Position numbers and translations under genes: made by a program. A stretch of 63,999 bases of DNA, the filler included, from Malassezia furfur (taxonomy: Eukaryota): NCBI GenBank assembly GCA_052055015.1. It is 3 parts of 3 records of this genome, joined end to end, with 100 filler letters (N's around TTAATTAATTAA, not from the genome) between each part and the next. Parts side by side here need not be neighbours in the genome. Positions count along the whole stretch, not along the records: positions 23,668 to 47,161 come from JBQJIT010000151.1; 2 more parts are not named here. One strand, written 5' to 3'. Below, one piece after another: positions 1 through 63,999 of the stretch; positions within the stretch are counted from its first letter, which is position 1; each line of letters opens with the position of its first letter. The notes beneath the pieces are model-generated. The model saw only the letters and a program-made list of their open reading frames with translations, searched no databases and had not been told where the DNA came from.

Positions 1-1179
1 GCCGTCGGCGCCTCGGCCTCACCTTCTTTCTGCCGGTTGCGCCGGCGCGCGACGAGTCCTTTGCTGACATGCAGCGGGTTCGCATTCGGGATCGTGACGC
101 GCGGCGGCGGTGGCGGTGGCGGCGGCGCTGCGCGCACTGCGGGGCGGACATCTACCTCGACACCTGCTGCGCGTTCGAGGCGTTGGAAGCAGAGCGCACA
201 GCACTCGTCCGGGAGGTAGTAGTAACGGCCCAAATGCGTCTTTTCCTTGCGGTTGCCGATACGCACGCGCCCCTCTTGATCCTTGTGCAGGTTCATGCGG
301 TGTGTAATGCCCTTGGGCAGGGCGCCATACAGCGCCGTCAAAACGGCCGGGTTCGTTGGCAGCCGCGCGAGCTTCTTGAGCAGGCGCTGAGGCCGCACAA
401 GCGGCAGGAGGAACAGGAGGAATTCCTGTGTGAGTCGTGTGACGTACCGTGAAGGCGTTCCAGACGAGCTGCCGGTTGAGGAACTCAAACGAGACGTTGC
501 GGTTCAATGCGCGGTTCGCGTAGGTGAGGCGCATGCCCAGCATGCGGTCGGCGATCGTGCGGTACTTGCCGTTCCACAGAAACGCGGCAAAGTTGAGCAA
601 TGCCAGGATATTGTACACACGAAGTCCCTGCTCAGCCAGGGACCACGCGACGAACTCGGGGCTCTCGCTGGGTGCGTCGGCGAAGCCCTGGTCGCTCATG
701 TACGACTTGCCCTTGTTGTAGCAGTAGGGCAGCAGAATACGCAGCACAGGGTACAGCGTGAGCTGAAAGGCGCGCAGTGGTGCGTCGCGCGCGGTCGATT
801 GCACTGGGTCAGGCGCCGGTCACGTACAGTTCGAGGTGTGTGCCCACTCGTTACGGTATTTGAGGTTCTGCAGCATCGCGCCGTACGACGCGCCGCGGTC
901 ATAGATACTGAACTTGTAGAGGATGAGGCGCAGCAGGACGTAGATCTCGTCGACATGCCGTGTGCTCACCGATGGCGACACGTTGCGGAGCGCCGACTTG
1001 ACCGGCTCCGCGAGCAGGTCGGTGAGCTCCTCGTCCAGCAAGTCGGCATCGAGCTGGCCCACGCGCTGCACACGGAGCAAAGGCGACGAAAAATACGGCA
1101 GGCGTGCGCGGATCGCCTCAATGTGTGGCAGCGCACGCTCGTACGCGCCCTCGTAGAACGAACGCGGGGCGCCGCTCAT
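1..1179 (-). CDS. PEX2: Peroxin-2 (peroxisomal RING ubiquitin ligase), 3' end runs off the window
   Basis: Motifs LRVQRVGQLDADLLDEEL, GASYGAMLQNLKY, GKYRTIADRMLGMRL and VSFEFLNRQLVWNAFT|EFLLFLLP, joined across two short GTACGT..CAG introns. Confidence 0.9.
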
Positions 1180-1223
1180 CGTCTACCGGAGCGCAGGAGA
1201 TCGGGGGCATATCGGGAGCTTCC

Positions 1224-1884
1224 ATGGCCTCCGACGCACCGCTGCCCAAGGCGGTCGTGTTCGATTTGGACTATACGCTATGGCCCTACTGGGTGGACAC
1301 GCACATTGACCCGCCGCTCAAGCGTCGGAACGATGCGCTGAACGAGGTGGTCGACCGCAGTGGACTCAAACTTGGCTTTTTCCGCGACGTGCCGTCCATT
1401 CTGCTCGAGCTCAAGGACCGTGGCGTGCACGTCGCCGCGGCGTCGCGTACTGCAGCACCCGCTGTAGCGCGACAGGCACTGCGCGAGCTCATGATTGACC
1501 AGGGCGATACAGTGCACACACGCCCGCCGCGGCAGACGGGCCGCGCGTCGGAGCGCAAAAACGTCACCAAGGCGATCCGTGCGTGCGAGGCGCTGACGCA
1601 GACTTGTTTGACCAGCTCGAGATCTACCCGGGCTCCAAAGTGGCGCACTTTTCCAACATTGCCAAGGCATCGGGGGTGGAATATCGCGACATGAGTACGT
1701 ACACAGCTAATACCAGTCTTTTTCGACGACGAGCACCGCAACGGTAGGTCGGCGACCCGTACTGACCGCAGCCGAAGTCGAGCGCAAGCTGGGCGTGCAC
1801 TTTGTGCTGGTCGGCAACCAGGGCCTGGACCGTGCGACCTTCGACCGCGGCATCGCCGAATGGCGCAAAAAGCGCGGACACTAG
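1224..1884 (+). CDS. MDP1: Magnesium-dependent phosphatase 1 (HAD superfamily)
   Basis: VFDLDYTLWP HAD motif I, AAASRT, and FFDDEHRN after splicing three 22-28 nt introns; TAG at 1882-1884. Confidence 0.88.
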
Positions 1885-3383
1885 CTAGGCAGGTGGGTAG
1901 GGCAGCACCGGCGGCGCGCCGTAAGGCACGACCGGCGGCGCATGCACAGACCGAATCCAGTCGTGCGTGCGTGTGTAGTTGGGCGGTGCACGGATCGCGG
2001 CCATGTCCGACTCATATGCGACGATCTGCTCGTCGGCGTTCTCGCCGTCGTCGCTCAGTTCGTCGTCAAAGGCTTGGGTATGCAGGTCGCGCATCCGCTG
2101 GCTGATCCGCTCGTCGGCGCCGAGATCGTCGTCGCCCTCCTCATCGTCGTCCAGCGCTGGGTTTAACGAGTGGCGCGGCGTGTGCTGCATCTGCACACTC
2201 GGCGCAAATGGCATAGACCGCAGGTTGTCGATGATGCGCGTGCGGAGGCTGTCGAGGTACGAGGGGGTGTTGAGGTTGTCCATGCCGCTCTTGGGCACGT
2301 CTAGTTTGTACTCGGGGCCGTAGTACTGGATATATTCGTTGAACGGCAGGTTCTTGTCCAACTGCTCGCCGAGGAGCAGCCCCGTCTCGTACGCCCAGGT
2401 GCGGGCGACATTCCGCACCGTGTAGCCGCCACCCCCAACGCAGATGAGCGGCACGCCAAACGACCGCACAAACTCGACGCATGCCGCGTGGCCCTGCATG
2501 CTGAGATTGAAGCAGCCCAGCTTGTCGCCGGCGAGCGAGTCGGCACCGCACTGCAGCACGACGGCGCCCGGGCGGAACCAGTCCATGATGTGCTGGATGA
2601 CGGGCCGGAAGATGGACGCGTAGCTCTCTGCATCGATCCCGTCGTGCAGCGGCACGTTCACCGCGTACTTCTTGCCGCGCTTGATGCCGATGTCGCGCAC
2701 GTCGCCGGTGCCGGGGAAGAAGTCGCCAAACTTATGGAAGGAGGCGGTCATCACGCGGTCTGTAGAGTAGAACGCCTCCTCGACGCCGTCGCCGTGGTGC
2801 ACGTCAATGTCAATGTAGAGCACGCGCATGTGCGTGCGGAGCAGCTCGAGGATCGCGAGCACAATGTCGTTGGTATAGCAGAAGCCGCTTGCCTCGCGCT
2901 TCTTGGCATGGTGTAGGCCGCCGGACCAGTTGATCGCGACGTCCGCAAGACCCGCATTCAGCCGGTTCGCCGCGCCAATCGAGCCGCCACATGAGATCGT
3001 GCAAAACTCAAACAGGCCGTCGAACGCAGGGCAGTCCTCACCGATCAGGAACCGCGTCCCATCGCCGGTCAGCTCCTGCACGGTCTCGGGCGAGACACGC
3101 GACAGGAATTCGATGTATTCGTCGGTGTGGAACTTGGTCATGTCCTCCTTTGTGGCGCGCTTGGGACGCTGGGTGAGCATGGTCACGTACGAGGATGGTC
3201 ATCTTCTTGTCCAGGCCGTAGTTGACAATCAGGTTGTGGGCCATGCGCATCCGATGCGGCTTCATGGGATGGCCGAACCCATACGAAAAGTTGCCCACGT
3301 CGTCTGTGTAAGCCGCCGCACGCACTATCATAGTAGTAGGCGATCCGCTCCCCGGGTCGCCGGTACGCTGGCGGCGCCTCCAT
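1885..3383 (-). CDS. Class I histone deacetylase (Rpd3/Clr6 family)
   Basis: [57 protein letters not shown]; two 22-nt introns near the 5' end. Confidence 0.93.
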
Positions 3384-3459
3384 CGTGCACCGACGTTAAG
3401 CGGCGCCCCCGCCGACACCCCACCTCGGCCGAGTGTGGAGGTGCTTGCACCGTGCGTCT

Positions 3460-6400
3460 ATGAGGGCCACACGGCGGCGCAGGGCCGCGCCGGAGCCGGA
3501 TGCGCCGCGCAAGCAGGCGCGTCCGGATGACGAAGAACTATACAGCGAAGAAAGTGAGGGCGACGACTTTGCGAGCGACGCGTCGTCCGATGAATACGAG
3601 CCGCCGCCGGAGCCGGTCGAGGAGGAGGAGGTGGAAATCGAGCAGGAGGACTTTACACGCCTCATCCACGCGTTCACCGATGAGCCGGGGAAACGCAGCA
3701 CAGATGAAGCACAGAGAAAGGGCAAGTCCAAGTGGAACCAGTCCATGGAGGAGGAGATGGAGTCGTTCCACCACGAGCTACGCGATGTCAACGGCTACGC
3801 GCGTAAACACAAACCCACGCGTATCCGCGAGCAGGCGCTCTCTTCCGAAGTGCGAGCACTGCTGGCTCAGGCGAACATTGCATATGTCGAGGCGGACCTG
3901 CCGGGTGCCATCCGGCAGCTCGAAGAGGTGATCCGCATCGAGCCCACCGTCAAGGGCGCCTGGTATACCCTAGGCATGTGCTTCGAGGAGCTCGGCGAGG
4001 AGGAGAAGTCGATCCAGTGCCGTATTGTCGGTGCGCACCTCACAAGTAATGCAAGCGACGAGTGGAAGTCGCTCGCGCGCCGCAGCCGTGAGCGTGGTCT
4101 GCTGCAGCAGTCGATCTATTGCTTGCAGCAGGCCATCAAGAAGAATCGAAACGATGTCGACGCGATTTGGGACCGCGCTGTGATGCTCAAGGACTCGGGA
4201 CGCCAGCGCGCCGCCGTTGAGGCGTTCCAGGCGATCTTGCGCCTCCGGCCCTACGACGCTGAGGTGCTGTGTGAGCTGATTCCCCTCCTTGTGTCGCTGG
4301 GCGAATACGAGACGGGCGTGTCGATCCTGGAAAAGATGCGCCAGGCCAGCATGAGCGGAGTATCGTTCCCTGACCCCAACCTCGACCCTGCACTGCAGGA
4401 AGCGACGCGCGCCGAGGTCAACTTTACTCTCAACGAGCTGGTCACGCTTGGCGATCTGCTGCTCCTGTTGCGCCGGCCGCTGCAGGTCATCTTGGTCGTG
4501 AAGCAAACCATCCGCTGGATGCGGGGCCATCCTCGCGAGGATTTACCCGAAGATGCACAGCAGGATTTGGAGCTGGACGACTCTGCCGACAATGTCCTGG
4601 ATCGCGAAGTGCGTCTGCGGCTCGGCAAAGCCCGATTCATGCTCAAGGACTTTGACGAGGGCCGTCGGCACTTTATGATCCTAGCCGACGATGCTGAGAT
4701 GGCCGACCAGCCTATGTTATTCCTCGAGATGGCCGACTGCTTCTTTGAGTACCAGCAGTACAGCGACGCACTCGATCTCTACCGAGCACTCGCGGACGAC
4801 GGTCTGGTGGACGATGTGCAACTCTACGTACAGATGGGCATGTGCTTCCAACACCTCAGCATGCCAAGTGAGGCCGCCCAGGTATACGAGGCCGTGCTAG
4901 AGGCGAATCCTGACAACTTTGACGTCAAGCTCGGACTCGCAGAGGTGTGTGAGGAGCTGGGCGATCGCGAAAAGGCACTTCGCCTCGTTAATGAGGTGCT
5001 GATCGCGCGAAATGAACTACGGCAAGCGGAAGGTGCAACGGAGGGTGCGGCACAGAGCCAGACGGCACCCATCGCGGCCGCTGCCCCCGCCCCGGAAGAC
5101 GAGGGCAGCTCACTGTCCTTCTTCAACGAGGCTAGCGCTCAGGGCGGCACAGGCGCCGCACAAGGCACATCGACACGCGGCTCGCGCACCGGCATTTCGT
5201 TTGCAGAGCGCCAGCGTCTTGAGCAGCAACGTGAGGAAGAGACGCGCCTGGCATGGGTGCAGCTCTCCGCGCTCGAGCCACTCGTGTTTGTTGAGGGATT
5301 CTGGCACCCTGACTTCGTATTTTTGGATGGGACGATCGACGCTCCAGATGAGCCGCGTACGTCGTCCGAAAGTGAACGCAAACGGTTCGACGCCACGCGC
5401 CAGTGGATGCAGGTGGCAGGGCGCCTCATCGACTCGTTCCGCTCCATGTCCCTGCTGTTTCCCAAGGAACGCTATACGAAGTACCGCGGCGTCGTACGTC
5501 CACGACGCAGTCGGCGAGCCAAGGCGCTTGATCTGGACAGTCAGGCCGAGGCGCTCCTCTCCCGCCTGCGTGATCGGCTTGTGGACGATGCAGCGCTGCA
5601 GTCTGCCGAGGAAATGTCACACGATGCCCCGGAACAATCGGCGTTTCGCACGATCGATTTTGACGACTGGGTGCTGCTGTTTATGAAGGTATGTGCCTCG
5701 CTTATGCAGTATGCTGTGGGCCTTGCTAAGGTCGGCGACGAGGATGACGCGATCCACGACCTGTTTCGGCATATTATGGTGTCCAACACCGTGTGGCCAT
5801 CCGAAGCACGGAAGACGGCGCTGCATCTATGCTGGCTAGGTACGCCGTTGATTAACCAAAGCTTGTGCTATGTACTCGCGTAACTCTGCGCGTGCTTTTG
5901 ACGTGGCGCGCTGGCTTCCCACGCACTACCAATTCCACAACGAGCCGCTGCGTCTGATTGCGTCGGTCGCGAACGGGATGGGATTCTACGGCGTCGACGC
6001 GTTTGTGAGTGCCACCAACACGAAGCAGTACCAGCGTCGGATGCGTACGCAGGAAGCTATTGTCTCTGGTCGTCCAGCAAGGATCAACGCGCGCAATGGG
6101 CGTTGGACGATTGCTGGCGTCGACGACGACGAGGCCGATGAGTCGATCGCCGACCCCGACGAGACGCGCATGTCGGAAGCGAGCGTGCAGCCTGTATCCA
6201 CAAAGTCATCCCCGATCAGCGAGATGTTCTATGGGTACCTTATGCTTTGTGCGGGAAGCTACCAGCCGGCGATGGGTGCGTAGCGTCACTAACCCAGGGT
6301 ATTTGCTCCGTGCGTACGCACTCCAACCGAATGATCCGCTACTCTGCCTCCTCTGCAGTGTCGCATGCCTGAGTCGTGCATCGAATCGACAGGTGGACAA

Positions 6401-6714
6401 CCGAAACCACACGATCGTGCAAGGTATTGCCCTGCTCACGCAATATGCACAGCTGCGACCTGGCACTGCAGAGGCAGAGTACAATTTCGGACGCGCGTAC
6501 CAACACCTAGGTTCGTCTTCCAACTCACGCAGGATTGTCCCACCTCGCAATCCCTCGTTATCAGCGTGTGCTCGAGCTGGCGCATGGGAGCCCCCGACCG
6601 GAAAAGGGCTTTTGCATGGCGCGCGAGGCCGCCTTTAACCTGGCGCTGCTATATGCGAGTGCGGGGTCTCCACATCTCGCCCAGCGCCTGTACCGACAGT
6701 GGTTAGTTGTATAG
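3460..6714 (+). CDS. TFC4: TFIIIC TPR subunit (Tfc4/tau131)
   Basis: Acidic N-terminus, TPR arrays, C-terminal EAEYNFGRAYQHLGLSHLA...EAAFNLALLY...RQWLVV*; introns 5689-5709, 5840-5861, 6276-6297 and about 6510-6531. Confidence 0.88.
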
Positions 6715-6724
6715 ACACGTGGCA

Positions 6725-7618
6725 ATGGCGATCATGCCGAGGTGGGTGTGGATTGGTGCCGTGTGTGCGGCACTTGTGGCCGCACAGAGCGAGACGTATA
6801 CATTGCTTCATCGCGTCCAAACAATTGGCGGGGATGGAAAGCAGGTGAATACGCCCTGGCAGCCTCGCGCGCTTATTAGGTATCCGACGACGGTCGCCGG
6901 CGAAGAAGGCCTCGTTGTCAACGAGGGGATTCCGTCGGAGATGTCCTTCCCGCCGAACGATGAAAATGCTTTCTACCAAGTCAAGGTGGTCGAGGGCGAC
7001 GCTCGCACCTTCTCTGCAGACGCCTGGTCGTCTAAGGTGAATGGCAAGGGTGGGATTTCGTCCATGACCAAACTCGTATGTGAGCCGCTTACCCAGTGTC
7101 AATTGCGTGCCCCTCCTGGTGAGCCAGTGAAAGATACCATCGAAGTGCATCTCTCGAAGCCGCCGTTGGAGATCGGCGATACGTCGTCGCCTCCTTACGT
7201 GGTTGGCCTCACATACGGGATTCTGCCGCGCGTGCCTTACAACAATCAGGCGTGCCCTATCTATGACGGCAATGCACCGCATTCTGATGGGTTCTCTAGT
7301 GTCGTCTCTGTGAGCGTGCCGGTGGTGCCGGATACGTACGTGTATATCTCACCCAGTCCGTTGCGTCTCAAAGACAAAATTGACGAGGAGACACCCGAGG
7401 GCGAGGCGAAGAAGAAAGACAAGGCGCCGTTCGACCTCGTGGCCTTCCTTCGCAAGTATTGGTACTACATCCTTCCCATTGTCATCCTCTTCATGCTGCC
7501 GATGCCCGAGGATGTTCAGGATACACAGCCGCGTGCGGCGCCCGGTCGCGTCGCTGCAGGCCCGGGCAAGGGGCCAGCACAGCCAGCCACAGCTCCGGGT
7601 CGTGCGGGCCGCCGCTAG
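6725..7618 (+). CDS. EMC10: ER membrane complex subunit 10-like type I membrane protein
   Basis: N-terminal signal peptide and C-terminal FLRKYWYYILPIVILFML TM motif typical of EMC10; two in-frame 21-nt introns. Confidence 0.65.
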   Translation: MAIMPRWVWIGAVCAALVAAQSETYTLLHRVQTIGGDGKQVNTPWQPRALIRYPTTVAGEEGLVVNEGIPSEMSFPPNDENAFYQVKVVEGDARTFSADAWSSKVNGKGGISSMTKLVCEPLTQCQLRAPPGEPVKDTIEVHLSKPPLEIGDTSSPPYVVGLTYGILPRVPYNNQACPIYDGNAPHSDGFSSVVSVSVPVVPDTYVYISPSPLRLKDKIDEETPEGEAKKKDKAPFDLVAFLRKYWYYILPIVILFMLPMPEDVQDTQPRAAPGRVAAGPGKGPAQPATAPGRAGRR

Positions 7619-7772
7619 GTATGCGATGGTAGTGAAATGCATAGACTTGCAGCACCGTTTCGACTGGCGCGGTGTAGGCAGAGCGCCGCACGCGCCCCTT
7701 CAGCCTGCGTTACGTAGCTCGCTCGAGCCACGGCTCCACCGCAAATTACTCAGCAACATTTTTTTGGCGACC

Positions 7773-8691
7773 ATGAGCCGCCCAGAACATCAGGCGCCGC
7801 CTGAAATCTATTATGGCGATACAGAAGCACGGAAGTATACGGCCAAGTACGTTATCCAGCTAATGCAGTACGCGCAACCAAGAGATCCAGGCAGAGATGA
7901 CGCTGCGGGCCATCGAGCTCATGGCGCTTCCAGAGCACAGGAAACCCGCGCTCATTCTCGACATCGGTTGTGGCTCGGGCCTTTCGGGTGAAATCCTCAC
8001 CGAAGAAGGTTACGAGTGGGTCGGCTTTGACATCAGCCCTAGCATGCTGAGTGTGGGCCTCGAGCGAGACGTGGAAGGCGATATGATGCTTGCAGATGCG
8101 GGTCATGGATGCATGTTCCGCCCTGGCAGCTTTGACGGCGCGATCAGCATCTCTGTTCTGCAGTGGCTCTGCAACGCGGACACGTCGTACAATGCACCTG
8201 GTGCGCGGCTAAGCACCTTCTTTACCACCCTCTATGCTTCGCTCACGCGAGGCGCTCGGTGTGTCTTCCAGTTCTACCCTGAAAACGACGACCAGGTGCA
8301 GTTCATTATGCAACAGGCAACCAAAGCTGGGTTCGGCGGCGGTCTTGTCGTCGACTACCCCAACTCGGTCAAGGCAAAGAAGATCTACCTCGTTCTCTGG
8401 GTTGGTGGTGAGATGATGGTGGGCCCGAATGGCGAGGGCCAGGGCATAAAGCAGCAGCTCCCGCAGGCCCTGGAGCACGACGAGCCCAACGTGGTGCGTA
8501 ACGAGCAACGCCGTGTGCGTGACGACCGCCACGAGCGGAATAAGAAGAAGAAGAAGGGTGAGACTGTGAAGCAATACATCCTACGAAAAAAAGAACTCGA
8601 CCGTGCGCGAGGCAAAACGGTATGTGCCCTGCTAACCCAGAATGTGCCGCGCGACTCCAAATATACGGGCAAGAAACGCCGTCGGAAATAG
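7773..8691 (+). CDS. BUD23: 18S rRNA m7G methyltransferase Bud23/WBSCR22
   Basis: MSRPEHQAPPEIYY, LDIGCGSGLSG, FDGAISISVLQWLCNA, SKYTGKKRR; 22-nt and 21-nt introns. Confidence 0.95.
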
Positions 8692-8726
8692 GGGTAGTAG
8701 TGTGGAGGTCATCCACGAACATCACC

Positions 8727-9912
8727 ATGCGGGGACCCATCCCAGCACGCGTGGATCACACCAGTGCATTCCGCCAACTCTTACAAGAGTGTGAGAGCAA
8801 GGGCATCCAGGTGGACGCACCGCCGAAGCCCACTGCTGCCCAGCTGAAGCAACGCAGTGCGGCCGAGTCTTGGACACGGGAGGCCTACCGGATTGTACGT
8901 ATGCACAGCTCATCAGAAACGGCAAATTGCGTCTCTGTATACCTTCCTCGGTGCGATTCGGCGACCTTACCTTGACATTTCCTCCAAGGGCCGCTATTCC
9001 ACCTCTGACTGGAAAGACGAGGACGAGAATGAGCTCGACACAGAGTCCACCAAAGACGACGCGTTTGCAAAATGGCAGCACATCCATGCACTGACCGACG
9101 CTGAGCGCGATGAGATCGATTTCCAGGTAAAGCTCATGATCAAGAAGTGCCTTGAAAGTGTTCAGGAATTGGAACGTGGCGAGAAGCGTAGGTCAAGGTG
9201 ACTGACGCAGTTCGGAAGCAGGCCGTGGACCGATCACTTTCTTCGGCACGCAGGTCGGCGCTGGGCCCAATGATGCTCTTGCGCGGTGGTGCCATTGCAC
9301 GGCAGCAAAGCGCATCAGATGCAGTTGCGGCATATCATGCAGCTGTGACGCAGTACCTTTCCGAACAGTTGGCTCGTGCTTCGTCCATCCAAGCGACGCT
9401 ACAGCAGCGCCGCGTCGAAGCCGAGCAGCAGCGGCATCAGAAGCTTGCCGATGGTGCACAAAAGGTACTGCGCAATGGGGCAGCAAACGACGCATCGGCC
9501 TCCAACTTGCGCGGCAGTGCAGGTGCACTTAGCCAATCTTCGAACAATGACCTCGCGCAGGAGTTGACGAAAGAGCAAGTCCAGATGTTTGAGGAAGAAG
9601 CGTCGGCATTGATCCAGTCGCTGCAGTCTGAGCTACAGGCTGTGCAGCATGCGGAGCAGCAGCTGCACGACATCTCAGATCTGCAGACCCGCATTATGCA
9701 GCACCTCCAAGAACAGAACGAGCAGACGAGTCAGCTGCAAACCGAGGCTGCTGGTCACGGCGAGCAAGTCACAAGCGGCAACGAGCAGCTCCGTAAAGCC
9801 AAGGAGCGCAACCGCGCCGCGAACCGGTTCCTGTCAATGTTCTTTGTGATCAGTGGCCTGTTGCTCCTGGTTATGCACTGTACGTTTCTGACTAACACTA
9901 GGGATTGGATAG
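8727..9912 (+). CDS. UFE1: ER t-SNARE syntaxin-18/Ufe1
   Basis: LTDAERDEID motif, C-terminal SNARE coiled coil (GNEQLRKAKERN) and TM anchor; three 22-23 nt introns. Confidence 0.8.
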
Positions 9913-9932
9913 CAAACGGAGCACGTCATGGA

Positions 9933-11435
9933 TTACTCGTGCAATTCTGGGTCAGCCGGAGCCACCTACCTTTCGACGTGCCAAATTTAGGCAGACGCAG
10001 ATACATGTCCGTACCATAGCTGGGGTGAGTCGATGAGATACGTACCCATCGAGCGTCCGGAAATCCAGACCGCCGCCAAATAGGTCGGCATAGAGCTTGA
10101 CACTGGCGTTAGTTTGACGACGTACATGGGGAGGCCATTCTTCGACTCCATGTTCAGCACTGACAAGCGCATCAGTCCATCACCACCGGGGTAGGATGCA
10201 CTAGGGTCATCATTGGACGCGGATTGCGAGGCGCGCCCCATCGACTCGGTCTCATCGAGCTGGATGTTCATCCGGTCGAGCTGCTCGCCAATGTTCATAA
10301 ACGACCATACAAGACCACTCTCTGGGTCCCGCTGCATTTTGTCGCTGCGCGGGAGAAGAATCGGCCCACGTGCACGAGTGACCTCGTACTCCTGCTCCAG
10401 CCGCTCAAACGACGGCTCTTCCGACTGCAGCCCTCCGCCACGGTCCGACACGCGTATGACCATATCGCCACGGTCTGGCCCATTCACAATGGTGATTTGG
10501 ACAGGTGGGGGCGTCCGGCTCATCTCGCGCATCGACGAGTCTGAGAACCGTGCCATGGTCGACTGCATCGACACTTTGATCAGCTCCAGCAAGATGAACT
10601 CGAGATGCTCCGTGACGTAGGCAATGTGCACGTCCGTGTCGCCCTCGAGTATGACGTCTGGGAGACGTGGATCATCTTGGTCCCAGCCATTGAGCGAAGC
10701 AATGGACTCCTTGGCGATTTTGGCACTCTTCGCAACCGACTTGGCGACGTCCAGGTCCGTGTCGATCATCCCGATCTTGGTACCCTTGGACTTTTCGCCC
10801 GAGCGGTGCATTGCGGTCAGTGCAATGTGCTGCTTGGCCAATACTTCGCGCGATACTTGCGATCGTAGCATGCGCGCGAGGAACAAGTCCACAGTCTCGG
10901 GCTCCATATAGTACACACACTCCCGGCTGATCCCGGCGATCAATGCCAATTTACTCTTGCGTTCTGAGAGCAGGCCGGTCATGACCTTGATAAGTTCCTG
11001 ATTCTGCTCCAGCGTCTCGATACGCTCCATGCGCCGCAGCGTCTCAAACGTGCTCCAGAAGAACTGGTAGATCGAGTCGAGCTGCTCATTCGACATGGCC
11101 ACGAACGGGAGCGCCTGCATATCGCGCAGACGATGCGCAACGCGTGTCGTGACCTCGGTACGAAGGTAATTGGCACTCTCCATGAGCAGCCCACGGTGTC
11201 GCTGTGCGGACTGCCCAAACAGGATGAGCTGTCGCAGGGTCGTCCGCTTTGCGGGGACATTGCCCCACTGCTGGACCATCCGGTTGCGGTAGAAGAAGCG
11301 GCCGAGCGCCGCCGAGTCTTCGTCACTCGCCGCCGCCGTAGACGGCGTCGAGATCACCGGCATTGACGCACGCCGCCGTACCGCATGCGTACCAAACGAC
11401 CGCAGAGTGGTCCCTCGCGCAGCCGAGCGGAGCAT
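9933..11435 (-). CDS. Mitochondrial pyruvate/branched-chain ketoacid dehydrogenase kinase family protein
   Basis: Presequence-like N-terminus, SANYLRTEVTTRVAHRLRDMQALPF, IRVSDRGGG; spliced C-terminus GLPIVKLYADLFGG..DGYGTDMYLRLP..KELHE*. Confidence 0.85.
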
Positions 11436-11453
11436 CGTGGAAATGTGGAGGAT

Positions 11454-12950
11454 CTACGGGCGGGGGGCCGCAGGGGCCGCCCCGCTCTGGGGCGCCGCGC
11501 CGGACCCCGTCGAAGAGGCGGGCGGCGCGTTTTTCGGCGCACTACTGGAAGAGGCAGATTCGCTGCGGTTCGCACGGATCTGCGCCATGAGCTGCTCCTC
11601 GCGCTTGCGTTTCGCCGCCTGGTCAAGTGCACCACGTGCGGGCGACAGCGGTGAGGAGGCCACCTGCACCCGCGCAAACCGCGGTGCGCGAAGCGCTGCG
11701 TGGGCAGGCGACCGCGTGAGCGGCATGCGCCGCGACGTAGATGCGCTGAGTGAGTCTGGAAGCTTGGAGGAGATAGACGACGAGAAAGAGCGACTGTCAT
11801 CACCGCTCCGTTCGCTCATCGACGCGCCAAACGAGTCATCGCCTGCCACGGATGACGCGCGCGAACGGACAAGCTGCTGTGGTGTGCGCATGCCCTCACT
11901 GTGGAGCAGGTTGTTCACGCTCCGTCGCGGCGCGATCTTGGTCCGCCGCGAAACAAGACTCGCCAGGCTGTCTTCCACATTGTCGTCGCTGATGCCGGCC
12001 AGGGGCGAGTTCGCCGCGCTATTCTTGGCCAGCGCCAGCTCGTGCTGCCAGGCCAACTGCTTTTTCCGCTTGGCCTCTTCGTACTCCTCTTGTGACAGGA
12101 ACTTGTCGGTGTACGAAGGTACCTTGGCTTTGGTATCGGAATGGGTCGCGTCCTTGGGCATGCGGTACTTGGGCCGCATCTCCACCAGGGTGACCAGACG
12201 GCGGGGGACACCGTCATCTCCAATGCGCCAGCGCAGCCCATTTGCGTCGCGCCATTCGTCCCCAGGGCCGTGATCCTGGGAGGTATCTGCCGCTCGTTTC
12301 TTGCCATGCTCCGGGCCTGGAACGAGTTCGTCTTCTTCGTCCATCGACTCGATCTCGTCTTCTTCATCGGGCTGGCTCTCTTCAGAGACATCGGACATCG
12401 ACTCGTCCGACACCTCGTCATCCTCGTGGGGTATTTTGCGCCGCATCTTCCGAGTGGGTGCGTCCGATTGTGCATCAGACTGCGTCTCTGCGTGGCGCTT
12501 ACGTGAGGGCCGAGCTTCGTAGTGCGATGGCTCATACGAGTTCGATACTGCCTCGGTACGATTGCGCTTGGTGTGACCTGCGTCACTGTCCGTGCGCTCC
12601 CGCTTCCGAGGTTCACGTTGTGTGATGGTGCGCTGCCGTGCGAGCGGCTCTGGCTTTGGCACAGTATGCAGTGGCGCACGGTCGCGCACAGGGATATGCG
12701 GAACAGGCTGTGCAGGACCAAAGACGTCTTCACTCTGCCGCAGCTGCTCCTCAAAGGCGCGCTGCCGGCGCTGTGCGGCATCAGCCGCGGCGATCGCCAA
12801 CGGCCGCTTGTCCGTATCCGGAATACCCGCCTTCCTGCGCTGCTCTAGGACAAACTGGTGCGTCCGTGCGTGGAGTACCCATCGTTTCCAGAAAACTCCG
12901 AGCCAGTATACGCCCAGCACCGCGAGGGCATACGTCGCCCAGGATGCCAT
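11454..12950 (-). CDS. Hypothetical protein with N-terminal TM segment and a large disordered, acidic/basic region
   Basis: Long intronless ORF from MASWATYALAVLG; ordered blocks RRKAGIPDTDKRP and GDEWRDANGLRWRIGDDG; family not recognised. Confidence 0.7.
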   Translation of the reverse strand: MASWATYALAVLGVYWLGVFWKRWVLHARTHQFVLEQRRKAGIPDTDKRPLAIAAADAAQRRQRAFEEQLRQSEDVFGPAQPVPHIPVRDRAPLHTVPKPEPLARQRTITQREPRKRERTDSDAGHTKRNRTEAVSNSYEPSHYEARPSRKRHAETQSDAQSDAPTRKMRRKIPHEDDEVSDESMSDVSEESQPDEEDEIESMDEEDELVPGPEHGKKRAADTSQDHGPGDEWRDANGLRWRIGDDGVPRRLVTLVEMRPKYRMPKDATHSDTKAKVPSYTDKFLSQEEYEEAKRKKQLAWQHELALAKNSAANSPLAGISDDNVEDSLASLVSRRTKIAPRRSVNNLLHSEGMRTPQQLVRSRASSVAGDDSFGASMSERSGDDSRSFSSSISSKLPDSLSASTSRRMPLTRSPAHAALRAPRFARVQVASSPLSPARGALDQAAKRKREEQLMAQIRANRSESASSSSAPKNAPPASSTGSGAAPQSGAAPAAPRP

Positions 12951-13233
12951 GGCGGAGGCCTGCAGTGTGGTTGCGCCCGTCGCGCGCGCCGTGTGGAGGC
13001 GGCGTCGGCCGCTCATGCACGTGGGACATCGCCGATCGTGGCCAAGACGGCGGCCGAGAACTAGGTGGAGGCTACACCGAGCCGCCCTGACGCAAATAGA
13101 CCCTGGGTTGACCCTAATCCCGCCAGCCTGGGGTCCCAAACTGTATGATGTCATACCTGCAATTTGGGCGTGGTACTTCGGCGGGTTTTTTTTTCTAAAG
13201 GGTGGGATGCTGGGAACTCAGCATTTGCCTCCC

Positions 13234-15063
13234 ATGGACCGTCTGCGGCACTTTATTCGGCATGGCAAGGCCGCCATCTCGCCACCTGACTCGGAGAGGA
13301 TGGCGCCAGACAGCGCAATTAGTCCTATGGCGCTGTCTGCTGCACAGGTCACTCCCGCGGTCGTGGCAGGCACCATGGCTGTTCCCACGTTCCTGACCCC
13401 TACCAATTCGCAGGGATCGATCGCGACTGTGACGCCGCAAACTGCTACTGAACAGGCCAAAGAAAGTGAGGATGGAAAGAATCCGAGCATGCACCACCAA
13501 GTGGAGCGGATTGTTGCCCAGGAGCGCGAGGAGGCTGCCACGAAGGCGTCGGGACTTCCGCAGTACCCTGGACTGCCAGCCCAGTTTGAACTCGTCGAAA
13601 AGCTGGGCGATGGCACATTCTCTGTGGTCTACAAGGCCATCGATCACTCGAATGGCCAGGAAGTGGCCGTCAAGGTTGTGCGCAAACAGGATGCATCACG
13701 CGACCACAGTGCCACTCTGGATCCCCATCTGCGTGAGCACAACCGGGCGTCGGAGCGCGACGCGATTTTGAAGGAGGTGCAAATCATGCGCCGACTTAAT
13801 CACTCCGGGATCGTCCAGCTCGTCTCGTTCACCGAGTCGGACGAGTACTGCTTCATGGTGCTCGAGTTGCTGAATGGTGGCGAGCTGTTCGAACAGATCG
13901 TCAAGCTGACGTATCTGAGTGAGCCGCTCGCGCGCCATGTGGTTGTGCAGGTCGCGCACGCGATTCGTTTCATGCACGAAGAGTGCGGTATTGTACACCG
14001 CGACATCAAGCCGGAGAATTTGTTGTTCGAGTCCATTGACATTATCCCGTCGCAGAACCCGATCAAGCGGCCCTACGACGAGGACAAAATGGACGAGGGC
14101 GAGTTCCGTCCTGGCGTCGGCGGAGGCGGCATTGGCCGCGTCAAGATTGCTGACTTCGGCCTCAGCAAGATTGTCTGGGAGCAAAACACCAAGACGCCGT
14201 GCGGAACGGTGGGGTACGCTGCCCCCGAGATTGTGCGCGACGAACACTACTCTAAGAGCGTGGACATGTGGGCACTCGGATGTGTCCTGTACACGCTGCT
14301 ATGCGGTTTTCCGCCGTTTTACGACGAATCAATCAAAACCCTTACTGAAAAGGTGTCCAAAGGCCAGTATACCTTTTTGAGTCCGTGGTGGGATGACATC
14401 AGCGACTCGGCCAAGGACTTGGTTTCGAACCTGCTGACCGTGGATGTGAACAAACGATACACAATTGACCAATTTTTGGCACATGAGTGGTGCCGCGCAG
14501 ATGGCGCAGCCGCTCAACCGATACCCACCCCGACGCCGACGCGGCAAGCGGGGACCATGCCAAGCCTGTTCGACGACATGGAGCTCGATTCGCCGATGCT
14601 TGCTCCGCCGCACCGTCAAGAGCTCATGTCGCAGACGGAGCGCACGATCAATGCGAACCGCCTCCGCGAGGCGTTCGATGTGTCCTCTGCAGTGCACCGG
14701 ATTGAAGAGGAGACCAAGCACCGGGCGCAGACGTCCCCTGAGGCGCAACGCCACCATGTGTGGCACCCGATCAACTCGGGCGGGGACGACGAGAACGACG
14801 CGCTTGCGCACGCACGCCACCGATATGGCAATGCAGCGGCGCGCGCCATCGCTGAGCGCCGGCATGTGCAGTCCAGCAAGCCGCAGCGCTCCGCGCACGC
14901 CAAAATGCGCCAGGGATTCAACCTCAACCTGGACGGCGCGACCATCCTGGAACGCCGCAAACGCATCATGCTCCGTGAGGCGCAGGCCAAGAACCAGCCG
15001 GGCGACGAGCTGTCCAACTACACCGCGGACGCACTCATGCCGATCTCGTCCGGGGCAGCATAG
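13234..15063 (+). CDS. MAPK-activated CaMK-like protein kinase (Srk1/Rck2 family)
   Basis: N-terminal LRHFIRHGK, HRDIKPEN, GVGGGGIGRVKIADFGLSK insert, TPCGTVGY, C-terminal FNLNLDGATILERRK; alternative ATG at 13207. Confidence 0.92.
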   Translation: MDRLRHFIRHGKAAISPPDSERMAPDSAISPMALSAAQVTPAVVAGTMAVPTFLTPTNSQGSIATVTPQTATEQAKESEDGKNPSMHHQVERIVAQEREEAATKASGLPQYPGLPAQFELVEKLGDGTFSVVYKAIDHSNGQEVAVKVVRKQDASRDHSATLDPHLREHNRASERDAILKEVQIMRRLNHSGIVQLVSFTESDEYCFMVLELLNGGELFEQIVKLTYLSEPLARHVVVQVAHAIRFMHEECGIVHRDIKPENLLFESIDIIPSQNPIKRPYDEDKMDEGEFRPGVGGGGIGRVKIADFGLSKIVWEQNTKTPCGTVGYAAPEIVRDEHYSKSVDMWALGCVLYTLLCGFPPFYDESIKTLTEKVSKGQYTFLSPWWDDISDSAKDLVSNLLTVDVNKRYTIDQFLAHEWCRADGAAAQPIPTPTPTRQAGTMPSLFDDMELDSPMLAPPHRQELMSQTERTINANRLREAFDVSSAVHRIEEETKHRAQTSPEAQRHHVWHPINSGGDDENDALAHARHRYGNAAARAIAERRHVQSSKPQRSAHAKMRQGFNLNLDGATILERRKRIMLREAQAKNQPGDELSNYTADALMPISSGAA

Positions 15064-15118
15064 GCATGATATACCATTTGCAATTGGTACCATAGCTACT
15101 GTATGTACATGCATGTGA

Positions 15119-16555
15119 TTATACAGAACCGACCTCGATGACCCCCGTCGCTGCCTTCTGCAGCCGGTTCATCACGGCCAACCCGATGCCGGTGTCAGGA
15201 ATCTCTTCCACCAAGATTAAATCGCACGCCGACGGCTCACCCGCCCATGGAACGTCGGTGTCCAGTGTGCGTAGCCCATCAAACAGCCGCTGGGCGGCCG
15301 TTGCGGGCGCAGACTGCACGCCCAGCGAGTACACACACAGCTGGTGAGGACCGCAGTCCACCACGGGCGACACACGCTCGGACGACGCTGCCCACTGCTG
15401 CAGCGGCTCCGATGTTAAGCGTGCCACGCACGCAAACAACGGCGAGTCGACTGCACACATCACTCCGATGCGCCCGTGCCCCGCGCGTCGGCGTGCGCCC
15501 GTCGCATCATGAGCATTGGCTGCTTCTTCGGTGATCGACGCCAGCTGCGACGACAGCACCTCGGCCAGCGACGCGGCATGGGGCTGGAAGCGGACCAGAA
15601 CGACCCGGGCCTCGGGCGAATAGTGGCGGTACTTCATCCCAGGTGTCGTGGGTGCCTGCTCTGCGGCCGCACTACGCTCGAGCGTCTTGCCGTACACACG
15701 CAGCTGCACGGCGTCGCTCCCTGCCTCGGGTGTGCCACGCAATAGGTGGTTGGCCTGCAGCACAGACGCAATCGACTCAACAGACACGCCGCCGGGGCGC
15801 AGTACGTGTACCTCGCCCGGCGTCGTCACGGCATCCACCACGGTGCTTTCGACCCCCACGTCACAATTGCCCCCGTCCACAATGTAGCGCAGCACCTGCC
15901 GCTGTGCCAAATCCGTATACACGTGTTGTGCGCTCGTAGGTGATGGCCGACCTGACGCATTTGCGGATGGTGCAGCAATAGGAACATTGGCCAGCGCAAT
16001 CAGTGCACGCGCAATAGGGTGAGAGGGCATGCGCACCCCTACAGTCGGCTGTCCGCAAGTGACGGTGGACGGAACATGAGGCTGTCCCTCGGTCGTGCCG
16101 ACGGGGAAAAGCAGGGTCAGTGGTCCCGGCCAGAATGCATCCATGAGCACTTCGCAAACACGGCTGACTTGGTATCCATGTGGCAGGAGCCGCATCATCA
16201 TCGCGCGATCGCTCACATGCACAATTAGAGGGTTGTCCATCGGACGATTCTTGGCTTGGTAGATTTTTGCTGCAGCCTCAGCACGCACGGCACAGGCACC
16301 GAGACCATAGACGGTTTCTGTGGGGAACGCCACAAGCTCTCCCGCCGCGAGATGTTTGGCCGCGGTGGTCAGGCTCTGTTGTGCCACGTCCGAGTCAATG
16401 TGCACTTGCACAGGGTGCCCGGGCTGCTCGTCAAACGAGATGCCAAAGTTTGGTGCACTTTTTGGAACGGGAAGAATCGTGGTGGTCATCCTTCGAGCAA
16501 TATATCCGACCGTTCGCAGTGAACTGTATGCAAACCGCCGAGCCGCTATGGGCAT
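15119..16555 (-). CDS. SUA5: Threonylcarbamoyl-AMP synthase Sua5
   Basis: VAFPTETVYGLGA, KNRPMDNPLIVH, AAPSANASGRPSPT, PGMKYRHYSP, AVMNRLQKAA. Confidence 0.95.
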   Translation of the reverse strand: MPIAARRFAYSSLRTVGYIARRMTTTILPVPKSAPNFGISFDEQPGHPVQVHIDSDVAQQSLTTAAKHLAAGELVAFPTETVYGLGACAVRAEAAAKIYQAKNRPMDNPLIVHVSDRAMMMRLLPHGYQVSRVCEVLMDAFWPGPLTLLFPVGTTEGQPHVPSTVTCGQPTVGVRMPSHPIARALIALANVPIAAPSANASGRPSPTSAQHVYTDLAQRQVLRYIVDGGNCDVGVESTVVDAVTTPGEVHVLRPGGVSVESIASVLQANHLLRGTPEAGSDAVQLRVYGKTLERSAAAEQAPTTPGMKYRHYSPEARVVLVRFQPHAASLAEVLSSQLASITEEAANAHDATGARRRAGHGRIGVMCAVDSPLFACVARLTSEPLQQWAASSERVSPVVDCGPHQLCVYSLGVQSAPATAAQRLFDGLRTLDTDVPWAGEPSACDLILVEEIPDTGIGLAVMNRLQKAATGVIEVGSV

Positions 16556-16630
16556 GCAGTGGTCTGCGGAAGCTGCGAGCACAAAAAAAAAAAAAAAGTG
16601 GAGCACTACGGCGCACGGAACTTGCGCTGG

Positions 16631-17570
16631 TTACGGTGCATGGCGGTCGGCGTAACGGTACGCGCCGTAATCTGCGTTTGGATCGTATACTTCCCAGCGG
16701 CTCGCAGGGAAGATGTGTTTGTGTCGATTATACCAGCCGCGCTCAACGACCTTCCCGGCGTGTGATTCGTCCTTTTCCACGGATGAATCGTTCAGAAGAC
16801 GCACATCGTCATGCACGTCAAAATGGAAGAGGGGACCGGATTTTCCGCGCGCTTTGGATACGATCAGATCGTAAAAGGTATAGTGGTGCGGTATAATCAG
16901 GTCCTCCTTCACATATAATAGGTTGTCGGCACGCAGGTGACGTAGTTGCGGAATCTGCTGGCGGCATCGCTCGAGAAAATCGGCGATGGAATCGCCTTTC
17001 CGACATGTTACAGAATGACGATGGCCAGTTCCATCCCAGAATGAGTAGGTCACTTCCATCTCTTCGTTCTTGAGCTTCTCTTGCTGCTGCTGCCATTCGT
17101 CCTTGAGCTGACTGCGAAGCCGTTGCTCTTCTGCATCACGTTCCCGATCTGGAAGAAACGAGGTGTCGACGCTTGGATCCTTCACGTTCTTCTTGTCTTT
17201 ATCTGCCCGGATACGTTTTGGGAGCGGCAACGGCTCTTCTTCCTCCTCGTCCAACGAGAAAGACAATTTTGACTGTGCCTTTCGGCCCTCCTTGCGCCTC
17301 GCCTCGCGCTTCTTCGCTCTGTGTGAGTAGATAAGCGTACCGTAGCTCAGCGTCGCGCTCCGATGCGCGTCCCTTGTCCTCAAGAAGCTCCTCGCGCTTG
17401 CGCTGGAAATCCTCGAGCCGGACCAGCCCGACGGTCTCGATTTTAAGAGAATCCTCGGTCTGATCCTGTTTCCCAACAAACCGGCTCCCTGTAGCAGCAC
17501 TGGCTTCAGCCGCACGACTGGCGAGGGCGCCGGACGGCTCGCCCTGTCGTTCGGACGACCCCGCGTGCAT
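16631..17570 (-). CDS. XAP5: XAP5/FAM50 family nuclear protein
   Basis: [61 protein letters not shown]; one 22-nt intron. Confidence 0.93.
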
Positions 17571-17617
17571 GGGTGTCGGTGTGCTTCTTCTGTCGGCCGA
17601 GCCTTCTCGCTTGGACC

Positions 17618-17998
17618 ATGTCGCAAACGGGCGTGTCGCGAAGCAGCCGCCAGCGCTGCTGGGAGAGCCGCGACGTGTACTATGCATGCCTGAACAAGCA
17701 CAATATTTTTGCGCCGCCGGGTACCGATATGTCGGGCACACCTGGCCCGCTTGGCCGTGGCGCATTCCGCGATCCGCCACGATCTGAAGCGGAGCGTGCG
17801 CAAAAAGCGGCCGACGAGCGCAAGAACGACCCGTGCGCACCACTGCGCGACGAGTACGAGGGGAGTTGTGCAAAGAGCTGGGTAGGTTCTAAGCTAATAC
17901 AGGTGGAATACTTCAACAAAAGGCGCGTGCTCGACGAGCGCCAGAAGCAGTTTTACTCGGAAGCCGAGGCGCGCGTCGCTGCAGGCAACCGTGCATAG
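17618..17998 (+). CDS. COA6: Cytochrome c oxidase assembly factor Coa6-like (COX6B fold)
   Basis: [15 protein letters not shown]...[18 protein letters not shown]; 21-nt intron 17882-17902. Confidence 0.8.
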
Positions 17999-17999
17999 G

Positions 18000-18767
18000 T
18001 TAGATCATGTGTGGCCGCCCTGGGTCGCTCTGTTCCAAAATGGATTGACGCACATCGCGCAATGCGCCCGTGAGACCGCCTGCAGTGGCGCCAAGCAGGA
18101 CGGCGCGAAGCCAGACAGGCCGCGAGAAACGGACTATGTTAGCAGGGGACGTACAAGCAATCGCAGCCACGAGCGCAGTCGCCGACCCGGCGATGGTTCC
18201 GTCTGACCAATGCCCGAGGTAGGACACCAGTGGCCGTTGTGCATCGTCGTTGTAGGCCATGGCAGGATGCCGAAGCATCCAGCGCTGCCGCGCATGCTCG
18301 GCCATAACATCGATCAGGCAGAATCCGGCCGTCCAGCCGGCGAGCTGCAGGCCCGTTTGCCCGCCTTGCTGGACGCCGCCCAGGATCATGCGGTAGTACT
18401 TGGTCTTGTTGTAAAAGTACCAGCCCTGGACGGTGCGAGGCAATCGATGCGCATTTTCGGCGAGGTAGACGAGCGCGGTTCGGCGTGCACCACCCAATAC
18501 GCCCGAAGCAAACCCAATTCCAAACGCACATGATACCAGCAGCGTACTGAGGGGCAAGTGGACCGTGAGCGGGGGCTCCTTAGGCTCCTCGTACGGCGGC
18601 AGATGCAGTACGTTGCGTTCCGGTGGTACCGGAAGTGCGACATCCTGTGCAGAGGCATGTGCATCCGCTGCGTGTGCCGGCATGCTTGCCTCGCGCTCAG
18701 TGCGCGATGCACCGCCGCTGCGCGCCCACGGCCACCACCCGCTGGACGCGTCGGGGCCGCCCACCAT
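18000..18767 (-). CDS. Conserved fungal mitochondrial membrane protein (resembles the yeast YDL157C family)
   Basis: LAENAHRLPRTVQGWYFYNKTKYYRM motif flanked by Gly-rich TM helices; probable in-frame 21-nt intron. Confidence 0.6.
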   Translation of the reverse strand: MVGGPDASSGWWPWARSGGASRTEREASMPAHAADAHASAQDVALPVPPERNVLHLPPYEEPKEPPLTVHLPLSTLLVSCAFGIGFASGVLGGARRTALVYLAENAHRLPRTVQGWYFYNKTKYYRMILGGVQQGGQTGLQLAGWTAGFCLIDVMAEHARQRWMLRHPAMAYNDDAQRPLVSYLGHWSDGTIAGSATALVAAIACTSPANIVRFSRPVWLRAVLLGATAGGLTGALRDVRQSILEQSDPGRPHMI

Positions 18768-18778
18768 CACCAAAGAGG

Positions 18779-18806
18779 CACGTGACGTCGCGAAGATGGT
18801 GACTCA
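18779..18806. promoter_or_regulatory. E-box/CRE-like CACGTGACGTC plus Gcn4-type TGACTCA in the 51-bp divergent promoter of LYS2
   Basis: CACGTG at 18779-18784 and TGACTCA at 18800-18806, immediately upstream of the LYS2 ATG. Confidence 0.5.
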
Positions 18807-18818
18807 ACCCGAGACATC

Positions 18819-21800
18819 ATGGCGGACGATCGCACGGACGCGGACGTCCAGGGAAAGCTCGACTTTTGGTCGCAGCAGCTGCGTAGTCTACCACGACTCG
18901 CACTGCCGACCGATTACCCACGCCCAGTCAAGCAGAATGTGATCCATGCGATGAAAAGTTTGTCGCTGCCGGCGCCGGTGACCAAAGCGCTGGCGCGCCT
19001 GGCGCTGTACGAGGACGAGAGCACGTCGACGGCCGCCTCGCGCTTCCAGGATGACGATGAAGAGGGTGAAGGCAGTGAGATGCGTGTGTACGATCTGCTG
19101 CTCACGGCGCTCGTCGTGCTCATCCACCGGTACACGGGCGACACCGATGTGGTGGTTGCGTCCAACGACCCCAAGAGTGGCAATGCGGTGGTGCTGCGCA
19201 TTAAGATCGAGCCAGAGGACTCGTTCTGGCAGGTGGCACGGCGCGTTCAGGCGGTCGAGGCCGAGGCGCTGCGGAATAGCGTGCCGTTCGACCTGCTCGA
19301 GGAGCGCATCGAGGCCGATCGCTTCGCCGTCGAGGGTGCCGCGCCGGGCGGTGTGCGTGCACCGCTGTTCCGTGTGCGTTTCTTTGACGATACTGGGTCG
19401 CAGGTGCGGCAGTTCATGCAGCAGACGAACCTCACGACGGATCTGAGTCTGTTTGTGACGCCGCCCGACGTAGACGTCGACCCCGAGGCGGGCACCAGGG
19501 CACCCGACGGCGAGTCGGCGTCGGCGTCGATGAGTGGCTCCTTCCACTCATTCCGTGCGCCGGCGCACACGCCCGTGTCGCTGCACGTATCGTACAATGC
19601 GCTGCTCTTTTCCGCGCAGCGCATGCAGGGGATGCTGGCGCAGCTCTCGACGCTGATCCGCGCCGCGGCGCAGAACCCGCTGGCGCCCGTCGGCAAGATT
19701 GTGTTCCGCTCGGCAGATGAGGCAGCGGTGCTGCCGGACCCCCGCAAGGACCTCGACTGGTGTGGCTACCGCGGGAGCATCACGAGCATCTTTGAGCGCA
19801 ACGCTCAGGCGTTTCCCGACCGCCGGTGCCTGGTCGAGAGCGTGTCGACGGGCGATGCGCTGGGAGCGCCGGCCGCGCAGGTGCGCACCATGACGTACGG
19901 CGCGCTGAACCGCGCGAGCAACGTCGCGGCACACCGTCTGCGCATGGCCGGCGTGGACCGTGGCGACGTCGTGACGGTGTATGCGTACCGTGGCATTGAT
20001 CTCGTGATTGCCGTGCTTGCCACGCTCAAGGCCGGTGCAACGTTTAGCGTGATCGACCCGAGCTACCCGCCGAGCCGCCAGAACATCTACCTGCAGGTGG
20101 CGCGCCCCCGTGCGCTGGTGGTGCTGGCCAAGGCGGGCCGCATCCACCCGCAGGTGCGCGCGTGCATCGAGGAGGAGCTCGATCTGAAGATTGAGATCCC
20201 TGCGCTCGAGCTCGTCGGTGACGCCGTGGTCGGTGGCGAGATCAATGGCGAGGACGTCCTGGTCGTCGCGCAGGACAAGGCGGACGAGTCGACGGGCGTT
20301 GTGCTGGGTCCCGACAGTGTAGCGACGCTGTCGTTCACGTCGGGCTCGACGGGCATCCCCAAGGGTGTACAGGGCCGGCACTACAGCCTGACGCACTTTT
20401 TCCCGTGGATGGGCGAGCGCTTCGGCCTGAGTGCCGCGGACCGCTTCACGATGCTGAGCGGCATTGCGCACGACCCGATCCAGCGCGACATCTTCACGCC
20501 GCTCTTCTTTGGTGCGGAGCTGCACATCCCCACCGCGGAGGACATTGGCACGCCCGGCCGCCTGGCCGAGTGGATGGCGGCGACCAAGGCGAGCGTGACG
20601 CACCTCACGCCGGCCATGGGCCAGTTGCTGTCCGCGCAGGCGACGGCGGCGATCCCGACGCTGCGCAACGCGTTCTTCGTGGGCGACATCCTGACGAAGC
20701 GCGACTGCACGCGTCTGCAGGCGCTTGCGGCGAACGTGTGCATCATCAACATGTACGGTACCACCGAGACGCAGCGTGCCGTGTCGTACTATGCGATCCC
20801 GCCTGCAAGTGAGGACGTGGCGTTCCTCAAGACGCAGAAGGACATTATGCCTGCGGGCCAGGGTATGATCGATGTGCAGCTGCTCGTGGTGAACCGCAAC
20901 GAGCGGCAGGAGACGTGTGCGGTCGGCGAGGTGGGTGAGATCTACGTGCGCTCGGGCGGTCTCGCCGAGGGCTACTTGGGCCCGCCCGAGGTGACCGCCG
21001 AAAAGTTTGTCGCCAACTGGCTTGCGCCGGACCTCGAAATCCCTGACACGCTGCGCGGCACGCCCGAGGGCGCGTACTGGAAGGGCCCGCGTGACCGCAT
21101 GTACCGCACGGGCGACCTGGGCCGCTACCTGCCCGACGGGCGCGTCGAGTGCACGGGCCGCGCCGACGACCAGATCAAGATCCGCGGCTTCCGCATCGAG
21201 CTCGGCGAGATCGATACGCACCTTTCGCGCCACCCGCATGTGCGCGAGAATGTGACGCTTGTGCGCCGCGACAAGGACGAGGAAAAGGTGCTGGTGTCGT
21301 ACTTTGTGCCGACGGACGACGCGCACGCCGAGGGCGACGACGTGGCAGTGCCGTCGGAGATTGTGGGTGCGCAGCGCGACATTCTGCGCGGCATTGCGCG
21401 CCACCGCCAGCTGATCAAGGACATCCGCGAGTACCTCAAGCAGAAGCTGCCGACCTACTCGGTGCCGACGCTGTTTGTGCCGCTGGCCAAGATGCCGCTC
21501 AACCCCAACGGCAAGGTCGACAAGCCCGCGCTGCCGTTCCCCGACACGGTGCTGGCGCAGCGCCTCGCGCATGCCACCGGCCCGGCGAGCGGCTCCGATG
21601 CGCCGCGCAGCAAGACGGAGGAGGCGATCGGTGCCGTGTGGGCGCAGCTGCTGCCCGGCGTTGCGGAGCCGGTGCCGCTGGACGAGTCCTTCTTTGACCT
21701 GGGCGGCCACTCGATCCTCGCGACGCGCCTCGTGTTTGCCCTGCGCCAGGCGTTTGCGGTGCACATCCCGCTCGGCCTCGTGTTTGATGCGCCGACCGTG

Positions 21801-23237
21801 CGCACGCTGGCGGCCGCCGTCGACACGCTGCGCAACGGCGAGCTGATGCTGCATACGGGCCCGAGCGCGCCCGATGCCGAGCGCCCCGCGGAGATCGACT
21901 ATGCCGAGGACGCCGCGGCGCTCGTCGCCGAGCTCCCGGCGTCGTTCGGCACGCCCAGCGCGGTGCGCACCGTGCTGCTCACCGGTGCCACGGGCTTCCT
22001 CGGTGCGTTTGTGCTGCACGACCTGCTGCGCAACCGCCCCGAGGTACAAAAGGTGCTGGTGCACGCGCGCGCGCCCGATGCGGCCGCGGCGCTGCAGCGC
22101 ATCCGCGATGCGCTCGCGTCGCGCGGCGTCTGGGACGAGACGTGGGCGACGACCGGGCGCGTCGAGGCGGTCGTCGGTGACCTCGCCGCGCCGCGCCTCG
22201 GCCTGAGCGACGCCGACTATGCGCGTGTGCGCGACGAGGTCGACGTGATTGTGCACAACGGTGCGCTGGTGCACTGGGTGTACCCCTACTCGAAGCTGCG
22301 TGCCCCCAACGTGCTGTCGACGCTGGCGGCTGCGCAGCTCGCGGCGGATGGGCGCCCCAAGGCGCTGACGCTCGTCTCGTCGACGTCAGCGCTCGACACG
22401 GAGCACTATGTGCGTCTCTCGGACACGATCCAGGCGACGCCGCACGCGCAGCTGAGCGGCATCAGCGAGGATGACGACCTGGACGGCAGTGCGCGCGGCC
22501 TCGGCAGCGGGTACGGCCAGTCGAAGTGGGCGAGCGAGCGGCTCGTGATGGCTGCTGCGGCGCGTGGCCTGCGTGCGACGATCGTGCGCCCTGGCTACAT
22601 TGTGGGCGACAGCCGCACGGGTGTGACTAACACGGACGACTTCCTCTTCCGCCTCGTCAAGGGCAGTGTGCAGCTCGGCCAGATCCCCGACATGGACAAC
22701 ACGGTGAACATGGTGCCCGTGGACCACGTCGCGCGCATCACGTCGCTCGCGGCGCTTGCGGCGCCGCACGTCTCGCCTGCTGCGCCGACGCACGCGCGCG
22801 TGTTCCATGTGACGTCGCACCCGCGCATCCGGTACAAGCAGTTCCTCGGCGCGCTTGCGACGTACGGCTGGGACGTGCGCCCGTGTGAGTACGTCGAGTG
22901 GCGCGCGCAGCTCGAGAACCACGTCGTGTCCGGCGCGGCGTCGAATGCCGAGGCGAATGCGCTCTTCCCGCTGCTGCACTTTGTGCTCGACGACCTGCCG
23001 ACGTCGACCAAGTCGGCCGAGCTCGACGACCAGCACACGCACGCGCTGCTCGCCGCCGCGCACGAGCTCGACGTGCCGCGCGGCGTGAACGACGCGCTGC
23101 TCGGCGTGTACTTTGCGTGGCTCGTCGCGGCCGACTTTTTGCCGAAGCCGAGCGTGCAGGGCCCCCACGTGGTGCCACTGCCTGCGCTGCCCGAGGGCGC
23201 CGTCACCTCGGCGGTGGGCCGCGCGTCGGCGCACTAG
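18819..23237 (+). CDS. LYS2: L-2-aminoadipate reductase (A-T-R, NRPS-like)
   Basis: LSFTSGSTGIPKG, SGIAHDPIQRD, YRTGDLGRY, PCP motif FFDLGGHS, reductase LTGATGFLG and GYGQSKW. Confidence 0.97.
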   Translation: MADDRTDADVQGKLDFWSQQLRSLPRLALPTDYPRPVKQNVIHAMKSLSLPAPVTKALARLALYEDESTSTAASRFQDDDEEGEGSEMRVYDLLLTALVVLIHRYTGDTDVVVASNDPKSGNAVVLRIKIEPEDSFWQVARRVQAVEAEALRNSVPFDLLEERIEADRFAVEGAAPGGVRAPLFRVRFFDDTGSQVRQFMQQTNLTTDLSLFVTPPDVDVDPEAGTRAPDGESASASMSGSFHSFRAPAHTPVSLHVSYNALLFSAQRMQGMLAQLSTLIRAAAQNPLAPVGKIVFRSADEAAVLPDPRKDLDWCGYRGSITSIFERNAQAFPDRRCLVESVSTGDALGAPAAQVRTMTYGALNRASNVAAHRLRMAGVDRGDVVTVYAYRGIDLVIAVLATLKAGATFSVIDPSYPPSRQNIYLQVARPRALVVLAKAGRIHPQVRACIEEELDLKIEIPALELVGDAVVGGEINGEDVLVVAQDKADESTGVVLGPDSVATLSFTSGSTGIPKGVQGRHYSLTHFFPWMGERFGLSAADRFTMLSGIAHDPIQRDIFTPLFFGAELHIPTAEDIGTPGRLAEWMAATKASVTHLTPAMGQLLSAQATAAIPTLRNAFFVGDILTKRDCTRLQALAANVCIINMYGTTETQRAVSYYAIPPASEDVAFLKTQKDIMPAGQGMIDVQLLVVNRNERQETCAVGEVGEIYVRSGGLAEGYLGPPEVTAEKFVANWLAPDLEIPDTLRGTPEGAYWKGPRDRMYRTGDLGRYLPDGRVECTGRADDQIKIRGFRIELGEIDTHLSRHPHVRENVTLVRRDKDEEKVLVSYFVPTDDAHAEGDDVAVPSEIVGAQRDILRGIARHRQLIKDIREYLKQKLPTYSVPTLFVPLAKMPLNPNGKVDKPALPFPDTVLAQRLAHATGPASGSDAPRSKTEEAIGAVWAQLLPGVAEPVPLDESFFDLGGHSILATRLVFALRQAFAVHIPLGLVFDAPTVRTLAAAVDTLRNGELMLHTGPSAPDAERPAEIDYAEDAAALVAELPASFGTPSAVRTVLLTGATGFLGAFVLHDLLRNRPEVQKVLVHARAPDAAAALQRIRDALASRGVWDETWATTGRVEAVVGDLAAPRLGLSDADYARVRDEVDVIVHNGALVHWVYPYSKLRAPNVLSTLAAAQLAADGRPKALTLVSSTSALDTEHYVRLSDTIQATPHAQLSGISEDDDLDGSARGLGSGYGQSKWASERLVMAAAARGLRATIVRPGYIVGDSRTGVTNTDDFLFRLVKGSVQLGQIPDMDNTVNMVPVDHVARITSLAALAAPHVSPAAPTHARVFHVTSHPRIRYKQFLGALATYGWDVRPCEYVEWRAQLENHVVSGAASNAEANALFPLLHFVLDDLPTSTKSAELDDQHTHALLAAAHELDVPRGVNDALLGVYFAWLVAADFLPKPSVQGPHVVPLPALPEGAVTSAVGRASAH

Positions 23238-23269
23238 TGCCATAGCCTCGTGAGTATGTATGTACATCG

Positions 23270-23567
23270 CTACCCACTCCAGTCCGAGCCCTGGGGGCTC
23301 GGCGTGCGTGCCGGGGGCGGCGGCGTGGTCGGTGGCGTGGCCGCCGAGGCCGCGTCGTCTGCGTACACGTCGCGCAGCACCGCATCGAGCGGCGGCGGCG
23401 CGGCGGCAAACAGCATCGAGTCGCGCGCGCGGTACGTGGAGCGCGCGAGAATCTTGGCGACGTGCTCCGTGTGCGGGTGGACGAGCGGGGCGCCCGCGTC
23501 GTCCTGCCCAAAGAACGTCGCGAGGTCGTCGAGCTGCACAGCCAGCGCGCCGAGCTCGTCGGCGTCG
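23270..23567 (-). CDS. C-terminal fragment of an unidentified gene, truncated by the assembly gap
   Basis: Open frame from the gap edge to a stop at 23270 with coding-like GC3 bias. Confidence 0.5.
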
Positions 23568-23667
23568 NNNNNNNNNNNNNNNNNNNNNNNNNNNNNNNNN
23601 NNNNNNNNNNNTTAATTAATTAANNNNNNNNNNNNNNNNNNNNNNNNNNNNNNNNNNNNNNNNNNNN
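23568..23667. other. Assembly gap with artificial TTAATTAATTAA linker
   Basis: N-run with a central six-frame-stop linker, identical to the one in the second gap. Confidence 0.95.
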
Positions 23668-25412
23668 GCATCGGGCGCGATGTACATGTGCTCGCACGCC
23701 TCGTCTGATGTGGGGCGCTGGGAAGAGCGCATTGCGGGAAGGCGCTCCGGCAACGTGTTGAGGTCGGCACCTTCGCGCTGGATGGTCGGCTTGCCCGTCT
23801 TGTCCGCGTGGGGGAACAGCTCACCCTGTCGCGCCTTGCGGGCGTCCTGGTAGGCCTGGCGCCCGGCCGACTTGGCCAGCGTAAACCGCTCAAGCGCACC
23901 GTTCGGGCAGCATGCATCGAACGTGACGTGTCCGCCCTTCTTCAGCGGCGTACGCACGATCCGTGGCCACGCATACGCCTCGAGCTGCATCACACGACGC
24001 GCATCCACGCCGTGAGCCTCGAGTGCAGCGATGCACGAGGCTAGCGCCTCGTCAGGGTCGGGCGTGTTGGCGTCCTGCAGCTCGCGCGGCGCATCGGCAC
24101 GCAGCGTATCCAGGATGCCCTGCCGCGATGCGCGCGCCAGCGTTGCGACCGCCGTGGCAACGTGCGGCTGTGCCGCGGGCGGCACCTCGGCACGCCACGC
24201 CTCCTCGGCACGCGCGAGCGAGGGGCGCGCACCGCGCTGCACCACCACATAGCAATACTCTTCCACACGGTCGCTGCGTGCGTCTTCGAGCGTCGCACGT
24301 GTGAAGGCGGGCGCATGGTACATTTGCGAGTACGAGCACAAACTCGGCACTGCACGCGTCGGCGGCGTATCGAGCGTGTCCATACGCAGGATGGGGCATG
24401 CGCGGTCGTGTGAGCACGGCGCAACGACGTGGCATGGACGCTCGGCGGTCTGCATCGACAGTAGCTGGGCACGCGCTGCGGCGATGCACGCAAATCCGCG
24501 CGGCGTAGCCGACTCAACGAGAACCAGCACATCTGCATCGCTCTTCCACATGCGCTGCACCTGGCGCTCGCGCGCCGCGTCGGTCGGCAGGGTGCTCAAG
24601 CCGTAGGCATGCACACCCAGGGTGCTGCCTTGCGCGGGCATGGACGGTGCACGGCCCAGCATGTGCGGCTTGTCGCCCCGCAGGCGTAGCTGCGCATACA
24701 ACCGGGCGAGCGGGGCGCGCAACTCCGTATCGCCTTTGCGCAGCTGCTCCAGGAGCTGCGTGCCCATCGAGAGCAGCTCCTTGGACCAAGCCTCGGCGTG
24801 GTATTCGTTGGGCGTGCCAAACACGGTGAGCGATGCCCAGAGTGCATCAAAGGCCTGGGCATTCCAATCGACAAGCTTGGTGGGCGCCCATCCGTGGGCG
24901 CTCGTCGAGGGGAGGCGCCGCTGCACCTCGTCGAGGACGCGCGTCAGGACTGCGTAGCGGCCCGGCATCTGCGTGGCAGCATACAGCGCCGAAGCGCGTG
25001 TGCCGCGCAGCGAGTCCCAAAAGGCATCCGACGACGGCTGCGCCAGCCCACGCGTCTCGGCCTGGCCAGCGTGGGCGAGCGAGGCGAGGTGCGCCGCGTC
25101 GTGGCGCAGCTGCGCCTTGTTCGCGCGCAGCACTTGATGTGTAAGGGCATCTTGCAGCGACTCGTGCATCCCTACCGCTGCCGTTCCCTGCACACGGCTA
25201 CTGCCCAGCCGCGCGGCAGGCGACAGGCGTTGGAGCGCCGACGACGCTGGGGCTTCGTCCACCTCGGCATAAAATCGGCTGTCAGGCACCTCGGACTCGG
25301 TGCCCAGCGTGCCACTGACCTGTGCAGCACCGTAAAGCTGAGCGCGGCGTACATGATGCGCCACACTCGGCACACACGCAAGCCCTCGCCGGCCGGACGA
25401 AAGAAGACGCAT
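23668..25412 (-). CDS. RSM22: Mitochondrial small-subunit assembly factor/methyltransferase-like Rsm22 (3' end in gap)
   Basis: Presequence, HVVAPCSHDRACP, CSYSQ, WPRIVRTPLKKGGHVTFDAC, YQDARKARQGELFP. Confidence 0.88.
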
Positions 25413-25471
25413 GCTGGACGAATCGGCGCGGCTGCGTTAAAAATTCGTATCGGGCCCCGATCGTGGACATC

Positions 25472-26863
25472 ATGTTACGCCTCTGGCGGCGCCTGACGGC
25501 ATCGCGCGCGCCCTACGTGTGCCATTTTTGCGGGCAAGCCTCGGTGCTAGTACCGCCCTACGGCACTGCATCGCGCAGCCAGCCAGTTCCGTCGGAATCG
25601 GCCGTGCACGTCTCATGCGGGACGCCCGCGCGCTGGTTCTGCTCCGCATGCGGGTGCTGGAATCACCAGGATGCCGCCGGACACACCCTGGACGTGTGGG
25701 AGAGAGCAATGTGGGACACGGACGCGAATCCAGACAGTTTCGCGAGTGCAAGTACCGAGGGCAACACTGCGCCGTGCGTGTTCTGCCGGACTTGTCTCAC
25801 CAACCAGACGCTCGTCACCAACCTTCTGGCCAACTACCTCGGTGAGCACGACGACGACGACACCGATGCCGCGCGGCTCGAAGCGCTACCCGCATACAAG
25901 CACTCGCTCGAGCAAAGATACCCCATGGCGTGTGAAGCTTGTGCGCAAAAGGCCAGCGCTCGGATTCAGGCGGTGGACCGCCAGGTGCAGCAGCAGCTCC
26001 TGGGGACGTGGGTGCAGCCGCCAAGCGCGCGCCACGATCCAGGCGAGGACGTGGACGCAGATGCCTACCATGCACAGGTTGCACACTGGAAATGGCGCCG
26101 CCGGCATTGGTACGTGGTACAGGCGGCGACCCTTGCCCTAGGTGCATACGGGCTGGGGCCGCACCGCAGCCCCTTGGCGTGGGCGCTCGGCGCGCTGGCA
26201 CTGATGCCGACCGCGTACGATCCCGGCTGGCGCGATGCCGCGACGATCCGTGTGCGTGGCGCGCAGCCGGTCGAGTCGGGCGTGACGCACTGGAAGGTGC
26301 GTAAGAGACGACTCACGCAGTGGGCGCAGGCGCTCGCCTGGCTTGTGCGCTGTGCCCTGGTGCTCCTGGTGGGAATGTATGAGGAGCATCCCGAGATGGT
26401 TGCCGCCCTCCTTGTCGCACACACTACCGTACGTGCTCCCCTCACCCAGTGTCTTGTATATGCCCACAGCCAACGCCGCGTATCGGCGCCGGAGCCGCTC
26501 CACCTTATTTCGCGCGCGGTGCCGCCGCCCGTGCCGGCGGCGCGGACAGGCGCTGATCCGCTGGCCGGGATGTCACTGGGTGCCGCGCAGGCCGCGCCGC
26601 CGCTCGACACGCTGCTCGAGCCTGCGCCGATGGTTGAGGAGGCGATGGAGCTCGAGGACGATGTGCCCCGTGCCGTGCACCTGGCGCCCCCCCGCCTGCC
26701 GCCCGCGTCGAGTGGGCTGGAGGAGCTATTTGCCAAGTCGCTGGCGCTCGATGCACCCGCGACACGAGCACACCCGTGGCACTGGACGACGTCGCGCGCG
26801 CCGGTCGTCGCAGCGGCGGTGCTATGTGGCATCGGGATAGCGCTCCGACTAGTCCGTAGCTAG
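25472..26863 (+). CDS. IMA1: Inner nuclear membrane protein Ima1/NET5-like
   Basis: CHFC..WFCSACGCWN..FCRTCLTNQ..LEQRYPMACEAC Cys motifs followed by TM segments; in-frame 24-nt and 21-nt introns. Confidence 0.85.
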   Translation: MLRLWRRLTASRAPYVCHFCGQASVLVPPYGTASRSQPVPSESAVHVSCGTPARWFCSACGCWNHQDAAGHTLDVWERAMWDTDANPDSFASASTEGNTAPCVFCRTCLTNQTLVTNLLANYLGEHDDDDTDAARLEALPAYKHSLEQRYPMACEACAQKASARIQAVDRQVQQQLLGTWVQPPSARHDPGEDVDADAYHAQVAHWKWRRRHWYVVQAATLALGAYGLGPHRSPLAWALGALALMPTAYDPGWRDAATIRVRGAQPVESGVTHWKVRKRRLTQWAQALAWLVRCALVLLVGMYEEHPEMVAALLVAHTTVRAPLTQCLVYAHSQRRVSAPEPLHLISRAVPPPVPAARTGADPLAGMSLGAAQAAPPLDTLLEPAPMVEEAMELEDDVPRAVHLAPPRLPPASSGLEELFAKSLALDAPATRAHPWHWTTSRAPVVAAAVLCGIGIALRLVRS

Positions 26864-26875
26864 ATACCCAGACGT

Positions 26876-28451
26876 CTACTTGGGCGCGTCCTTGGGGCCG
26901 AGCATCAGCTCCGGGCGCACCTGCTGGTCGAACTCCTCGGGGGTGAGCAGGCCGAGACCGACGGTGGCCTCCTTAAGGGTGAGGTCCTCCTTGTGGGCCT
27001 TCTTGGCCGCCTTAGCGACGTTGTCGTAGCCGAGACGCGCGTTCAGCGCGGTCGCAAGCATCAGCGACTCGTTCAGGAGCGTGTGGATGCGCTTCTTGTT
27101 CGCCTGGATGCCTACCACGCAGTGGTCCGTGAAGCTGCGCGCGCCGTCCGCAAGCAGACGCACACTCGACAGCAGGTTCTTGGCAATGACCGGCTTGAAC
27201 ACGTTCAGCTCAAACTGGCCGTACGAGCCGCCAACGGTCACGGCGACGTTGTTGCCCATGACCTGCGCGGCGACCATCGTGAGCGCCTCGCACTGCGTCG
27301 GGTTGACCTTGCCGGGCATGATCGACGAGCCAGGTTCGTTCTCGGGCAGCGACAGCTCGCCGAGACCGCAGCGCGGGCCGGAGCCGAGGTAGCGGATGTC
27401 GTTGGCGATCTTCATGAACGACACAGCGATGGTGTTCATAGCGCCGGACGCCTCAACCATCGCGTCGTGCGTCGCGAGGGCCTCAAACTTGTTCGGGGCC
27501 GTGAGGAACTTTTCACCCGTGATGCGCGAGATCTCCTCGGCGACGGCCACATCAAAGCCCTTGAACGTGTTCAGGCCCGTTCCGACCGCCGTACCGCCCT
27601 GGGCGAGCAGGCGCAGGTGCGGCAGCACCGCCTCGACGCGCTCAATCGACGCATCGAGCTGCGCGACATAGCCGCTGAACTCCTGGCCGAGCGTGAGCGG
27701 CGTGGCATCCTGCAGGTGGGTGCGGCCGATCTTGATAATGTCCTTGAACTCCTCACGCTTCGCCTCAAGTGCTTCGCGCAGGTGACGCAGGGCAGGCAGC
27801 AGCTCCTGGGTAATCTCCATGACCGACGCAATGTGCATCGCCGTGGGGAAGGTGTCGTTGCTGCTCTGGCTGCGGTTCACATCATCGTTGGGGTGCACGG
27901 GCTTCTTCGAGCCGAGCTCACCGCCAAGCATCTCAATGGCACGGTTCGAGATGACCTCGTTGACATTCATGTTGGTCTGCGTGCCCGAACCGGTCTGGAA
28001 CACAACGAGCGGGAAGTTGTCCGCAAGCTTACCTGAGATCACCTCGTCGGCCGCCTCGCAGATGGCCGCGGCAATCTTGGGGTCCAGGCCATACTGCTGG
28101 TTCACCGTCGCAGCGGCCTTCTTCAGCACACCAAACGCCTTGATCAGGGGCAGCGGCATGCGCTCCGTCTCACCGCCAATACGGAAGTTCTGCGAGGAGC
28201 TGCGTCAATAGATGACAGACGTACCGCTGGGTCTGCGCACCCCAGTACTTGTCGGCGGGGACATCGAGGTCGCCGAACGTATCACGCTCCTTACGGATCT
28301 GGCCCTTGAGCGAAGCAATCGTGCCCTTGGGCGCCTCGCGCGCCACGGCCGAGGTCGCCAGGGCACGAACCGAGCTCAGGCGAGCGCTCGTCGCCGAGGC
28401 GCGCATGGCGCGCTGAGGGACAGAGGAGAGTACGGTGCGAACAGCCGACAT
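26876..28451 (-). CDS. FUM1: Fumarate hydratase class II, mitochondrial
   Basis: Presequence, [37 protein letters not shown]; one 25-nt intron. Confidence 0.97.
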
Positions 28452-28592
28452 GACAGAAGTGGGGAAGAAACAGCCGGAAAGGCCCGGCGCTGGGACCAGC
28501 TGCACGATTATCGCCCGCCGGCCCCGGGTGCCGCCACTGGCCTGGTAGGTCTCGAAACCACGTGGTCACAACCTCGTCTACCTGCTCGCTAC

Positions 28593-29375
28593 CTAGGCAC
28601 GTGCATAGGACACCTTGAGCCGCTCGCCGTTGGGCATTGCGTAGCCGTTCGTCGCTTCGCGTGCCTGCACGCCCGAGGGAATGTCGTTGTATTCCACAAA
28701 TGCGATATCGGACCGCCCCGGGATCGTACGTACTTCGAGCAGATTCGGATAGGCACCAAATAGCTTTTCAAGGTCGTCGCGCGTCGTCGTACTCGGAATT
28801 TGCTGGAGGAAGAGGATCTTGTTGGGGGGAAGGTACTCGTCAGGCAGCTGGTTGGCCTGGACACGCGCAAGCGAGCCAGACTTCGGCTCCACGGACTCGA
28901 CGGGCACACCGGCTTCGGCCGCTTTCCGTTTCCGCAGCATCTCGCGCTCCCGCAGAATATTCCGACGCCGCTTGAGCGGCTTTTCGGCGAGACGCGTGCG
29001 CTTATGAGACTCGAGCGCCGCTTCGCCCTCTGGACCCGCCAAGTAGCGCACCACACTGTCCGACTTGCTCTTCGCAAACGTAATCCGCATGGCCTTGCCA
29101 TACAGGGGGAATCCATTCACTTCGCGCATAGCTTTCGCGGCAACATCGCGCGACTTGAAGCTGACAAACGCCTGGCCTCGCATCCGCACGTTGGTATGGG
29201 CCACCACGGAAAGCACCTTCCCATACGTGGAAAATAGCGCCTCAAGCGACTGCTTGAGAACGGGGAGCTTGACATTCTCGTTCAGATTCTGGATATACAG
29301 CGTCTCGTTTGGCTCCGCATCCGTCGTCGCGCCCTCCGGCTGCGACACGGGCGCACGCGTCGCGACATCGGCCAT
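28593..29375 (-). CDS. U1A/U2B''-type snRNP protein (two RRMs)
   Basis: PNETLYIQNLNE..RMRGQAFVSF (RRM1) and PPNKILFLQ..IAFVEY (RRM2). Confidence 0.9.
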   Translation of the reverse strand: MADVATRAPVSQPEGATTDAEPNETLYIQNLNENVKLPVLKQSLEALFSTYGKVLSVVAHTNVRMRGQAFVSFKSRDVAAKAMREVNGFPLYGKAMRITFAKSKSDSVVRYLAGPEGEAALESHKRTRLAEKPLKRRRNILREREMLRKRKAAEAGVPVESVEPKSGSLARVQANQLPDEYLPPNKILFLQQIPSTTTRDDLEKLFGAYPNLLEVRTIPGRSDIAFVEYNDIPSGVQAREATNGYAMPNGERLKVSYARA

Positions 29376-29432
29376 CGTCGCGGGTGAAAAGCCCGATGTG
29401 GAGATCCCGATCGCCCGATGCTACTATGATCG

Positions 29433-31376
29433 CTACTTGGCCGCCTTCTTCTTCAGCTGCTTCTTCTTGGCCAGAAGACGTTGCTTTTCGTCGCTGACCT
29501 TGGACGCCGAGTTGCCAATGCGGTTGTAGAGCTTGCGCTGCTTGTTGGACAGCAGCGTCTTGGCCATATCCCGCGCCTCGGCCTCCTCAGAAAGCGGTGC
29601 ATCCTCCGCACGCTGCTTCTTCTGCGCGGCTTTGCGCACGGCGGTGTACTGTTTCCGCAGGTCGACAAGCGCATCCTCACCACCAACCATCTCGGCTTCA
29701 AGCTCGGCCGCCTCCAAGAGGCCGGCATCGAGCGGGTCCTCCAGAAGCGCCTGCAGCGCAGGACGCTCGGTCGAGGCGTCGGTGTCGGCAGGCGCTGCTG
29801 CCTCTTCCTCTTCCTCGTCCTCCTCGTCCTCATCCGCGGGCTCCATCTCCATACCAAGTGCCTCCTGCGCCTCGGTCGGAACGTAGCCACCGCGGCGCGC
29901 CACCTCGCGGTCGTCCACAAAGGGACTCAGGTGCGGCGGCAGCGCCTGCCCAGGACGGTACGGGTCCGTCGGCAGCAGCGTCCGGCGGTTCGCGCAGTCC
30001 ACCACCCACTGTGGCTGCACATAGACACGGCGGCCGGGGTGCTTGAACTGCTTGCTGTTCTCCGCGGGACGGTCAATGATGTGGTGCGTAATCCGCTCAT
30101 CGTTCTCGTCCACCTGACTGCCGGCACCGGCCACTGGGTCCCAGCCGATGTTAGAGGGCAGGGCACCAAACGAGCGAAGGATAAACTCGATCACGCTGCG
30201 CGGGCACTCGCGCGAGATGTAAAAGACGTAGCGGCTGAAGAGCGTCGGCACAGCATCTTCGCCCTGGCTGACCTGAAGGTCATTGAGCGTGGTCAACTCA
30301 TCGACCGGCGCCGTCTTCGAGGGTTGCGGCACAAACTCCCCCGTCTCCTGTGCCTCAGCCTCTGGCTCGGCTTCGGCGTCCAACGAAGGGAGCGCCTCGT
30401 CGCTGTCATCCTCCTCCTGCGGAGTCGACTTGGAAAGCGACGCAATCTGGCGCTTGACATCGCGCGCCGAGAGCTTCTTACCATCCTTACGCAGAAGCGC
30501 ATTACTGGCGGCCGCCTCGGCTACTTCGTCCACGGGCCGCCCACTCTCTTCTTTGAGCAGAACATCGGCGTTCGCAGGCGTCAGCAAGAGGGAGCCAAAG
30601 CCGGCACCTTGGCTGTCCTTGTCCTCGTCCAGCTTGGGAGGATACACGAGGTTCTCCTCCGCGTACAGTTTGAACAACACAAAGCCCATCAGCGTTTGAT
30701 ACAGTTCCAAAAAGGTCATCATCACGCGGAAGTCAACGTCCGTGGGGATCTGCTGCGTGAACATGTAGGGAACGAGCCAGGTGATCTCTTGCCCGTGAAC
30801 GACCGCCTGGAAGTAGATCCCCTTGATGCTCAGAAAGACCTTGCGCAAGCACCGCGTGCGCATGACATAGAGCTGCCACTCGGTGCAAAGACGCGCACAG
30901 TGGCTCGTAATCTCGGGGGCGATGTTGCGCGACGAGGGAATGTTGGCAAAGAGGAAAAGCATCGACAAAACATCATCGAGGTCGCGCAAGGAGTCCACAA
31001 AGGTCGGGTATCGCTCCTTGATGATGTGGTCCAGACGATACTGGGGACGGTTCTCGTCCAGATTCTTGGCGGCGAACCATTCGCGACGCGCAATCGCTCG
31101 GTTCACCTTCTTGGCGAATGCTTTATGTTCACGGAATGCCTGGAGCACAGGCTCGTGCATCAAATACGCAATGTCCTTCGCATAGTAGAAGGTCGTGGGA
31201 GCCGTGGAGCCTTTGTTGGCACGTTTGATATGACGCGGCTGCCGCGGGAAGATGCCCTTGAGAATGCATAGCCGGCGGAACTCTGCCAGCGTCACCTGGA
31301 GCTTCTTGAGCGCCTGGTTCCGCGTAATGTAGTTTTTCGCGGCACCGGACTCACCCTTCTTCTTGATCTTGGCCAT
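29433..31376 (-). CDS. NOP7: Pescadillo/Nop7 ribosome biogenesis protein
   Basis: NYITRNQALKKLQVTLAEFRRLCILKGIFP, BRCT region QPQWVVDC, LPPHLSPF. Confidence 0.97.
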   Translation of the reverse strand: MAKIKKKGESGAAKNYITRNQALKKLQVTLAEFRRLCILKGIFPRQPRHIKRANKGSTAPTTFYYAKDIAYLMHEPVLQAFREHKAFAKKVNRAIARREWFAAKNLDENRPQYRLDHIIKERYPTFVDSLRDLDDVLSMLFLFANIPSSRNIAPEITSHCARLCTEWQLYVMRTRCLRKVFLSIKGIYFQAVVHGQEITWLVPYMFTQQIPTDVDFRVMMTFLELYQTLMGFVLFKLYAEENLVYPPKLDEDKDSQGAGFGSLLLTPANADVLLKEESGRPVDEVAEAAASNALLRKDGKKLSARDVKRQIASLSKSTPQEEDDSDEALPSLDAEAEPEAEAQETGEFVPQPSKTAPVDELTTLNDLQVSQGEDAVPTLFSRYVFYISRECPRSVIEFILRSFGALPSNIGWDPVAGAGSQVDENDERITHHIIDRPAENSKQFKHPGRRVYVQPQWVVDCANRRTLLPTDPYRPGQALPPHLSPFVDDREVARRGGYVPTEAQEALGMEMEPADEDEEDEEEEEAAAPADTDASTERPALQALLEDPLDAGLLEAAELEAEMVGGEDALVDLRKQYTAVRKAAQKKQRAEDAPLSEEAEARDMAKTLLSNKQRKLYNRIGNSASKVSDEKQRLLAKKKQLKKKAAK

Positions 31377-31462
31377 GTTCGCGGAAGGGAAGGCACAGTG
31401 GGTCCAAACTTTTTTTTTACTGTCACGTGGGAAAAAAGTGCGCCTCGCACGAAGCATTGGCC

Positions 31463-32886
31463 ATGGCCAACACGGCAGAAGCCGCCGCGGACGCGATGCA
31501 GGAGGTGCCGGGGCACGTCGTAGACCTTGAAAAGGCGCATGCCAAACTCGTACGTTGAGCACTTACCCAGTTCCATGCAATCAAAGCCGCCAAAACTGCG
31601 ACGAAGAAAGCAAGGCAGTTCGAACTGCAGCGGCATGTCCGCCAACTCAAGCAACGCCAAAGTGGGAAAGCCAAAAAGGAGCAATCCGTCGAAGAGCTAG
31701 AGGAGGAGCTTACTATTCTCAAGCGCATGGACATTCAACAAGTGGCGATGAATGCGCTGGTGTCCAAGCTTGCCAAGAGCAAACTTCTTCCTAGACCGCA
31801 GCTGGCCGTTTCCCTGGATGCTGAGCGGGCCAAGGACTTCCCTATCTATGAAACAGCGCAAAAACTCGGACTGGATCCGACGAAAAAAGGCGAGTATGAC
31901 TCGGTCCGAGAAGAGCGAGTCGTGCACCAAGTCCAAAGTGCCAAAGTCTTGGCGGAAGAATTGACGTCGTGCATCAAGTCAGTTGCTGCGTTGGTTTTCC
32001 CACCTGCGCCCAAAGAAACGACATCCAACGTCGTGGAGACAAGCAATGCTACTCAAGATACTGAATCTGCGATTCCCGCTCAGCCCGCAAAAAAAGCCAA
32101 GACCAAGCAAGTGCCGACGTCGGTACAGGAGGACGACTACAGTAGCGACGACGGCTTTGGTGATGAGGATACCGATCGCGTCCCGAATCAGCAATGGGAT
32201 CTGAGCGACATGGACAAGCTCGATGCATTGGTGGGTTCGGGCAGCGATGACTCGGACGGCGATGAAGAGGACGGTACCAGTGACGACGAAGACAATTCGA
32301 GTGACGTTGGTCCATTGATGCGTGCGAAGCGGCCGAGGAGTGAGTCTGACGAGGACGAGGACGAGGACGAGGACGAGAACGAGGATTTCCTCCCGAGCCT
32401 GGCAACGGGTTTCATTCCTGCAGGAGCTGGCGACGATTGGAACGATGCGGAGGCCGACTTTGCGGATCAGGATGCATCAGGCAAGGGTCCTGCCAAATCC
32501 ATGCGGAAAAACCGACGAGGCCAGCGCGAGCGTCGCGCGTACGTATCACACTATTGACCGACAGAATATGGGAGAAGAAGTATGGACGGCATGCCAATCA
32601 TCTGAAGCTTCGCGCCAAAGAGCCGCGCCAGCCAAAACGGCGCGGCCCCGGACGTGACGAGCGGCCACTGGCATCCATGAGATTGACGAGGGACACGCGT
32701 GCGCCCTTGCACAATCAAGCGCACACGGCATCCGCACCCATGCCATCCAAGTCCGCCCGGCACGGCGGACTTAAGGCTCCGGCACCGAAACCGGAGTCAA
32801 CGCATCCCAGCTGGGCTGCAAAACAACGCGCCAAAGAGGCACAAGCCGCCGCGAAGCCGCAAGGGAAGAAAATTGTTTTCGACTAA
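31463..32886 (+). CDS. BUD22: Bud22/SRFBP1-like ribosome biogenesis protein
   Basis: KKARQFELQRHVRQLK, FLPSLATGF, KNRRGQRERRAIWEKKYG, HPSWAAK..PQGKKIVFD; two short introns. Confidence 0.9.
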
Positions 32887-33063
32887 CCTTCGCGTTTGTA
32901 GTAATATGATTGGTCGATGAGATCTTGGGGCGACGTGAAAGCCGTCCTCGCTTGTCGTCGTGCGGAGTTGTCGGCTCCACGTGATAGTGCCTTGTTGAAA
33001 GAAAGTGGGGCAAATCGTTTATATTCACAGGCTCCGACGCGGCAACGCTTCCCCTACGACACC

Positions 33064-34854
33064 ATGAGTGAAGAAATCCAATCACTTCCCGACGGTCTTC
33101 AGCTTACACAAGACCCCGTCAACCTGGGTGACCTCAAGCCCGAGTACCACGATGTGGTCGTCGTCGGTGCAGGCCTGAGCGGCGTCAGCATTGCATGCAA
33201 GCTCAAGGACAAACACAACGTTACCGATGTCGTCATTCTGGAGAAGCTCCCTGGTCCTGCCGGCACTTGGGAATCGAATACGTACCCCGGCTGTGCCTGT
33301 GATATTCCTGCCCCCGTGTACAGCTTCAGTTTCCGTCAGAAGTCGGACTGGAGTGGCATGTTCCCGCAGCAGAAGGAGCTGCGTGAGTACGTGCACACTG
33401 TGGTGTCTGAGTACGGCCTGTGGGACAAGTTTCGCTTCAAGGTGCTCACGCGCCAGGCCCGTTACGACTCGGCCACCGGCCTGTGGCACATCGTCACCGA
33501 GGATGTGCCGGAGAGCAAGTCGAAGGATGCACGGGGCAAGCTGCATTACTACGTGTGCAAAATGATGATTACGGCGGTGGGCGGCCTGTCCCAGCCGAAC
33601 CCGTGCACCATCCCCGGCCACGAGAACTTCAAGGGCCCCATCTTCCATTCCGCACGATGGGACCACTCGGTGAGCATCAAGGACAAGAATGTGATTGTCG
33701 TCGGCAACGGTTGCTCTGCGACGCAGTTCGTCCCGATCATTGCCGACGAGGCCAAGCATGTGACACAGTTTGTACGCTCCAAGCACTGGTACGCGCCCGA
33801 GCCCAAGATCCCGCTCGAGTACATTCCTGGGTGGCGATGGCTCGTGATGCACTTTAGCTTCTTTATGTGGCTGCAGCGCATCCTCATCTGGCTCGTGCTT
33901 GAGTCCCACTTTACCATGGCGACGCGCACCAGCGTGGGCAAGATGATGCGTTCCGACTGGGAGAAGCAGTGCCGCAACTACGTGAAAAAAGCGGCGCCGA
34001 AACAGTACCACGAGCAGCTGCTACCCAAGCAGAATGAGCTGATGGTCGCTTGCCGCCGTCGCATTCTCGACAACCGCTACCTGCCCTCGCTCAACCGTGA
34101 GAACCTGGACTTGGAAACCTCGAAGCTGGTCAAGATTGAGGAAAATGCCGTGGTGACCGCCGATGGTCGCCGCCTCCCTGCCGACGTGATAGTAATGGCC
34201 AATGGCTTCAACCCCCAGATGGCCGGCTTCCCTCTGGAGATCCGCGGCGCGGATATGACTCAGATGGAGCACTATAACAAGTATGGCGAGGGCAGCATGA
34301 TTGCATATCACACCTGCTTCCTGTCTGGTTTCCCTAACATGTCGATGCTCGTGGGTCCCAACTCGGGCACGGGCCACATGTCGGTGATTTACACCTCGGA
34401 GCGCCAGCAGGAGCTCACCATGTACATTGCCAAGCCCGTGCTAGAGTCTCCGCGCCCATCCGACGCAGACATTGCTCACCTGCCCGGCACCAAGGCCACG
34501 ACGCATCTCTCGCACATCCCGACCTTTGACGTGAAGCTCAAGGCAGAGCTCGACGAGCAGCACTGGGTCGTCAAGCGGATGAAGGAGCTCGTCTTTACGA
34601 CATGCGACTCGTGGTACCGCGACCCAAAGTCGGGCCGTGTCACTGCTGTGTACCCTGACTGGCAGTGGAAGTTTGCGCTGCGCGCCTGGTTCCCGGTGTA
34701 CAGCGACTTCATGTACAAATACCTACCGAACAACCAAACCCGGCCGTCCATTCCGTGGTGGCAGTCGCTCGGCAGCTGGCTGGGTCTCGGCAAGACCCCA
34801 CGTGTGGACCCCTCAGAGACGCCCGAGATCAACCGGGAGCGAATGGGGGCATAA
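33064..34854 (+). CDS. Flavin-containing Baeyer-Villiger-type monooxygenase
   Basis: VVGAGLSG FAD motif, WESNTYPGCACD, FKGPIFHSARWD fingerprint, VVGNGCSA NADPH motif; intronless. Confidence 0.9.
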   Translation: MSEEIQSLPDGLQLTQDPVNLGDLKPEYHDVVVVGAGLSGVSIACKLKDKHNVTDVVILEKLPGPAGTWESNTYPGCACDIPAPVYSFSFRQKSDWSGMFPQQKELREYVHTVVSEYGLWDKFRFKVLTRQARYDSATGLWHIVTEDVPESKSKDARGKLHYYVCKMMITAVGGLSQPNPCTIPGHENFKGPIFHSARWDHSVSIKDKNVIVVGNGCSATQFVPIIADEAKHVTQFVRSKHWYAPEPKIPLEYIPGWRWLVMHFSFFMWLQRILIWLVLESHFTMATRTSVGKMMRSDWEKQCRNYVKKAAPKQYHEQLLPKQNELMVACRRRILDNRYLPSLNRENLDLETSKLVKIEENAVVTADGRRLPADVIVMANGFNPQMAGFPLEIRGADMTQMEHYNKYGEGSMIAYHTCFLSGFPNMSMLVGPNSGTGHMSVIYTSERQQELTMYIAKPVLESPRPSDADIAHLPGTKATTHLSHIPTFDVKLKAELDEQHWVVKRMKELVFTTCDSWYRDPKSGRVTAVYPDWQWKFALRAWFPVYSDFMYKYLPNNQTRPSIPWWQSLGSWLGLGKTPRVDPSETPEINRERMGA

Positions 34855-35160
34855 ATGCGGCAGAGCTGTAGAGACACTGTGGACTATCTGATAGCAATAT
34901 GTCAATGGACCCCAGTCTTGGCACGCGCTGGGTGGCGCGGCGACGCCCGCACCCTGTGCGTAGCAGAGGACGAAGAATCTGCGCAAATTTCGAGGATCGC
35001 GTCATCGGTGCAAATTGCCCTCGCGCGCATTTTGCCCCCGCCAATTTGCGCCATCGTTGGTGCCGCCGCTCCGCTTGCCCCTGCGGTGTTTGCGGAGATT
35101 CCCCGGGGTAAAACTTCGATGTGGCGCGTGCGCAGTGATCGATGTTCCGTGCACATTGCT

Positions 35161-35196
35161 TATATAAGCATTGTGCAGCCAACCGTGGGCTATAAA
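35161..35196 (+). promoter_or_regulatory. Two TATA elements upstream of thioredoxin
   Basis: TATATAAG at 35161 and TATAAA at 35191, 45-80 bp before the ATG. Confidence 0.5.
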
Positions 35197-35240
35197 GCTC
35201 GCCGGGGTGGCGAGGATCCTATCTTCGTCCCGAAACAACC

Positions 35241-35604
35241 ATGGGTGTGCAAGTCATTTCGTCGTACGACCAGTTCAAGCAAGTGACCGGTGGTGACAAG
35301 ATTGTCGTCATCGACTTCTGGGCGACCTGGTGTGGCCCCTGCAAGATGATCGGCCCGGTCTTTGAGAAGATCTCGGACACCAAGGCCGGTGAGACGCTCG
35401 GCTTCTACAAGGTCGACGTCGACGAGCAGAGCCAGATTGCTCAGGAGGTCGGCATCCGTGCGATGCCCACCTTCGTCTTCTTCAAGAACGGCGAGAAGAT
35501 CGAGACGGTCGTTGGTGCCGACTTGACCAAGCTCCAAGTACGTACACGGGCCCAGGATCTCATACTAACCCCAGAACGCTATCCAGAAGCACGCTTCTGC
35601 CTAG
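35241..35604 (+). CDS. TRX1: Thioredoxin (close to allergen Mala s 13)
   Basis: WCGPC active site, VQVISSYDQFKQVTGGDK N-terminus; one intron then NAIQKHASA*. Confidence 0.95.
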
Positions 35605-35652
35605 ATAGGATGCTGATAGCGTGGAGTTTCCTTTTAATTGTTTCAGACAGTA

Positions 35653-37077
35653 TTATGAGGTTTCTGCCAGTACAGAAGCTATGACATAGTCGCCGTCGTG
35701 CGAGACGCTCAGGTGCAGGCGTAATTGCTCGACCAGTGCATCCGCCAGGCGCCCGTCCGCACCGATGTAGTGCGCCCCAGGGTCAAGACGCAGACGTGGC
35801 TTGGCCGTGAGCGGGGTGTGGCCCCGCTCCATGATGATGTCGCGCGCGCGAAGCTTGATATGGGGGTACACAGCCTTGTATGTGGCTTCCTTGCATGCCC
35901 ACCTAGACGCGGTTAGTAACGAACGAACGCGTCTTTGCACTCTCGGCAGAGCTCACCTCGTCGCAAGGAAGCGCAGGCGGTCCTCGTGCGTCATGCCCGG
36001 CGCCATGTCCGCCCACACAGCCGACTCGGACTTGGACAGTGTGCGACGCGCAAAGTGCTGTGCCGCCTGCGCAAGGACCGACTCGGTGGATGGCTGACTG
36101 TCCTGGCGCTGCGGCATCGCAATGCGCGGCGCCTGAGAAAAGGCACCGTGCCACGGCGTGCTGCAGAGCCGCTGGGCATGCCGCGAGACGAGGCTGCGCA
36201 TCCGAGGGAGGTACAGGAGATCCACACCGACGCCCAGCACCGCAAGCTGGGCGGCCGTCGTACTGTTCGACGACAGGTCCGGCGGAGGAGTCGTGCCAAT
36301 GACATCGACCGGGCGCTTGGCCGTCTCCGGTGCCGCCGTTGGCGGCGGCTTGGCGCTCGAGCTACCATTGAAGCCAAGCTTCGACTTCAGCCGCGCCATC
36401 TTTTCGTCAAGCACCTTTTGGGCCTCACGGTTGCCGTAGTAGGCTTGGACCTTGAGCTCGAGCAAATCGAACGCGTGGTCCACGCCAATCTCGACCGGCT
36501 CGTCGAAGAGCATGGGCTGCGCATGTTAGCATTTTCCGACGCACCAAGAGCGGCACGGTGAGCAGGCCGGCGACCGTGGGACCCACGCTGCGGACGCGCA
36601 GGTAACGCGAGCGGGCAAAGACCGGTGCCGAGTACTTGACCACGCTGTGGATCGTGACCGCGGCTGAGTGGTAAGTAGGTCCATGTGTCACAACGTACGC
36701 AGCAGCAAACTGGGGGGTCAGCGGGGATGCACGTACCTCGACAGGAGCTGGAAGGTGAAGCGACGCGACGCGATCCACGAGAGGTCCTCCTTGGCCTGGC
36801 GCGTCGACATGTCGCGGCCCTCGCACGACTTGTAGCAGGTGTAGCCGACATCCGTAAAGATGTACGCCCAACTCACGGCATACGCGGCTGTGACCACACC
36901 GGGCCGGGTCAGAGGCCGGAAGGCCTCCCCCACATCGGACGAGTAGGCAATATACCGCGAGCTCGACGTCAGCAGCGTACGCAAGCGCATCGCATAAGCC
37001 GAGTAGCGGCCGACTCCTTCATCGTCCTGCGCACTGTACGTGTGGTGGCTCTCGATCTCTTGCTCGACGTGCGACAT
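35653..37077 (-). CDS. Fusion of MTP18/MTFP1 (N-terminal) and AcpS/Ppt2-type 4'-phosphopantetheinyl transferase (C-terminal), about 426 aa
   Basis: Exons 37077-36737, 36709-36699, 36663-36545, 36516-35957, 35902-35653 total 1281 nt. MTP18 motifs RYIAYSSDVGEAFRP, LPAVTIHSVV, PMLFDEPVE; AcpS motifs VLGVGVDL, RWACKEATYKA, LSVSHDGDY. Confidence 0.8.
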
Positions 37078-37137
37078 GGTCCGGAAGAGAAAGCGGGACC
37101 CCGCGTATGCAGGGTCTTTTGGCTGACTAAGACCACG

Positions 37138-37845
37138 ATGAGCCAGCGTCGAGGTGGGGGATCGACCGAGCCGACGCTCGCGTCGGCTGCTCCGCCGCTG
37201 AGCCATCTGATGACGCTGTACCAGCGCTACGACTCGCTACGTAACTCGATTGCGCTGTTCCGCGAGCAGACCCTGCATACGCCTGGCATTGAGGACTGGC
37301 TGTCGGTCCAAAGCAATTACACCAACCTGCTCTCGCATGTCTTCTCAATCGCATCTGCGCTGCACTCGCCGAGCCCACACTTTGTTGCATCGCAGCTTGC
37401 GACACTCAACGAGTTCCTTGAGACCGAGGCACAAGATACCAACCTGTTCGGTGACGAGCAAAACGACACCGAGATGAACTCCCTCCTGTACGACGACCAC
37501 GACCAAGACTCCCAGCTTCCCCCCGTCGAGGACCACGACCCCAAGAGTCAGCTGCCCGAGCTTGCCGTGCACCCATGCGTGCCAATTCCGGACAGCAAAC
37601 TGAACTGGCTCGGTACGCTGTTGCGCACGGTGCCCGAGGTCGAGACGAGTGCCGCCGAGTCGGCGCTGGTGTCCGACTACGACCAGAAGCACGCCGAGGT
37701 GGACGAGGGTGCACTTACGAAACAGATTCAGGCCCATGACGAGCGATGTATGAAAGCACTACGGACGTGGTACCATCTTCTTCATGCCCCCGACCAGGAC
37801 GGAAACACGTATGATTTTACCATGCGCATCGAAACCGAAGACTAG
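37138..37845 (+). CDS. MED8: Mediator subunit Med8-like
   Basis: DWLSVQSNYTNLLSHVFSIASAL and AVHP..P..WLGTLLRTVPEVE resemble Med8 conserved blocks. Confidence 0.6.
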   Translation: MSQRRGGGSTEPTLASAAPPLSHLMTLYQRYDSLRNSIALFREQTLHTPGIEDWLSVQSNYTNLLSHVFSIASALHSPSPHFVASQLATLNEFLETEAQDTNLFGDEQNDTEMNSLLYDDHDQDSQLPPVEDHDPKSQLPELAVHPCVPIPDSKLNWLGTLLRTVPEVETSAAESALVSDYDQKHAEVDEGALTKQIQAHDERCMKALRTWYHLLHAPDQDGNTYDFTMRIETED

Positions 37846-39389
37846 ATCGCGGCGCCGGTTGGACGCAGGAGGGGTATCGGGTGCCCACTCACCCACCACG
37901 CGCCGAGCACGGCAAGCAGCGCGACCTCGATCGCGGCGAGCGGAAGGCTGCCGTTGCCAAACAGCAGCAGCAGCGACCAGAGGCAGCCGATGATCCGGTC
38001 AAGCCAACGGCCGCGGAACTGCATCGTGCGCCACGCGGGATCGATGGGGTACGGCGCTGTAAGGAAGGGACGCGCATGCGTCGGCGGCACCGTGAGGATC
38101 GCCGTGATTGGCTTGTGGTCTGACACGCGGTACTCCATCAGGCTGCGGTACAGCTCGCACCCCACACTCTGTGGCTCGCTCCACAGGATGCGGTCTGGCC
38201 AGCCTGGCACGCGCTTCTTGCTCAAGACATCCTGGTTCTCGGCGGGAGTTTTGGGCACCTTGTATTTGTAGGTAGGCGGCAAATTGTACACACTCAGGTC
38301 TGGGATGTAAAGCGACTGGAACGCGCGCGCTGGCGACACGGCGTGCTGCAGCGCTAGCTGGTCGTACGGCAGAAGCCAGGCCCAGCGCTTGGGGTTTTTC
38401 GACTGGGCGAGCATCTTGACGTCGGAGCGCTTCATGGGCGGGTACGTGTTCCTCGAAACGGGTCCGCCCGACGGCGGTGCACCGGGGACACCCGTGCCGA
38501 TGCGGTAGTTGAGGTCGCCCAAAACAAAGAGATGGTGCGTGTCGTACACCGAGTACTCGTTCGCATCCAGCGCCTTGGTCCGGTGCTGTGAAGCGGGCTT
38601 CGTGGGTACGCTGTGAATCTGGCCCATTGCTTCCTTCTCATCACCGGGCACGGTCGAAGGAGCCACGTTCGGCACGTAGCCGAGCTCATCCGGACTAAAC
38701 ACGAGGCGTTGCACAATGTTTTGCCAGTCGCGGTTGCGGCGCTCGACGTTGTGGTCGTGCGCGGCGAGGTGCGCACACACAAAGGTAAACACCTCGTCCT
38801 CGCCTCCCGTGCGCAGCGGCGCAAGCGTCACGCGCGCGCCTACGGCGCCCTTATTGCCCATCAGGTTAAGGATGCCCGTGCCGACGGTGGCCATGCGCAC
38901 TTCCTTGACCCGCTCGGCGGCGCTCGGCAGGCTGGCTGCCTCGCGCGACGGACGCTCGCGCGCATATACAAACAGAACCATACCGCCGTGCACGATCTCA
39001 GCGATGCGTGCATAATTCTCCGGGCCTCCGCCGAGCTCCAACGGATCGTACATGCGATCGGGGCGGACGGTGGCCTGGTGCAAGCGCACCGTGCGCCGAA
39101 TTTCGCGATCGATCGCGGTGCGCATCGACTCTGTAAACCCGGCAAGCCCGTGTGGCAGCAAAGCAAACTCCTGGAAGCCCACCGCGTAGAGGTCTGGCGC
39201 ATCGCGCGGTCCCAACGCAAACGCCTGCGGGTGCCGCGACGCGGTCTTTTCTGCGACCGCGTAGCCACTTGCCGGATCCTGCTGCACCGTGGGAATCAGC
39301 CATGAGGTAAAGTCCGGCAGTGCATTCTCTTCAAGGTGCTGGCCCGCATTGAATGACGCAACCTGCACGCGAAGGTGGTGTTCCGACAT
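37842..39389 (-). CDS. Inositol polyphosphate 5-phosphatase with C-terminal membrane tail (Inp54-like)
   Basis: AVGFQE, GNKGAVG, FVCAHLAAH, LGDLNYR, PPTYKY, PGWPDRIL, SDHKPI; hydrophobic C-terminus. Confidence 0.9.
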   Translation of the reverse strand: MSEHHLRVQVASFNAGQHLEENALPDFTSWLIPTVQQDPASGYAVAEKTASRHPQAFALGPRDAPDLYAVGFQEFALLPHGLAGFTESMRTAIDREIRRTVRLHQATVRPDRMYDPLELGGGPENYARIAEIVHGGMVLFVYARERPSREAASLPSAAERVKEVRMATVGTGILNLMGNKGAVGARVTLAPLRTGGEDEVFTFVCAHLAAHDHNVERRNRDWQNIVQRLVFSPDELGYVPNVAPSTVPGDEKEAMGQIHSVPTKPASQHRTKALDANEYSVYDTHHLFVLGDLNYRIGTGVPGAPPSGGPVSRNTYPPMKRSDVKMLAQSKNPKRWAWLLPYDQLALQHAVSPARAFQSLYIPDLSVYNLPPTYKYKVPKTPAENQDVLSKKRVPGWPDRILWSEPQSVGCELYRSLMEYRVSDHKPITAILTVPPTHARPFLTAPYPIDPAWRTMQFRGRWLDRIIGCLWSLLLLFGNGSLPLAAIEVALLAVLGAWWVSGHPIPLLRPTGAAI

Positions 39390-39477
39390 ACCGGGTGCCG
39401 AGAGTGCGGCGCCCCACGTTTGGTGTAGGTGCTGACTAAGCCTTCGACCGGGTCTGGGCGAGTTGGCGTCGACGAAA

Positions 39478-39861
39478 ATGTAGGTCGTGCGGTGCAGCAA
39501 CTAATGCAGGTCTGCACAGAGCTCCAACCTGATCAATAAGCTCGACACGCAGGCGCATGATGATGTGCGGAAACTCGTGACGCAGGATGCCGAGAGCCAG
39601 AACGGCAAGAGCTCGCAGTTCACCTTCTTTGGGTAGGTCGGCGAAAGTCTCACGCAGCGAGCGCGGCGAGAAGAGTTCGCTACTGTGCCGCAAGCTGCCA
39701 AACGGTGAGGAACAGTGTGCGACGATCGCACTCGAGGCGCGCGATCTGTTCCAGACGATGCAGGTACGCCGCACGAGCTCACGCAGTCGCTCGGATTCTT
39801 CTGCATCCTGCCGCACGACCCAGCGAAGACATACATCCGGTGCGAGAAGATCCCCAGCTAG
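39478..39861 (+). CDS. Small 101-aa Cys-containing hypothetical protein, four exons, ATG split by intron 1
   Basis: Exons 39478-39479, 39510-39632, 39658-39763, 39787-39861 total 306 nt; all three introns are GTA(G/C)G..CT(A/C)A(C/T)..CAG. Confidence 0.72.
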
Positions 39862-39874
39862 TGGCTATCGTAGA

Positions 39875-40936
39875 CTACGCAAACGGCTTGATACCGGTCC
39901 AGATCGTCGCGATACCGAGCGACAGGTCCTCGTACGCGCCGTTCGGCCCGCTGAGACGCGGCAGGCCCATCGACTGCGCCTCGACGGAGCCGGGCGAGAG
40001 GAAGCCGGCCTCAGCGACCATGTTGGCGAACTCGACCTGCGTCGGGAAGCGCTCGATCGACTCGACCAAGTACTGGTACGACTCGCGGTCGCCGACGAGC
40101 AGCTGGCCAAGCGGCGGGATGACCGAGAAAGAGTACTGCTTGTACAGCCTGGGTCAGTTGATGCGGCGACATACTGTGCAAGGAATGGCACCGAGACCTT
40201 GCCAAACTCGAGGCACGCAAAGATGCCGCCTGGCTTAAGCACGCGGTAGGCCTCGCGGATCACCTGGTCGATGTGCGTGCAGTTCCGAATGCCGAACGCG
40301 ATGGTGTACAGGTCCATCGACTCGCTCGCGATCGGCTCGCTCACGAGCGGCGGCAAGATGGGGTTCTTGCGCGTGCTTGCAGGCGGGTTGGTGCGCTCGG
40401 GCACCTCCATGGGCTTGTCAAGCGCTTCGGCGTTGCCGAGCTGGAACTTGATCTGCGGCGTGTTCCAGTACATGGTTTCCTTGAGCCGCTTTTGGCCCTC
40501 GATGAGCATCTGCGGGTTGATGTCGAGCACAGTAACGCGCGTCTCGCGGTCGAGGTGTTGCGTGCGCGCGTGGTCGAGGAGGCGCAACGCAATGTCGCCG
40601 GTGCCGCCTGCGACGTCGAGGCACTGGATACCGCCGCGCGGGTTCAGCATCTCGACGAAGTGGTTCTTCCACAGGCGGTGAATACCGAGCGACATGGCGT
40701 CGTTCATCATGTCGTACGACGAGGCAACCGACGAGAAGACGGAGCCGACTGCGTCAGGGAGGGTGCCACGTACCCAACGTCTCCTTGTCGCTCTCCTGCA
40801 CGGTACGGAAACCAAAGTGCGTGTTACGGTCCTGTTCGTATGCCACACACGACGTGCGCAGACCGCGCATGGCACCTGCGCACGGTGCCAGGGGACGCGC
40901 ACCGAGCCCGGCGCGCACACTACGCAGAAGAAGCAT
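39875..40936 (-). CDS. COQ5: Ubiquinone biosynthesis C-methyltransferase Coq5
   Basis: THFGF, VFSSVASSYDMMNDAMSLGIHRLWK, LDVAGGTGDIA, YTIAFGIRNCTH, YLVESIERFP; two introns. Confidence 0.95.
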
Positions 40937-40994
40937 CGTGGCAGACGGCGGCACCCTCCCACGTGGGTACATTCTACAAAAACGCCCATTTCCA

Positions 40995-43173
40995 CTACAC
41001 CTCCGCGGGGTCGCTCGCCGCAGGGCCGCGCCACCGATGCTGCGCAACACTACCTGCCTGGCCGTCGCCGCCGTCCCATGACGTGCTCATGAGCGTCGGC
41101 TCATCCGAGTGCCAGCTGACGTCGCGCACAATGCACTTGTCGCGCTGCGGTGCGCCGCGCATGCGGCTAAAGCGCGGCACAAAGTGGATGCGCTGCGCGC
41201 GCCGCGCGGGCGGCAAATCCCACTCGGGCGCGAGCGGGTCGCTGGCGCGCCCGTCGTCGTGCTGCATCGGGTGCACATAATTGCGGTCGATCACCTGGAC
41301 GACGCGCCCGTCGAGCGACCAGATCTGGGTGAGAAGGCGGAGACGACGTACATGGATGCGCCCGTCGGCGCTGCCCGAGTAGATGTACTGCTGCCCCGTG
41401 GTGGCGCGCGGGCTGAAGTAGCAGCGGATGAGCGTGCGGAGCACCGAGTGGCCGCCTGTGTGAGTGCATGGGTGCACGTACGATAGGTCATCACCGAGCA
41501 GTCCTCCGGGTGCGCATAGTAGCGCGGGCGGCGGTAGGGCATGTACCGGTAGTCCCAGTTGCGCAGACCGTAGTCGAGCGGCGCCCAGTTCTCCACGGTC
41601 TCGAGCGAGACAAGGTTGCGCAGATCCCACAGCCGCACGCTCTGGTCCTTGGAGTTGGAGATGCAGTAGCGCCCGTCGCCCTTGGGCGCGATGTACGTAA
41701 TGCCCTCGGTGTGGCCCGGCAGGCACCCCGCGGGTTTGCCGCGCACCAGCGAGCGGCGGTCCCACACCTTGAGCATCGAGTCGTCGCTCCCGCTCACAAA
41801 CACATTCGAAGAGGTGGCGTCCGCAAACGTCACGCTGTTCACGTCGTCGTTGTGCGCGCCGACGCTGAGCACGCGGCGCTGGGCCTCGATGTCGTACACA
41901 TAAATGTAGCCGTAGTGCGCGCCCGCGATGATCTCACGCGAATCGCCTGAGAAGCGCAGCGACCAGATCTGCGTGAGTGGGTGCGACGTACGCCCGAATG
42001 CTGCCCGGTGTTGGCTGAGAAGTCGAGCGTCACCTGGTTCGCCGCACCGCCCGCGTCGTCGTCGACGTGGCGCACGGGCGACAGGCCGACGTACGGAGAG
42101 ATGCTCGAGTACACGATCCACTGGTTGTCCGGCGACAGGTTGACGTCGGTGATCGTCCACTGCCCCCGCTGTGCCTCGACGGTCTGGATGAGGTTCAGCG
42201 AGGTGACCTGCTCGATCGCGTCGTCGTCCATCCCGCCAAAGTAGCTGGTGTCGCGCACCGTCTCGGGACGCTTGCGCGGCGCCATGGTCGTGTCGTACAC
42301 CTGCGTCAGTCGCACCACGTACATGGACTCGCATGTCGCGCGTGCACGTATAGAAGAACGAGGAGTCTGCGTCAGCGTCCGTACCCACCTTCCGAGTACT
42401 GTCCGCTGTAGCACGGTGCGGGGTACTCGGCCACCAGCACGCCACGCGAGCTCGGTAGGAGGGGGTACGCCATGTCTGCCTTGCGTGGCACGCGTGCGAG
42501 CTGCTTGCGCCGCGCAATCTGCGCCGCAAGGCTCTGAGTTCGTGCGGTATAGGGCTGCGTTGGCGGGTCACGTACCATGCCAAAGTCGCCACTGCACTTG
42601 AGCTCCTGTCCGGCGCGCACAGGCTCGGTGACCGGCTCCCATAGATCCAGCGGCGCGTCCAAGGGGCGTTCCCAGCGCGAGAGGAGCTGCGTAAGCCATT
42701 GGGACGTACGCCCGAGCCGTCTTCCGAATCCTCGCTGGGCGGGTCGTCCGTATCGAACGACGCCATTCCGTACGTTAGCAGCTGCTGCAACTCCCGTAGG
42801 CTCAGGTGCCGCACATGGTGCTCGATCGTCGTTCCGTTCGCGTCCTCGGTCTCGAGAAAGAAGATGCCGCACGGACCACCCTCGATGGCGCCAGGGTGCA
42901 TCGCATCGTCCTCATCGACATCCTCAGCATCCTCCTCGTCGAGATCCTCCTCGTCCTCCTCGTCCTCCTCGTCGTCCTCGTTTTCGTCGTCCTCGCTGCG
43001 TCAGCGCCCGCGACGCACTCCTCGTAGTCGTCATCAAACTCGCTCTCAGGCATCCCCTGTGCGGCCATGATCTCGGCAAGGTGGTCCGGATCACGCCCAA
43101 ACGAGTCGGGCGAGCCCGATCCTGACGACGCTGTACGTGGGCTCCGGTGCGCCGCACTCTCTCGATCCGACAT
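40995..43173 (-). CDS. WD40 protein of the WDR23/DCAF11 (LEC14B) family
   Basis: Acidic N-terminus; IWSLRFSGDSREI, GHTEGITYIAPKGDGRYCISNSKDQ, GHSVLRTLIRCYFSP..TGQQYIYSGSADG, IVRDVSWH; many 22-25 nt introns. Confidence 0.88.
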
Positions 43174-43275
43174 CGCCGACACCCCGCACGCCCAAAATTG
43201 CCACAGCGCGGCAGGTACGCACGGTGCCCGTGTGGAGGCGGCGTCCCTTGCTCGTTTTGACTTTGTGCGCACCGC

Positions 43276-44865
43276 ATGCTTCGCGCGCTCCGCCCCACGC
43301 ACCTCGCCCTACGCACGGCCGCGCGTGGCACACGCATCACACCCCGGTATACTGCGGTGTGTCTGCGTACCGTATCGCGCGGCATCGCGACCGACCGCTG
43401 GAAAAAGTACCCGTTTGACCCGTCGGGCGCCCTCGACGAGCATGGGCACATCCCTGCGGCGCCGTACGACTTATCGCCCTTGCCCGGCTCTGCCCCCGAA
43501 TACCAGACGCACCTTGTCCTTTTGCCGCGCGAGTACCCGCACCCGGACACGACATGGCCCTCGCATATCGACGCGGCGTGCCCCTTATACGCGGAGCTAT
43601 CCAGCCGCGCGCGTCAGGGGGGCTCTCTCGAAGGATACGGACTGAGCTTCGCCTCGAGCGATACACCTGTCCCCACACACGACACCCCGGGACTCGCGCC
43701 GTGGGATCCGCACCGCGCCGCCGCCATGCGTTCGCCGCCCAACCAGGCCGTCGAGGACGAAACGTTCACGCTGTATGCCTATCGTACGCCCGGCCACTTT
43801 GTCGAATACCCAGAGCCACTGTCGCTGCGCACGCTTCCAAGCGGACAGGCCCTCCGCGAAACGCTCGATACGCTCTTTGCGCGTCCCGACGCACGCCTCG
43901 ACTCGGAGACCCACATCTTTGTGTGCACGCATGGCATGCGCGACTGCCGGTGTGGCGTGGTGGGCACCGAACTCCGCGAGGCCCTTCAGCACAAGGTGCA
44001 GGAGCACGTCGCCCAGTGCAAGAAGGACGGCAGCAAGCCGGCGCGCCGCGTGCGCGTGCTCGACATTAGCCACGTTGGAGGTCACAAGGTTCGTCGCTTG
44101 CACACTCACCTCAGTGGGCCGCCAATGCTCTCGTATACCCCCACGGCGACTGGTACGGCAACCTCCGTGTGTCGGATGCACCGTACGTGCCAGCGCATTC
44201 CTGACTTCAGCCTTCTGCTGCGCGCAGCCCTCGCACCAGCATCATCGCGACACGATTTGCAAGACCTCCGCGAACGGCTCGTGGTCTGGCCACGATGGCG
44301 CGGCCGGCTCGGCATGTCGTCGCAGGACGCGCGCGAGCACATGAATCTCTGGGGACCCCCGGTAGTCTATTCGGCACAGATCGCACCGCGTGCGCGCGGC
44401 GCTCCTACCGGTGCGTCTTCGTCGTCTGCGGCGGCCCCCGCGGCCCCTGCGGATGCCGCGCCATCTTCGCGCTCGCACGCAACGCATGCGCCGCTCCGCT
44501 TCCACGGCTACGACGGACAGTGGTACGACGTGGAGGGTATCGTCGGCGAAACGCTTATGGAAACGGCAAAACGTCACAATCTTCCCTCGATCGAAGCTAC
44601 ATGCGGCGGCGAGCTGGAGTGCGCGACCTGCCATGCCTACCTCTGCGACGCCCAGCGCCAGGATCCCCAAGCACGTGGCGACGTGGACCACGTGCCGTCC
44701 GACGGGGACGCGCTGTTTGGTCCGATGTCGGACGAGGAGGACGACATGCTCGAGTATGCGATCGACCGCCGCGCATCGAGCCGGCTCACCTGCCAGATCG
44801 CTGTGTCCCGTCGCATTGCGGACTGGATGGAAAAAGGCGGCCGTGTCGAGCTGCCGCGCTACTAG
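43276..44865 (+). CDS. Apd1/Aim32-type thioredoxin-like ferredoxin fused to an adrenodoxin-type [2Fe-2S] ferredoxin
   Basis: Presequence; CTHGMRDCRC...SHVGGHK|WAAN..YPHGDWYG; C-terminal CGGELECATCH...SRLTCQI; introns 44089-44114 and 44183-44210. Confidence 0.85.
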   Translation: MLRALRPTHLALRTAARGTRITPRYTAVCLRTVSRGIATDRWKKYPFDPSGALDEHGHIPAAPYDLSPLPGSAPEYQTHLVLLPREYPHPDTTWPSHIDAACPLYAELSSRARQGGSLEGYGLSFASSDTPVPTHDTPGLAPWDPHRAAAMRSPPNQAVEDETFTLYAYRTPGHFVEYPEPLSLRTLPSGQALRETLDTLFARPDARLDSETHIFVCTHGMRDCRCGVVGTELREALQHKVQEHVAQCKKDGSKPARRVRVLDISHVGGHKVRRLHTHLSGPPMLSYTPTATGTATSVCRMHRTCQRIPDFSLLLRAALAPASSRHDLQDLRERLVVWPRWRGRLGMSSQDAREHMNLWGPPVVYSAQIAPRARGAPTGASSSSAAAPAAPADAAPSSRSHATHAPLRFHGYDGQWYDVEGIVGETLMETAKRHNLPSIEATCGGELECATCHAYLCDAQRQDPQARGDVDHVPSDGDALFGPMSDEEDDMLEYAIDRRASSRLTCQIAVSRRIADWMEKGGRVELPRY

Positions 44866-44983
44866 ATGTACCCCATAGCCAACACGCGGTGCGCCCCCTC
44901 GAAACGCCCCATCGGCCGAGACGCGTTACGCCGACGCGCCGGGGAAAGCGCGTCGCATCGCCCTTCAGTAATCCCTCACCAAC

Positions 44984-45522
44984 ATGTTTCGCCAGTCGCT
45001 CCTCTCTGCTGCTCGCAACGTCAACGCTCGGGTACGTACAGGGCCTAGCCGGATTAACACCACAGTCTTTCTCGTCGACCTCGGCTGCTCAGCTGGCCCG
45101 TGTGAACATCATCGGCCGCCTCGTGGGCCAGCCTGAGGTGCGCGAGACGCGCTCGGGCAAGGAGTACCTTCGCTACATTGTGGCCACCACCGACCCTCTT
45201 GGCCCGCCCAACGAGGACGGAAGTACGTTTCCGCACCATAACGCTTACCCAGCGCCTGCCCAGCCCACCTCGTCGTTCCACTCGATCTTTGCATTCGGTG
45301 AGACGACGGTCAACCGTCTGCGTGACCTGCCCAAGGGGTACGTCGTGTCCAGCTGACCTATAGTACGCTGATGTACGTCGAGGGCGACTTCCGCGTGACG
45401 CGCACGCCTGGCGAGAATGGCGCGCCGCCCGTGGACCAGTGGCTCATCCAGCACCGTACGTGGCTTAGCGACTGACCCCAGGGAACTACAATGTGCTGCT
45501 CCGTCCGAAGAACGACTACTAA
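44984..45522 (+). CDS. RIM1: Mitochondrial single-stranded DNA-binding protein (Rim1-like)
   Basis: Spliced over four introns: MFRQSLLSAARNVNAR|SFSST..VNIIGRLVGQPE..YLRYIVAT..LPKG|TLMYVEG. Confidence 0.8.
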
Positions 45523-45598
45523 GTTCTGTCGGAGTTGCGTTTGCTTTTGTTGAATTTTGTTGTAGGCACAATCTACGGTCGTGAGGTATCGGGTTATG

Positions 45599-46584
45599 CT
45601 AGATGTGCTCAATGGCGCGTGCTTGGCGGTCTGCGCCGATCTCGACCAGCAATGTGTGTCCCTTCCACGGGTTGCTAGAGTGCAGATCGGTGCAGAACAG
45701 CTCGTAGCTCGGGAGATACCTGCACCGTCAGTCTCTTGGGGAATGCATACCGTTGGACGAAGGCGGCCACTTGCTCGTCGGTCATTCCGCGCCCTCCGTT
45801 GGCACGCTTCATCGCGTGCTCTGCCTGGAGGCGCCAGGGGTACACCATTGACCACGGACTCTTGCCATGCTCGGCACAGGGATGGAACTGGATGAAGGCA
45901 TCGAGCAGAGGATACCATTCACGCTCCCATACGCCCAAATTCTCGCTGATGACCGCAAGGTCGTCTGCCGAGTACGACGTAAAGCAAGTACCGGACTTCC
46001 CCTTACTCATGCGGAGCTTCTGCTCGATCTCCGCCTGGGATAGGGCGTGGAAGCCTAAGCACCAGCCTTCGAACAGCACCAGGTCAATTGGCCCGTGCAC
46101 CGTGACGGCGTCCGCCGCACGGTCGCCCTGGCCGTCCCACGCGCTTTTGTCGTAAACGGGTAGCTGTACGCTCTGGTCAGGATGGTCGTTGATGGAGCGG
46201 AGCGCGCGCAAGATGGATGAGCCCAGAGCAACGTCGTGTGTGCCCGGCTGGCCACGCCCTTGCATCAGTGGATTAGACGCATGGGCCCGGCCCACCGCGA
46301 GCATGTCAGCATGGCGAAGGTACAAATCTGGCATGATCAGGCATAGGACCTACCGTCTAGGGAAAAGACGGCTACGCGCACAGGAGGCTGAAGCGCGGCC
46401 AAGTCCTTAGCGACGCGCGCCGACGTATACGATTTTCCTGAGTCAGCGCGGCGATGTACGAACCACTTCCCTGTGGCCCCTGTAGTCCTACGAGCAATGG
46501 TGAAAACCTTCCCGCACGACTCTGTCTATGTGCCTTCCATTCCCTCAGAAAGAACGCGACGATGGCCTCCTCCTTGTCCAGCAT
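45599..46584 (-). CDS. TDA10: D-glycerate 3-kinase-like P-loop kinase (Tda10 family)
   Basis: GPQGSG|KS P-loop across an intron, QGRGQPGTHD, PVYDKSAWDGQGDR, LFEGWCLGF, WRLQAEH. Confidence 0.85.
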
Positions 46585-46825
46585 GGCGGCACCACCCCGA
46601 GCCGCCTCGCTCGAGCCATCTGGAGCGCGGATCTGCACGGACGCCTCGAATTACATAATTATCGGGGTCGTGCTCCATGATTTGCTGCATGCCGCCCTAT
46701 GCAGGGCCGAGCCGAGCGCAGCCGAATCAGCGGCTCAATTGTGCAGCTGGCAAATACCCGTCCGCGGCGCGGTTGCATCGGAAGCGGAGTGAAACGGCGC
46801 GAACAAGTCATCCTGCCCTACCATC

Positions 46826-47161
46826 ATGTCTCAGAACGACGTTAAGAAGTATGTTTGCTTTTCGTGCTACTAGGGATTTGATACTAACACACCCATTACA
46901 GCCAAGCCAACAAGGCCGCTGACAAGGCCTCGGACAAGGCCGACAAGGCTGCCAACCAGGCCCAGAAGGCCACGAACGAGACGGCCAACAAGGTCGACAA
47001 GGGCGCCAAGGACGCCGCCGACAAGGCCGAGAAGACCGCCCACGACGTCTCGGAGAAGGCCAAGAAGGCTGCTTCGAACCTGTCGAAGGACGCCGACAAG
47101 GCTGCCCAGCAGGCCCAGGAGCACGCCGAGCACTTCTACGACGATGCCAAGGCCGCTGCCA
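46826..47161 (+). CDS. LEA/hydrophilin-like Ala/Lys/Asp-rich repeat protein (3' end in gap)
   Basis: MSQNDVKN|QANKAADKASDKADKAANQAQKA... after intron 46849-46901; repeated GACAAGGCC codon units. Confidence 0.65.
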
Positions 47162-47261
47162 NNNNNNNNNNNNNNNNNNNNNNNNNNNNNNNNNNNNNNN
47201 NNNNNTTAATTAATTAANNNNNNNNNNNNNNNNNNNNNNNNNNNNNNNNNNNNNNNNNNNN
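47162..47261. other. Assembly gap with artificial TTAATTAATTAA linker
   Basis: N-run with the same linker as the first gap. Confidence 0.95.
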
Positions 47262-47945
47262 TCGCCCCCGCGCTCGCCGCCGCTGCCCGCGCTGCGCCGT
47301 CCACGGCATCCGCTCATGGAGGATGCCGCGGCGACCTCCGTGTCGAACCTGCTGAACGAGGCGACGGCGCGCATGGCGGGCGCCTCTTCACGACCCCATG
47401 CGTCGGTGGACCAAACTGTACAGACTATGCGCCACGCTGCGCGCTTCGATGTGCCTGCGACTCCCGACATGAGCCCTGCGAACCAGGACGCTCATCACCA
47501 CCCCACCGAGGCTGCCGAGGCCTTTATGCGGCGCGTGTTTGTCGACTGGACCGTGTCGCGTGCCTTCCAAGCCGAAGACGCCGGCGTGGAGCTGGTGTGC
47601 CCCGGATGGACCGGCGCCGTGGCCCAGCGCCTACACACACCCGAGGGCGCTGGGCGCAAGCTCCCACTGGACCCCAGTACGCGCGCGCTGTACGTGCACA
47701 TGCCGCGCTCGTGCGACCGGTCGGCGCTGCGTGATCACATTCTGCAGCTGCTCGATACGGCGTCGGAGCGTGTGTGCGCCGGACGCGTCGTGTTTTGTCT
47801 GGAGCGTAATTTGCCGGACCTTTCGTCGCTCCTACACGGTCTCTGCTACGTTGGAGGCCAAGTTGCAACGCGCGCCGGTCAGCCGGATCCGTGGACCGGG
47901 CGCCAGCCGTTGGCGTCGCTCGTACTCGTGTCGGTCACGCTGTAG
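47262..47945 (+). CDS. OAZ1: Ornithine decarboxylase antizyme, ORF2 portion (5' part in gap)
   Basis: WTGAV..RALYV..LRDHILQLLDTASE..RVVFCLERNLPDLSSLLHGLCYVGG matches the fungal antizyme C-terminal domain. Confidence 0.78.
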   Translation, partial: SPPRSPPLPALRRPRHPLMEDAAATSVSNLLNEATARMAGASSRPHASVDQTVQTMRHAARFDVPATPDMSPANQDAHHHPTEAAEAFMRRVFVDWTVSRAFQAEDAGVELVCPGWTGAVAQRLHTPEGAGRKLPLDPSTRALYVHMPRSCDRSALRDHILQLLDTASERVCAGRVVFCLERNLPDLSSLLHGLCYVGGQVATRAGQPDPWTGRQPLASLVLVSVTL

Positions 47946-48068
47946 AAGTAGCATTACCTAATCCTTGTCAGCCGGATAGGCTTGATTGGAGGCCGGGGTA
48001 ACCGGACGCGCGTGACGCGCAGCCTACTAACCTTTACCCACCGCTCCGCATCCGCCGCCGGTCGAAAT

Positions 48069-50663
48069 ATGGCGGTCCAGTCTCGGCTGCGTCCCGCATG
48101 GGAGACGGTGCGGATGAAGTTGATGGAGCGTGCCATCAACTTCGCCGTGTTCTACTCGCGCAACTACAACACCATCCAGCGCGGGCTAAGCGTGGCGTTC
48201 TTTGCTGGTCTTCTGGCCGGCATCGCCGCCATGTTTGCCCCACGCAAGTCCAAGAAGCAGGGGTCGGGCAATAATACAAGCGCTGGCGCTGTTTCGAAGC
48301 GCAAGGGCCCGGGCGGCAAACGTGGCGGGAATGCGCCGCAGCGCGTCGCGATTGACCATCTATTCTTCAAGCGTCTGCACTTCCTGCTCAAGCTGCTGTT
48401 CCCCTCGTGGCGCTCCAAGGAGACCGGCCTGCTGGTCTCCTTTACGGTGATCCTGATCATCCGCACGGTGCTCTCGCTGGTGGTGGCTGACCTGGACGGC
48501 CGCATTGTCGCGTCGCTCGTGCGGGGCCAAAAGACCGCCTTCTTCCGGAACGTGATGCTGTGGATGGGCATTGCGGTCCCGGCGGTGTTCACCAACAGCA
48601 TGATCACGTACCTCAGCTCGTCGCTGTCGGTTGCGTTCCGTGTGCGCCTCACGGACTATATCCAGCACCGCTACCTGCAGAACCTCACGTTCTACAAGCT
48701 GACCAACTTGGACGACCGCGTGAAGAACGCCGACCAGCTCATCACGGTCGACGTGCAACTGTTCAGCCGTGCGCTGGCGACGCTTTACGGCAACATTGCG
48801 CTGCCGCTGCTCGACGTGCTGCTGTACAACTACCAGCTCATGCGCTCGGTCGGTGCGGAGACGATGATCGTCACCACCACGATCATCCGTGTCACGGCGG
48901 TGCTCCTGCAGAAGCTCACGCCGCCGTTCGGCCAGTATGCTGCCACCGAGCAGCAGCTGGAGGGCGAGTACCGCTTCAGCCACGCGCGGCTCATCGAGAA
49001 CTCGGAAGAGGTTGGCTTCTACCGCGGCCAGGAGGTCGAGAAGCACCTCATCGACCGTTACTACTTCTCGCTGATCAAGCACATCAACCGCGTCTTCCAC
49101 ATTCGCATCGGCCACGGCATGATCGAGGAGGGCATCGTCAAGTGGCTCTGGGGCGCCATCGGCCTCGTGATCTGCTCCGCCCCCGTCTTCTTGCAGATCC
49201 CTGGCATGAGCGGCGGCGGGCGCGGCGGCGATATGGGCTCGCGCACGCAGCTGTTCGTGACGAACCGCCGTTTGCTGCTGTCGTCGTCGGATGCGATGGG
49301 CCGCATCATGTACAGCTACAAGGAGCTCTCCGAGCTGGCGGGCTACACGTCGCGTCTCATGGAGCTGATCGAGGTCATGGACGACGTCGAGAACGGGCGT
49401 GCGCAGAAGCGCCTCGTGTCGTCGGGCAGCGAGGACGAAAAGCAAAAGAAGGCCGACATCTTCAACCAGCGCGGCACGGTCGACGAGAACTCGAACGAAG
49501 TCATCTTCGACGAGGTGCCCATCGTCAGCCCCAACGGCGACGTCCTGCTGCAAAAGCTCAGCTTCCACATCCACCCCGGCCAGCACCTGCTGATCATTGG
49601 TCCGAACGGGTGCGGAAAGAGCAGCATGTTCCGCATCCTCGGTGGCCTGTGGCCCGTGTACGGCGGCAAGGTCGCCAAGCCGCCGAATGCCGACTTCACC
49701 TACATCCCCCAGCGTCCCTACCTGTCGCTTGGCACGCTGCGCGACCAGATCATCTACCCGGACACGGTCGAGGAGATGCACGCCAAGGGCGTCACGGACG
49801 AGGACCTGTTCAAGATCCTCGAGCTGCTCCAGATCCAGAACATTGTCGAGCGCGAGGGCGGCTGGGACGTCAAGCGTGAGTGGCGCGACGCGCTCAGCGG
49901 CGGTGACAAGCAGCGCATCGCCATGGCGCGTCTGTTCTACCACAAGCCCAAGTACGCGATCCTCGACGAGTGTACCAGCGCCGTGACGCTCGACATTGAG
50001 CGCATCATGTACGACCACGCTACGGAGCTGGGCATCACGATGATGACCGTGTCGCACCGTCCGTCGCTGTGGAAGTACCACTCGCATGTGCTCCAGTACG
50101 ACGGCCAGGGCGGCTACGTGTTCACCGAGCTCGACGCCGACAAGCGCCTCAAGCTGCAGGAGGAGAAGCAGCAGCTCGAGCAAAAGCTCCTGCTCCTCCC
50201 CAAGTGGCAGGAGCGCAAGGAGGAGCTCGAGGCCATCCTCTCGCAGCGTACCCGGTCGCGCCGTAACTCGGTCCACTCGATCGAGGCGCCCACGCCCATG
50301 ACCGAGACGACGCCGCAGGCGAACGGCACCTCGGTGTCCGCCGAGACCAAGGCCGCCGAGCCCCAGGTGGTCGAGCCCCCGGCTGCAGCGCAGGCCGCGG
50401 CGCAGGCTGCAGCGGCGCCCAAGGTCGCCGAGCCCCAGGTGGTCGAGTCTCCAGCTCCGGCGCAGGCCGCGGCGCCGGCCAAGACCAAGGCCTCGACGCC
50501 CAAGAACAAGGGCCGCAAGGCGCCCAAGGCCGAGGCGGCGCCCGCGGCGGCGCCTGCGCCCGTCAGCACGGGCTTGCCGGGCCAGACGGCGTCGAATGCG
50601 TCGGGCCCTGCCCCGCCGATCAACTTTGCCGAACTGGGTGGGAAGAAGCCTTCGAGTAAATAA
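48069..50663 (+). CDS. Peroxisomal ABCD half-transporter (Pxa2/PMP70-like)
   Basis: YKLTNLDDRVKNADQLIT, NSEEVGFYRG (EAA-like), GPNGCGKSS, LSGGDKQR, ILDECTSAV, VSHRPSLWKYH. Confidence 0.93.
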   Translation: MAVQSRLRPAWETVRMKLMERAINFAVFYSRNYNTIQRGLSVAFFAGLLAGIAAMFAPRKSKKQGSGNNTSAGAVSKRKGPGGKRGGNAPQRVAIDHLFFKRLHFLLKLLFPSWRSKETGLLVSFTVILIIRTVLSLVVADLDGRIVASLVRGQKTAFFRNVMLWMGIAVPAVFTNSMITYLSSSLSVAFRVRLTDYIQHRYLQNLTFYKLTNLDDRVKNADQLITVDVQLFSRALATLYGNIALPLLDVLLYNYQLMRSVGAETMIVTTTIIRVTAVLLQKLTPPFGQYAATEQQLEGEYRFSHARLIENSEEVGFYRGQEVEKHLIDRYYFSLIKHINRVFHIRIGHGMIEEGIVKWLWGAIGLVICSAPVFLQIPGMSGGGRGGDMGSRTQLFVTNRRLLLSSSDAMGRIMYSYKELSELAGYTSRLMELIEVMDDVENGRAQKRLVSSGSEDEKQKKADIFNQRGTVDENSNEVIFDEVPIVSPNGDVLLQKLSFHIHPGQHLLIIGPNGCGKSSMFRILGGLWPVYGGKVAKPPNADFTYIPQRPYLSLGTLRDQIIYPDTVEEMHAKGVTDEDLFKILELLQIQNIVEREGGWDVKREWRDALSGGDKQRIAMARLFYHKPKYAILDECTSAVTLDIERIMYDHATELGITMMTVSHRPSLWKYHSHVLQYDGQGGYVFTELDADKRLKLQEEKQQLEQKLLLLPKWQERKEELEAILSQRTRSRRNSVHSIEAPTPMTETTPQANGTSVSAETKAAEPQVVEPPAAAQAAAQAAAAPKVAEPQVVESPAPAQAAAPAKTKASTPKNKGRKAPKAEAAPAAAPAPVSTGLPGQTASNASGPAPPINFAELGGKKPSSK
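50347..50482 (+). repeat. Imperfect tandem duplication in the ABCD C-terminal tail (KxAEPQVVExPAxAQAAA x2)
   Basis: AAGG(C/T)CGCCGAGCCCCAGGTGGTCGAG occurs twice, about 72 bp apart. Confidence 0.75.
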
Positions 50664-50744
50664 GTAGTAGCCATCTACGTCGTTGCGACCTGCGGAAACC
50701 GTGCACATGCTCTGCCACCGACGGTGACGGCGACTATCACGCGC

Positions 50745-51325
50745 TTAGTTCTGCGAGAGGGCAGCCTGGAGCGCAGTGTACACCTCGACCTCGATCTCGG
50801 CGGCCGCCTTCTCCTCCGGCGAGCCGCTGCCGCCCGCGACGCGCTGCGCCTCGGCAAGACCCTGCCTGACGGCCTCGGGCGAGAACGCGTCCAGCGAGTA
50901 GGCCTCGACGGCGTTCACGGTGAGCTGGTTGTTGGGGTGGATCGTAGCGAAGCCGCTCGAGACTGTCGTTAGCTGCCGCGCCGATAAGCGACCTACCGAA
51001 GAAGCGCTTCGCCGAGCCGCTCGACTCGATCACCTCGACGAGACCGGGCCGCAGCGCCTCAATGCTGGGCACGTGCGAGGCGAGGATACCAAGGTCACCG
51101 CTCACAGCGGGCACGTTGACCTGCGTGACCTCCTGGTCGTTGTACAGAGCCTGCCGTTAGCTTCCTCATCGCGATCGATCAACGCACCTGGTGGGGCGCG
51201 ACAAAGCTCAGCTTGAGCTTCTCGCTGACCGCCTCGGCGTAACCACGGCGGGCACCAGCAAGCTGGGCAAGCGAGGGGCGGAGGCTCGAAGAACGGAGCG
51301 AGCGCGAGGCCAGAGCAAACACCAT
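50745..51325 (-). CDS. ATP16: Mitochondrial F1 ATP synthase delta subunit
   Basis: RRGYAEAVSEKLKLSFVAPHQ, VNVPAVSGDLGILASHVP, FF|VSSGFA, VNAVEAY; two introns. Confidence 0.93.
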
Positions 51326-51457
51326 CGTGTCAGATCGGTGAATAGAAGCGACGCCGCGCAAGACCCGGGTCCGGCAGGCCAGCGCATGGCCATCGGCCGA
51401 GGCCGGGACATATCCCACGTGGCTCCCACTCCTCCACCGGCGCTCGGACGGGGGAGC

Positions 51458-52856
51458 ATGGGGTGGAATTGCCAGCGGTGCGGGCAACTGCTGCAGCTCG
51501 ATGCGAGCCTCGAACAGATTGACAGCGAGACCATCGATGAGGCACGCAAGGTGGTGATCGAGGCATTTCCAAATGCCGCTCAGGACGTATCCCACGACGC
51601 GGACGAGCAATGGCGCGTACTCCACGTGCTGCCAGAGGTGCGCGACGCCGTCCAGGCACAGATGGACGCGTACAAGCCCCCCCCGCACCGACGGCCTCCG
51701 CGGACAGCGATGTATCACTCCCGCAATACACCTTGTTTCACGCTTTGTCATCGGATGCCCCCCGCTCGTCACAAGCAGTGCAGCACCCGCTCTGCGAATC
51801 GTGCACGCTCCAGGTACTCGAGGACCAGTCAGCGCAGATTGACCTGGCCCGCCAGGAGCGCGATACCCTCCAGACGCTCGAGCGTGAGCTTGTGCGGCTG
51901 GCCCTGCTTGACGGCGACATGGAGATGTCCGTCGAAGACAAAGCGCGATGGCAGCGCAAACAAAACGCCATCCGGCGCGAGATCGGCGAGGTACGCCCAC
52001 ATACTCACCTAGATGGACGCCGAGACGCAACGGCTCGAGAAAGAGCTCGCAGACTACGATACCGAGGAGGCCAAACTGCATGCGGAGCTCCGAAATGCGC
52101 GGAAAGAAGACGAGACGCTTGAACAACAAGAGACCGACTTCTGGCGCGATTACCATGCTGCCACCGCCGAACTTGCGCAGTGCGAGTCGGATGTAGCCAA
52201 GGCCGATGCACAGGTACGCAACGACAACGAAATGCTTGCGCATCTCGAGCAATCCGATGCATACACCGACGTCTTTTGCATCGAACAGGACAGCCGAGGT
52301 ATGGCCTCCATTAATGGCCTGCGTCTGGGCCGCCTGAGCTCGAGCCAGGCGTCTACGGCGGGTGACCAGGTCGACTGGCCAGAAATCAATGCCGCCTGGG
52401 GCCAAACGGCGTTTCTGTTGACCGTGCTTGCACGTAAGCTTGCACTGCAATTCACGGCCTATCGCATTCATCCCAGAGGCTCATTTAGCACCGTGGAGCG
52501 GTTGGAGCCGGACAAGGCCACCTACGAGTTGTACGGGACAAGCGAGTGGCAGCTCGGAAGGCTGCTTCACTCGCGCCGTTTCGATCATGCTATGGTCGGC
52601 ATGCTGACATGTGTACGCGAGCTCTGCGAAAAGGTGCAGGAGCTCGACCCTGCTGCGACCTTACCCCACACGTACGTGACGCTCTTATTCAGCATCGAGA
52701 GAGATACCATCAGCGGCGCGAGCATACGACTACAGTTTAGCCAGCCAGAGATCTGGACACGTGCTGCTCGATACCTCTTGTTTACGTACGTACGCGCCCA
52801 CTCACGACAGTCTCCGCGCGCTCTTGTGCTGGACGTTAGAGAAGCCCCATGTGTAG
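51458..52856 (+). CDS. ATG6: Beclin-1/Atg6 (Vps30)
   Basis: WNCQRC, HPLCESC, coiled coil, SINGLRLGRL, VDWPEINAAWGQ, FDHAMV; frame change near 51680. Confidence 0.9.
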
Positions 52857-52945
52857 CCTTACCAAGCATCACGTGCCACTAAAGTCTTCCGCCAGGGAAG
52901 CGACGATCTTCGCACGTCGTCGGCCACTGTAGCTGCTCAGCCACT

Positions 52946-53548
52946 ATGCCGATTACACAGAGCGGGCACCCCGGGCAGGACCATTCGCGTGACCCCTGCC
53001 CGTGGGTCATTCTGAACGACTTCGGTGGCGCGTTCGCCATGGGCTGTATTGGTGGCACAATTTGGCACGGCATCAAAGGCGCCCGGAACTCGCCGCGTGG
53101 CGAGCGCTTCCTGGGCTCCGTCTCGGCCATTAAGGCGCGCGCGCCTGTCCTCGGTGGCAACTTTGGTATTTGGGGTGGGCTGTTTACGTCGTTCGACTGC
53201 AGTGTCAAATCCATCCGCCAGAAGGAAGATCCATGGAACGCGATCATCGCCGGCTTCTTCACCGGCTCTACGCTCGCCATCCGTGGCGGTCCCAAGACCG
53301 CCGCAGGCGCCGGTGTCATGTGCGGCATTCTGCTCGGTGTCTTTGAGGGTGTGTATTGCGCACACACTGTTGACCTCAGGTGTCGGTGTTCTCATGCAGC
53401 GTCTGCTTGCCGAAAACAACAAGCCGGTACGTATTTCCTGTGGCTCACCATCAGATTGCTCCCATCATGTACGTGCTCTACCCACTCACAGCGCAGCCCC
53501 GAAACGCCCGTTGCGCCTGCGATCGCGCCAACGACGACCTCGTCCTGA
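52946..53548 (+). CDS. TIM17: Mitochondrial inner membrane translocase Tim17
   Basis: [50 protein letters not shown]; 3' introns with a 14-nt micro-exon. Confidence 0.96.
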
Positions 53549-53622
53549 TTTGCATTCCCTTTTTTTTTGCGCAACAGGACACCGGTGTAGTATTCGTGTC
53601 GTACCGTGCAAAAAAGTATTCC

Positions 53623-54667
53623 CTACGTCTCCAAGATGGCATATGCTGTCCACTGTGCTGCACACAGTTGTAATGCGCGTGTTTTTGGCGAGAAGATGGG
53701 CATGGGTTCCTCGGTAGCGCTCTCACTGAGTTGGCCCATTTCTCCATGCTCATCTGCGGTCAGGTTTCGAGAGACGTACTGCTCCCCATGCCAAAAATGG
53801 TGCCATGCTCATCCAAGAAATAGGAGCTTGATGCGCCGCACGCGATGGCCACAATGTCCGTGTCGAGCTCGACAAGCGTAGGGGATTCGACATGGGCCCC
53901 GGGCAGCCAGCCCCATACGTAGCAGTCGCCATCCTCGGTTTGTACAAGTGAATGCCGGCTTCCACAGGCGACGCTTTGTACAATCGAAGGAAACGCTTCG
54001 ATTTGTGAGAAAAAGTCGACAGGGTGCAGGTCGGTTGCGTCAAGCCCTAACGCAACGTCCCCGAGCTGCCCAAATCGATTGTCTCCTGTCGCAAATACTT
54101 GATGTTGCGAATGTGTTGCAAGGAATACAAAATGCGCACCTCCAGCTGCGACACAATGACAGGCAACGTCGTCACCCGTGCGTGCTTGGCGCAGTATGTA
54201 TCCGCCTTTCCCAGCCTTCCCATCCCATGTTGCCCACTCAGCAAGTGACGGAAACAGGTAAGGAACGTGATCGTCTGGGTAAGTCCTCCGTACGAACCCG
54301 TAATAGCAGCAATGCGCCCCCGCAGATCCATAGCAGCATCACGCCAAACAACGTCGCCTCCTTGCATCCGAAAGGCTGGTCCATATTTTAGTTGGCCATG
54401 CTCGATACATGCTTCAAAGCAATCCTGACCCACGACACACTCCGTATCCGGGGAGATTTGCACTCCGGTGGTTGAACCGTCAGGCAAGCAAGGCTCGAAC
54501 CCGAGCTGGTACAGCTGATCTCCTTCACTGAATAGTACTTGCGAGCCGCTCACCGCACAGATTCTGTTGGCATTTCTGATGGCTACAGGTGTGCTTACAA
54601 CCAACTCGGTCAACGGTCGTCCCAGCTGCCCATGTGCGTTGGAGCCCCAGCCGTACAACGTCGGCAT
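53623..54667 (-). CDS. RCC1/BLIP-II repeat protein
   Basis: LYGWGSNAHGQLG; hand-translated middle exon VAAGGAHF..GDNRFGQLG..VACGSRHS..IACGASSS..GS|NEHGEMG; two introns. Confidence 0.82.
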
Positions 54668-54722
54668 GGCATAGTGTCTGTGCGAAGCGAGATCGGGCTG
54701 GATCGGGTGCTTCTTCCTTGAC

Positions 54723-56281
54723 ATGCTTTCGCAACTAAGATCGGCCGCGCGCGCTTTGGGCGGGCGTGGTACGCTTTCTGTTCGACGATATACCACACAC
54801 AATGTTCAAGAGACTTTTCTGGACACACTAGAAAAACGGAGTATGGTCCAGGCCACGACCTCGAGTGCACTGCGCTCCCATATGGCTTCCACCAAGGACG
54901 GTGCATTCGTACCGCGCACAGTATACGCAGGTGTGGACCCTAGTGCAGCTAGCATGCACGTTGGAAACTTGCTTCCATTGCTTGCTTTGCTCCACTGTGC
55001 ACTCCATGGGCACACAGGGCTCGTTTTGGTATGTGTATTGGCTCACCAAGATTGGCGGAGGAACCGGCGCTATTGGAGATCCATCGGGTCGCTCTACCGA
55101 ACGATCGGCCTTGGACGCAGCACAGCTGGCCACAAATGTCGCATCAATCCGAGCACAAATGTATCAATTCTTTCACAATGCTGCTGCTTACCTTCAACGC
55201 CGCGGTCTGTACAAAAGCGAAACGAATGAGTACACGACGGAGAACAGCGGCGGTCCGACGGGCGAGCATCTTTTCTCCTCCGGACTCGACATCCGTATTG
55301 TGAACAATGCTACATGGCTGAAGCCTGTGTCAATGATTGAATTCCTTTCCAACGTTGGACGATATGCTCGCGTCAACGATATGATGGCACGCGACAGTGT
55401 CAAGAACCGTCTTGCACCTGGTGATAATGGTGCTGGCGCACAGGGACTCTCCTTCACAGAGTTCACCTATCAACTGCTTCAAGCCTATGACTTCAGCGTA
55501 CTGCACCGAGAGCCGTACCATTGTTCGCTTCAAATCGGCGGCTCGGACCAAATGGGGAACATCAGTGCCGGAATCGACTTGATTCGCCGGCAGGAAGCAG
55601 CAAAAGGTGCCGACATTCGTGAAGACCCTGCGTACGGCCTTACGTTGCCACTGCTCACTACGGCGAATGGGACCAAACTGGGGAAGTCTGCGGGAAATGC
55701 CGTCTGGATTAGCCCCGAGATGCTGTCAGACATGGACTTCTACCAATACTTTTTGCGCAGCGCTGATGCGGATGTGGGTCGCTTCTTACGCTCCTTGACC
55801 CTTTTGCCTGTCGAACGCATTAAAGAGGTTCTAGAGGAGCACGAAAAGGACCGCTCTAAGAGACATGCCCAAGAGGTGCTTGCTGCGGAGATGACAGAGC
55901 TCGTTCGAGGAGAAGATGCTTTGCGTCGTGCCAGGGTAGCCACCAAGGTCTTGTTTGGCACGCGTCTGGACGAGTTGCAGACCAAGGATGTCCTTTTTGC
56001 TTTTAAGAATGACCCCCGTCTTGTGCATATCTCGCGCAATATGCTGGGAACTGAAGTACTCAATGTGGCTGTCCAGTCAGGACTGACACCATCGAAGAGT
56101 GCGTACTTTATTTATTAACACAGGTGAAGCGCGGCGACTCCAGAAAGGAGGAGGCCTTTACTTAAATGGGAAACCAATCGCATCTCCTCAACAGAGCTTT
56201 ACCCAAGAAGATCTTCTGGACGGTGAATTTGCTGTCCTACGGGCGGGAAAACACAACCACAAGCTAGTAGTGATGGCATAG
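54723..56281 (+). CDS. MSY1: Mitochondrial tyrosyl-tRNA synthetase
   Basis: YAGVDPSAASMHVGN (HIGH-like), IGDPSGR, EFTYQLLQAYDF, QIGGSDQ, KLGKSAGNA, S4-like C-terminus; two introns. Confidence 0.95.
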
Positions 56282-56332
56282 TGGGATATTACCACCATAT
56301 AAATCAACGGGCTATATTAGGATGTTGGACCT

Positions 56333-56439
56333 GCGGCTATCGTCTAGTGGTTTAGGATCTCACCTTCCCATGTGCCTTATTGGCGGGTGTTTAAGCTCGG
56401 AAGTAGGTGAGGACAGGAGTTCGAACCTCCTTAGTCGCA
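56333..56439 (+). tRNA. tRNA-Gly(CCC) with a 34-nt intron (56371-56404)
   Basis: Acceptor GCGGCTA/TAGTCGC, D-arm TAGTGG, anticodon stem TCACC/GGTGA with TT-CCC-A, T-arm AGGAG-TTCGAAC-CTCCT, discriminator A. Confidence 0.9.
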
Positions 56440-56440
56440 C

Positions 56441-56448
56441 TTTTTTTT
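56441..56448 (+). terminator. Pol III oligo-dT terminator
   Basis: T8 run immediately after the tRNA. Confidence 0.8.
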
Positions 56449-56503
56449 GTTTTGGTGTTTTATTACAGATTCGTGCAACAACCCCGCATTTTTACGCTAT
56501 ATG

Positions 56504-57097
56504 TCACAGTTTTGCTTTCCTATGGAGCACTTTCTGAAAGCAAGAGGTGAGCTCATCCCCTTCTTCCTGTGTAAGCTCGTCGCGCCTTCCTAGCATGGCG
56601 AGTGTCGGCGGGGCGTCAAATTTTTTCAATACTGACGGCGATCCGTCCGGCAACGGAGCAGGGACAACGTGAAAGTGCACCTGTATTAGACAATAGACAG
56701 AACGTACATGGTCCACAGCTTGCGCATATTCTTGATTCGCAGCCACTTGGAGACCCGTTATGCCAAACGCTAGGTCAGCACTTTCGTGCTCGTACCTTTC
56801 TCCATAATTTGCGCAACTGCAACAACAGTTTGCATCAATGCAGCGCTCTGACTAGAACTGAGATCTGAAATATTCTTGACATGGTCTTTGGGGATGACCA
56901 GGATGTGACCTGAGGTGAGATAGGATCGACTTACCGGCTCGAATAGGTAAGATGTCCAAAAAGGCCACGCATTCATCGGTTTCGTACAGAATGTATGCCG
57001 GCTCCTTGCCTTCTATAATACTGCAAAAGATGCAGGATTCACCAGGCTTGCGCTGATCATCTTGCCTCTTCAGTCTGGAGAGCAAGTGCGAGGTCAT
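56504..57097 (-). CDS. HNT1: HIT-family nucleotide hydrolase (Hnt1-like)
   Basis: CIFCSII..AFLDILP..GHILVIPK..QAVDH|VHFHVVP; three 25-27 nt introns. Confidence 0.88.
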
Positions 57098-57153
57098 GGC
57101 GGAGCGAAGCCCGTAAGGTCGCGCACGCTCCCACCTCCACTTACACACCGCGC

Positions 57154-57606
57154 ATGGACTCCGGCGAGGCAACCCAAAATGACACGCCCCTATACCGGCG
57201 GAGCGACTCGAAGCGCGAGGCGTACGGTTTTGTCCTGTACGTATTTGCCTCTGTCTTGTGGGTGTTGTGGTGCCTTTGGGCCATTTGTCCCGAATGGCTC
57301 CTGATCCGTGCGGGAATTGAGTGGTTTCCACGCCGAGACTGGGCCTACGTCCTGATCACATGGTCCCTTGTCGCCCTATTGACTGTATACTTCACCTTTG
57401 GTGCTTTAAACTTGTATCATACACCATCCATCGACTCAATGGACTGTGTCACGGACGATCGCGCGAACATATACGATGCCCTATCGAAACCCTTGCCTCC
57501 CATGACCCTTGCTGAGACGGGCTATGCCGACTCGCCGCTGTGTGATGATGTCTATGACCTTTCTCCAGGGTTTGTATCGCGGGCTTTATACTTGAACGAG
57601 GGCTAG
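57154..57606 (+). CDS. GPI19: GPI-GlcNAc transferase subunit PIG-P/Gpi19
   Basis: EAYGFVLY, two TM helices, FPRRDWA, DDRAN, DVYDL..VSRALY. Confidence 0.88.
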   Translation: MDSGEATQNDTPLYRRSDSKREAYGFVLYVFASVLWVLWCLWAICPEWLLIRAGIEWFPRRDWAYVLITWSLVALLTVYFTFGALNLYHTPSIDSMDCVTDDRANIYDALSKPLPPMTLAETGYADSPLCDDVYDLSPGFVSRALYLNEG

Positions 57607-57645
57607 ACTCTATTGGCAGCAGCACCTGCCGGCCACAATTGGCAA

Positions 57646-59050
57646 CTATGGAACCCACTGTGGGGCGACTCCTACATACTGTCCCACGTCTGACACGGCG
57701 CGTCGTCGCTTCATCGGCTGTGCATCTAGGCCCTCGAGGTTGCGCTCCCAATGTGCATTGCACTCCATCAATTGATCGTGCCGGGAGTTCAACGTGCTCA
57801 GCTCTCCATGCAGTGCGTCGATGTGAGTCGAAAGTGCCTCAATCTTTTGGGCACGCGCATCTTCATCGGCCAGAGATGCGATTTCGGCCAGCAAATCGGC
57901 CTGCTTGGAGCGTTGCGCATATGCCTCTTCGTACCAGGCCACCCGATCTAGTTCCTCCTCCAAATGCGCCACATGAGCACGCAGCTGTGTTTCGTTCTGC
58001 AATGCCGCTTGGAGTGTAGCATCGACGTGCGCTTTGGCCTCTTGTTGCAGACTCCGCTCCTTGGCATGCAACGCAGACAACACTTGGCTGTGCACGGCGT
58101 GGGTGTGATTCAGCTGTGCCTCCAGCCAGGCGCAGCGGTCTTCCGCCATTTGCAGCTTGGATTGGTACCAGGCGGCTTCGGCGGTTGCGTGCTGTTCGGT
58201 GAGGCGCGCATAGGCAAGCCGGTCCTCATCCAGCTCGACCAAGGCTGCTCGGTTCTCGAGCTCGTCTTCCAATGTATCGCAGTGGGCTTGCAGATGACGA
58301 ATTTGGGTATGTGCCTCTTCGAGGTCCAAAAGGAGCGCATCACGTTGTGCCTGCGTGGCGGCCAGCTGTTCTGCGGTCTCAGAGTCGTCTTCTGCATGAG
58401 AGACAACCTGGATGGGGGCCGATCGGGGGGCAAAGGGTCGCGGGGGTGTCTGCTGTGCCAAGTTCCCAGCAACCCGCGCAATGCATCGAAGATTGGTCTG
58501 GAGCAGCTCCTCGACTTCGCGCTGCTCCTGCATCTCGTCGAGCTGAGCAGCAAGGTCGGCGCAACGTGCCGCGTGTGCCTCCGCTTCAGACTCGGCTTGG
58601 GCACGCTTCTGTTGTGCCTCTTCCAAAGCGCGCTGCGTGACCTGCCCTTTGCTCATATGTATCGCGCGCTCCTTGTAGCGCGCGATGGTCGTTTCCTGTT
58701 TTTCCAGCTGTGTTCGGAGTTTGAGCTCGCGCTGCCGTCCGAGCTCTGGGTGAGTAGAGTCACATACGAATTTCTGTACGTAGATCCTCACGCTCATTTT
58801 GCAGAGCATGTTTCTCCTTGCGCAGGTCATCGAGCAAGGCCTCGGCCATGCGTGCGATCTCATCCGCCGGCTTGTTCCTGGGAAGGGCCTGGGTATGGTA
58901 GGGAATATTCTCGCGCTCCTCCAGCGGCATGAGACTCGCACGAGGTGTACGAGACTGAGGAGTTCGTATAGGGAGCCTCGAGTGGACATCCGATGCACGC
59001 CGTGGCGTCTGCGGCACCGGAATCATCGGCCTCCCCGGCGTCCGCTCCAT
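57646..59050 (-). CDS. Long coiled-coil hypothetical protein
   Basis: MERTPGRP.. with TP/RxL-rich N-terminus, 22-nt intron near 58746-58767, then an extended E/Q/A/L heptad region. Confidence 0.72.
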
Positions 59051-59511
59051 GGCTCGAGAACAACACTGGACGCGTTGGTCACGTGCTGTGGGGCCTCGGT
59101 CGTGTCAATGTCATTTCGCAATGGGGAGTGCTACCCTAGATGCTGTAAGAATTCCTCTATGGAAAGTGTATCTTTGGAACCTATTGCACCGACGAAAGTG
59201 GGATTGAAAGGAGGCTATCGTAGATTACGAAAATGCGTATGCGTTGCATTTGAACTGGGAAGACTTGGATCGCACACTGAGGACACGCGCATTTTTGAAT
59301 AGATTACTAGGAGAATCATGTCTCATGGATAGCAATGTGTCTAAGGAAACATCGTTACCACGCGCGGAATTTCTCCTCCTGGAAAGATTCATTCATTTTC
59401 GGAAGAGTCAGTTAATCTGGGGTCATGTTGTATTTGCCACATGGCAAAACCACCAAATTTTTTATTCTGAGGGGTATCTTGGGGACCCCGCAAATGAACC
59501 CCGTTTGCATC

Positions 59512-59660
59512 ATGAATCCAGAAGATATTGAAATTACGGACGATGTAATGAACAACTTTCCAGCACTCGTAGTTTTCCAATGCAGAACTACAGAACAAGA
59601 AGTTTGGCTATATCGACGATGTAAAGGTCACCGGAGACGTTATTACTGGCATTCTTTATT
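59512..59660 (+). pseudogene. Frameshifted, truncated copy of the 60098/61120 gene family
   Basis: MNPEDI.. start; after a frameshift near 59572 it reads SNAELQNKKFGYIDDVKVTGDVITGIL, aligning with PKEELKNKMFDKIDKAKINQDMITGVL. Confidence 0.8.
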
Positions 59661-60097
59661 TGATGCAGTTGCATCCACTTCACGGCTCTAGAAAAACACT
59701 ACACGTGTCGGTCATGCATTATGCGAACTCGGTCATGTCACGCTGCTATACGCGTGCTACCCTAAGTGCTGTTAAAACTACTTTTGTACAAATATTTGAA
59801 GTAAGCCACATTGATGGGAGATCGGATCTTTGAAAATGTGAGCCATAGACATAGGAATTGCTATTTCAGGATGAACTACTGAGGAGAGCCATTCCTGATG
59901 GGCGGCCACGCGTCACGGGAAAATACTTTCCATCGTGGGTAGATCTCTTGGCAAAACAAACTCTTTCATGTTGGGAAAAGTTTTTCATCTAAATTTTTAA
60001 TCTTGAGTAATACTTTAATTTTGCCACATGGTAGAACTACCCAAGTTTCAATATGTGACGCACTCGAGGAACCCTACTTACGTCCTTTTTCCACGCC

Positions 60098-60658
60098 ATG
60101 AATCCAGAGGATTTTGACTATGTGACGCATACACGCTCGAGTGATGGCATCGTGGGAATACCAAAGGAGGAGTTGAAGAACAAAATGTTTGACAAGATCG
60201 ACAAAGCCAAGATCAACCAGGATATGATCACTGGTGTTCTTGAGGAACTGGGCAGTTCTGCAAACAATTGGTTTTACTATTTTAATTGTTCCCATATTCA
60301 GGCGTTTAATCCTTACTTGTCTGAGGAAGACCAGAAGGAGATTTACGACAAAGAACGCATTGTGAAAAGGCGTCTTCGTTTTGATGGATATGCTGTGATT
60401 ACTTTGGCCGAAGAAGGATTTCGTTTGGAAGACTACGAGAAGTGTGAACCAGGCGAAGGGTTAAAACTTGAATGGAAGCGACTACCGGAGATACTCAACG
60501 AAATGGACCATTTGTGCACATGTTGGATCGGTTACCCATTCATGCGGGGGCTTATCCGCAGTGGGAACTACTTGAAACCAGGGGAGCAGAAAGATGAAAA
60601 TTGTGACCTTGACATGTCGATGTACTACCGAGAGTTAAGACAAGAACACCGTTCATGA
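60098..60658 (+). CDS. Orphan 186-aa protein, paralog B of the AT-rich tandem family
   Basis: Intronless ORF, gap-free alignment to paralog C. Confidence 0.85.
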   Translation: MNPEDFDYVTHTRSSDGIVGIPKEELKNKMFDKIDKAKINQDMITGVLEELGSSANNWFYYFNCSHIQAFNPYLSEEDQKEIYDKERIVKRRLRFDGYAVITLAEEGFRLEDYEKCEPGEGLKLEWKRLPEILNEMDHLCTCWIGYPFMRGLIRSGNYLKPGEQKDENCDLDMSMYYRELRQEHRS

Positions 60659-61119
60659 TTGCAGTCATTATAAGATATTTGATGCGGCAACGCCCGCTTT
60701 CGACTCGAGAACAACACTGGTCGCCGTAGTCAAGTGCTGAGGGTACTCGTTCTTGTGTCACTTTGCTGTATTAATACTTCCTTACCCATACGATAGCTAC
60801 TTTCGTGAGGGCAGATATATTTAAAGCTGATGACATTATCTAGAGATTGGATCTTGGAAAAAAGGTGTATGCTACATCTGCGCTGGAATAATGTATATCA
60901 TAGGCGTAGGGGTCGCTATGTTTAGATGGGTTACTAGGAGAGGCGCTCCTTTCGGGTGGCGGAGAATCATTCGCCACAGCTGTAATCCCTCGTGTTGGAA
61001 AGACTGGCTCATCTTGAGTCATTCATCTGAAGAGTCATACTTTGCCACGCTGCAGAGCCACCAAAAATACAATATTAGTAGCGCAACGCGGGCACCTCGC
61101 ACATCCCAATTCCCATATC

Positions 61120-61695
61120 ATGAATCCAAAAGATTTTAAGACTGTGGACCAAGCCCTGCAAGGTCTCTCACTGATGAAAATCCCAAAAGAAGAGTTGGAG
61201 AACAAGATGCTTGACATGATTGATGAAGACAAGATCAACCAGGATCTCATCACTGGAGTCCTGGAGGAATTGGGCAGCTCTGCCAACGACTGGTTCTACC
61301 ATAATGAATTTTACCATATCAAGGCGTTCAATCCGTACTTGCCGAAGGACAAACAGGAGCAGATCTGGGCCAAAGAACACATCGTCAAAGAGCGTCTTAG
61401 GTTTATCGGACCTACTGTATTTGAATTGTCAGACGAAGGATTCAGGCTGGAGGACTACAACAACTGTGCACCAGGGGAAGGGCTAAAACTTAAATGGCGG
61501 CGGCTACCAGAAACGCTCAACGAATTGGACGATATCTGCACGTGTTGGATCGGTCCCCCATTCCGGCGCGGTCTCATCCGCAGTGGAAAGTACCTGAAGC
61601 CAGGGGAGCAGAAAGACGAGAATTGCGCACTTGACATGTCGATGTACAAACCAGATCCGGCCCAAGTATTTACCTTTGATCGTGACTCACCTTAA
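61120..61695 (+). CDS. Orphan 191-aa protein, paralog C of the AT-rich tandem family
   Basis: ATG at 61120 (MNPKDF); about 119 of 176 residues identical to paralog B by manual count. Confidence 0.85.
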   Translation: MNPKDFKTVDQALQGLSLMKIPKEELENKMLDMIDEDKINQDLITGVLEELGSSANDWFYHNEFYHIKAFNPYLPKDKQEQIWAKEHIVKERLRFIGPTVFELSDEGFRLEDYNNCAPGEGLKLKWRRLPETLNELDDICTCWIGPPFRRGLIRSGKYLKPGEQKDENCALDMSMYKPDPAQVFTFDRDSP

Positions 61696-61899
61696 TTTTC
61701 ATTTCGCTGAATAGCATCGATTTTGTTCAATACGTAGTTTTTTATACAAAAAAAAGGAGTGGGTTGGCTCGGACCGTGGCGCGCGGTCATGGTACTGAAT
61801 TCGCTGGCCGTGTCGATCCCGCTTCGTTGCGCGCCAAGCTCCGCGGAATCCGACACATACACAGAACAATCTGTCGTTTGCAGGCTATACGATGGGTAT

Positions 61900-63999
61900 C
61901 TAGGGCGCCGGGTCGGCAAAGTGCGCGTCGCGGCGCAAAATGCTGTGCACGAGCACCGACGGCGCCGAGCGGGTCTCGGGCATGGCCGCAGACGCGACAC
62001 TCGGTGCCGTGTTGCGCTTCGCCTTGCCCGTCCGTCGGCGATCGATGCCGTGGCGACCTCCGCGCTCCTGGCGCCAGTGCGGCTCGTGGCTGTACTCTTC
62101 GAGCAGGCGCGCGCGGCGCTCCTGGAGCTCGCGCGGGAGGCTCGCGACGTCTACCTGGCCCGTCTTGAACAAAAGACGCGTAAACTCGGTCTCTTCCTCC
62201 TCGTACGTCCGCGGCGCGGTGACAGTGCGCCGTGGACGCAGCTTGGTCAGCACGGCTTCGGTGTCCTCGTCGTCGTCCGACGGCGCGTGCTCCGACGCTT
62301 CGTCCTGTGCCTGCGCGCGGCGTCGGAGCTCCGCACGGAGATCGTGCGTCGTGACACGCTCCTCGTCGTCGCTACTAGCCTCGCCAAGGAAGTCGTAGCG
62401 CTCGGCCTCTTCGGTGGCGTGCGTCTCGTTGTAGGTCTCCACAAACGCACGCGAATCTTCACGCTCGGCGAGGGCCTGCAGGCCGTCTTGCTCGATGCGG
62501 CGGCGCTTGGCCTGGAACGAGGGCGCGTGCAGCTTGCGGCGCAGCTCGTCCTCATCAGCGTCCTCGTCAAGCATATCGGCGAGCGGGTCGTCGAGGCGCC
62601 GGCGCCGGCTGCGTAGCATACCTTTGGCCGCGCGTTCATGCAGCGCCTGCATCGCCGCGTCGTCCTCGTCGCGGTGCTGCTGGTAGCGCATGCGTGCGGC
62701 CTCGTCCTGCTCCTCCTCGTTCTCGTCGCGCTCGTCGTCGAGGAGCGACTCGAGGTCTGCGTCGTCGTCCGAGTCCTCCTCGGGCTCGGACGCCGAGCCC
62801 CGGTCGCTGAACACGCCCGTCAGACCTCCGTGCTCGCCGTCGTCCGGCCGGTCCTCGTCGGACTCTTCGGCCTCGCCAAAGACAAACTCAGAGCGCTCGC
62901 GGCGCGACTTGGCGCGCTTCGCAGGCTTGCCGAGCAGCGCTGACCAGTGCGCCCGCGCGTCCGAAGCGACCGCCAAGTCGGCCTCGGCATCCGATGCGTC
63001 TGCGTCGGTCGGCGCATCGGATGGCGCCGCATCGCTCTCTTCGTCCTCCGACGCGGGCGAGTAGAGCGGCGCGCTCGTGTGCCGCTGCGACGACGGTGGC
63101 GCCACGTCGCTGCCGTCGGAGGCAGGGCCCTCGCTTGGCCGCCGCGGCGATCCATCGTGCTCGCTCGGCGCACGCTCCACGCGGCGCTGCGACGGCGACG
63201 GGTCGAGCGCGGCGGGCGCCTGACTCGGCGTGTCCTCGGCTGGCTTGGTCTGCGTAAAGAAGCCGTCCTGGTTGATGTACATCACTTCGTTGGCGGCCGA
63301 GAGGGTGCGCCGCTCGCGCCACTCTTCGCCCCGCTCGGCGAGCGATGGGTCGAGCGACGGGAGCATCTCGGGCGAGAGGAGCGCACGCGCATCCTCGCGC
63401 TGCTGCCTGCGCAGCGCCGCAAACCCGTCCGAGGCCGCGGCGTGCGTCGGCGGGGGCATCGCTTCCTGCGACCGCGTCGGGCGCATCGACGCCGAGGCGG
63501 ACGGCGTCGGCTCAAAGAACTGCGTCATGCCGCCGACCGGGCCGTCGCGTTTCTGGTTCGCAAACAGGTCGAGGGACGCACCGCGCGTGGGGCCATCCTG
63601 CGTGCTCTCAAAGAACTGCGCAAGCACCGACGAGTTGGAGTTGGTGCGTGCGCTCGGCTCGTCCCATGCCGTCGACTCGCGCAGCGGTGCCGGACTCGGC
63701 GAGGCGCGCGACGGCACCTGCGTCGGCGCAAAGAAGCGGCCCAAATCGACGTCCAGCTCGTTGTCGTCCGCCGGGAGGATCGGCGAGAGCGGCACGTTTT
63801 CCTTCTCACTGTTGTGTGCGCTGTGTGTCGACGCGCTGCGCCGCGACGCAGGGCTTCCGTCGCGCGGCGAGGCACTTGCGTCGCTCGCGGCCGACGACGC
63901 AGTGCCGCCGCCCTCGCTCCAGTCGCTGTCATCGTCGCTCGCGGACGACGCACGCCGCGCGCGGCCGCCGTACGTCTTGGGGCCGGGCGCCGGCGCTGC
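61900..63999 (-). CDS. MRC1: Replication checkpoint mediator Mrc1/claspin-like (5' end off the window)
   Basis: SEFVFGEAEESDED..GGL..DDDADLESLLDDE..EDDAAMQALHERAAKGMLRSRRR; TQ/SQ-rich region (FFTQT). Confidence 0.8.
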   Translation of the reverse strand, partial: AAPAPGPKTYGGRARRASSASDDDSDWSEGGGTASSAASDASASPRDGSPASRRSASTHSAHNSEKENVPLSPILPADDNELDVDLGRFFAPTQVPSRASPSPAPLRESTAWDEPSARTNSNSSVLAQFFESTQDGPTRGASLDLFANQKRDGPVGGMTQFFEPTPSASASMRPTRSQEAMPPPTHAAASDGFAALRRQQREDARALLSPEMLPSLDPSLAERGEEWRERRTLSAANEVMYINQDGFFTQTKPAEDTPSQAPAALDPSPSQRRVERAPSEHDGSPRRPSEGPASDGSDVAPPSSQRHTSAPLYSPASEDEESDAAPSDAPTDADASDAEADLAVASDARAHWSALLGKPAKRAKSRRERSEFVFGEAEESDEDRPDDGEHGGLTGVFSDRGSASEPEEDSDDDADLESLLDDERDENEEEQDEAARMRYQQHRDEDDAAMQALHERAAKGMLRSRRRRLDDPLADMLDEDADEDELRRKLHAPSFQAKRRRIEQDGLQALAEREDSRAFVETYNETHATEEAERYDFLGEASSDDEERVTTHDLRAELRRRAQAQDEASEHAPSDDDEDTEAVLTKLRPRRTVTAPRTYEEEETEFTRLLFKTGQVDVASLPRELQERRARLLEEYSHEPHWRQERGGRHGIDRRRTGKAKRNTAPSVASAAMPETRSAPSVLVHSILRRDAHFADPAP

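What the first reader, a model, noticed from the sequence alone, without database searches (positions are those of the whole stretch)
35653..37077. MTP18/MTFP1 fused in frame to an AcpS-type phosphopantetheinyl transferase
Seen: after the last MTP18 motif (PMLFDEPVE) the frame runs without a stop through a Pro/Ser/Thr linker into LAVLGVGVDL..RWACKEATYKA..LSVSHDGDY. No Met sits directly before the AcpS domain; the nearest in-frame Met is about 50 codons upstream. Established: MTFP1 is an inner-membrane fission factor, and AcpS/Ppt2 activates mitochondrial ACP (mtFAS, lipoate synthesis, LYRM binding). I know them only as separate genes. Malassezia lacks cytosolic fatty acid synthase. Inference: a membrane-tethered PPTase or a processed polyprotein linking mitochondrial dynamics to ACP activation.
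Basis: partly seen in the sequence, partly recalled or inferred. Interest (0 to 1): 0.75.

Follow-up and report, generated by a model that had tools for sequence, protein, structure and literature searches.

The report
Conserved MTFP1–AcpS transferase fusion gene
One small yeast gene really does join a mitochondrial inner-membrane protein (MTFP1/MTP18) to the enzyme type that activates mitochondrial acyl carrier protein, and the same join is shared by a whole group of related fungi, where it sits in databases but seems never to have been discussed.

Summary
On the minus strand, 37077..35653 is a five-exon gene (four introns of 27, 35, 28 and 54 nt, one 11-nt micro-exon). It encodes 426 aa: an MTP18/MTFP1 domain (aa 24-170), its usual helical tail, a poorly conserved linker of about 42 aa, and a complete AcpS-type phosphopantetheinyl transferase (aa 248-426) with the Asp/Glu/Lys catalytic residues.

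It is not an assembly accident. The same open frame occurs in 29 of 152 proteins fetched, including named Malassezia species, Exobasidium rhododendri and Tilletiaria anomala. It also occurs in two independent syntenic metagenome loci. Six of the 29 have no Met between the domains. Ustilaginales, Agaricomycetes, Pucciniomycotina and Mucoromycota have unfused MTFP1. Stand-alone AcpS-type enzymes of Agaricomycetes start with Met directly at the first strand.

Five public proteins already carry both Pfam domains, so the fusion is not unique, but five full-text searches found no paper on it. A link to the loss of fatty acid synthase is not supported.

Transcript, protein processing and membrane side could not be tested. 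The charge pattern and an older review statement argue against a simple matrix-facing C-terminus. Moderately interesting as a possible clue to MTFP1 function.

The parts
35653..37077 (-). Whole coding region of the fused gene (426 codons plus stop, five exons)
   Evidence: Full-length blastp gives 70% identity to the annotated 427-aa M. yamatoensis protein P0001, 1-426 against 1-427.
36737..37077 (-). Exon 1 (codons 1-113 plus 2 nt), N-terminal part of the MTP18 domain
   Evidence: Pfam PF10558 at 4.2e-29, 102.2 bits, profile positions 4-73 of 171
36710..36736 (-). Intron 1, 27 nt, GTACGT...CAG with a CTGAC branch-like site
   Evidence: The mean intron in the curated M. sympodialis annotation is 30 bp (PMC5389616 Table 2, passage seen).
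36699..36709 (-). 11-nt micro-exon that restores the conserved S-L-L-L-P of '..LPAVTIHS..'
   Evidence: Inferred from homology. With it the window reads LLSSLLLPAVTIHS, against SSLFLPAVTIHS in P0001 and LASIVLPAFTIHS in intron-less relatives. P118, A119, T121, I122 and H123 are nearly invariant and S124 is invariant. No RNA evidence.
36664..36698 (-). Intron 2, 35 nt, GTACGT...CAG
36545..36663 (-). Exon 3 (codons 118-157), MTP18 second and third hydrophobic segments
   Evidence: Pfam MTP18 profile 127-159, 20 bits on the 33-aa piece; alignment
36517..36544 (-). Intron 3, 28 nt, GTGCGT...CAG with a GCTAAC branch-like site
35957..36516 (-). Exon 4 (codons 158-343 plus 2 nt): end of MTP18, tail helix, linker, N-terminal half of the AcpS domain, all in one open frame
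   Evidence: 60% identical over 100% of its length to P0001
36478..37008 (-). MTP18/MTFP1 domain, aa 24-170 (interrupted by introns 1-3)
   Evidence: 87% identical to P0001 over this segment; hydrophobic segments at about 59-79, 102-134 and 139-169
36373..36477 (-). Helical tail of the MTP18 protein, aa 171-205. It corresponds to the roughly 20-45 residues that follow the PVE motif in most unfused MTFP1 proteins before their stop.
   Evidence: helix 157-198 in the Meira model
36247..36372 (-). Linker, aa 206-247: Pro/Ser/Thr-rich, poorly conserved, variable in length, predicted disordered
   Evidence: 17-29% identity to four orthologues, against 59-87% for MTP18; pLDDT below 50 at residues 206-249 of the P0001 model; the gap between the two motifs is 48-89 aa across 29 proteins
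35656..36246 (-). AcpS-type 4'-phosphopantetheinyl transferase domain, aa 248-426 (interrupted by intron 4)
   Evidence: blastp of the spliced window protein aligns 248-426 with a stand-alone Ramaria PPTase 1-126, E 3.8e-22. Orthologue P0001: PF01648 at 31.9 bits (cut-off 25), TIGR00556 at 51.1 bits (cut-off 45.35), Foldseek to AcpS structures with TM up to 0.86.
36220..36222 (-). Asp256 in GVGVD. It aligns with the metal-binding Asp of AcpS (E. coli D9).
   Evidence: (invariant column D257 of P0001)
35875..35889 (-). Glu349 and Lys353 in WACKEATYKA (AcpS catalytic Glu and Lys)
   Evidence: (invariant E350 and K354 of P0001)
36052..36159 (-). Lineage-specific insertion of about 36 aa inside the AcpS domain (aa 277-312), absent from stand-alone agaricomycete enzymes
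   Evidence: alignment; low confidence at residues 279-298 of the model
35903..35956 (-). Intron 4, 54 nt, GTGAGC...TAG with a TACTAAC branch site, phase 2 in the Arg codon before Trp345
   Evidence: Loci L001 and L002 each have a GT..AG stretch at the same position.
35653..35902 (-). Exon 5 (codons 345-426 plus TAA), C-terminal half of the AcpS domain with SVSHDGDY

Best explanation
This is one gene that makes one polypeptide. An N-terminal MTFP1/MTP18 membrane domain places the protein in the mitochondrial inner membrane. A disordered tether of about 40-70 residues carries a catalytically intact AcpS-type (Ppt2-like) phosphopantetheinyl transferase. That enzyme moves 4'-phosphopantetheine from CoA onto apo mitochondrial acyl carrier protein. 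The fusion point is where unfused MTFP1 proteins have their stop codon. The fusion is old: it is shared by Malasseziomycetes and at least some Exobasidiomycetes and absent from Ustilaginomycetes and other fungi. Shown: frame continuity, both domain identities, catalytic residues, conservation of the fused frame across species and at DNA level, and the lack of a conserved internal Met. Inferred: a single transcript, no proteolytic separation, a matrix-facing PPTase, and mtACP as its substrate.
For: The open frame and splice model give 426 aa. MTP18 scores 102 bits on exon 1. Orthologues carry both Pfam domains, and NCBIfam TIGR00556 is above cut-off. The AcpS fold shows 53 PDB matches at E<=1e-3, with the top hits all AcpS and target TM 0.75-0.86. 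D, E, K and SHDGDY are invariant across 18 fused and stand-alone sequences. In 29 of 152 fetched proteins the MTP18 tail motif is followed in frame by the AcpS motif, and 6 of those 29 have no Met between. The stand-alone agaricomycete enzymes seen begin with Met at or just before the first strand; one has a short N-terminal extension. Two independent metagenome loci (L001, L002) keep the same neighbours, an open frame and the same intron. The linker has coding-like GC3 of 0.79. The conservation profile is two conserved domains joined by a variable linker. The gene is squeezed between neighbours, with 60 nt to the divergent start and 47 nt to the convergent thioredoxin stop (reading). This leaves no room for a second promoter outside the coding sequence. 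In the MTP18 tree all 15 fused rows fall in one clade with 3 rows annotated as unfused, and well-supported branches force only one change.
Against: The window's own genome is not held, so I could not show that this is the only AcpS-type PPTase. Topology is a real difficulty. The 15 residues before the third hydrophobic segment carry net +4 and the 15 after it net -5. By the positive-inside rule this puts the C-terminal side in the intermembrane space if that segment spans the membrane. [quoted passage not shown] Most Malassezia sequences do have some Met in the tail or linker (23 of 29). Meira, Acaromyces and Sympodiomycopsis are annotated unfused inside the fused clade, so either the fusion was lost there or those models are truncated.
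Confidence: 0.6

Rival explanations
1. Polyprotein. The fused precursor is imported using the MTFP1 part and then cut in the linker by a mitochondrial protease. This releases a soluble matrix PPTase and a normal-sized MTFP1.
For: The linker is long, disordered and unconserved, which is a typical protease substrate. Cleavage would remove the constraint that three tethered AcpS domains must meet to form the usual trimer. Six residues just before the first AcpS strand are semi-conserved ((S/T/N)-L-x-A-(K/Q)) and could mark a processing site.
Against: No Arg at -2 or -3, as in a presequence-peptidase site, is present before the AcpS domain (reading; the motif itself is recalled). Linker length and sequence vary freely. 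There are no experimental data either way. Cleavage does not solve the sidedness problem raised.
Confidence: 0.2
2. Two products from one locus. An internal promoter or internal initiation, for example at Met 197 (MARLKSK...), gives a separate PPTase with its own basic N-terminal targeting peptide. The fused frame would then be incidental read-through.
For: In the window a Met followed by a basic stretch (MARLKSKLGF) lies 51 codons before the AcpS domain. 23 of 29 fused sequences have some Met between the domains.
Against: The Met is not positionally conserved. 6 of 29 sequences, including Exobasidium and Tilletiaria, have none. No unfused MTFP1 stop codon is retained in any of the 29. GC3 of the linker is coding-like in the fused frame.
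Confidence: 0.08
3. Artefact: a sequencing or assembly error, or a mis-joined gene model of two neighbouring genes.
For: Automatic annotation in compact Malassezia genomes is known to create fusion artefacts at transcript level (PMC5389616, passage seen). Several public models of this gene are visibly wrong in detail (P0029, P0031).
Against: The join lies inside a single uninterrupted exon, not across a predicted intron. The same open frame is seen in 29 proteins from many species and in the raw DNA of L001 and L002.
Confidence: 0.02

Closest known systems
AcpS-type (group I) phosphopantetheinyl transferases: bacterial AcpS, and by inference fungal mitochondrial Ppt2
   Same: Same fold, same catalytic Asp/Glu/Lys and SHDGDY-type C-terminal motif, and single-domain size. 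The nearest stand-alone relatives are agaricomycete proteins of 119-170 aa named 4'-phosphopantetheinyl transferase or holo-ACP synthase, at 30-35% identity over 95-99% of the domain.
   Different: There is no start codon of its own. It is preceded by about 247 residues of membrane protein and linker. It carries an insertion of about 36 aa after the first helix. Orthology to yeast Ppt2 itself was not tested, because no yeast sequence was in any call.
MTFP1/MTP18 (PF10558), mitochondrial inner-membrane protein
   Same: Full-length match to the family profile in the orthologue (positions 4-169 of 171). Family-invariant residues and three hydrophobic segments are present. The tail helix after the PVE motif is retained.
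   Different: Unfused members stop 19-45 residues after the PVE motif in most of the 70 cases, and up to 110 in a few. Here the frame continues into an enzyme. No PDB fold relative was found for the MTP18 domain: 0 matches at E<=1e-3.
Fungal type I fatty acid synthase alpha subunit with an integrated C-terminal AcpS-type PPT domain (recalled, not tested here)
   Same: It is another case where an AcpS-type transferase is carried in cis at the C-terminus of a larger protein of lipid metabolism.
   Different: There the transferase is fused to the synthase that contains its own ACP substrate. Here the partner is a membrane protein with no carrier domain and no known role in fatty acid synthesis.

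Membership tests
MTP18/MTFP1 (PF10558) | Profile match above Pfam's gathering score | tested here: met
   Window exon 1 alone scores 102.2 bits against a cut-off of 25. Orthologue P0001 scores 172.8 bits over profile positions 4-169 of 171.
MTP18/MTFP1 (PF10558) | Family-conserved motifs (RY.AY, SD.GEA.RP, LPA.TIHS, GPT..G, FD.PVE) | tested here: met
   Alignments. The window keeps all of them, provided the 11-nt micro-exon is spliced in.
MTP18/MTFP1 (PF10558) | Integral inner-membrane location | not testable with these tools
   Only hydrophobic segments and helices could be shown. Location in mammals comes from PMC9636241 (passage seen).
AcpS-type PPTase (PF01648 / TIGR00556) | Profile match above curated cut-off | tested here: met
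   Window fragments are below cut-off (15.1 bits) because intron 4 splits the domain. Orthologues score 30.2-43.6 bits against 25 in 4 of 5, and Exobasidium scores 24.6. TIGR00556 scores 51.1 against 45.35 for P0001. The spliced window protein is 69-90% identical to P0001 in the core of the domain and 58% in the insertion.
AcpS-type PPTase (PF01648 / TIGR00556) | AcpS alpha/beta fold | tested here: met
   This is an AF2 model of orthologue P0001, not of the window protein, with domain pLDDT 80-92 outside two loops. Foldseek gives 53 PDB matches at E<=1e-3, with the best at 1.4e-6 and target TM 0.85-0.86 to S. aureus AcpS.
AcpS-type PPTase (PF01648 / TIGR00556) | Metal-binding Asp and Glu and catalytic Lys | tested here: met
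   Asp256, Glu349 and Lys353 of the window fall in invariant columns of an 18-sequence alignment. They align to E. coli AcpS. The roles of these residues are recalled from the AcpS literature.
AcpS-type PPTase (PF01648 / TIGR00556) | Homotrimer with active sites at subunit interfaces | not tested
   The three-copy complex job was never accepted because the queue was full.
AcpS-type PPTase (PF01648 / TIGR00556) | Transfers phosphopantetheine from CoA to apo-ACP | not testable with these tools
   Needs an enzyme assay or ppt2 complementation.
Fungal mitochondrial Ppt2 (orthology) | Acts on mitochondrial ACP and is the AcpS-type enzyme separate from FAS and from the Sfp-type Lys5/NpgA | not tested
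   The own genome is not held and no yeast Ppt2 was compared. The assignment rests on fusion to a mitochondrial protein and on the nearest stand-alone relatives.

The most novel reading that the evidence does not exclude
The fusion is a 'Rosetta stone': MTFP1 and the mtACP-activating enzyme work together. It would then say two things about MTFP1, whose molecular function is still unclear. First, its C-terminus faces the matrix, so the third, proline-rich hydrophobic segment does not cross the membrane, contrary to the naive charge-based prediction. Second, MTFP1 acts at the inner membrane in the holo-ACP / mitochondrial fatty-acid-synthesis / lipoylation / LYRM-assembly network. That could explain its reported effects on inner-membrane integrity and bioenergetic efficiency. 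A stand-alone AcpS-type gene lying about 2.1 kb from MTFP1, divergently, in two related ascomycete-like contigs would be a second, independent hint of linkage.
Probability: 0.15. Interest if true: 0.7.

Novelty: new variant of a known kind. Interest (0 to 1): 0.4.

Why it matters
Both halves are well-known families, and the fused proteins are already in public databases under uninformative names. This is therefore not a new kind of system. Its value is as evidence. A fusion kept across Malasseziomycetes and Exobasidiomycetes, with an intact active site, constrains where the C-terminus of MTFP1 must lie if the enzyme is to reach matrix ACP. It also suggests, without showing, a functional tie between an inner-membrane 'fission' factor of unclear mechanism and mitochondrial ACP activation. 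Practically, it flags several mis-spliced public gene models. It also shows that in these fungi the mitochondrial PPTase cannot be found by looking for a small stand-alone gene.

Tried and rejected
1. A search of the window's own genome for a second PPTase: no genome is held.

4. Supplement of the M. sympodialis proteogenomics paper: only 14,595 characters are held as text, with 0 occurrences of five terms. Peptide tables, if they exist, were not visible.

5. ESM Atlas with P0001: only MTP18 clusters, at scores 0.89 and 0.81, and no structure search. Uninformative.

6. Foldseek of a confident MTP18 model (pLDDT 85.4): no PDB match at E<=1e-3.

7. Literature on MTFP1 topology. PMC9636241 gives inner-membrane location only. 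The bioRxiv MISO paper gives the topology of MISO, not of MTFP1. I disregarded the review PMC12477198, because the passages seen ascribe a GTPase domain and residues 400-750 to a protein that my searches show to be about 200 aa.

8. My first splice model was a single 92-nt intron, as in the M. brasiliensis model P0031. I rejected it because it deletes the conserved LPAVTIHS.

9. My early note that Ustilaginales models contain the AcpS half was wrong and was corrected. They stop 33 residues after the PVE motif.

10. Three-copy complex prediction of the AcpS domain: no job was accepted (queue full, 14 hand-ins), so there is no result.

11. An upstream in-frame ATG at 37206 was rejected as the start. 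That region is not conserved and overlaps the divergent gene's start.

Full report
**What is in the sequence**

The feature is on the minus strand. Reading the reverse complement of 37250-35600 in three frames, an ATG at 37077 opens MSHVEQEIE... This piece scores 102.2 bits against Pfam MTP18 (cut-off 25, profile positions 4-73).

Homology to relatives fixes the rest of the model:
- exon 1: 37077-36737
- intron of 27 nt
- micro-exon of 11 nt: 36709-36699
- intron of 35 nt
- exon 3: 36663-36545
- intron of 28 nt
- exon 4: 36516-35957
- intron of 54 nt: 35956-35903
- exon 5: 35902-35653, ending in TAA

Joined in a script, this gives 1281 nt = 426 codons with one terminal stop. Introns this short are normal for the genus. 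The manually curated M. sympodialis annotation has a mean intron size of 30 bp (PMC5389616, Table 2, passage seen).

It is a single uninterrupted exon whose frame runs from PMLFDEPVE (codon 158) through a helical tail (171-205) and a Pro/Ser/Thr-rich linker (206-247) into LAVLGVGVDL (248) and on to RFLATR. It has 0 stops in frame, against 2 and 3 in the other frames. The nearest in-frame Met is 51 codons before the AcpS domain.

**Is the linker coding?**

Third-position GC in the fused frame is 0.79 for the linker. The MTP18 part gives 0.85, the AcpS part 0.77 and two neighbouring genes 0.77-0.78. A nearby intergenic stretch shows no periodicity (0.58/0.62/0.57). This rests on only 48 codons and is modest evidence.

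**What the two halves are**

The full-length orthologue P0001 (M. yamatoensis, 427 aa) is 70% identical to the spliced window protein end to end. It matches MTP18 at 172.8 bits over profile positions 4-169 of 171, and ACPS at 31.9 bits. It also matches NCBIfam TIGR00556 at 51.1 bits, against a cut-off of 45.35.

An AF2 model of P0001 built on a 13-row alignment is poor overall (mean pLDDT 65.6). It is confident in the C-terminal domain (block means 80-92) except for the linker (206-249) and an internal loop (279-298). Foldseek against the PDB returned 53 matches at E<=1e-3. The listed ones are all AcpS or holo-ACP synthases, with the best E 1.4e-6 and target TM 0.75-0.86. Sequence search of the PDB gave only weak AcpS hits, the best at E 0.0038.

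In an 18-sequence alignment of 5 fused and 13 stand-alone proteins, the Asp of GxGxD, the Glu and Lys of W..KEA..KA, and SHDG.Y are invariant. In the window these are Asp256, Glu349 and Lys353.

The domain differs from the stand-alone enzymes by an insertion of about 36 aa after the first helix.

A second AF2 model, of the unfused Meira MTP18 protein on a 77-row alignment, is confident (pLDDT 85.4). It has no PDB fold relative at E<=1e-3.

**Is the fusion real, and how widespread?**

Three protein searches were run:
- (longer forms): 7 hits.
- (all lengths, 1.84 billion representatives): 17 hits at E<=1e-3.
- (profile search): 123 hits at E<=1e-5 among the 8000 candidates scored.

Together these brought 152 proteins into the session. 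A motif script over all 152 gave the following:
- 29 have the MTP18 tail motif followed in the same frame by the AcpS first-strand motif, 48-89 residues later.
- 70 have the MTP18 tail and no AcpS. Most stop 19-45 residues after the motif.
- 53 lack the tail motif. These are fragments, stand-alone PPTases and divergent MTP18 proteins.

Named fused proteins are M. yamatoensis, M. caprae, Malassezia sp. CBS 17886, M. pachydermatis and Exobasidium rhododendri. All five have both Pfam domains precomputed. M. vespertilionis, M. brasiliensis and Tilletiaria anomala have models that end at intron 4.

Six of the 29, including Exobasidium and Tilletiaria, have no Met at all between the domains. The Met of the window is not positionally conserved.

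Ustilaginales sequences all stop 33 residues after the PVE motif (...AAKEKVL). This holds both for annotated models and for plain ORF calls from contigs. Agaricomycete, pucciniomycete and mucoromycete MTFP1 proteins are about 200 aa.

Conversely, the nearest stand-alone AcpS-type proteins (Agaricomycetes, 119-170 aa, 30-35% identity over 95-99% of the domain) begin with Met immediately before the first strand.

**DNA-level confirmation**

A metagenome scan kept 80 loci out of 154 relatives. Two of the 80, L001 and L002, carry the fused gene. A single ORF runs from the MTP18 start to the intron. A GT..AG stretch sits at the same position before W..KEA, followed by an exon with SHDGDY. The divergent upstream gene is the same, and in L002 the convergent thioredoxin is the same too.

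In the window the gene is tightly boxed in. 60 nt separate its ATG from the divergent gene's ATG at 37138. 47 nt separate its stop from the thioredoxin stop at 35605 (reading).

**Age of the fusion**

I built a maximum-likelihood tree of the MTP18 part: 34 rows, of which 33 were chosen by me from the 152 so that named taxa and near-complete domains were represented, plus the window.

- All Ustilaginomycotina fall in one clade (support 100/99).
- Within it, 7 unfused Ustilaginomycetes lie on one side.
- On the other side is a weakly supported clade (81/56) with all 15 fused rows plus Meira, Acaromyces and Sympodiomycopsis, which are annotated as unfused.

The label needs 3 changes on this tree, but the well-supported branches force only 1. 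The simplest reading is one origin before the split of Malasseziomycetes and Exobasidiomycetes, followed by losses or truncated gene models. I could not see the DNA of the three exceptions.

**How it probably works**

Segment by segment, the window protein is 59-87% identical to four orthologues in MTP18, 32-69% in the C-terminal AcpS core, and only 17-29% in the linker. This is the profile of two functional domains on a flexible tether.

The tail helix that unfused proteins have before their stop is retained. The join therefore looks like loss of the MTFP1 stop and read-through into a downstream PPTase gene, with the former spacer becoming the linker (inference).

My best reading, at 0.6 for the whole statement and about 0.9 for 'one ORF, one primary translation product', is an inner-membrane-anchored PPTase that activates mitochondrial ACP.

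**The main weakness: which side of the membrane?**

The residues before the third hydrophobic segment are net +4 and those after it net -5. A 2012 review states that MTP18 is in the intermembrane space and associated with the inner membrane (PMC3578726, passage seen).

If that segment spans the membrane with the usual charge rule, the enzyme would face away from its substrate. The segment is proline-rich (3 Pro in 18 residues). In both models it is split between a short helix and the start of the long C-terminal helix. It may therefore not span the membrane, but that is speculation.

The rivals are processing of the precursor (0.2), a separate internal product (0.08) and an artefact (0.02).

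**Comparison with what is known, and novelty**

Full-text searches gave:
- MTP18 + phosphopantetheinyl: 0 papers.
- MTFP1 + phosphopantetheinyl: 4 papers, by title about fluorescent-protein labelling or proteomics (listing only).
- Malassezia + phosphopantetheinyl transferase: 6 papers, none about this by title (listing only).
- PPT2 + phosphopantetheinyl + mitochondrial + Basidiomycota: 0 papers.
- MTFP1 + acyl carrier protein: 4 papers, 3 listed, none relevant by title.

So the fusion appears undescribed in the searchable library, although it is present in public protein databases. It is a new arrangement of two known families, not a new kind of system.

That those genera keep FAS is recalled, not tested.

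**Verdict**

Interest is moderate (0.4). The fusion is a conserved, probably functional oddity, and a possible handle on MTFP1 topology and function. It is neither unique to this genome nor mechanistically established.

Noticed in passing
window 36664-36736 (minus strand): An 11-nt micro-exon (36699-36709) lies between introns of 27 and 35 nt. It is required to keep the conserved LPAVTIHS of MTP18. The annotated M. brasiliensis model P0031 skips it, and also skips a conserved block earlier in the protein.
   Followed up: partly
proteins P0029 and P0025 (M. pachydermatis-like): The annotated 355-aa model P0029 removes, as if it were an intron, about 47 residues of the AcpS domain. These residues are in frame in the plain ORF call P0025 and correspond to the lineage-specific insertion. 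Either that stretch is a real in-frame intron there or the model is wrong.
   Followed up: no
L036 259-828 and 2953-3576; L071 319-858 and 2944-3579 (L070 is the same as L071): In two related ascomycete-like contigs a stand-alone AcpS-type gene (189 and 179 aa) lies about 2.1 kb upstream of the unfused MTFP1 gene, in divergent orientation. None of the other loci with 3 kb of upstream flank showed this. It is either chance or a second sign of linkage between the two genes.
   Followed up: partly
window 37078-37137 and 35606-35652: The gene packing is extreme. Only 60 nt separate the start codons of the fused gene and the divergent gene at 37138-37842. Only 47 nt separate the stop codons of the fused gene and the convergent two-exon thioredoxin gene (35241-35537 plus 35576-35605). 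The untranslated regions must overlap.
   Followed up: partly
window 37138-37842 (+): The divergent neighbour encodes a 235-aa protein with no Pfam family at E<=1e-3. It is conserved and syntenic in L001 (1743-2720, minus) and L002 (2176-2868, minus).
   Followed up: no
window 23568-23611, 23624-23667, 47162-47205, 47218-47261: There are four runs of N, each 44 bases long, in two pairs 12 bases apart. These look like masked stretches and were not examined.
   Followed up: no
protein P0080 (Rhizoctonia solani, 639 aa): A public model joins alpha/beta-hydrolase domains to a C-terminal MTP18 domain and is marked partial. It may be another fusion or an annotation artefact.
   Followed up: no

What the first reader, a model, noticed from the sequence alone, without database searches (positions are those of the whole stretch)
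43276..44865. Two different [2Fe-2S] modules in one mitochondrial polypeptide (Apd1/Aim32-like plus adrenodoxin-like)
Seen: an Arg-rich presequence, then C-x8-C...H-x-G-G-H (CTHGMRDCRC, HVGGH), an Ala/Ser/Pro linker, and C-x5-C-x2-C...C (CGGELECATC..RLTCQ) with the acidic EEDDML patch. Established: the first motif is the 2Cys-2His cluster of Apd1/Aim32; the second is Yah1/adrenodoxin type. Inference: the fusion is a Rosetta-stone hint that the poorly understood Apd1/Aim32 proteins exchange electrons with a ferredoxin. COQ5 lies about 2.3 kb away, which may be coincidence.
Basis: partly seen in the sequence, partly recalled or inferred. Interest (0 to 1): 0.72.

Follow-up and report, generated by a model that had tools for sequence, protein, structure and literature searches.

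The report
Ancient fungal two-cluster mitochondrial ferredoxin fusion
A mitochondrial protein of a skin yeast joins a poorly understood iron-sulfur domain (Aim32 type) to its own private ferredoxin, a pairing kept from the earliest fungi to many basidiomycetes but not described for baker's yeast, which points to where this enigmatic domain gets its electrons.

Summary
Confirmed, with a corrected gene model. Two micro-introns (26+28 nt) leave the 529-codon frame open by chance; the spliced product is 511 aa and still one chain: presequence, Aim32/Apd1-type 2Cys-2His domain, Ala/Ser/Pro linker, adrenodoxin-type ferredoxin. The genome (Malassezia-like, two gene copies) has separate YAH1 and LIP5 genes. 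The fusion is not a local oddity: named homologues from 41 fungal genera carry it, from Rozella and chytrids to all three basidiomycete subphyla. The ferredoxin is its own paralogue clade (Glu before the second Cys in 100 of 100; no Yah1 tail). Its linkers lack a processing-peptidase motif (0 of 109), so it is probably not cleaved. Sampled Agaricales/Phallales lost the ferredoxin; smut fungi replaced it by lipoyl synthase behind a presequence-like linker (17 of 18), which explains the wrong database name 'lipoyl synthase'. In Rhodotorula toruloides the fusion gene is scored non-essential while YAH1, ARH1 and LIP5 are essential. Best reading (0.55): the ferredoxin relays electrons from Arh1 to the higher-potential His-ligated cluster. 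Electron transfer, cluster binding and final acceptor are inferred, not shown. COQ5 proximity looks coincidental.

The parts
43276..44088 (+). Exon 1: presequence and most of the Aim32/Apd1-type thioredoxin-like ferredoxin (TLF) domain, through the His motif
43276..43395 (+). Probable mitochondrial presequence (about 40 aa; 8 Arg, 0 Lys, 1 acidic); boundary approximate
   Evidence: the same region is pLDDT <50 in the model of homologue P0004; targeting is inferred
43924..43953 (+). C-x8-C ligand pair of the TLF cluster, with an extra Cys two residues before the second ligand (98 of 100 complete fusions)
   Evidence: ligand columns invariant in 89 aligned homologues
44071..44085 (+). H-x-G-G-H ligand pair (39 residues after the second Cys), followed by a Lys kept in 89 of 100 ferredoxin fusions and 0 of 19 lipoyl-synthase fusions
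44089..44114 (+). Intron 1, 26 nt, GT..AG, branch-point motif CTCAC
   Evidence: inferred from sequence; no reads
44115..44182 (+). Exon 2, 68 nt, conserved TLF strand and Trp-containing motif; missed by the unspliced frame
   Evidence: 4 of 4 substitutions silent
44183..44210 (+). Intron 2, 28 nt, GT..AG, branch-point motif CTGAC
   Evidence: inferred from sequence; no reads
44211..44865 (+). Exon 3: end of TLF domain, linker, ferredoxin domain, stop codon
   Evidence: TLF part: 21 silent, 0 replacement codon differences in 51 codons
44296..44307 (+). WRGR motif closing the TLF domain, near-invariant
44365..44484 (+). Ala/Ser/Pro linker, about 40 aa, disordered in the homologue model, no R-x-[YF]-[AS]-[TS] cleavage motif
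44485..44862 (+). Adrenodoxin-type [2Fe-2S] ferredoxin domain of a separate paralogue clade; 53 residues between Cys3 and Cys4 (insertion); ends right after the last strand in an aromatic residue
44602..44631 (+). C-x5-C-x2-C ligands with the clade-specific Glu before the second Cys
   Evidence: 100 of 100 fusions; 0 of 75 other ferredoxins
44734..44757 (+). Acidic helix equivalent to the reductase/partner-binding helix of adrenodoxin
   Evidence: role from PMC12855868 passages
44782..44796 (+). Motif holding the fourth Cys ligand

Best explanation
A single-chain mitochondrial-matrix protein with two [2Fe-2S] centres that works as a self-contained electron-transfer pair. After import and loss of the presequence it stays uncleaved. 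The C-terminal ferredoxin, a private paralogue of the mitochondrial ferredoxin that arose in or before the fungal ancestor, takes electrons from the adrenodoxin reductase Arh1 (or another flavoprotein) through its acidic helix, swings on the flexible linker, and reduces the His-ligated iron of the Aim32-type domain, whose potential should be higher. That domain is the business end: it passes proton-coupled electrons to a terminal acceptor in redox protection or detoxification, as proposed for yeast Aim32/Apd1. Shown here: gene structure (indirectly), both motif sets and folds, conservation, age, distinctness from Yah1. From the literature: ligand set and higher potential of 2Cys-2His clusters, role of the acidic helix. 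Inferred: import, no cleavage, cluster binding, direction of flow, reductase, final acceptor.
For: Architecture kept in 100 of 367 stored proteins (redundant set, includes this protein), named members from 41 genera including Rozella, chytrids, Dispira, Calcarisporiella, Mortierella and all three basidiomycete subphyla. Seven ligand columns invariant and the eighth at least 90% conserved in 89 homologues. Both domains conserved between the two copies: silent/replacement codon differences 65/22 and 21/0 (TLF), 25/8 (ferredoxin) against 12/9 (linker), 13/10 (presequence). 0 of 109 linkers carry the strict cleavage motif (3 of 109 a loose one), median net charge 0, some only a few residues long. 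Acidic residue at the adrenodoxin D76-equivalent in 94 of 100, at both D76 and D79 equivalents in 76 of 100; this helix binds the reductase and partners in FDX1 (PMC12855868 passages). His ligation raises the potential by up to about 200 mV per Cys-to-His change, Apd1/Aim32 named (bioRxiv 10.64898/2026.10.21.760712 passage). Not a stand-in for Yah1: YAH1 is separate here and scored essential in R. toruloides although the fusion gene 13280 is present, transcribed and non-essential (PMC7873862 supplement rows). The Lys beside the His ligands is lost in the lineage that lost the ferredoxin (89 of 100 against 0 of 19), as a docking residue would be; this is one evolutionary event.
Against: The TLF domain persists with its ligands intact after losing the ferredoxin: sampled Agaricales/Phallales (4 named; 25 solo proteins keep all ligands), smut fungi (19 proteins), and yeast Aim32, whose TLF is described as C-terminal (PMC8482512 passage). 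So the ferredoxin is dispensable in several lineages and no replacement donor was identified. The Lys beside the His motif is still present in 18 of 25 solo TLFs, which weakens it as a docking marker. Tilletia species have gene models with this ferredoxin alone behind a presequence-like N-terminus, so it may work apart from the TLF. The same TLF has been joined to an unrelated-looking partner once (lipoyl synthase), so fusion alone can be a by-product of shared import. The cleavage motif was written after seeing the smut linkers and is narrow. No reads, proteomics of the intact chain, potentials or cluster contents were available; the R. toruloides protein was barely detected (3 of 11 conditions).
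Confidence: 0.55

Rival explanations
1. Redox-gated Fe-S donor or repair protein (mitoNEET-like, analogy recalled): the ferredoxin does set the redox state of the His-ligated cluster, but the product is cluster delivery to oxidatively damaged mitochondrial Fe-S enzymes rather than onward electron flow.
For: AIM32 overexpression partly protects aconitase in sod2-deleted yeast under primaquine (PMC4683384 passages); non-essential under standard growth in R. toruloides; extra Cys beside the ligand pair in 98 of 100.
Against: No passage seen reports cluster transfer from Apd1/Aim32; protection of aconitase is also explained by a redox role; nothing in the sequence singles out a client.
Confidence: 0.15
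2. Lipoylation accessory: the two alternative fusion partners of this TLF (a tail-less ferredoxin, and lipoyl synthase) mark one pathway; the ferredoxin is a fungal counterpart of FDX1 feeding lipoyl synthase, and the TLF helps reduce or rebuild its clusters.
For: 20 stored proteins carry lipoyl synthase with its cluster motifs intact behind this N-terminal domain (19 with the full TLF motif), one clade nested among ferredoxin fusions (SH-aLRT 99). Human lipoylation depends on FDX1, and ferredoxin C-termini help set target specificity (PMC11618653 passages; title and passages of PMC10470009). No complete fusion has the Yah1/FDX2 'RN' tail (0 of 100).
Against: LIP5 is essential and the fusion gene non-essential in R. 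toruloides, on different scaffolds. 17 of 18 smut linkers end in a presequence-like, almost acid-free stretch with a cleavage motif, so the two parts probably separate after import. One fusion event only. A high-potential His-ligated cluster is a poor reductant for a radical-SAM cluster (inference). LIP5 is a separate gene in this genome.
Confidence: 0.12
3. Tandem precursor like Arg5,6 or S. pombe Etp1: one presequence imports two proteins that the processing peptidase separates, and they need not interact.
For: Such precursors exist in fungi (PMC8734313 sections 10-11). Ustilaginomycotina linkers begin with an Arg cluster, and one Malassezia linker resembles a cleavage site. Stand-alone gene models in Tilletia.
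Against: 0 of 109 strict and 3 of 109 loose motifs; many linkers are short or acidic, unlike the internal targeting-like sequences described for cleaved precursors.
Confidence: 0.1
4. Uncleaved but functionally uncoupled, or flow in the other direction: the TLF anchors or senses, and the ferredoxin donates to an outside client (for example an oxygenase), much as class I P450 ferredoxins do.
For: The Malassezia ferredoxin's best solved matches are bacterial P450/FdVI-type ferredoxins (3HUI 61.4 bits, 1E9M 52; Yah1 2MJD 41.5; Z 16.1); an aromatic last residue in 83 of 95 suggests a partner-recognition site.
Against: The early-diverging homologue P0133 is closest to mitochondrial ferredoxins (Etp1fd 98.7, FDX2 87, Yah1 81.4, 3HUI 58.4 bits), so the bacterial likeness may be drift; no candidate client was identified.
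Confidence: 0.08

Closest known systems
Saccharomyces cerevisiae Aim32 (mitochondrial) and Apd1 (cytosolic), PF06999, bis-histidinyl non-Rieske [2Fe-2S] proteins
   Same: C-X8-C-X24-75-H-X-G-G-H motif (PMC11138216 passage; spacing 39 here), PF06999 above cut-off, thioredoxin-like ferredoxin fold in the homologue model (1F37, Z 10.4), presequence as in Aim32.
   Different: Carries a second, four-Cys ferredoxin domain; Aim32's TLF is described as C-terminal. Lacks Apd1's C-terminal Trp signal for cytosolic assembly. Orthology to yeast Aim32 was not tested: no ascomycete sequence was in hand.
Mitochondrial adrenodoxin-type ferredoxins Yah1 / Etp1fd / FDX2 / FDX1 (PF00111)
   Same: C-x5-C-x2-C...C ligands, acidic helix, beta-grasp fold.
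   Different: Separate clade (support 92/94, not starred); Glu before the second Cys (0 of 2 own YAH1, 0 of 73 bacterial); no 'RN' tail; 53-residue Cys3-Cys4 spacing in this protein; tethered; coexists with YAH1.
Alphaproteobacterial FdVI/FdxE and class I P450 ferredoxins (1E9M, 3HUI, putidaredoxin)
   Same: Best sequence and structure matches for the Malassezia domain; nearest named stand-alone non-fungal hits are 106-aa proteobacterial ferredoxins.
   Different: Not supported as the origin: early-diverging homologue is closer to mitochondrial ferredoxins and a clade with YAH1 is not rejected (p-AU 0.196). No TLF within 120 bacterial ferredoxin loci.
MPP-cleaved mitochondrial tandem precursors (Arg5,6, Atp25, S. 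pombe Etp1 and Rsm22-Cox11; PMC8734313)
   Same: Two modules behind one presequence; the smut TLF-lipoyl synthase form fits this kind well (17 of 18).
   Different: The TLF-ferredoxin linkers lack the motif (0 of 109).

Membership tests
Apd1/Aim32-type TLF (PF06999) | C-X8-C-X24-75-H-X-G-G-H motif | tested here: met
   spacing 8 and 39; motif from PMC11138216 passage
Apd1/Aim32-type TLF (PF06999) | PF06999 above gathering cut-off | tested here: met
   66.7 bits unspliced; 100 bits for spliced homologue P0004; cut-off 34.9
Apd1/Aim32-type TLF (PF06999) | Thioredoxin-like ferredoxin fold | tested here: met
   on the model of homologue P0004 (61% identical): 1F37 Z 10.4, rmsd 2.2 over 98; 5ABR Z 9.6
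Apd1/Aim32-type TLF (PF06999) | Binds a 2Cys-2His [2Fe-2S] cluster with proton-coupled electron transfer | not testable with these tools
   needs EPR/Mossbauer and titration
Aim32 (mitochondrial member) | Cleavable matrix presequence | tested here: inconclusive
   composition only: 8 Arg, 1 acidic in 40 aa; net charge at least +3 in the first 30 aa of 63 of 82 near-full-length fusions; no targeting predictor was run
Aim32 (mitochondrial member) | Orthology to S. cerevisiae Aim32 | not tested
   no ascomycete sequence among the named hits; only two PF06999 loci (the two copies) found in the own genome
Apd1 (cytosolic member) | C-terminal [LIM]-[DES]-[WF] tripeptide for the cytosolic assembly complex | tested here: not met
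   ends Pro-Arg-Tyr; motif from the abstract listing and passages of PMC10245660
Adrenodoxin-type ferredoxin (PF00111) | C-x5-C-x2-C ... C ligand set | tested here: met
Adrenodoxin-type ferredoxin (PF00111) | 35-37 residues between third and fourth Cys | tested here: not met
   53 here, an insertion; 28 of 100 fusions have 35-37; the homologue model still matches the fold (3HUI Z 16.1, rmsd 2.7 over 110)
Adrenodoxin-type ferredoxin (PF00111) | Acidic partner-binding helix (D76/D79 of adrenodoxin, numbering recalled) | tested here: met
   Asp and Glu here; both acidic in 76 of 100; alignments
Adrenodoxin-type ferredoxin (PF00111) | Reduced by adrenodoxin reductase (Arh1) | not testable with these tools
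   needs an in vitro assay
Yah1 orthologue | Groups with Yah1 and is the genome's ISC ferredoxin | tested here: not met
   separate YAH1 copies L001, L002 score 131 bits to 2MJD against 41.5 for this domain; different side of a 92/94 branch; a deeper common origin with YAH1 is not rejected
MPP-cleaved tandem precursor | Conserved internal targeting-like linker with cleavage motif | tested here: not met
   0 of 109 strict, 3 of 109 loose; own motif (recalled pattern), the published iMTS-L predictor could not be run
Lipoyl synthase (name given to several Malassezia homologues) | LIAS_N and radical SAM domains | tested here: not met
   absent from this protein and from P0005; the real LIP5 is a separate gene, L008

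The most novel reading that the evidence does not exclude
Fungi ancestrally had a second mitochondrial ferredoxin, hard-wired to an Aim32-type 2Cys-2His domain, forming a stress-time electron and cluster supply line for lipoyl synthase and other fragile Fe-S enzymes; the swap of the ferredoxin for lipoyl synthase in smut fungi records that link, and yeast Aim32 is the truncated remnant that now borrows electrons from Yah1.
Probability: 0.15. Interest if true: 0.85.

Novelty: new variant of a known kind. Interest (0 to 1): 0.6.

Why it matters
The function and redox partner of Apd1/Aim32-type proteins are described as unresolved (PMC8482512 and PMC11138216 passages). A natural single-chain version with a built-in ferredoxin, conserved back to Rozella, names a candidate donor and gives one purified protein in which donor, acceptor and direction can be measured. 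It also reveals a mitochondrial ferredoxin paralogue that yeast genetics could not see, present in Malassezia and Cryptococcus homologues, and explains a propagated misannotation ('lipoyl synthase'). Limits: both domains are known families, the architecture is already visible in automatic annotation, and the gene is non-essential in the one species with data.

Tried and rejected
Complex prediction of TLF with ferredoxin (homologue P0133, two 2Fe-2S ligands): no verdict, score 0.10 against a mark of 0.34, alignments not used; counted neither for nor against. AlphaFold2 models of P0004 and P0133 fold both domains well (mean pLDDT 85.1, 86.5) with a low-confidence linker and pTM 0.68; no cluster-to-cluster distance could be read from them. 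Bacterial origin of the ferredoxin, suggested (one search used patterns drawn from the query), was weakened; origin left open, mitochondrial duplication favoured. Tree limits: 105 columns; 61 of 118 collected rows used, and two long-branch rows (P0149, P0253) dropped; 6 of 70 rows skipped. COQ5 link rejected (intervening WD40 gene; other scaffold in R. toruloides). A triple fusion with the downstream SSB gene in two Malassezia models (P0015, P0018) looks like merged gene models: here a stop at 44865 precedes a separate ATG at 44984. No TLF next to bacterial ferredoxins in 120 loci. No PDB entry matched the TLF part by sequence. Earlier scan findings: none. Spliced reads remain unexamined.

Full report
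1. Observation. The frame is interrupted in life by two micro-introns, 44089-44114 and 44183-44210. Together they are 54 nt, so the unspliced frame stays open; splicing both gives 511 aa, splicing one gives an early stop. Support is indirect: GT..AG ends and branch-point motifs, the middle exon's sequence in most homologues, and 4 of 4 substitutions silent in the spliced frame against 0 of 4 in the unspliced one between the genome's two copies. No reads were examined. Splicing does not separate the two modules.

2. Genome context. Closest named homologues are Malassezia. The genome holds a second copy at 88% identity, two canonical YAH1 copies (131 bits to yeast Yah1), a separate LIP5, and no other PF06999 locus in two searches. 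COQ5 starts about 2.3 kb upstream, beyond a WD40 gene; in R. toruloides the two genes are on different scaffolds, so I drop that link.

3. Distribution. Three homologue searches and one profile search left 367 stored proteins, a redundant set with many fragments; 100 hold both complete motif sets. Named proteins with both domains (a few with the ferredoxin incomplete) come from 41 genera: 28 named. I asked names for 30 of the 150 representatives only. They span Rozella, chytrids, Dispira, Calcarisporiella, Mortierellaceae, Pucciniomycotina, Tremellomycetes, Cantharellales, Exobasidiomycetes and Malassezia. No named hit was an ascomycete; that is not shown absence. Ferredoxin-less relatives were named from Cyathus, Tetrapyrgos, Ephemerocybe, Clathrus, Mycoemilia and a glaucophyte. 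In the TLF tree the Ustilaginomycotina form one group (SH-aLRT 99) that includes the smut proteins, and 19 solo proteins group at 88 among fusions (quick method). The simplest reading is an ancestral fungal fusion with later losses (inference; the root is not determined).

4. The ferredoxin. It is adrenodoxin-type by ligands, acidic helix and fold. It is not Yah1: a Glu precedes the second Cys in 100 of 100 fusions and in 0 of 75 other ferredoxins; none has the 'RN' tail that own YAH1 has; 83 of 95 short-tailed ones end in Tyr or Phe. The fused and Tilletia domains are one side of a 92/94 branch, not starred; joining them with YAH1 is not rejected (p-AU 0.196). The Malassezia domain scores best to bacterial FdVI/P450-type ferredoxins, the Calcarisporiella one to Etp1fd, FDX2 and Yah1. 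I favour an old duplication of the mitochondrial ferredoxin; origin is unresolved. C-termini help set ferredoxin specificity but are not essential for cluster synthesis in vitro (PMC11618653), so the missing tail is a hint only.

5. One chain or two? Fungi have cleaved tandem precursors (PMC8734313). The family supplies its own contrast. Twenty proteins of smut fungi carry lipoyl synthase in place of the ferredoxin; 17 of 18 linkers that could be cut out have an Arg-rich, nearly acid-free stretch ending in R-x-[YF]-[AS]-[TS]. Of 109 ferredoxin linkers none has it, 3 a looser form; median net charge is 0. The pattern was written after seeing the smut linkers, so 17 of 18 is partly circular and 0 of 109 does not exclude other sites.

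6. Genetics elsewhere. In R. toruloides the fusion gene (13280, PF00111 + PF06999) is scored not essential; YAH1, ARH1, LIP5, COX15 and COQ5 essential, COQ6 not essential. It is transcribed in all 13 conditions, and the protein is detected faintly in 3 of 11. So it cannot replace Yah1 and is not the sole donor for lipoyl synthase. Fitness tables were cut and may bear on function.

7. Mechanism. Best explanation (0.55): reductase to ferredoxin to His-ligated cluster to a terminal acceptor. Direction rests on the higher potential of His-ligated clusters and the retained acidic helix. The Lys beside the His motif disappears where the ferredoxin was swapped out (89 of 100 against 0 of 19) but stays in 18 of 25 solo proteins. 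Against: repeated loss of the ferredoxin, stand-alone Tilletia models, and no biochemical data. The final acceptor is open; yeast data point to redox protection. Rivals: redox-gated cluster repair (0.15), lipoylation accessory (0.12), cleaved precursor (0.10), uncoupled or outward donor (0.08).

8. Known or new. It works like Aim32 with an adrenodoxin attached. It meets the tested features of the Apd1/Aim32 family; it is not Apd1 (no C-terminal signal), not Yah1, not lipoyl synthase. The architecture stands in automatic annotation. Paper searches listed no title or abstract start about it; I did not read most of those papers. Seen: passages of PMC8482512, PMC11138216, PMC4683384, PMC10470009, PMC12855868, PMC11618653, PMC10245660 and bioRxiv 10.64898/2026.10.21.760712; passages and sections 10-11 of PMC8734313; supplement rows of PMC7873862 and PMC5922974. 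Stegmaier et al. 2019 (JACS), the founding paper, is not held and is known to me only through citing passages; it or its supplement may list this fusion. The mitoNEET analogy, adrenodoxin numbering, cleavage pattern and taxonomic groupings are recalled.

9. Verdict. Real, ancient and conserved; a new variant of known kinds. Interest 0.6: it makes the open question of the Aim32-type electron partner directly testable in one polypeptide, but mechanism is inferred and prior mention cannot be excluded.

Noticed in passing
proteins P0031-P0036, P0038, P0040-P0046, P0048, P0056, P0058, P0060, P0064, P0065: In Ustilaginomycetes (Ustilago, Sporisorium, Melanopsichium, Moesziomyces, Pseudozyma, Thecaphora, Violaceomyces) the same TLF is fused to full-length lipoyl synthase through a presequence-like linker: a probable undescribed cleaved tandem precursor, and the source of the name 'lipoyl synthase' on Malassezia, Ceraceosorus and R. 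toruloides homologues that have no such domain.
   Followed up: partly
proteins P0148, P0154, P0161, P0262, P0264: Tilletia gene models with this ferredoxin type alone behind a presequence-like N-terminus, nested beside the Tilletia fusion P0024 in the tree; recent fission or duplicate, or split gene models; genomes could not be checked.
   Followed up: partly
window 44089-44210: Two micro-introns summing to 54 nt leave the unspliced frame open in both gene copies, so ORF callers store a wrong 40-residue stretch (P0001, P0002; similar in P0003). Double retention would give a full-length chain lacking the conserved strand after the His motif; whether that isoform exists is unknown.
   Followed up: partly
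G000 (L001/L002, L004/L005): 13.7 Mb assembly with two diverged copies of this gene (88% protein identity) and of YAH1, but one LIP5 match: looks like a hybrid or diploid Malassezia assembly.
   Followed up: no
window 41291-43173 (-) and 43276 (+): A WD40-repeat gene starts about 100 bp upstream on the other strand; the short shared upstream region is well conserved in the second copy.
   Followed up: no
window 44984-45522 (+): Intron-rich mitochondrial SSB-like gene 118 bp downstream; same neighbour merged into gene models of two other Malassezia species (P0015, P0018).
   Followed up: partly
protein P0053: An unnamed smut-type TLF with the lipoyl-synthase linker followed by a leucine-rich-repeat domain (PF14580) instead; single Logan contig, possibly chimeric.
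   Followed up: no
proteins P0060, P0162: Clearly fungal homologues filed under plants (Cichorium endivia, Adiantum nelumboides): probable contamination of those assemblies.
   Followed up: no
PMC7873862 Table_1 row 12634: R. toruloides has a second, ferredoxin-less sucrase/ferredoxin-like gene, more abundant in proteomics; no second such gene was found in this genome.
   Followed up: no
window 23568-23667 and 47162-47261: Runs of N: the window spans several contigs; the gene lies wholly inside C151.
   Followed up: yes
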